A DNA stretch of 17,355 bases from positions 1-17,355 of the forward strand of contig CAZAPD010000051.1 in the NCBI GenBank assembly GCA_964487115.1. The letters are read 5' to 3'. The notes below the pieces were generated by a model that searched no databases, was not told the DNA's origin, and saw only the letters and a program-made list of their open reading frames with translations. Both the position numbers and the translations under genes were made by a program. The stretch is from an uncultured Thermococci archaeon. GTDB taxonomy: Archaea; Methanobacteriota_B; Thermococci; Thermococcales; Thermococcaceae. The stretch's first letter is position 1. Every line of letters begins with the position of its first letter. This document shows positions 1 through 17,355 of the stretch, piece by piece.

Positions 1-996
1 CTTCTCCCCAATCTCCATCAGTCTCTCATAGAGCTCATCGACCTTCTTCACAACGTCTTCAACTGTAAAGCCCTTCTTAACGGCCAGCCACGTAGCTCCT
101 CCAGCTCCAACTCCCTCCTTTACATAGCCTCTCTCATAATCCTTTAGCCCCTTGAATTTGCTTCTTGAGAAATCCAAGTCTGCTGAGTAAAATATTATCC
201 CAATCTCCTTTGCAGTGTCTCTAAAGGTGGAGCTTTTGTCATTCACGACCCACTTTGTTGTAGCTATCATGAGTCTGTCCAAATCTTCGCCCATGGATTT
301 GAGTAGAGCAGCTATTGCCAGCATCTGAGTTCCGCCAGCTAAAACAACCTCGCCTTTAAATCCCTGAGAAATTCCGATTACAGCTGCCATCATTGGGTCT
401 CCAAACTCTTCTAATGCTCTTAACGGCTCATCTGCAAATCCACCTTTTTCAATGCCAGCTCTCTTGAAGCCTTCCATGATTACCTGCTCCTTCAAGCTTT
501 GTGGGTTGTTTGGAGCCGCTGAGCTTGTTCTTGCATCATATCCCAGAGCCCAAAGAACAGCTTGAGCTGTTGTAGTTCCTCCTGGTGTGGATTCACCAAT
601 CACAATTTCTTTCAAGCCGAGCTTGTTCAGTTGCTCTCCAAAGAGCTTTGCCTTTTCGATTATCTCCTCTGCCTCTGGGAGAGCCCTTTGTTTCCTGAAG
701 TCCTTCCCCACGGCATCGCTTATGTGCACATGGGGAACGAGAGGTGCTAAATAGGTTCCACCTCTAACGATAATTATCGGAAAATCAGCCAGTTCCTTAG
801 CGGCTTTTGTAATTATAGCCGGTGTTGGGTGTCCTTCGGGGGTTACGGGTATGACATCAATTATTTTAGGCTTCTCATAGAAGAGATACTCGGCATCTGC
901 CGGGGGCGTTAGTTTCGTTAATTCTGGAGTTGCTCCGGCGACGCTTATTCCGGGGATTGTGCTTATCTCCGTATTGCCCAAAACTACAAGCATCAT
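1..996 (-). CDS. cobT: Archaeal nicotinate-nucleotide:lower-ligand-base phosphoribosyltransferase CobT (stop lies just beyond the left edge)
   Basis: Not in the ORF track. Manual translation from ATG 996 (RBS GGTGG) gives [39 protein letters not shown]..., later [19 protein letters not shown] and [10 protein letters not shown]; frame open to position 1; cob gene context. Confidence 0.9.
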
Positions 997-1008
997 AGAT
1001 ACCACCTC

Positions 1009-1023
1009 TGGCAATTTTATCCA
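1009..1023. promoter_or_regulatory. Candidate operator site 1 (TGGCAATTTTATCCA) upstream of cobT
   Basis: Imperfect match to TGGAT-N5-ATCCA, directly next to the cobT RBS. Confidence 0.55.
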
Positions 1024-1028
1024 ATAGA

Positions 1029-1040
1029 TTTATATATTAT
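1029..1040. promoter_or_regulatory. TATA box region of the divergent cobT/btuF promoter
   Basis: TTTATATATTAT near the middle of the 997-1083 intergenic region. Confidence 0.55.
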
Positions 1041-1057
1041 TCGCCCCCTATCATTGA

Positions 1058-1072
1058 TGGATAAATAATCCA
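1058..1072. promoter_or_regulatory. Candidate operator site 2 (TGGATAAATAATCCA) upstream of btuF
   Basis: Perfect TGGAT-N5-ATCCA inverted repeat abutting the RBS GGGTGG. Confidence 0.65.
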
Positions 1073-1083
1073 GGGTGGTCAGG

Positions 1084-2958
1084 ATGAAAAAGGCGGCTTT
1101 GCTGCTTATCCTTCTAATGTTTGGTGTTGTCTTTGCATCAGGATGCATAGGCTCAAAAGCTACGGAGACTTCAAGTTCCAGTCCCACTCATACCCCTGTA
1201 TCGAGTTCCACTTCTGTCCCTACCCTAACTCCCACAAACTCTCAACCCACACTTTCCAAGACCTCAACCTCCTCAACAGAAGCACCAAAATATCCCCTGA
1301 CAATAACGGATTTCGCAAACAGGAAAGTTACAATTAAAAAACAGCCTGAGAGGATAGTTTCTTTAGCTCCAAGCATCACAGAAACCCTTTACTTCCTCGG
1401 TGCCCTTGACAGGGTTGTCGGTGTAACTCAGTTCGATGATTATCCTGCGGATGTTAAGAAAGGGAGAACCATCGTTGGTGGCTTCAGCAACCCGAATATT
1501 GAGGTTATTGCATCCCTCAAACCTGATCTGATAATAGCAACCTCAATGGACATGAAGTACCTCGATCAACTCCAGCAAATTGCTCCTGTTATTGTCATTG
1601 ACCCAAAGAACATAGAGGATATTTATACCTCTATCGAACTCCTCGGAAAAGTTCTCGGGAAGGAGGAACAGGCAAAAAAAGTTGTCAATGACATGAAAAC
1701 AAAAATCAATGAGATTTCCTCCAGAGTAAAGGCTCTTTCAAGACCCAAGGTTTTCTATATCGTATGGAACAATCCACTTATGACGGCTGGAGCAAACACT
1801 TTCATCAACGATCTAATCAGGTTAGCAGGTGGAGAAAATATCTTCAGTGATGTTAAAGGCTGGAAGTCCGTCAGCATGGAGCAGGTATTGGCCAGAAATC
1901 CTGACATAATAATTCTCACACCACACTGTGGAATGAGTGTTAATGATGTGTATAAAAGCGAATTGGCTCAGACAAATGCAGCCAAAAATGGTAAAGTCAT
2001 CATGATTGAAAACGAGAACGTTCTGGTGAGACCCTCCCCGAGAATCGTTGAAGGCTTGGAGGAGCTTGCCAAGGCTATTCATCCTGAAGCATTTGGAGGA
2101 AAATATCCCCTGACGATTACAGACTTTGAGGGAAGGAAGGTCACGATAAAAAGCGAACCGCAGAGAATAGTATCCCTCGCCCCAAGTATAACCGAAACCC
2201 TGTTCTACATCGGCGCTGGCAATAAGGTAGTTGGTGTAACGACATTCGATGACTATCCACCACAGGTGAAAAATATAACTAAAATCGGGGGTTTCAGCAA
2301 CCCGAATATTGAGGTTATTGCGTCCCTCAAACCTGATCTGATAATAGGAACATCCATGCATCTCAGGTTCCTTAACCAGCTTCAGCAGATTGCTCCGGTT
2401 ATAATAGTCGACCCTAAGAACATGGAGGGCATATACAAACAGATTGAACTTTTAGGTGAAGTTACTAACAGAGAAGAGTATGCTCAAAGCGTTGTTGAAC
2501 AGATGAAGACCAAAGTGGCAGAGATAACTTCGATGGTTAAAAACCAGACAAAGCCGAAAGTGCTGTTCATTACATGGTGGAATCCAATATATGTTCCAGG
2601 AAACGGCACATTCCAGGGAGAGCTCATTGAGTTAGCAGGAGGCAGGAACATATTCTCTGACCTGAAGGGATGGGCTCAGGTTAGTATGGAGCAGATTCTG
2701 GCGAGGAATCCGGATATTATAATCCTCTCAGCCCATGCAGGGATAAGCGCAGAGGATCTCTGCAACACCCAACTGGTTCAGACAAATGCCATGAAGAACG
2801 GGAGAGTATTCACCGTGAGCGACGATAATCTCATATCCAGACCCGGACCTCGGATAGTCTATGGCCTTCAGGAGCTCGCTGAGTTTATCCATCCCAAGCT
2901 GTTTAAGTACAATTTCCAGCCTCTGAAGTGTAATGCGACGGCATCCACTTCTGGCTGA
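1084..2958 (+). CDS. btuF: Cobalamin ABC transporter substrate-binding lipoprotein with two tandem BtuF-like domains
   Basis: Signal peptide and lipobox VVFASGC, S/T/P-rich linker, two copies of YPLTITDF...RIVSLAPSITETL...NIEVIASLKPDLII...RP(S/G)PRIV.GL.ELA..IHP; ATG 1084 follows the RBS; flanked by cobT and cobQ. Substrate is inferred from context. Confidence 0.85.
   Translation: MKKAALLLILLMFGVVFASGCIGSKATETSSSSPTHTPVSSSTSVPTLTPTNSQPTLSKTSTSSTEAPKYPLTITDFANRKVTIKKQPERIVSLAPSITETLYFLGALDRVVGVTQFDDYPADVKKGRTIVGGFSNPNIEVIASLKPDLIIATSMDMKYLDQLQQIAPVIVIDPKNIEDIYTSIELLGKVLGKEEQAKKVVNDMKTKINEISSRVKALSRPKVFYIVWNNPLMTAGANTFINDLIRLAGGENIFSDVKGWKSVSMEQVLARNPDIIILTPHCGMSVNDVYKSELAQTNAAKNGKVIMIENENVLVRPSPRIVEGLEELAKAIHPEAFGGKYPLTITDFEGRKVTIKSEPQRIVSLAPSITETLFYIGAGNKVVGVTTFDDYPPQVKNITKIGGFSNPNIEVIASLKPDLIIGTSMHLRFLNQLQQIAPVIIVDPKNMEGIYKQIELLGEVTNREEYAQSVVEQMKTKVAEITSMVKNQTKPKVLFITWWNPIYVPGNGTFQGELIELAGGRNIFSDLKGWAQVSMEQILARNPDIIILSAHAGISAEDLCNTQLVQTNAMKNGRVFTVSDDNLISRPGPRIVYGLQELAEFIHPKLFKYNFQPLKCNATASTSG
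1483..1537 (+). repeat. 55-bp near-identical intragenic repeat, copy 1 (copy 2 at 2293-2347)
   Basis: 54/55 identical, offset 810 nt (270 codons). Confidence 0.9.
2293..2347 (+). repeat. 55-bp near-identical intragenic repeat, copy 2
   Basis: Matches 1483-1537 except one synonymous GCA/GCG difference. Confidence 0.9.
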
Positions 2959-2961
2959 ATA

Positions 2962-2981
2962 TTTTTCTTTTATCTTTTTAT
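2962..2981 (+). terminator. Oligo-T terminator after btuF
   Basis: TTTTTCTTTTATCTTTTTT run right after the stop codon. Confidence 0.55.
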
Positions 2982-3077
2982 CAGCCGTGAAGCCTTGAGC
3001 AATATATTCAAAGGCGGAGGATTTATATTTCAAAAACCTCATAGCAGGCAGCAGTATTTACCTGATGGTGGGGAAAT

Positions 3078-3331
3078 ATGAATAAACTGGAAGCCCTAAC
3101 AGGGCCCATAGAGCTTGGAGAAGTAGTTACAATTCAAGAAGCCCCTGATAATCTCTCCCCTCTCCTAAAGCCAAGCTGGAAGACATCAAAAAAGAGAGGG
3201 TATGAGAAAATCATTGAAGTCAACAACAGGGAGATTCAAAAGATTGCCAATCTCAACATATGTAACCTGCTGGCTTCTTTTACGAAATCTGGAATGATGC
3301 TCTGAAGTTCTTGGAAGATATCAAACTGTGA
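3078..3331 (+). pseudogene. Probable degraded gene remnant, possibly PIN/toxin-antitoxin derived
   Basis: 75-aa ORF with RBS GGTGG; a shifted frame 3266-3331 reads [21 protein letters not shown], so the join IIEVNNREIQKIANLNI/PAGF loosely resembles a PIN-domain C-terminus. Confidence 0.3.
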
Positions 3332-3347
3332 AAGTTGGGTGATTGTA

Positions 3348-4796
3348 ATGGGAAAGGCTTTAATGATTCAGGGGACTTCCTCTGGAGCTGGGAAGTCTCT
3401 CCTGACATTGGCTTTGTGCAGAATCCTTTCTAACCTTGGCTATGACGTTGTTCCCTTCAAAAGCCAGAACATGAGTCTAAATTCGGCTCCAAGTGTAGAA
3501 GGAGGGGAAATTAGCAGAGCACAGTATTTGCAGGCTTTGGCATGCAGAAAGATGCCCTCAATAAAGTTCAATCCAATTTTGCTCAAGCCAGAGGGAAACA
3601 TGAGAAGTCAGATAGTTTTCATGGGAAAACAGATTGGAAGTGTCTCCCCTCGTGAATACATGCTCTCCAAGAAGGAGAAACTCTTTTCAAAGGCCATGGA
3701 AGTCTTGGATGAGCTTTTGGAAAAACACGACATCGTCGTAATCGAAGGGGCCGGCTCTCCGGTAGAGATTAACCTCAAGGATTATGACATTGCAAACATG
3801 CGTGTTGCTAAGCACGCCAACGCTAAGATCATTTTAGTCACGGATATAGATCGAGGAGGTAGTTTTGCCTCAATAGTCGGTACAATGGAATTATTAAGCA
3901 GGGAAGAACGAGAACTCGTAATGGGTTTCGTTTTCAACAAATTCCGCGGTGATGCTTCTCTTCTTGAGCCCGGCTTTGAGTATCTGGAGCAGAGGTACGG
4001 GAAGAAAGTTCTGGGTGTAGTGCCATACACGGAACACAAAATTCCAGAAGAGGATTCTCTTATTAGCTTTCCAAAGGTTAAGAGTGAACTGCACATTCAA
4101 ATTGTTAAACTCCCGCACATAAGCAACTTTACGGATTTTGAACCTCTCCACTGGGCGAATGGAGTTGACTACGTGAGCAACGCCGAAGAAATTAAGGGCG
4201 ATGTTATAATCATCCCGGGGAGCAAAAACACCGTTGAAGACCTGCTCTGGATGAGAAAAAATGGTATTGAAGATGCAATACTTGAGGCACATAAAGATGG
4301 AGCATTCGTTGTAGGAATCTGCGGCGGCTTCCAGATGCTCGGGGAGAAAATTATTGACAACATAGAATCAAAGCGTGGTGAGGTTAAAGGCATTGGTCTG
4401 CTGGAGGCTAAAACAGTATTTGCTGAGACCAAAAGAACGAACCATTTGAAGGCTGAAATCCTATGGGGACCGGTACGGGGGTTAAATGTTGAAGGTTATG
4501 AGATTAGGATGGGACGCTCCCTATCAGAAAAGCCATTTTCGGTAATCCATGAAATAAACGGAACCAAGGCTTTTGAGTATGAGGGGGCCATAAGCGAGAA
4601 GGCTTTTGGCACTTACCTTCACGGAATTTTCCATAACTTTGAATTTACGGAGCAATTTTTGAACATGCTTCGCTTGGAGAAAGGCCTTGAACCAATAAGT
4701 GTGAGCAGATGGAGCATTGAGGAGGAAATTGAGCGGTTTGCAAAGATTGTCACAGAAAATATTGATGTTGACTACATCCTGCGGAACCTCACCTGA
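3348..4796 (+). CDS. cobQ: Cobyric acid synthase CobQ/CbiP
   Basis: [65 protein letters not shown] 3348 after GGTGA. Confidence 0.96.
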
Positions 4797-5922
4797 GCAT
4801 AACCTTAAGCTTTCTCATAACCTCTTTGTATGGAATTTTGCCTTTTTTCATTAGTACGACGTTGTGAATCCTCTTGAGCTTGCCTGCAAACAGCTCATCC
4901 TGTGCTATTAAGAGCAGAGGCACCCTGAGCTGGGAGAGCTTTTCCATTTTTGCCCTCAAATAGTCCTCAGTCCAGAAGCCGGCGATTTCAACATAAGCCT
5001 CTTTACCATTTTTTCGTACGAGGAAGTCCGGAATATATGCGTAATTCCCGGCTTTTAAAACACCCGGTTCCCTGATGACCTCTGCCCCAAGCAGGAACTT
5101 TATCTTTGCTGCAAACTGCCTCTCAAGTGAAGAATCATACTCAATCTGCTCCTCAATCTCGGGTAGCATCACCTCATCGGAGCTTGAGAGCTCAAAGAAG
5201 TACATTCGCTTTGAATGCTCATCAAGTATCTCGGCTCTCATAAACCACTCCTCAGCTTTCACAATTTCGGGGATAAGCTTTGCCATTGAAACTCCATACT
5301 TCCGAGTTAGCTTGAGTATTGAAGCCGGCCCGGTTATTTCGATGATCTCATCCTGAATTTGATACATCAACCCAAGAAGCTTTATTTTTCTAAAAATCCG
5401 TTGATAATTTGAGGAAACCTTAAAACCAATTCTCAAGGAGGAGAACATAAGCGTCTGCAGGAGCGATAAATTATACTGCCGTATAAGCTCCTCTGGCGTT
5501 AGATGAGGAGCCTCTGTGAGAATCTTTTCCTCTTCCCTATCAGCAAACACAGCCTTCTCTATCTCGGCAACCGAAACGCCAAAGTGCTCCGATGCCTCCT
5601 GCAGGATTTTCAATCTTTCAAAATCGTTAGTAACGTAGCCCCTTCCAAAGAGAAACCTTCTAACTTCCATGGGATTGAGATTCGTTGGCATGTTAAACTC
5701 ACTCTGTCTCTCAAGTATTCTCGCAAATCCTCTGACCTTTCTGTAGTTGCTCGCTTTTTCCATGTGGCTTATTTTTTCCAAAAGCTCTCTGTAGCTCTGC
5801 CCAATGCTGGATTTAAATGTTGCTATAAGAGCTTTGGCTAATTTTAAGTGCTCTTCTCCCGCAAATTTTAGATATATTTTTCCTCTTGCTCTGTGTGCAT
5901 CAAGCAGTTCCTTTGGGAGCAT
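4789..5922 (-). CDS. bax1: DUF790 family (Bax1-like) endonuclease
   Basis: Likely start MLPKELL at 5922; [35 protein letters not shown]...[13 protein letters not shown] (PD-(D/E)xK-like); adjacent to an XPB helicase. Confidence 0.85.
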
Positions 5923-5943
5923 GAAAGAAGTTGGAAAGGAAAG

Positions 5944-5949
5944 TTTAAA
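5944..5949. promoter_or_regulatory. Possible shared bidirectional TATA element for bax1/xpb
   Basis: Palindromic TTTAAA about 22-25 nt from both ATGs in a 51-bp gap with no clear RBS. Confidence 0.45.
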
Positions 5950-5973
5950 TGAGTTGCTGATGAGTAAAATACT

Positions 5974-7320
5974 ATGAAAGTAAGCCTCTTTTACCATAGA
6001 GGAACAGTTGTAATAAAGGGTAACGTGCATGTGCCCTTTGCGAAGTGGGACGAGAGGAGTAAAACCTACAGGGCGCTGGCCTACAAATACCGGGATATTG
6101 TGGAGTTCCTGAGACAGGAGGGAATTGATTTTGAAGATCACGTATTTGATAATGCAATTCCATCTCCCTTTTATGATGTGGAATTCGATTTTGAGCTGAG
6201 GGACTATCAAAAGGAAGCCGTGGAGAAGTTTTTAAGGTTTGGGAGAGGTGTCGTTGTTCTGCCGACTGGAGCTGGAAAAACGATAGTTGCCATGGAGATA
6301 ATAAGGCAGCTTTCAGTTTCAACCCTCATAGTGGTTCCGACTCTGGCTCTGCTCGAACAGTGGAAGGAGAGGCTTTCAATTTTTGGTGATGCAGGAGAGT
6401 TCTCCGGGAAGAAGAAGGAGCTCAGGCCTATAACCGTCACAACTTATGATTCGGCATACATAAACGCCGAACTCTTGGGAGACAAGTTCTTTCTCTTGGT
6501 TTTCGATGAATGCCACCACCTACCAAGCGAGGCCTACAGGAATATAGCTCAGATGAGTGCCGCTCCCTATCGTCTCGGTCTAACAGCTTCTCCTGAGAGA
6601 GCCGATGAGCTGCATGAACTCCTGCCAGAGCTGATTGGCGGGATTATCTACGAGAAAAATCCAGAGGAGCTCGTAGGGAAGTATCTGGCACCTTATGAAG
6701 TGATAAGGATTCACATTCCTTTGAGCAGGGAAGAGAAAGAACTCTACAAAAAGCATTACGAGAAGTTTAAGAACTATGTCAAAAGCAGGAACATTAAGTT
6801 CAGAAGCATTGGAGATTTTCAGAGAATAGTTGTGAGAACTGGAAGTGATGAAGAGGCATTCAGGGCTTTAAGAGCTTTGGAGCAGGCAAGGAGAATAGCG
6901 TTTAATTCAAAAAAGAAAGTTGAGAAGCTCAGGAAAATTCTTGAAAAGCACAGGGGAGAGAAGATAATTATATTTACAAGACACAATGACCTCGTCTATT
7001 CCATATCCAAAAAATTTCTGATTCCTGCAATAACACACAAAACCGACAAAGCTGAGAGGATGGAGATATTGAAAAAATTCAGAGAGGGCAGATACATGGC
7101 AATAGTCAGCAGTCAGGTTCTTGATGAGGGTATAGACGTTCCTGATGCCAGCGTTGGTGTTATAATAAGTGGCACAGGTTCATCAAGAGAGTTCATTCAA
7201 AGGCTTGGCAGGATTTTAAGGCCTGCTCCCGGTAAGGAGAAGGCAGTCTTATATGAGCTTGTTTCGGCAGGAACGAGTGAAGTTAGAGTCGCAAGGAGAA
7301 GATCCGGTCATCTCCATTAG
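5974..7320 (+). CDS. xpb: XPB/Rad25-like SF2 DNA helicase
   Basis: [43 protein letters not shown]-terminal [15 protein letters not shown] damage-recognition-like segment. Confidence 0.9.
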
Positions 7321-7391
7321 CTGTCATTAACAGAAAAATACAACTCATGTAAGTAGAAATATTTTTAACTTTAAACGTCCCATATGAGGAC

Positions 7392-8708
7392 ATGAAACGA
7401 AGGACTGGTATTATACTAACTGTAATCCTCATGCTTTTCCTTTCGCTTACGACATCCCATATGTATTCTGAATTACACCCTTTTAGCATTCCTTCCGAAT
7501 ACATAACCCCTCTGGCGTTTTCAAATGAAACTCCCAATCTTTTCTATGTCAGGTACTTCACGAACGCTTCAAAAGTTATTGTTCTCTTTGAGAACAAAGA
7601 AAATGCTGAAAAATTTGCCTCGTTTATACAGAACAGTTCGGTTGTGATAACTTCCGATGGCATGCATGCGGATGTTCTCATGAAGCGAGAAGCTCTCGCG
7701 AAAATACTGGAGCTCGCTGATTACGCCGATGAAACTAAGCTTTCTATCGATGGCTACTGGAATCCCAGCAGGATTGAGGAGGAGTATGGGGATTTGAACT
7801 TTCTTCTGACAAACTACAGCTTTCCAGAGCCGATTAAAGATTATCTGCTGGACAGATTTAGGGAGCGGGCGGAGGACATAGACAGAATAGAGCGGGCAAA
7901 AAATTTCATGCTCACTCATAAAGGGCTTGAATTTTATGAAATCGAGCTCATAGAACCTTCGCACAGCATGGAATATCCGGATTTATCCTCAGACTTGACG
8001 GTTATCCTGCTCGCTGAAATCGCTTTGGTAATCCTTGCGGTTCTTGAGCGGGAAAGGAAGATAAGGGCGATATTCCTGATATCTTTTCTCCTCCTGACAG
8101 TTCCAACATATCAACTTCTCATGTATGAGAGGGAACTGAATAATCATGAACAGATTCTCAGCCATATAACAAGAACACCTGAAAAACACTTTAACTGGAC
8201 GTCTTATAAAAGCCTGAATGGGAGTATTGGAATCTCATGCTATGTTAGCAACATTCACGAAATAGAAAACCTGTTAGCGGCAGTTAATTCCTCGGGGATT
8301 GTTGGAATCGAACACTCGCTAAGGGGCACGTGGCTTCATATGATGTTTGTGGATGGAAATCCCCGAAGGTTTCTGCTCTTCAAGGAATGCGACATAACGA
8401 TGTACGGCTACTCCTGCACCAAAGAACCTACGGAAGAGGAACTTGAAGTTATTAACAGAACAAAGGAACTCCTGAAAGAGATTCCAGAGGATAAGAAGTA
8501 TCTCGTTGAAGATGCTCTCTCGAGTTATAACACCACTGTTAGTTCCTGCAATGAATTGTTTAATCCGGAAAGCATTCCTCCGGGAAAATACATGGTTAGC
8601 CTCACTATAACCCCTTCGGGAATTGGAGTACCCGATTTACAGCTTGTGATTCAGATGATGGCATCGGTAATAGTTATTCTGTTTTTGGTGCTTTTCTTTG
8701 TAAGGTGA
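7392..8708 (+). CDS. Hypothetical membrane protein with apparent two-repeat architecture
   Basis: 438-aa ORF with N-terminal hydrophobic helix, central pair of hydrophobic helices and C-terminal helix; no family motif recognised. Confidence 0.75.
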   Translation: MKRRTGIILTVILMLFLSLTTSHMYSELHPFSIPSEYITPLAFSNETPNLFYVRYFTNASKVIVLFENKENAEKFASFIQNSSVVITSDGMHADVLMKREALAKILELADYADETKLSIDGYWNPSRIEEEYGDLNFLLTNYSFPEPIKDYLLDRFRERAEDIDRIERAKNFMLTHKGLEFYEIELIEPSHSMEYPDLSSDLTVILLAEIALVILAVLERERKIRAIFLISFLLLTVPTYQLLMYERELNNHEQILSHITRTPEKHFNWTSYKSLNGSIGISCYVSNIHEIENLLAAVNSSGIVGIEHSLRGTWLHMMFVDGNPRRFLLFKECDITMYGYSCTKEPTEEELEVINRTKELLKEIPEDKKYLVEDALSSYNTTVSSCNELFNPESIPPGKYMVSLTITPSGIGVPDLQLVIQMMASVIVILFLVLFFVR

Positions 8709-9231
8709 AGAGCAGTCTTTCCGCTTTTTCCAGCTCTTCGGGAGTATTCACATTCAAAGCCAAGAGTGGATTGCTCAGCTCAAAAAACTCTTCTCCCCCG
8801 TGGGCAACGGCATTGAGGCCGATTATGGCATGGCCATTGTAAACGACGGGCTTTAAATCCCTGGGTACAATGCTTAGGGGTAGAACCCCGGTGAGGCTGG
8901 TTTTTCCGTCAAAGGCTTTCTTTATCATCCAAATGTCACTTGCCTTGACGAATGGAATATCCGAAGCAGAGCTTATGAATGGCCCAAATTCTCTCAAAAG
9001 CCACAGGACATCTGCGACATACCCCTTTCCGGGGGTTTCTATAAAGGGTATCCCTTCGCGGAGGCAGAGTTCTTTCGTTTTTGGCGTGTTTTTCGAGAGG
9101 GCAACAAAGGTTTCATCGATCTTTGAGGCTTGATCATATACCCACATAAGCATCTCTTTACCAGCTATTCTTAGGATGGGCTTCTCTTTACCCATGCGTG
9201 CTGATTTTCCGCCTGCTAAGATGATTATCAT
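8674..9231 (-). CDS. cobY: Adenosylcobinamide-phosphate guanylyltransferase CobY (NTP_transf_3)
   Basis: [41 protein letters not shown] 9231 overlaps the cobS stop (ATGA), RBS GGTGG. Confidence 0.9.
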
Positions 9232-9923
9232 AGATACCACCAAATGAAAGTCAAAGTCAAAAGCGTCCCTGCCCTTGTTATCTCAGCCGTTGCTCCAATG
9301 CAGTCGCCGTTAATCCCTCCAAAATTATCCAGGCTGAGCTTTATGGTATGAGCTCCAGTTAAGAGCCCCAAAACCGAGAAGATGCTTTTTGGACTGTAAA
9401 CTACAGCGGGAAGGAGGAGAGCCAAATAGAGCACACTCCCGGCGAGGAGTTGTTTTTTATTCATTGCCTCCATGAAGTAAGAGCCGAGGCCTTCTCCAAG
9501 GGGCTTCTTCGTGGTCAGAGCGAGGAGCATTGCATACTTGGAATTGAGCTCCGCTAAGAAGATGGCGTAGAATGGGAGGAGCTGGAGAGAATAGATCTGG
9601 AGAAAAATAACCATCACAACGGCAAAGACTCCTGCTATGCCGGTATTTAAGTCTTTCATTGCTTTGATTTTCCTTTTCCTGTCTCCTTTGATCATGATGC
9701 CATCAGCCCAATCGGCCAAACCATCGAGATGCAGCAGTCCAATGACAAGATACAGGAGCAGGATAGCAAGCACATTTTTTAGAGGAACGTTAAGATATAG
9801 AATTAAGGAGGGTAAAGCTGATGTTATGGGTGCTAACAGGGGAAATGTCCACACTTCGTGTCGTGCATTTTCAAAATTTCCTTTGAGCGGAATCCTCGTC
9901 ATGAATGGGATGAGGTTCTTCAT
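9228..9923 (-). CDS. cobS: Cobalamin-5'-phosphate synthase CobS
   Basis: [39 protein letters not shown]; multiple TM helices; ATG 9923 after GAGGTGA. Confidence 0.95.
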
Positions 9924-9933
9924 ATTTTCACCT

Positions 9934-9948
9934 CGGCTAATTAATCCA
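9934..9948. promoter_or_regulatory. Candidate operator site 3 (CGGCTAATTAATCCA) upstream of cobS-cobY
   Basis: 12/15 identical to site 2; abuts the cobS RBS. Confidence 0.6.
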
Positions 9949-10275
9949 ATATTAAGCAAGGCTTAAAAGCTCTCCGCTTCATTTTAGGATACTGTCAGGA
10001 TAAGCTGTGTGGGGTGTTAGGTCTAAGTTTCTAATACTACCCAGAAAGAGCTGGAACTATAAATCATAAGTATAATTAAGAGGCATCAGTTACCGTCAAA
10101 CATACTGAAACTGTACAACATTCCGAGAAACACTTCGAAAATTCGCGAGATAATAACTTTACCAGCTTTCTGTTTTGGTTCTCTGCCTGATGATATTGTC
10201 GAATGGGTTCAGGAAGTAATGCCACAGTTATCCTAATAGTGCCAATTACAGTTTGCAATACAAATTACAGGAATC

Positions 10276-10289
10276 AAAAAATTTATAAA
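10276..10289 (+). promoter_or_regulatory. BRE/TATA promoter of the peptide-radical SAM operon
   Basis: A-run followed by TTTATAAA (10282-10289), 22 nt before GTG 10312. Confidence 0.65.
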
Positions 10290-10311
10290 TCTTAAAAAAA
10301 TAATACTAACG

Positions 10312-10467
10312 GTGATTGAAATAATCGACGCTAAACAAGAGTTAGATGTTTTAGAATTGATCAGGAGCATAGTTGAGACTAAACCAGAATTCAATTACTC
10401 CCAAATTCCTCCATTATGCGCTGGTAGACAGTGCAACTCAAGAGCGTGGCAAATCTATGGATTTTGA
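10312..10467 (+). CDS. Putative RiPP precursor peptide, 51 aa: MIEIIDAKQELDVLELIRSIVETKPEFNYSQIPPLCAGRQCNSRAWQIYGF
   Basis: Manually translated GTG...TGA ORF below the ORF-track size range; follows a TATA box, is followed by a T-tract, and ends 46 nt before an RRE-containing radical SAM gene; acidic/hydrophobic leader-like half and Cys/aromatic C-terminal half. Confidence 0.75.
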   Translation: MIEIIDAKQELDVLELIRSIVETKPEFNYSQIPPLCAGRQCNSRAWQIYGF

Positions 10468-10468
10468 C

Positions 10469-10478
10469 TTTTATTTTT
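10469..10478 (+). terminator. Oligo-T tract after the peptide gene (possible leaky terminator)
   Basis: TTTTATTTTT just after the TGA. Confidence 0.45.
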
Positions 10479-10513
10479 AGCTACTCTTGTATGAGTCTGG
10501 TGAGGTAGTAAAA

Positions 10514-11926
10514 ATGGAAGTTAGAAATATGTATCTTAAACTTCAGGAGCTTGTCGACTCAAGAGTTTTTTACTGGAGAAAAGAGGATGGGCATGGGTTG
10601 ATACTTCACAAGATTAGTAGCAAAAAGGATACAAAAGGTTTTGAAGTCTACACAGATCTCGGAACTATTGCACTGCTTGAACTTGCTAAGTTGCACATAC
10701 CTTATGAACAAATTGTTTCAATGATACAAAATAATTTTGGAATGAGTCGAGAAAATGTCGAAGCCATACTCTATGAACGCCTGAGCAAATTGCTGGGATT
10801 TACTACAGAATTCCTTTCTCCATACCCTCAAGCACACCCGTACTCCTACTCTGCTCCTCATTTAGCAGCAGTAGAAATTACAACCCACTGTAATTTGACC
10901 TGCAATTACTGTTATGCCCACTCTGGACCTCATGTAAATCTGTACATGAGTTTTAATCAGGTTTTACATGTATTTAATGAACTTGAAACTCTTGGAATCC
11001 CAATTTTATGGATTACTGGGGGAGAACCCCTTCTCCATCCGGAGATTGACAGAATATTAAAAGAAGCTCAAGAGCGAGGATTTTATGTAATACTTGCCAC
11101 TAATGGAATTCCTCTGTATAAAAACCAAAAATTGTTATCTATTGTTAAGAATTATGTTGACGAAATACAGATTGCACTAGATGGAGCAAAGCGAGAAACC
11201 CATGAATTTTATCGTGGATATGGGACTTATGATAAAGTAATCTGGACAATCAGAAATCTTACTAATGATAAAAACCAGCATGGGACAATTATTGTTGTTG
11301 GCACAACTATTGGTAAAAGAAACCTACATGAATTACCTGATATCATTAAACTCGTTGATTCATTGGGAGCAGATAGCTGGGTTTATGGAGCATTAATTCC
11401 TATTGGTAGGGGAAAGTTTATAAAATCGGAAGGGCTCTCACCTAACGAACTAGTGGAGGCATACCATTTAATAATTCAAGGATCAAAACAGGCAAATAGT
11501 GTAACTGTGTTGAAGTCTTTGGCAGGCGTGACTCCTCTTGATCCACCCCCCACAAAACCAACTGCCAGATGCGGTGCAGTTAATTTTCAAATACAAATAC
11601 ATACCAATGGAGATGTGTACCCCTGCGTCTTTCTTAGGGAAGAAAGGTTTAAATTGGGCAATATTTTTCAAAACTCTTTAAAGGAGATACTGGCATCCCC
11701 TCTTGCAGAATACTTCAGAATTGGCATTGATAATCCTGAAGGGGATAAATTCAATCTGGTTGATCCTGAATGCAGGCAATGCATTCTTTATAAGGAAGGA
11801 TACTGTAACACGTTCTGCAAAGCCATACCTCGGGAACTGTACTGCACAAGAGATATACCTGGTTCACCATTAAACCAATTATATACCTCCAAGTTGAGGG
11901 AGGACAATGGAGGCAATAGCAGTTGA
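10514..11926 (+). CDS. Radical SAM/SPASM peptide maturase with N-terminal PqqD-like RiPP recognition element
   Basis: CNLTCNYC (CxxxCxxC), TGGEPLL, TNG; SPASM Cx12Gx4C...Cx2Cx7Cx3Cx8C; about 95-aa N-terminal strand-then-helix domain (RKEDGHGLIL...TDLGTIALLEL...YEQIVSMIQNNFGMSRENVEAILYERLSKL); ATG 10514 after GGTGAGGT. Confidence 0.9.
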   Translation: MEVRNMYLKLQELVDSRVFYWRKEDGHGLILHKISSKKDTKGFEVYTDLGTIALLELAKLHIPYEQIVSMIQNNFGMSRENVEAILYERLSKLLGFTTEFLSPYPQAHPYSYSAPHLAAVEITTHCNLTCNYCYAHSGPHVNLYMSFNQVLHVFNELETLGIPILWITGGEPLLHPEIDRILKEAQERGFYVILATNGIPLYKNQKLLSIVKNYVDEIQIALDGAKRETHEFYRGYGTYDKVIWTIRNLTNDKNQHGTIIVVGTTIGKRNLHELPDIIKLVDSLGADSWVYGALIPIGRGKFIKSEGLSPNELVEAYHLIIQGSKQANSVTVLKSLAGVTPLDPPPTKPTARCGAVNFQIQIHTNGDVYPCVFLREERFKLGNIFQNSLKEILASPLAEYFRIGIDNPEGDKFNLVDPECRQCILYKEGYCNTFCKAIPRELYCTRDIPGSPLNQLYTSKLREDNGGNSS

Positions 11927-12788
11927 AGGTCTCACCAAGAACTATGGAAAAATCAAAGCTCTTGATTCTTTAACTTTTTCAGTTCAGGAAGGGAGTATTC
12001 TTGGGATTATTGGACCGAATGGTGCAGGAAAAACGACTTTAGTACGAATTCTCAGTTGCCTGCTTAAACCGGATGGCGGCAGGGTATTTCTATACGGTCG
12101 TGAAATTACTTCCTGCAAAAGTGACATCAAAAACCTCTTTGCACTCCTACCTCAAGAGGCAAAGGCTCATTTTTATACCCTCACACCCTTCGAGTACATT
12201 TACCATTACCTCAGGATGAGAGGGTTTTCAAAAGAAGAGGCTAAGGCTCGAGCTGAACAGGCTATAGAAGAGTTTAACATTGACTATGCCAATAGGATAA
12301 TGTCAACGCTTTCAGGTGGCATGGTTAGGAAAACTTTGCTTGCTATGATTTTATCGGCTGATGTTAATATTTATTATCTTGATGAACCTACAGTGGGACT
12401 TGATGTTGAAAATCGCCTGAAATTATGGGAAATACTGAGAGAAAAAAGCAGAAACTCCACCATAGTGATAACAAGCCACTACTTAAATGAAATTTCCACT
12501 GTATGCGACGAGGTACTTCTCCTTAAAAAAGGAAGAGCAGTTGCCTTTGGTGAACCAGAAAAAATTGGGCGGCAATATCTCTCCCAGTTCTATTCAAAAA
12601 TAGTTGTCTTTGGAGAGTTTATTAAGGAGGAGTACATAACAAAAAGAGCAGGGAAAAACACTCTTGTTTATGTTAAATCAAAATTGGAAGAAAGAGATGT
12701 AGTTAGCAAATTAGAGGAGATTGGGCTTCCTTTTAAAAGAGAAGAACTAACTATAGAGGATATCTTTCTCGTGGGGGACTTAAGGTGA
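11907..12788 (+). CDS. ABC-2 type exporter ATP-binding subunit
   Basis: GPNGAGKTT, LSGGM, YYLDEPT, TSHY; RBS GGAGG; overlaps the radical SAM gene end by 20 nt. Confidence 0.93.
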   Translation: MEAIAVEGLTKNYGKIKALDSLTFSVQEGSILGIIGPNGAGKTTLVRILSCLLKPDGGRVFLYGREITSCKSDIKNLFALLPQEAKAHFYTLTPFEYIYHYLRMRGFSKEEAKARAEQAIEEFNIDYANRIMSTLSGGMVRKTLLAMILSADVNIYYLDEPTVGLDVENRLKLWEILREKSRNSTIVITSHYLNEISTVCDEVLLLKKGRAVAFGEPEKIGRQYLSQFYSKIVVFGEFIKEEYITKRAGKNTLVYVKSKLEERDVVSKLEEIGLPFKREELTIEDIFLVGDLR

Positions 12789-13483
12789 GCATTTGGGCAA
12801 TAATTGAGTATCATAAAAATGCACTAATGAAGAGCAAAAGCTCAATCTTAAGTTTTGCTATACAACCAATCTCATTTATTTTTATTGTTTATGTGACTAG
12901 TGGGGGTAGATTTCTTTCATCAGCTGTTGCGGGAGCTGTTGTTAGCTTCATTGTCGGGGTTGGGATGGCAGACCTTCCAATAGAATTAGTGGGAATGAAA
13001 GTTCGTTCAAAATTTTATGATATAATAATGACTCTACCCGGAAATTCAGCAGAGAAGATGCTCGGAATATCGATAGGTATGAGCTTACCAGCTATGCCAT
13101 ATTTGATAGTACTCATCCTCATTCTCCTTGCAAAGCTTGGATTTTCTCACATAAAATATGTAATGTTTGGTGTAATTTCTTTGTGGATATGGAGCACAAC
13201 TCTTGGAATGTATATGGGTGTCAAAATTAGAGAACCACTTACGGTTATGAGGCTGTCAACGGTTTTAACAACCCTGCTAACAGTTTTTCTTCCGGTTTAT
13301 TACCCCCTAACTATCGTACCCGAGAAATTGCACTATGTTCTCCTGTTGGTGCCTACCGTCAGTGCATCACACCTAATGGCATACAGGCATCCACAATATG
13401 CGGGTTTGTCTATCACATCATTGGTGTTTTGGGTGATTCTATGCTTAATGTTGATTCTTGTTATTGAATTTAGGGAAGATTAG
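12785..13483 (+). CDS. ABC-2 type exporter permease
   Basis: About six hydrophobic segments, PVYYPL..VP motif; GTGA overlap with the ATPase gene. Confidence 0.88.
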   Translation: MSIWAIIEYHKNALMKSKSSILSFAIQPISFIFIVYVTSGGRFLSSAVAGAVVSFIVGVGMADLPIELVGMKVRSKFYDIIMTLPGNSAEKMLGISIGMSLPAMPYLIVLILILLAKLGFSHIKYVMFGVISLWIWSTTLGMYMGVKIREPLTVMRLSTVLTTLLTVFLPVYYPLTIVPEKLHYVLLLVPTVSASHLMAYRHPQYAGLSITSLVFWVILCLMLILVIEFRED

Positions 13484-13487
13484 ATTG

Positions 13488-13500
13488 TTATTTTTTACTT
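13488..13500 (+). terminator. T-rich terminator ending the cassette
   Basis: TTATTTTTTACTT just after the permease stop. Confidence 0.45.
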
Positions 13501-13540
13501 AACATGCAAGTTTTATAAATTCTTCCTCCAAATTTTAGCC

Positions 13541-13705
13541 ATGAAAAAAGAACAATATAGGAGGTTGCTTGTGTTTGTTTTAATCCTGACTGTTCTGTAT
13601 ACTCTCGGATTAGTCGGCGTGCTTCCTTTTGCTGTTAGCTACTACATTACGATTTTCTTCATATTCCTGTTCCTCTTCCTCCGATGGCAGAAAAGGCTCA
13701 AATAA
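13541..13705 (+). CDS. Small two-helix membrane protein, 54 aa: MKKEQYRRLLVFVLILTVLYTLGLVGVLPFAVSYYITIFFIFLFLFLRWQKRLK
   Basis: Manually translated; TTTATAAA at 13512-13519 at leaderless spacing; basic termini flanking two hydrophobic stretches. Confidence 0.7.
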   Translation: MKKEQYRRLLVFVLILTVLYTLGLVGVLPFAVSYYITIFFIFLFLFLRWQKRLK

Positions 13706-14083
13706 CTTTGTCATGCATCCAGCTATGAACCCTCCAACGGCATCATCCAAAAACGGCGGCAGTTCTTTCAAAATACCTGGCTTTTTGGTGTCGTAGTAGA
13801 AGAAGTTAAAAAGCGCCATCTTCCCACCAATGTATTCGGCTATGCCAATTCCTATGAGTTCATCCGCCACGAGGTTTACAGGATCCCCTTCAACTTTGAA
13901 GTTCTCTTCAAGTAAGAGAGCGGCTTTTAGAAGGGCTTGGATGTTGATATCGTTTAGATAGTGGAGCATAAGCCCTCTGAGCTGCTCCCTGACTTTCCCG
14001 GTATTATTTCCAATGTAAAGCTCCAAAGCTGTATCGAGCATTCTCTCAAGTTTTATGCCTTTAGCTTCGAGTTCCTCAATCAT
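13610..14083 (-). CDS. cobZ: Alpha-ribazole phosphatase CobZ (archaeal, PgpA-like)
   Basis: DPVNLVADELIG, YIGG..ALFNF..YD.KKPGIL..LPPFLDDA.GG..AGCM; ATG 14083 after GGTGG, overlapping the upstream gene's stop. Confidence 0.88.
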   Translation of the reverse strand: MIEELEAKGIKLERMLDTALELYIGNNTGKVREQLRGLMLHYLNDINIQALLKAALLLEENFKVEGDPVNLVADELIGIGIAEYIGGKMALFNFFYYDTKKPGILKELPPFLDDAVGGFIAGCMTKLFEPFLPSEEEEQEYEENRNVVANSKRKHAD

Positions 14084-14721
14084 GTTTCCACCAGCCTGAA
14101 ATTCAACCACCAGTATCTCCCGCTCTCTTTAATCCTCAGCGGCTTTAGTTCAAAGCTCTTCTTGAATAATGGACAATTCAGAACAACAGTGTGAAACTCC
14201 CCAAATTCTCCGATGGGGTCTATCTCTGGGCTTGCCTCCAGGAAGAGCTCCAAATCTCCGAGAGAGGAGAAAGCATAGCCAAGCCACTCTTTTGAGAGTT
14301 TTTCCCTGTTCACGGCAATTATCGCATACTCAAAGCCAGCATTGAGCATCTCTTTAGCCAGCCCAAGCGTGTTCCTTCCCCAGAGGGGTTCTAAAGCCCC
14401 AGTCTCTGCTCTTTTGGCAAGCCATTTCACCCACTTAAAGTGGTCTTCGAGGAGGATATCTCCGGCTATGATGTAATCTACGTCGAGAGAGCTTATGAAA
14501 TCCGCTAAAGCCTCACTACCTTCCCTCATGTCGAAAATCAGGAGTTCTTTTCCCATTACATCGACGAGCTTTTTGAGTTCGCTTAAGTTTTCGTAGTGTG
14601 GTGAAATCCCTATGGTGGTTTTTAGGGCTAAGAGATAGGGCACTTCAATCTCCTGCTTTTCAGCTAAATACATGGCGTAAAGTCCATCTTTGCCGCCTGA
14701 AAAGAACGCTACACCCTTCAA
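14080..14721 (-). CDS. DUF71/Dph6-like PP-loop ATP pyrophosphatase, B12-cluster paralog
   Basis: FFSGGKDG, AGDILLEDH, EPLW, DPIGEFGEFHT; probable TTG start at 14721 behind GGAGG. Confidence 0.85.
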   Translation of the reverse strand: MKGVAFFSGGKDGLYAMYLAEKQEIEVPYLLALKTTIGISPHYENLSELKKLVDVMGKELLIFDMREGSEALADFISSLDVDYIIAGDILLEDHFKWVKWLAKRAETGALEPLWGRNTLGLAKEMLNAGFEYAIIAVNREKLSKEWLGYAFSSLGDLELFLEASPEIDPIGEFGEFHTVVLNCPLFKKSFELKPLRIKESGRYWWLNFRLVET

Positions 14722-14734
14722 ATTGTTCCCTCCA
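14685..14734. repeat. 50-bp perfect direct repeat, copy 1
   Basis: CATCTTTGCCGCCTGAAAAGAACGCTACACCCTTCAAATTGTTCCCTCCA, identical to 15559-15608. Confidence 0.95.
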
Positions 14735-14778
14735 GCTTTATCCATTCTTTTAAACCCTTCTGATTTCATTTTTAAACC

Positions 14779-15207
14779 TCAGAAGTTTTCAAGAAGTTCC
14801 AGAACCTCAGAAGGGGAATATACATTAATCCTGTTTTCCACAGCTCTCCTCAGTTTCAGGTCTCCTGTTAGGAGTGGGGCTTTTATGGAAAGAGCCAAAG
14901 CGACGTAGGGAACATCTTTTGGATCTGGAGACAGTTTCAATGCATCTTTCAAGCCCTCTTTGACAATATTTTCTGGAATTATCACAATTTGCTTTTGTAT
15001 TATTGACAGGATATACTCAACTTCCTCAGGAGTTAAGCGTGTTACTCTGGAAAGGCGATCTCTTTTTCCCTCAAGTTCCTTCCAGAAATACTGAGGTACA
15101 AGAAAAGTAAGAGCTTTCAGGACATGATTAAGCATGAAAATCTTATATGCAACCCCTCGTCCATAAAGTGCTGAAAAAACAACATTAAAATCCAGGACAA
15201 ACTCCAT
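14779..15207 (-). CDS. vapC: PIN-domain (VapC-like) toxin
   Basis: FVLDFNVVFSAL, E, SPDPKDVPYVALA, LLTGD..L. Confidence 0.88.
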   Translation of the reverse strand: MEFVLDFNVVFSALYGRGVAYKIFMLNHVLKALTFLVPQYFWKELEGKRDRLSRVTRLTPEEVEYILSIIQKQIVIIPENIVKEGLKDALKLSPDPKDVPYVALALSIKAPLLTGDLKLRRAVENRINVYSPSEVLELLENF

Positions 15208-15453
15208 TCAAACCGCCCCATAGCGCTTGGCCACTGCCTCCTTGATTTCGAGTTCAAGCTTTTTTGCCTCTTTCTCATTTATTTGGGCTTTTTTTATTAT
15301 TTCTTCAAACTTTCTCGCCTCTTCTATTCTCTTCTGGAGTTCGCTGACAACATCCACGATGAGCTTTCTTCTAACAACCTCCACAAGCTCAGCATTCCAA
15401 TCCTCAGGAACTTTAACCTTCACAACTATCTCGCTTTCTCCCACTATCCTCAC
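15208..15453 (-). CDS. Putative antitoxin
   Basis: 81-aa charged protein directly upstream of the PIN gene; N-terminal strand IVVKVKVP followed by helices. Confidence 0.7.
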   Translation of the reverse strand: MRIVGESEIVVKVKVPEDWNAELVEVVRRKLIVDVVSELQKRIEEARKFEEIIKKAQINEKEAKKLELEIKEAVAKRYGAV

Positions 15454-15457
15454 CAGA

Positions 15458-15484
15458 ATTACCTCTGTAATACTCCTTTATTAC
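15458..15484. promoter_or_regulatory. Overlapping inverted repeats upstream of the antitoxin gene (candidate autoregulatory operator)
   Basis: ATTAC-ctct-GTAAT and GTAATA-ctcctt-TATTAC share the central half-site. Confidence 0.5.
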
Positions 15485-15558
15485 CCTTATCCTATTTGTC
15501 GTGTTCCCGAAGTCATGACCTCCAAGTAGTGCAATCACTGTTTTTGACAATGTAAACT

Positions 15559-15608
15559 CATCTTTGCCGCCTGAAAAGAACGCTACACCCTTCAAATTGT
15601 TCCCTCCA
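15559..15608. repeat. 50-bp perfect direct repeat, copy 2; contains a dead duplicated 5' end of the DUF71 gene (MKGVAFFSGGKD)
   Basis: Identical to 14685-14734; explains the chimeric ORF 15413-15595. Confidence 0.95.
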
Positions 15609-15840
15609 ATTTTACCTGCTCATACTCCCCTCTTATCTTTTGAAGCTCTGCCTCATCAACATATGGTATTACCGCCCCGCAGCTGAGACAGAGCCATGGA
15701 TAGGCTTTAACAGTTCCGCTGAGTGCTCCTTTTAAACCGTGTTTCCATGGTGCTTTCCAGAAATACACCGCATATCCTGCTTGCGGGCTCTTCCCTTTTA
15801 TCATAGTTCCTCCACAGAAAGGACACTTTTTCGTCTCCAT
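15592..15840 (-). CDS. Small zinc-ribbon protein
   Basis: CPFCGG...CLSCG; RBS GGTGGTG. Confidence 0.8.
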   Translation of the reverse strand: METKKCPFCGGTMIKGKSPQAGYAVYFWKAPWKHGLKGALSGTVKAYPWLCLSCGAVIPYVDEAELQKIRGEYEQVKLEGTI

Positions 15841-15865
15841 AACACCACCAAAATTATAAACACGC

Positions 15866-15880
15866 TGGATGTTTTATCCT
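15866..15880. promoter_or_regulatory. Candidate operator site 4 (TGGATGTTTTATCCT) upstream of the zinc-ribbon/DUF71/cobZ unit and of udg
   Basis: 9/10 match to the TGGAT-N5-ATCCA arms within a 42-bp divergent intergenic region. Confidence 0.55.
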
Positions 15881-15882
15881 TT

Positions 15883-16626
15883 ATGTTGCTGATGTTTGAG
15901 AGCTTAAAGAGAGTTGGCGAAATTTACATAAACCCAAGAAATTTCAAAATTATGCCTCTGTATATAAGAACCTGGGAAGATTTGCTCTCACTGGATGAAA
16001 AGACGTATGGAATTTACGCAAGAACCGTTTATAATCCAAATGAGAGATTTTTAGTCAAAAATAAAGAAGACAGAGAAAAAGCTCTTAAACTGGACGGGCT
16101 TTATAGAGAACTCCTCCAGAACCCTCTTCGCTTTTGTCATGAGGAGTATTACAAATACCAGCTTGAGGTTAAGGCTTTTGAGGGTCTCCCCTTTGGGAAC
16201 GGCTGGGTTGATTCAAAGGTTGTTTTAGTTGGAGAAGCTCCGGGAAGGAAAGGCTGTGGATATACTGGAATATGCTTTTATAGAGATGCCTCCGGAATGC
16301 TGCTCAGAAAAGCTCTCTTTTCTCTCGGCATTAACCCGGATTTTGTGTATATCACGAATGTTGTAAAATGCAATCCTCCAGAGAATAAGCTCAAAGGATT
16401 CGATGAGCGGGAGCTTTCCCTTATTAAGAGGGAGCTTGAAATTTTAAAACCAAAAACAATTTTTGCCCTTGGAAGGACAGCAGAAAAAGCATTGAAAAGA
16501 ATTGGCTTTGATGCTGTCTATTTGAGGCATCCAGCTTGGTATGTGCGTAGAGGCTTGAGAGAGCCAAATGATGAGATGCTTGAGGAGTATGAGGTTATAA
16601 GGAAAAGCTTAAATATTACCAAATGA
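15883..16626 (+). CDS. udg: Uracil-DNA glycosylase (family 4-like motifs, N-terminal extension), 247 aa
   Basis: VGEAPG, YITNVVKCNPPEN, ALGRTA, HPA; ATG 15883 preferred over the overlapping upstream start in the track. Confidence 0.85.
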   Translation: MLLMFESLKRVGEIYINPRNFKIMPLYIRTWEDLLSLDEKTYGIYARTVYNPNERFLVKNKEDREKALKLDGLYRELLQNPLRFCHEEYYKYQLEVKAFEGLPFGNGWVDSKVVLVGEAPGRKGCGYTGICFYRDASGMLLRKALFSLGINPDFVYITNVVKCNPPENKLKGFDERELSLIKRELEILKPKTIFALGRTAEKALKRIGFDAVYLRHPAWYVRRGLREPNDEMLEEYEVIRKSLNITK

Positions 16627-16647
16627 GTAATATACTTGGTGAGTAAT

Positions 16648-17355
16648 ATGTTCTACAACAGGAAGGTTGAGCTTGAGAAGCTTGAAAAAGTTTATGCTCA
16701 CCCGGGTTCAACTTTCGTCGTCATTTATGGGCGTAGGAGGGTGGGAAAAACAGCGCTCGTTAGGGAGTTCCTTAAGAATAAGCTCGGTCTTTACTTTTTT
16801 GTTGGAGAGAAGGACGAAGCAATGCTGATTGAAGAATACTTGAAGGAAGTAGAGAGCGTTCTTGGTGAACATCTTCCGAGCTACGTTAAACCAAGATTTT
16901 CATCCCTTGAAGACCTCTTTGAATTTTTGCTTGACTTTTCCAAGGAGCGAAAGCTTATTGTTGTCTTTGATGAGTTCCAGAACTTCCGCTCAGTCAAGCC
17001 ATCTTTTTTCTCCTCCCTCCAGAAGCTGTGGGACATGAAAGGGGATTCCAATCTTATCCTCATTGCTGTGGGGTCATATGTTGGCATGATGAAGCGCATT
17101 TTTATGGACAATAAGGAGCCTCTCTTTGGCAGGGTCGATGAGTGGATAAAGCTGAGACCATTTGACTTCTGGACTGCTTACGGCTTTGTGAATACCTTTG
17201 CTGATATTCCCCATGACCATTTTGTTGAGCTTTACTCCGCTCTTGGCGGCATGCCCCGGTATCTCCTTTACTCAAAGAGATACTACACAGGAAACGTGGC
17301 TGAAACCCTCAACAGCCTCTTTTTTGATGAGTTTGCCCCCCTTCGCGAAGAAGGC
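16648..17355 (+). CDS. Archaeal AAA-type ATPase (ATPase_2/DUF234-associated type), runs off the right edge
   Basis: Not in the ORF track. MFYNRKVELEKL...IYGRRRVGKTAL, Walker B IVVFDEFQ, PLFGR, LGGMPRYL; RBS GGTGA. Confidence 0.88.
   Translation, partial: MFYNRKVELEKLEKVYAHPGSTFVVIYGRRRVGKTALVREFLKNKLGLYFFVGEKDEAMLIEEYLKEVESVLGEHLPSYVKPRFSSLEDLFEFLLDFSKERKLIVVFDEFQNFRSVKPSFFSSLQKLWDMKGDSNLILIAVGSYVGMMKRIFMDNKEPLFGRVDEWIKLRPFDFWTAYGFVNTFADIPHDHFVELYSALGGMPRYLLYSKRYYTGNVAETLNSLFFDEFAPLREEG

Follow-up and report, generated by a model that had tools for sequence, protein, structure and literature searches.

A 17,355-nucleotide stretch of DNA from an uncultured Thermococci archaeon (the window) contains a four-gene cassette whose first gene likely encodes a RiPP-type substrate of the adjacent RRE-radical-SAM/SPASM enzyme, as judged from sequence and structure models. 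The precursor, the enzyme, and an ABC gene pair were shown to travel together as an acquired cassette, and we regard precursor and cassette as a candidate new archaeal natural product. By analogy with characterized enzymes, two cysteines of the precursor, C36 and C41, probably each form a small thioether ring made by the neighboring enzyme. The logic of the system appears familiar, and in sequence comparisons the precursor family matched no known family in the libraries searched.

Organization and mobility of the cassette

The four ORFs, in the order precursor, RRE-radical-SAM/SPASM enzyme, ABC ATPase, and permease, are all intact in the window (Table 1), and cobS (9228 to 9959, minus strand) is the left neighbor of the precursor gene. 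The ATPase gene was found in all six loci. The hydrophobic protein encoded after it had no match in Pfam or NCBIfam, and no protease gene was found within the cassette. The GC3 of the four cassette genes is 0.32 to 0.37, compared with 0.45 to 0.52 in 11 of the 12 other window genes measured; in the remaining one, at 15739, GC3 is 0.40.

Table 1. Features of the precursor cassette and their positions in the window
Feature	Position	Strand	Details
Decayed IS6-family remnant, left cassette edge	9987..10243	.	17/17 match to the IS end of L001
BRE-like A-run and TATA box (TTTATAAA), likely cassette promoter	10276..10289	+	From sequence
GGTGA ribosome-binding-like site	10311..10315	+	Five bases 5' of probable start 10321 (ATA)
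Precursor peptide gene	10312..10467	+	Listed as 51 aa; 48 aa if read from the probable start 10321
Leader recognition region, residues 13-29	10348..10398	+	Predicted amphipathic helix, then short extended segment
Linker S30-L35, invariant Pro-Pro-Leu	10399..10416	+	S30, P33, P34, and L35 invariant in 7/7
Core, residues 36-51	10417..10464	+	Putative boundary
RRE-radical SAM-SPASM maturase, 470 aa	10514..11926	+	CX3CX2C at 126/130/133; Pfam PF04055, PF13186
ABC transporter ATPase (DrrA-like)	11907..12788	+	PF00005; TIGR01188 198 bits, below the 312 cut-off
Hydrophobic protein, likely ABC-2-type permease (putative role)	12785..13483	+	Follows the ATPase in 6/6 loci

Genome G112 shows the empty site, with pgpA, a 54-aa ORF, and cobS side by side. 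No cassette lies beside cobS in G001, G064, and G073 (cobS was present in four of the five genomes searched), and G073 carries all four cassette genes at a different locus. An S9 peptidase gene upstream of the cassette in G073 was rejected as a member; its GC3 of 0.75, against 0.33 to 0.46 for the cassette, is host-like, so we treated it as a host gene. The 54-aa hydrophobic ORF (13541 to 13705 in the window) has no family match, lies on the strand opposite to pgpA in G112 and G119, and is absent from L002. It was ruled out as a cassette member because it is already present at the empty site.

Remains of insertion sequences mark the cassette edges. The window remnant includes a transposase C-terminal fragment (55% over 20 aa) and is single-copy in its own genome at the sensitivity used. 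Locus L002 (3524 to 3744) has an IS6-type remnant at the left edge, as does the window, and L001 has a near-complete IS6 element at the right edge (7046 to 7819), bearing terminal repeats of 16 bp and what looks like an 8-bp target duplication; an L001 ORF matches DDE_Tnp_IS240 just below cut-off. Elsewhere in the window, the cobalamin-salvage region includes a gene for a 438-aa probable membrane-anchored protein (7392 to 8708) with no Pfam or NCBIfam match.

Distribution and selection

An enzyme profile found orthologs in 6 of 97 family genomes. Across the phylum-level set of 133 Thermococci genomes, it returned the same six carriers (E ~1e-210) and three others near 1e-56, and a precursor profile strongly matched exactly those 6 of the 133 genomes (E <1e-28). 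The carriers are the window genome, the near-identical G101, G105, and G106, G119, and G073; because near-identical copies are included, the six amount to about four independent sequences. Weak matches of the precursor profile in G006 (E 0.006, two internal stops) and G108 (E 0.01) were not counted. At the loci of the enzyme matches with E ~1e-56 (L041 to L043), no similar precursor was found among the ORFs listed.

The initial annotation had made its reading depend on conservation of the frame. This was borne out by retention of the frame and stop in all six enzyme-bearing genomes and by synonymous-biased divergence. Between the window and G105, pS over residues 5 to 51 is 0.79 and pN is 0.13, and within residues 33 to 46 there are seven synonymous and no non-synonymous changes. 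The same comparison with G119 over residues 5 to 51 gives a pS of 0.28 and a pN of 0.04. For G073, whose precursor was located via its enzyme and not via peptide similarity, silent sites are saturated, and 12 of the 14 residues from 33 to 46 are retained. The precursor ORF is a genuine gene under purifying selection.

Outside the genome set, metagenome locus L024 is a near-copy of the window, and two precursor copies at NCBI are named from Thermococcus sp. 2319x1 and T. eurythermalis. The metagenome matches L025 to L028 were dropped as off-frame and inside unrelated genes, and a weak 42-residue match, L003, was set aside. A degenerate DNA pattern for the precursor matched 0 viral contigs, and tblastn against plasmids returned none at E 1e-30. 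A different candidate precursor was noticed in G131, which belongs to another order of the Thermococci: an ORF of 46 aa, rich in Cys, with a radical-SAM-like gene on either side (L046, 2637 to 2777).

Translation start and promoter

Sequence comparison places the translation start probably at codon 4 (10321), three codons later than listed, which gives a peptide of 48 aa; the first three listed residues are probably untranslated. A GGTG[A/G] motif stands five bases ahead of an in-frame codon in 6/6 genomes, and following archaeal ribosome-site conventions we take 10311 to 10315 to be the ribosome site. The codon at this probable start is ATG in G119 and G073, GTG in G105 and G106, ATA in the window, and GCG in G101, so that it is non-canonical in two of the six genomes; the near-copy L024 has ATA too. 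The site corresponds to window codon 4 in all six genomes except G073. Among NCBI entries, P0013 begins at the codon-4 site and has 48 aa, and P0010 is the same as the window peptide from residue 5 on and has Met at that site.

The element at 10276 to 10289 is presumably the promoter, given archaeal promoter layout. The AAAATTTATAA block is retained in L001 and L002 although the flanking DNA diverges. A T-rich run follows straight after the precursor stop (10468 to 10480), with T-rich sequence also in L001, L002, and G073; it may be a partial terminator that favors the precursor message over that of the enzyme.

The start codon bears on how much product this genome would make. There is a real, if minor, possibility that the family is active and the window copy is weakly translated or decaying, with little product in this genome. 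The ATA of the window and L024 and the GCG of G101, where P0010 has Met, would fit this, as would the IS6 remnant just upstream of the precursor and the several enzyme relatives recorded as partial or split (P0016/P0019, P0028, and P0029/P0053). However, the four ORFs of the window are intact, the split relatives may be assembly errors, and a leaderless message could begin with the in-frame GTG at position 10312, which lies 30 bases from the TATA box.

Leader, linker, and core of the precursor

We aligned seven precursor rows, representing five core variants, from three protein searches and cluster look-ups. Rows P0010, P0012, and P0179 came from exact-word-seeded searches, a bias toward a conserved core, and P0012 is five leader residues short. 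P0179 is tied to an enzyme only via a longest contig of 1295 bases that it has in common with P0028, a partial enzyme whose final residues appear frameshifted. Residues E10, S30, P33, P34, L35, C36, A37, G38, R39, C41, N42, S43, A45, and W46 are invariant in all seven rows; if the P0179 tail is an error, I48, G50, and F51 are invariant as well. As aligned, position 48 is Ile in six rows and Val in one, always beta-branched, and G50 and F51 are retained in 6/7. Position 40 is Gln in six rows and Glu in one, which gives C36-x3-Gln in 6/7 and C36-x3-Glu in 1/7, and C41-x3-Ala is present in every row. C36, C41, and W46 are equally spaced (i, i+5, i+10). The variable core positions are R44 (Arg in 4/7, Ser in 3/7), Y49 (Tyr in 3/7), Q47, and the tail.

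The initial annotation had described an acidic, amphipathic leader, a Pro-Pro hinge, and an acid-free core with both cysteine and aromatic cross-link sites. Translation of the 51-residue ORF agrees with its placement of C36-x4-C41, R44, W46, Y49, and F51. The charge pattern is present in the window, where Asp and Glu are absent past residue 26, and does not extend to the family, in which P0179 has a net basic leader and P0178 a Glu in the core. The amphipathic character is real, with a hydrophobic moment of 0.68 to 0.80 for the leader helix in 5/5 homologs tested. A structure model of the precursor predicts a helix at residues 4 to 23, and its core has low confidence when modeled alone. The Pro-Pro pair exists at residues 33 and 34, five residues past the block of residues 1 to 27 rather than directly after it; since the co-fold described below puts the RRE-binding part at residues 13 to 29, Pro-Pro would act as a linker. 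Of the core residues expected to be constant, C36, C41, and W46 are so in 7/7 rows, and Tyr49 occurs in 3/7 only. Because R44 (Ser in 3/7 homologs) and Y49 vary, the R44-x-W46 and W46-x2-Y49 cyclophane links once suggested are unlikely. For the third link suggested, W46-x-I48, the alignment speaks neither for nor against.

The maturase

Both Pfam domains of the enzyme scored above cut-off (PF04055, 79.7 bits; PF13186, 48.2 bits). Its seven SPASM cysteines (353, 371, 420, 423, 431, 435, and 444) are retained in every family row that spans them, apart from a Phe at 423 in one partial row, and there is no conserved eighth. No NCBIfam model reached cut-off among the best 25 models for the enzyme; the top model was WgkB (114 of 650 bits), and the curated models AlbA (105/850), StsB (109/625), SkfB (67/300), and PapB (70/340) were also far below their cut-offs in bits. 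Sactisynthases are, according to the available text of PMC10288494, too divergent for exhaustive curated models.

The structure model (pLDDT 85.4) has an N-terminal domain of three strands and three helices, which is by prediction a leader-binding RRE. Pfam did not find a PqqD domain in the enzyme, and the N-terminal 105 residues resemble PqqD clusters (0.87) at the level of a lead. VIA-align placed SkfB best (Z 28.8, rmsd 4.0, 345 aligned residues, model 17-438), followed by SuiB (25.4), anSME (25.4), and CteB (25.2), which are tied, and ChlB (Z 23.9); Foldseek placed SuiB first, then SkfB and CteB at similar E-values. The alignments to SkfB and SuiB cover the RRE domain. By sequence, the closest solved structures are SkfB (8.8e-30) and CteB (2.3e-28).

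In a search of 1.84 billion representatives, six proteins scored at least 405 bits, and the scores then dropped to 272. Twelve full or near-full family members, one of them named from a Thermoprotei MAG, formed a single branch (SH-aLRT 99) when set against 23 outgroup rows chosen from the matches of that search, in a quick tree with midpoint root; the family stands on its own long branch. An enzyme named from a bacterium, Pendulispora albinea, belongs to the sister group in this tree (P0040, P0038, and P0177; support 97). In the G073 enzyme (L031; L044, 6200 to 7633), a short segment of the RRE helix region is duplicated in frame, which is not so in P0003 and P0017.

At the six catalytic-site positions of the scheme of PMC10288494, the window enzyme has Y,T,A,A,V,F. 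Compared with individual enzymes rather than with the group profiles of that study, it is identical at 2/6 positions to StsB (Y,T,I,S,K,L), at 2/6 to SkfB (Y,T,F,S,Q,L), and at 0/6 to CteB (F,F,T,S,H,Q). The profile thus leans away from CteB-type ranthisynthases, and placement among the sactisynthases is not established by it.

Co-folding of enzyme and precursor

Co-folding of the enzyme and precursor with three 4Fe-4S clusters and SAM gave a score of 0.71 (runs of 0.71, 0.85, and 0.66), and the best of three controls reached 0.01. In a ligand-free calibration, which applies only roughly to a run with its own alignments and ligands, 116 of 157 solved pairs and 2 of 215 mismatched pairs came up to the 0.71 mark. 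At least 67% of contacts are common to the runs, and the partner has a pLDDT of 67 or more. The pass may also reflect likeness to solved complexes of this kind (CteB, SuiB, and ChlB).

The tightest contacts are between peptide residues 16 to 23 and enzyme residues 48 to 57, 71, and 86 on the RRE helices, and peptide residues 26 to 29 lie on enzyme residues 46 to 48 and 103 to 104 at RRE strand 3, the usual RRE arrangement. The whole interface spans peptide residues 13 to 51 and includes barrel strands and enzyme residues near C353, C371, and C435 (contacts at 352 to 354, 371 to 373, and 434 to 435). The model thus predicts that the leader docks on the RRE with the remainder in the barrel beside the auxiliary-cluster cysteines, and it does not specify which core residue is at the cluster. 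The proposed leader/core split gains support from this result, and the suggested co-fold of leader and RRE came out as anticipated, with residues 16 to 29 placed on the RRE.

Proposed chemistry and alternatives

We propose that leader residues 13 to 29 dock on the N-terminal RRE and that the core is led into the barrel by the Pro-Pro linker. From what has been described for CteB, PapB, and CrpC, a core Cys thiol would bind the open iron of auxiliary cluster I, a 5'-deoxyadenosyl radical would abstract a hydrogen from a residue close by, and formation of an S-C bond would follow. Each thioether would change the mass by -2 Da, for -4 Da in total. The result would be two small unnested rings, each Cys linked two to four residues off. 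As first guesses for the acceptors, C36 might link to R39 or Q/E40 and C41 to S43-A45 or back to G38, with an S-C-alpha bond slightly favored over a non-alpha linkage. A host protease would then trim the leader, the ABC pair would export the product, and the invariant W46 may help to bind a target or a membrane, for competition or signaling.

The thioether option of the initial annotation is compatible with the seven-Cys SPASM domain of the enzyme, whose 3+4 pattern leaves an open iron and so suits a Cys thiol. Seven-Cys SPASM domains are not exclusive to thioether enzymes. In the accessible parts of PMC10177961, the three-Cys cluster of CteB, PapB, and Tte1186, in the 3+4 SPASM scheme, binds substrate Cys/Sec, and archaeal CrpC has the same seven-Cys 3+4 scheme in those of PMC13692751. 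The latter source also describes cross-linking of ACAGM and PCAGD motifs by CrpC. These resemble C-A-G at residues 36 to 38 of the precursor, a likeness of three residues that may be chance. By analogy, the system works like a radical-SAM thioether RiPP; no curated model reached cut-off, and assignment to the sactipeptide or ranthipeptide class is not established.

A different use of W46 is unlikely, although several observations speak for it. Here the Trp46 indole would be cross-linked to carbon (e.g., in a three-residue cyclophane with Ile/Val48) or to the Cys41 sulfur, and the remaining Cys would be in a disulfide or one ordinary thioether. W46 is as constant as the Cys pair and is followed at position 48 by a residue that is always beta-branched, the spacing of C36, C41, and W46 is even, the two Ala at cavity positions of the enzyme could leave the indole room, and the C-C cross-linker SuiB and the WgkB model were ranked first by Foldseek and among sub-threshold NCBIfam models, respectively. 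On the other hand, the variation of R44 and Y49 removes two of the three aromatic motifs first considered, the open iron of the SPASM pattern suits a Cys thiol, and triceptide partners in the available text of PMC11002830 are Arg, Asn, Asp, Ser, or Ala and do not include Ile/Val.

It is improbable that the peptide binds the enzyme for another reaction (e.g., epimerization or oxidative cleavage), or that the Cys pair binds metal, with a small ligand or cofactor as the product. Such chemistry would agree with the lack of any family model at cut-off among the best 25 NCBIfam models, with a catalytic-site profile sharing at most 2/6 positions with any enzyme compared, and with the isolation of the enzyme family on a long branch. 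The exporter in 6/6 loci nevertheless argues for a secreted peptide, and thioethers explain the two invariant Cys and the 3+4 pattern more simply.

Rather improbable as well is a specific bicyclic product, in which the Cys41 sulfur would join the Trp46 indole in a tryptathionine-type aryl thioether and Cys36 a second acceptor, to give a heat-stable peptide. The regular intervals between C36, C41, and W46 would suit it, as would P0179, in which conservation is lost past W46, and a narrow literature query found no radical-SAM Cys-Trp link. That the ORF is not a substrate at all, being a chance or regulatory upstream ORF, is highly improbable: the non-canonical start codons in 2/6 genomes would fit this, but divergence is synonymous-biased, with silent sites nearly saturated and the core retained, precursor and enzyme co-occur exactly, in G073 the two have moved together to a different locus, and the co-fold is far above its controls.

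Novelty and significance

The initial annotation recognized no precursor motif, and this held in every library and literature search made. Pfam and NCBIfam gave no family for the precursor, the best match among seven members being a chance one to ffh (E 0.1), and the clusters that the peptide matched in the ESM Atlas were all unnamed (best 0.90). The literature searched, which lay outside most subscription journals and bioRxiv supplements, held no paper on the cassette or core motif; a listing in a genome-mining table is possible.

Few archaeal radical-SAM peptide maturases have been tested, and the one characterized case found, CrpC, acts on a large repeat protein. The system described here is a compact one of four genes, in which a conserved stretch of 14 residues (33 to 46) makes the chemistry experimentally testable. 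It could yield a thermostable peptide-stapling enzyme and could inform the prediction of radical-SAM chemistry from an unusual active-site profile. The product is a candidate antagonism or signaling molecule among hyperthermophile communities.

Comparison with known systems

The cassette is like the sactipeptide systems (SkfB/sporulation killing factor, AlbA/subtilosin A, StsB, and GggB/streptosactin) in having an RRE-rSAM-SPASM enzyme beside a short Cys-bearing precursor and an ABC exporter. Both by sequence and in VIA-align, SkfB matches best, at ~18 to 20% identity, and the catalytic-site positions 1 and 2 (Tyr, Thr) are those of StsB and SkfB, whereas positions 3 to 6 differ from both. In the available text of PMC8172795, streptosactin is a precedent for two unnested Cys-x2 rings. 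Unlike in these systems, the two Cys are five apart near the C terminus, there is no protease gene, and the models are far below cut-off; the precursor motif does not occur among the 3,421 precursors compiled in PMC10288494.

With the ranthipeptide systems (CteB/SCIFF, PapB/freyrasin, and QhpD), the enzyme shares, at the sequence level, a seven-Cys 3+4 SPASM domain with 17 residues between the first two Cys. The C36-x3-Q/E40 motif resembles the CX3D/E of PapB but has Gln at position 40 in 6/7 rows, and the second Cys has Ala at +4. The CteB catalytic residues (0/6) and the PapB model (70/340) further set the enzyme apart.

The aromatic cross-linkers (SuiB/StrB, WgkB, WprB, and the triceptide 3-CyFEs) have the same fold class and a conserved Trp in the core. 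In contrast to them, the window core has no conserved Lys, Arg, Asn, Asp, or Ser at W+2, and R44 is not conserved; their cores, in the descriptions available, do not depend on a Cys pair, whereas the window core has one.

Two archaeal systems are the nearest in setting. CrpA/CrpC of Methanococcus voltae, as far as set out in the accessible portion of PMC13692751, likewise has an archaeal RRE-rSAM-SPASM enzyme, seven SPASM Cys, and C-A-G-x motifs, with thioether formation described for CrpC. Unlike CrpA, which is a 29 kDa repeat protein in that account, the window precursor has a single short core, a conserved Trp, and a dedicated exporter, and the CrpC family TIGR04463 was not among the best 25 NCBIfam models for the window enzyme. 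The subtilosin-like clusters of T. celer and T. nautili (sboA/albA/albC), in the portion available of bioRxiv 10.64898/2026.07.27.741052, are minimal cassettes of precursor, rSAM, and ABC genes with no protease, patchy in Thermococcales and proposed to be horizontally acquired. The window cassette is like them in this minimal, protease-free layout; theirs, by the same account, keep the three Cys of subtilosin, whereas the window precursor has two and its enzyme is far below the AlbA cut-off.
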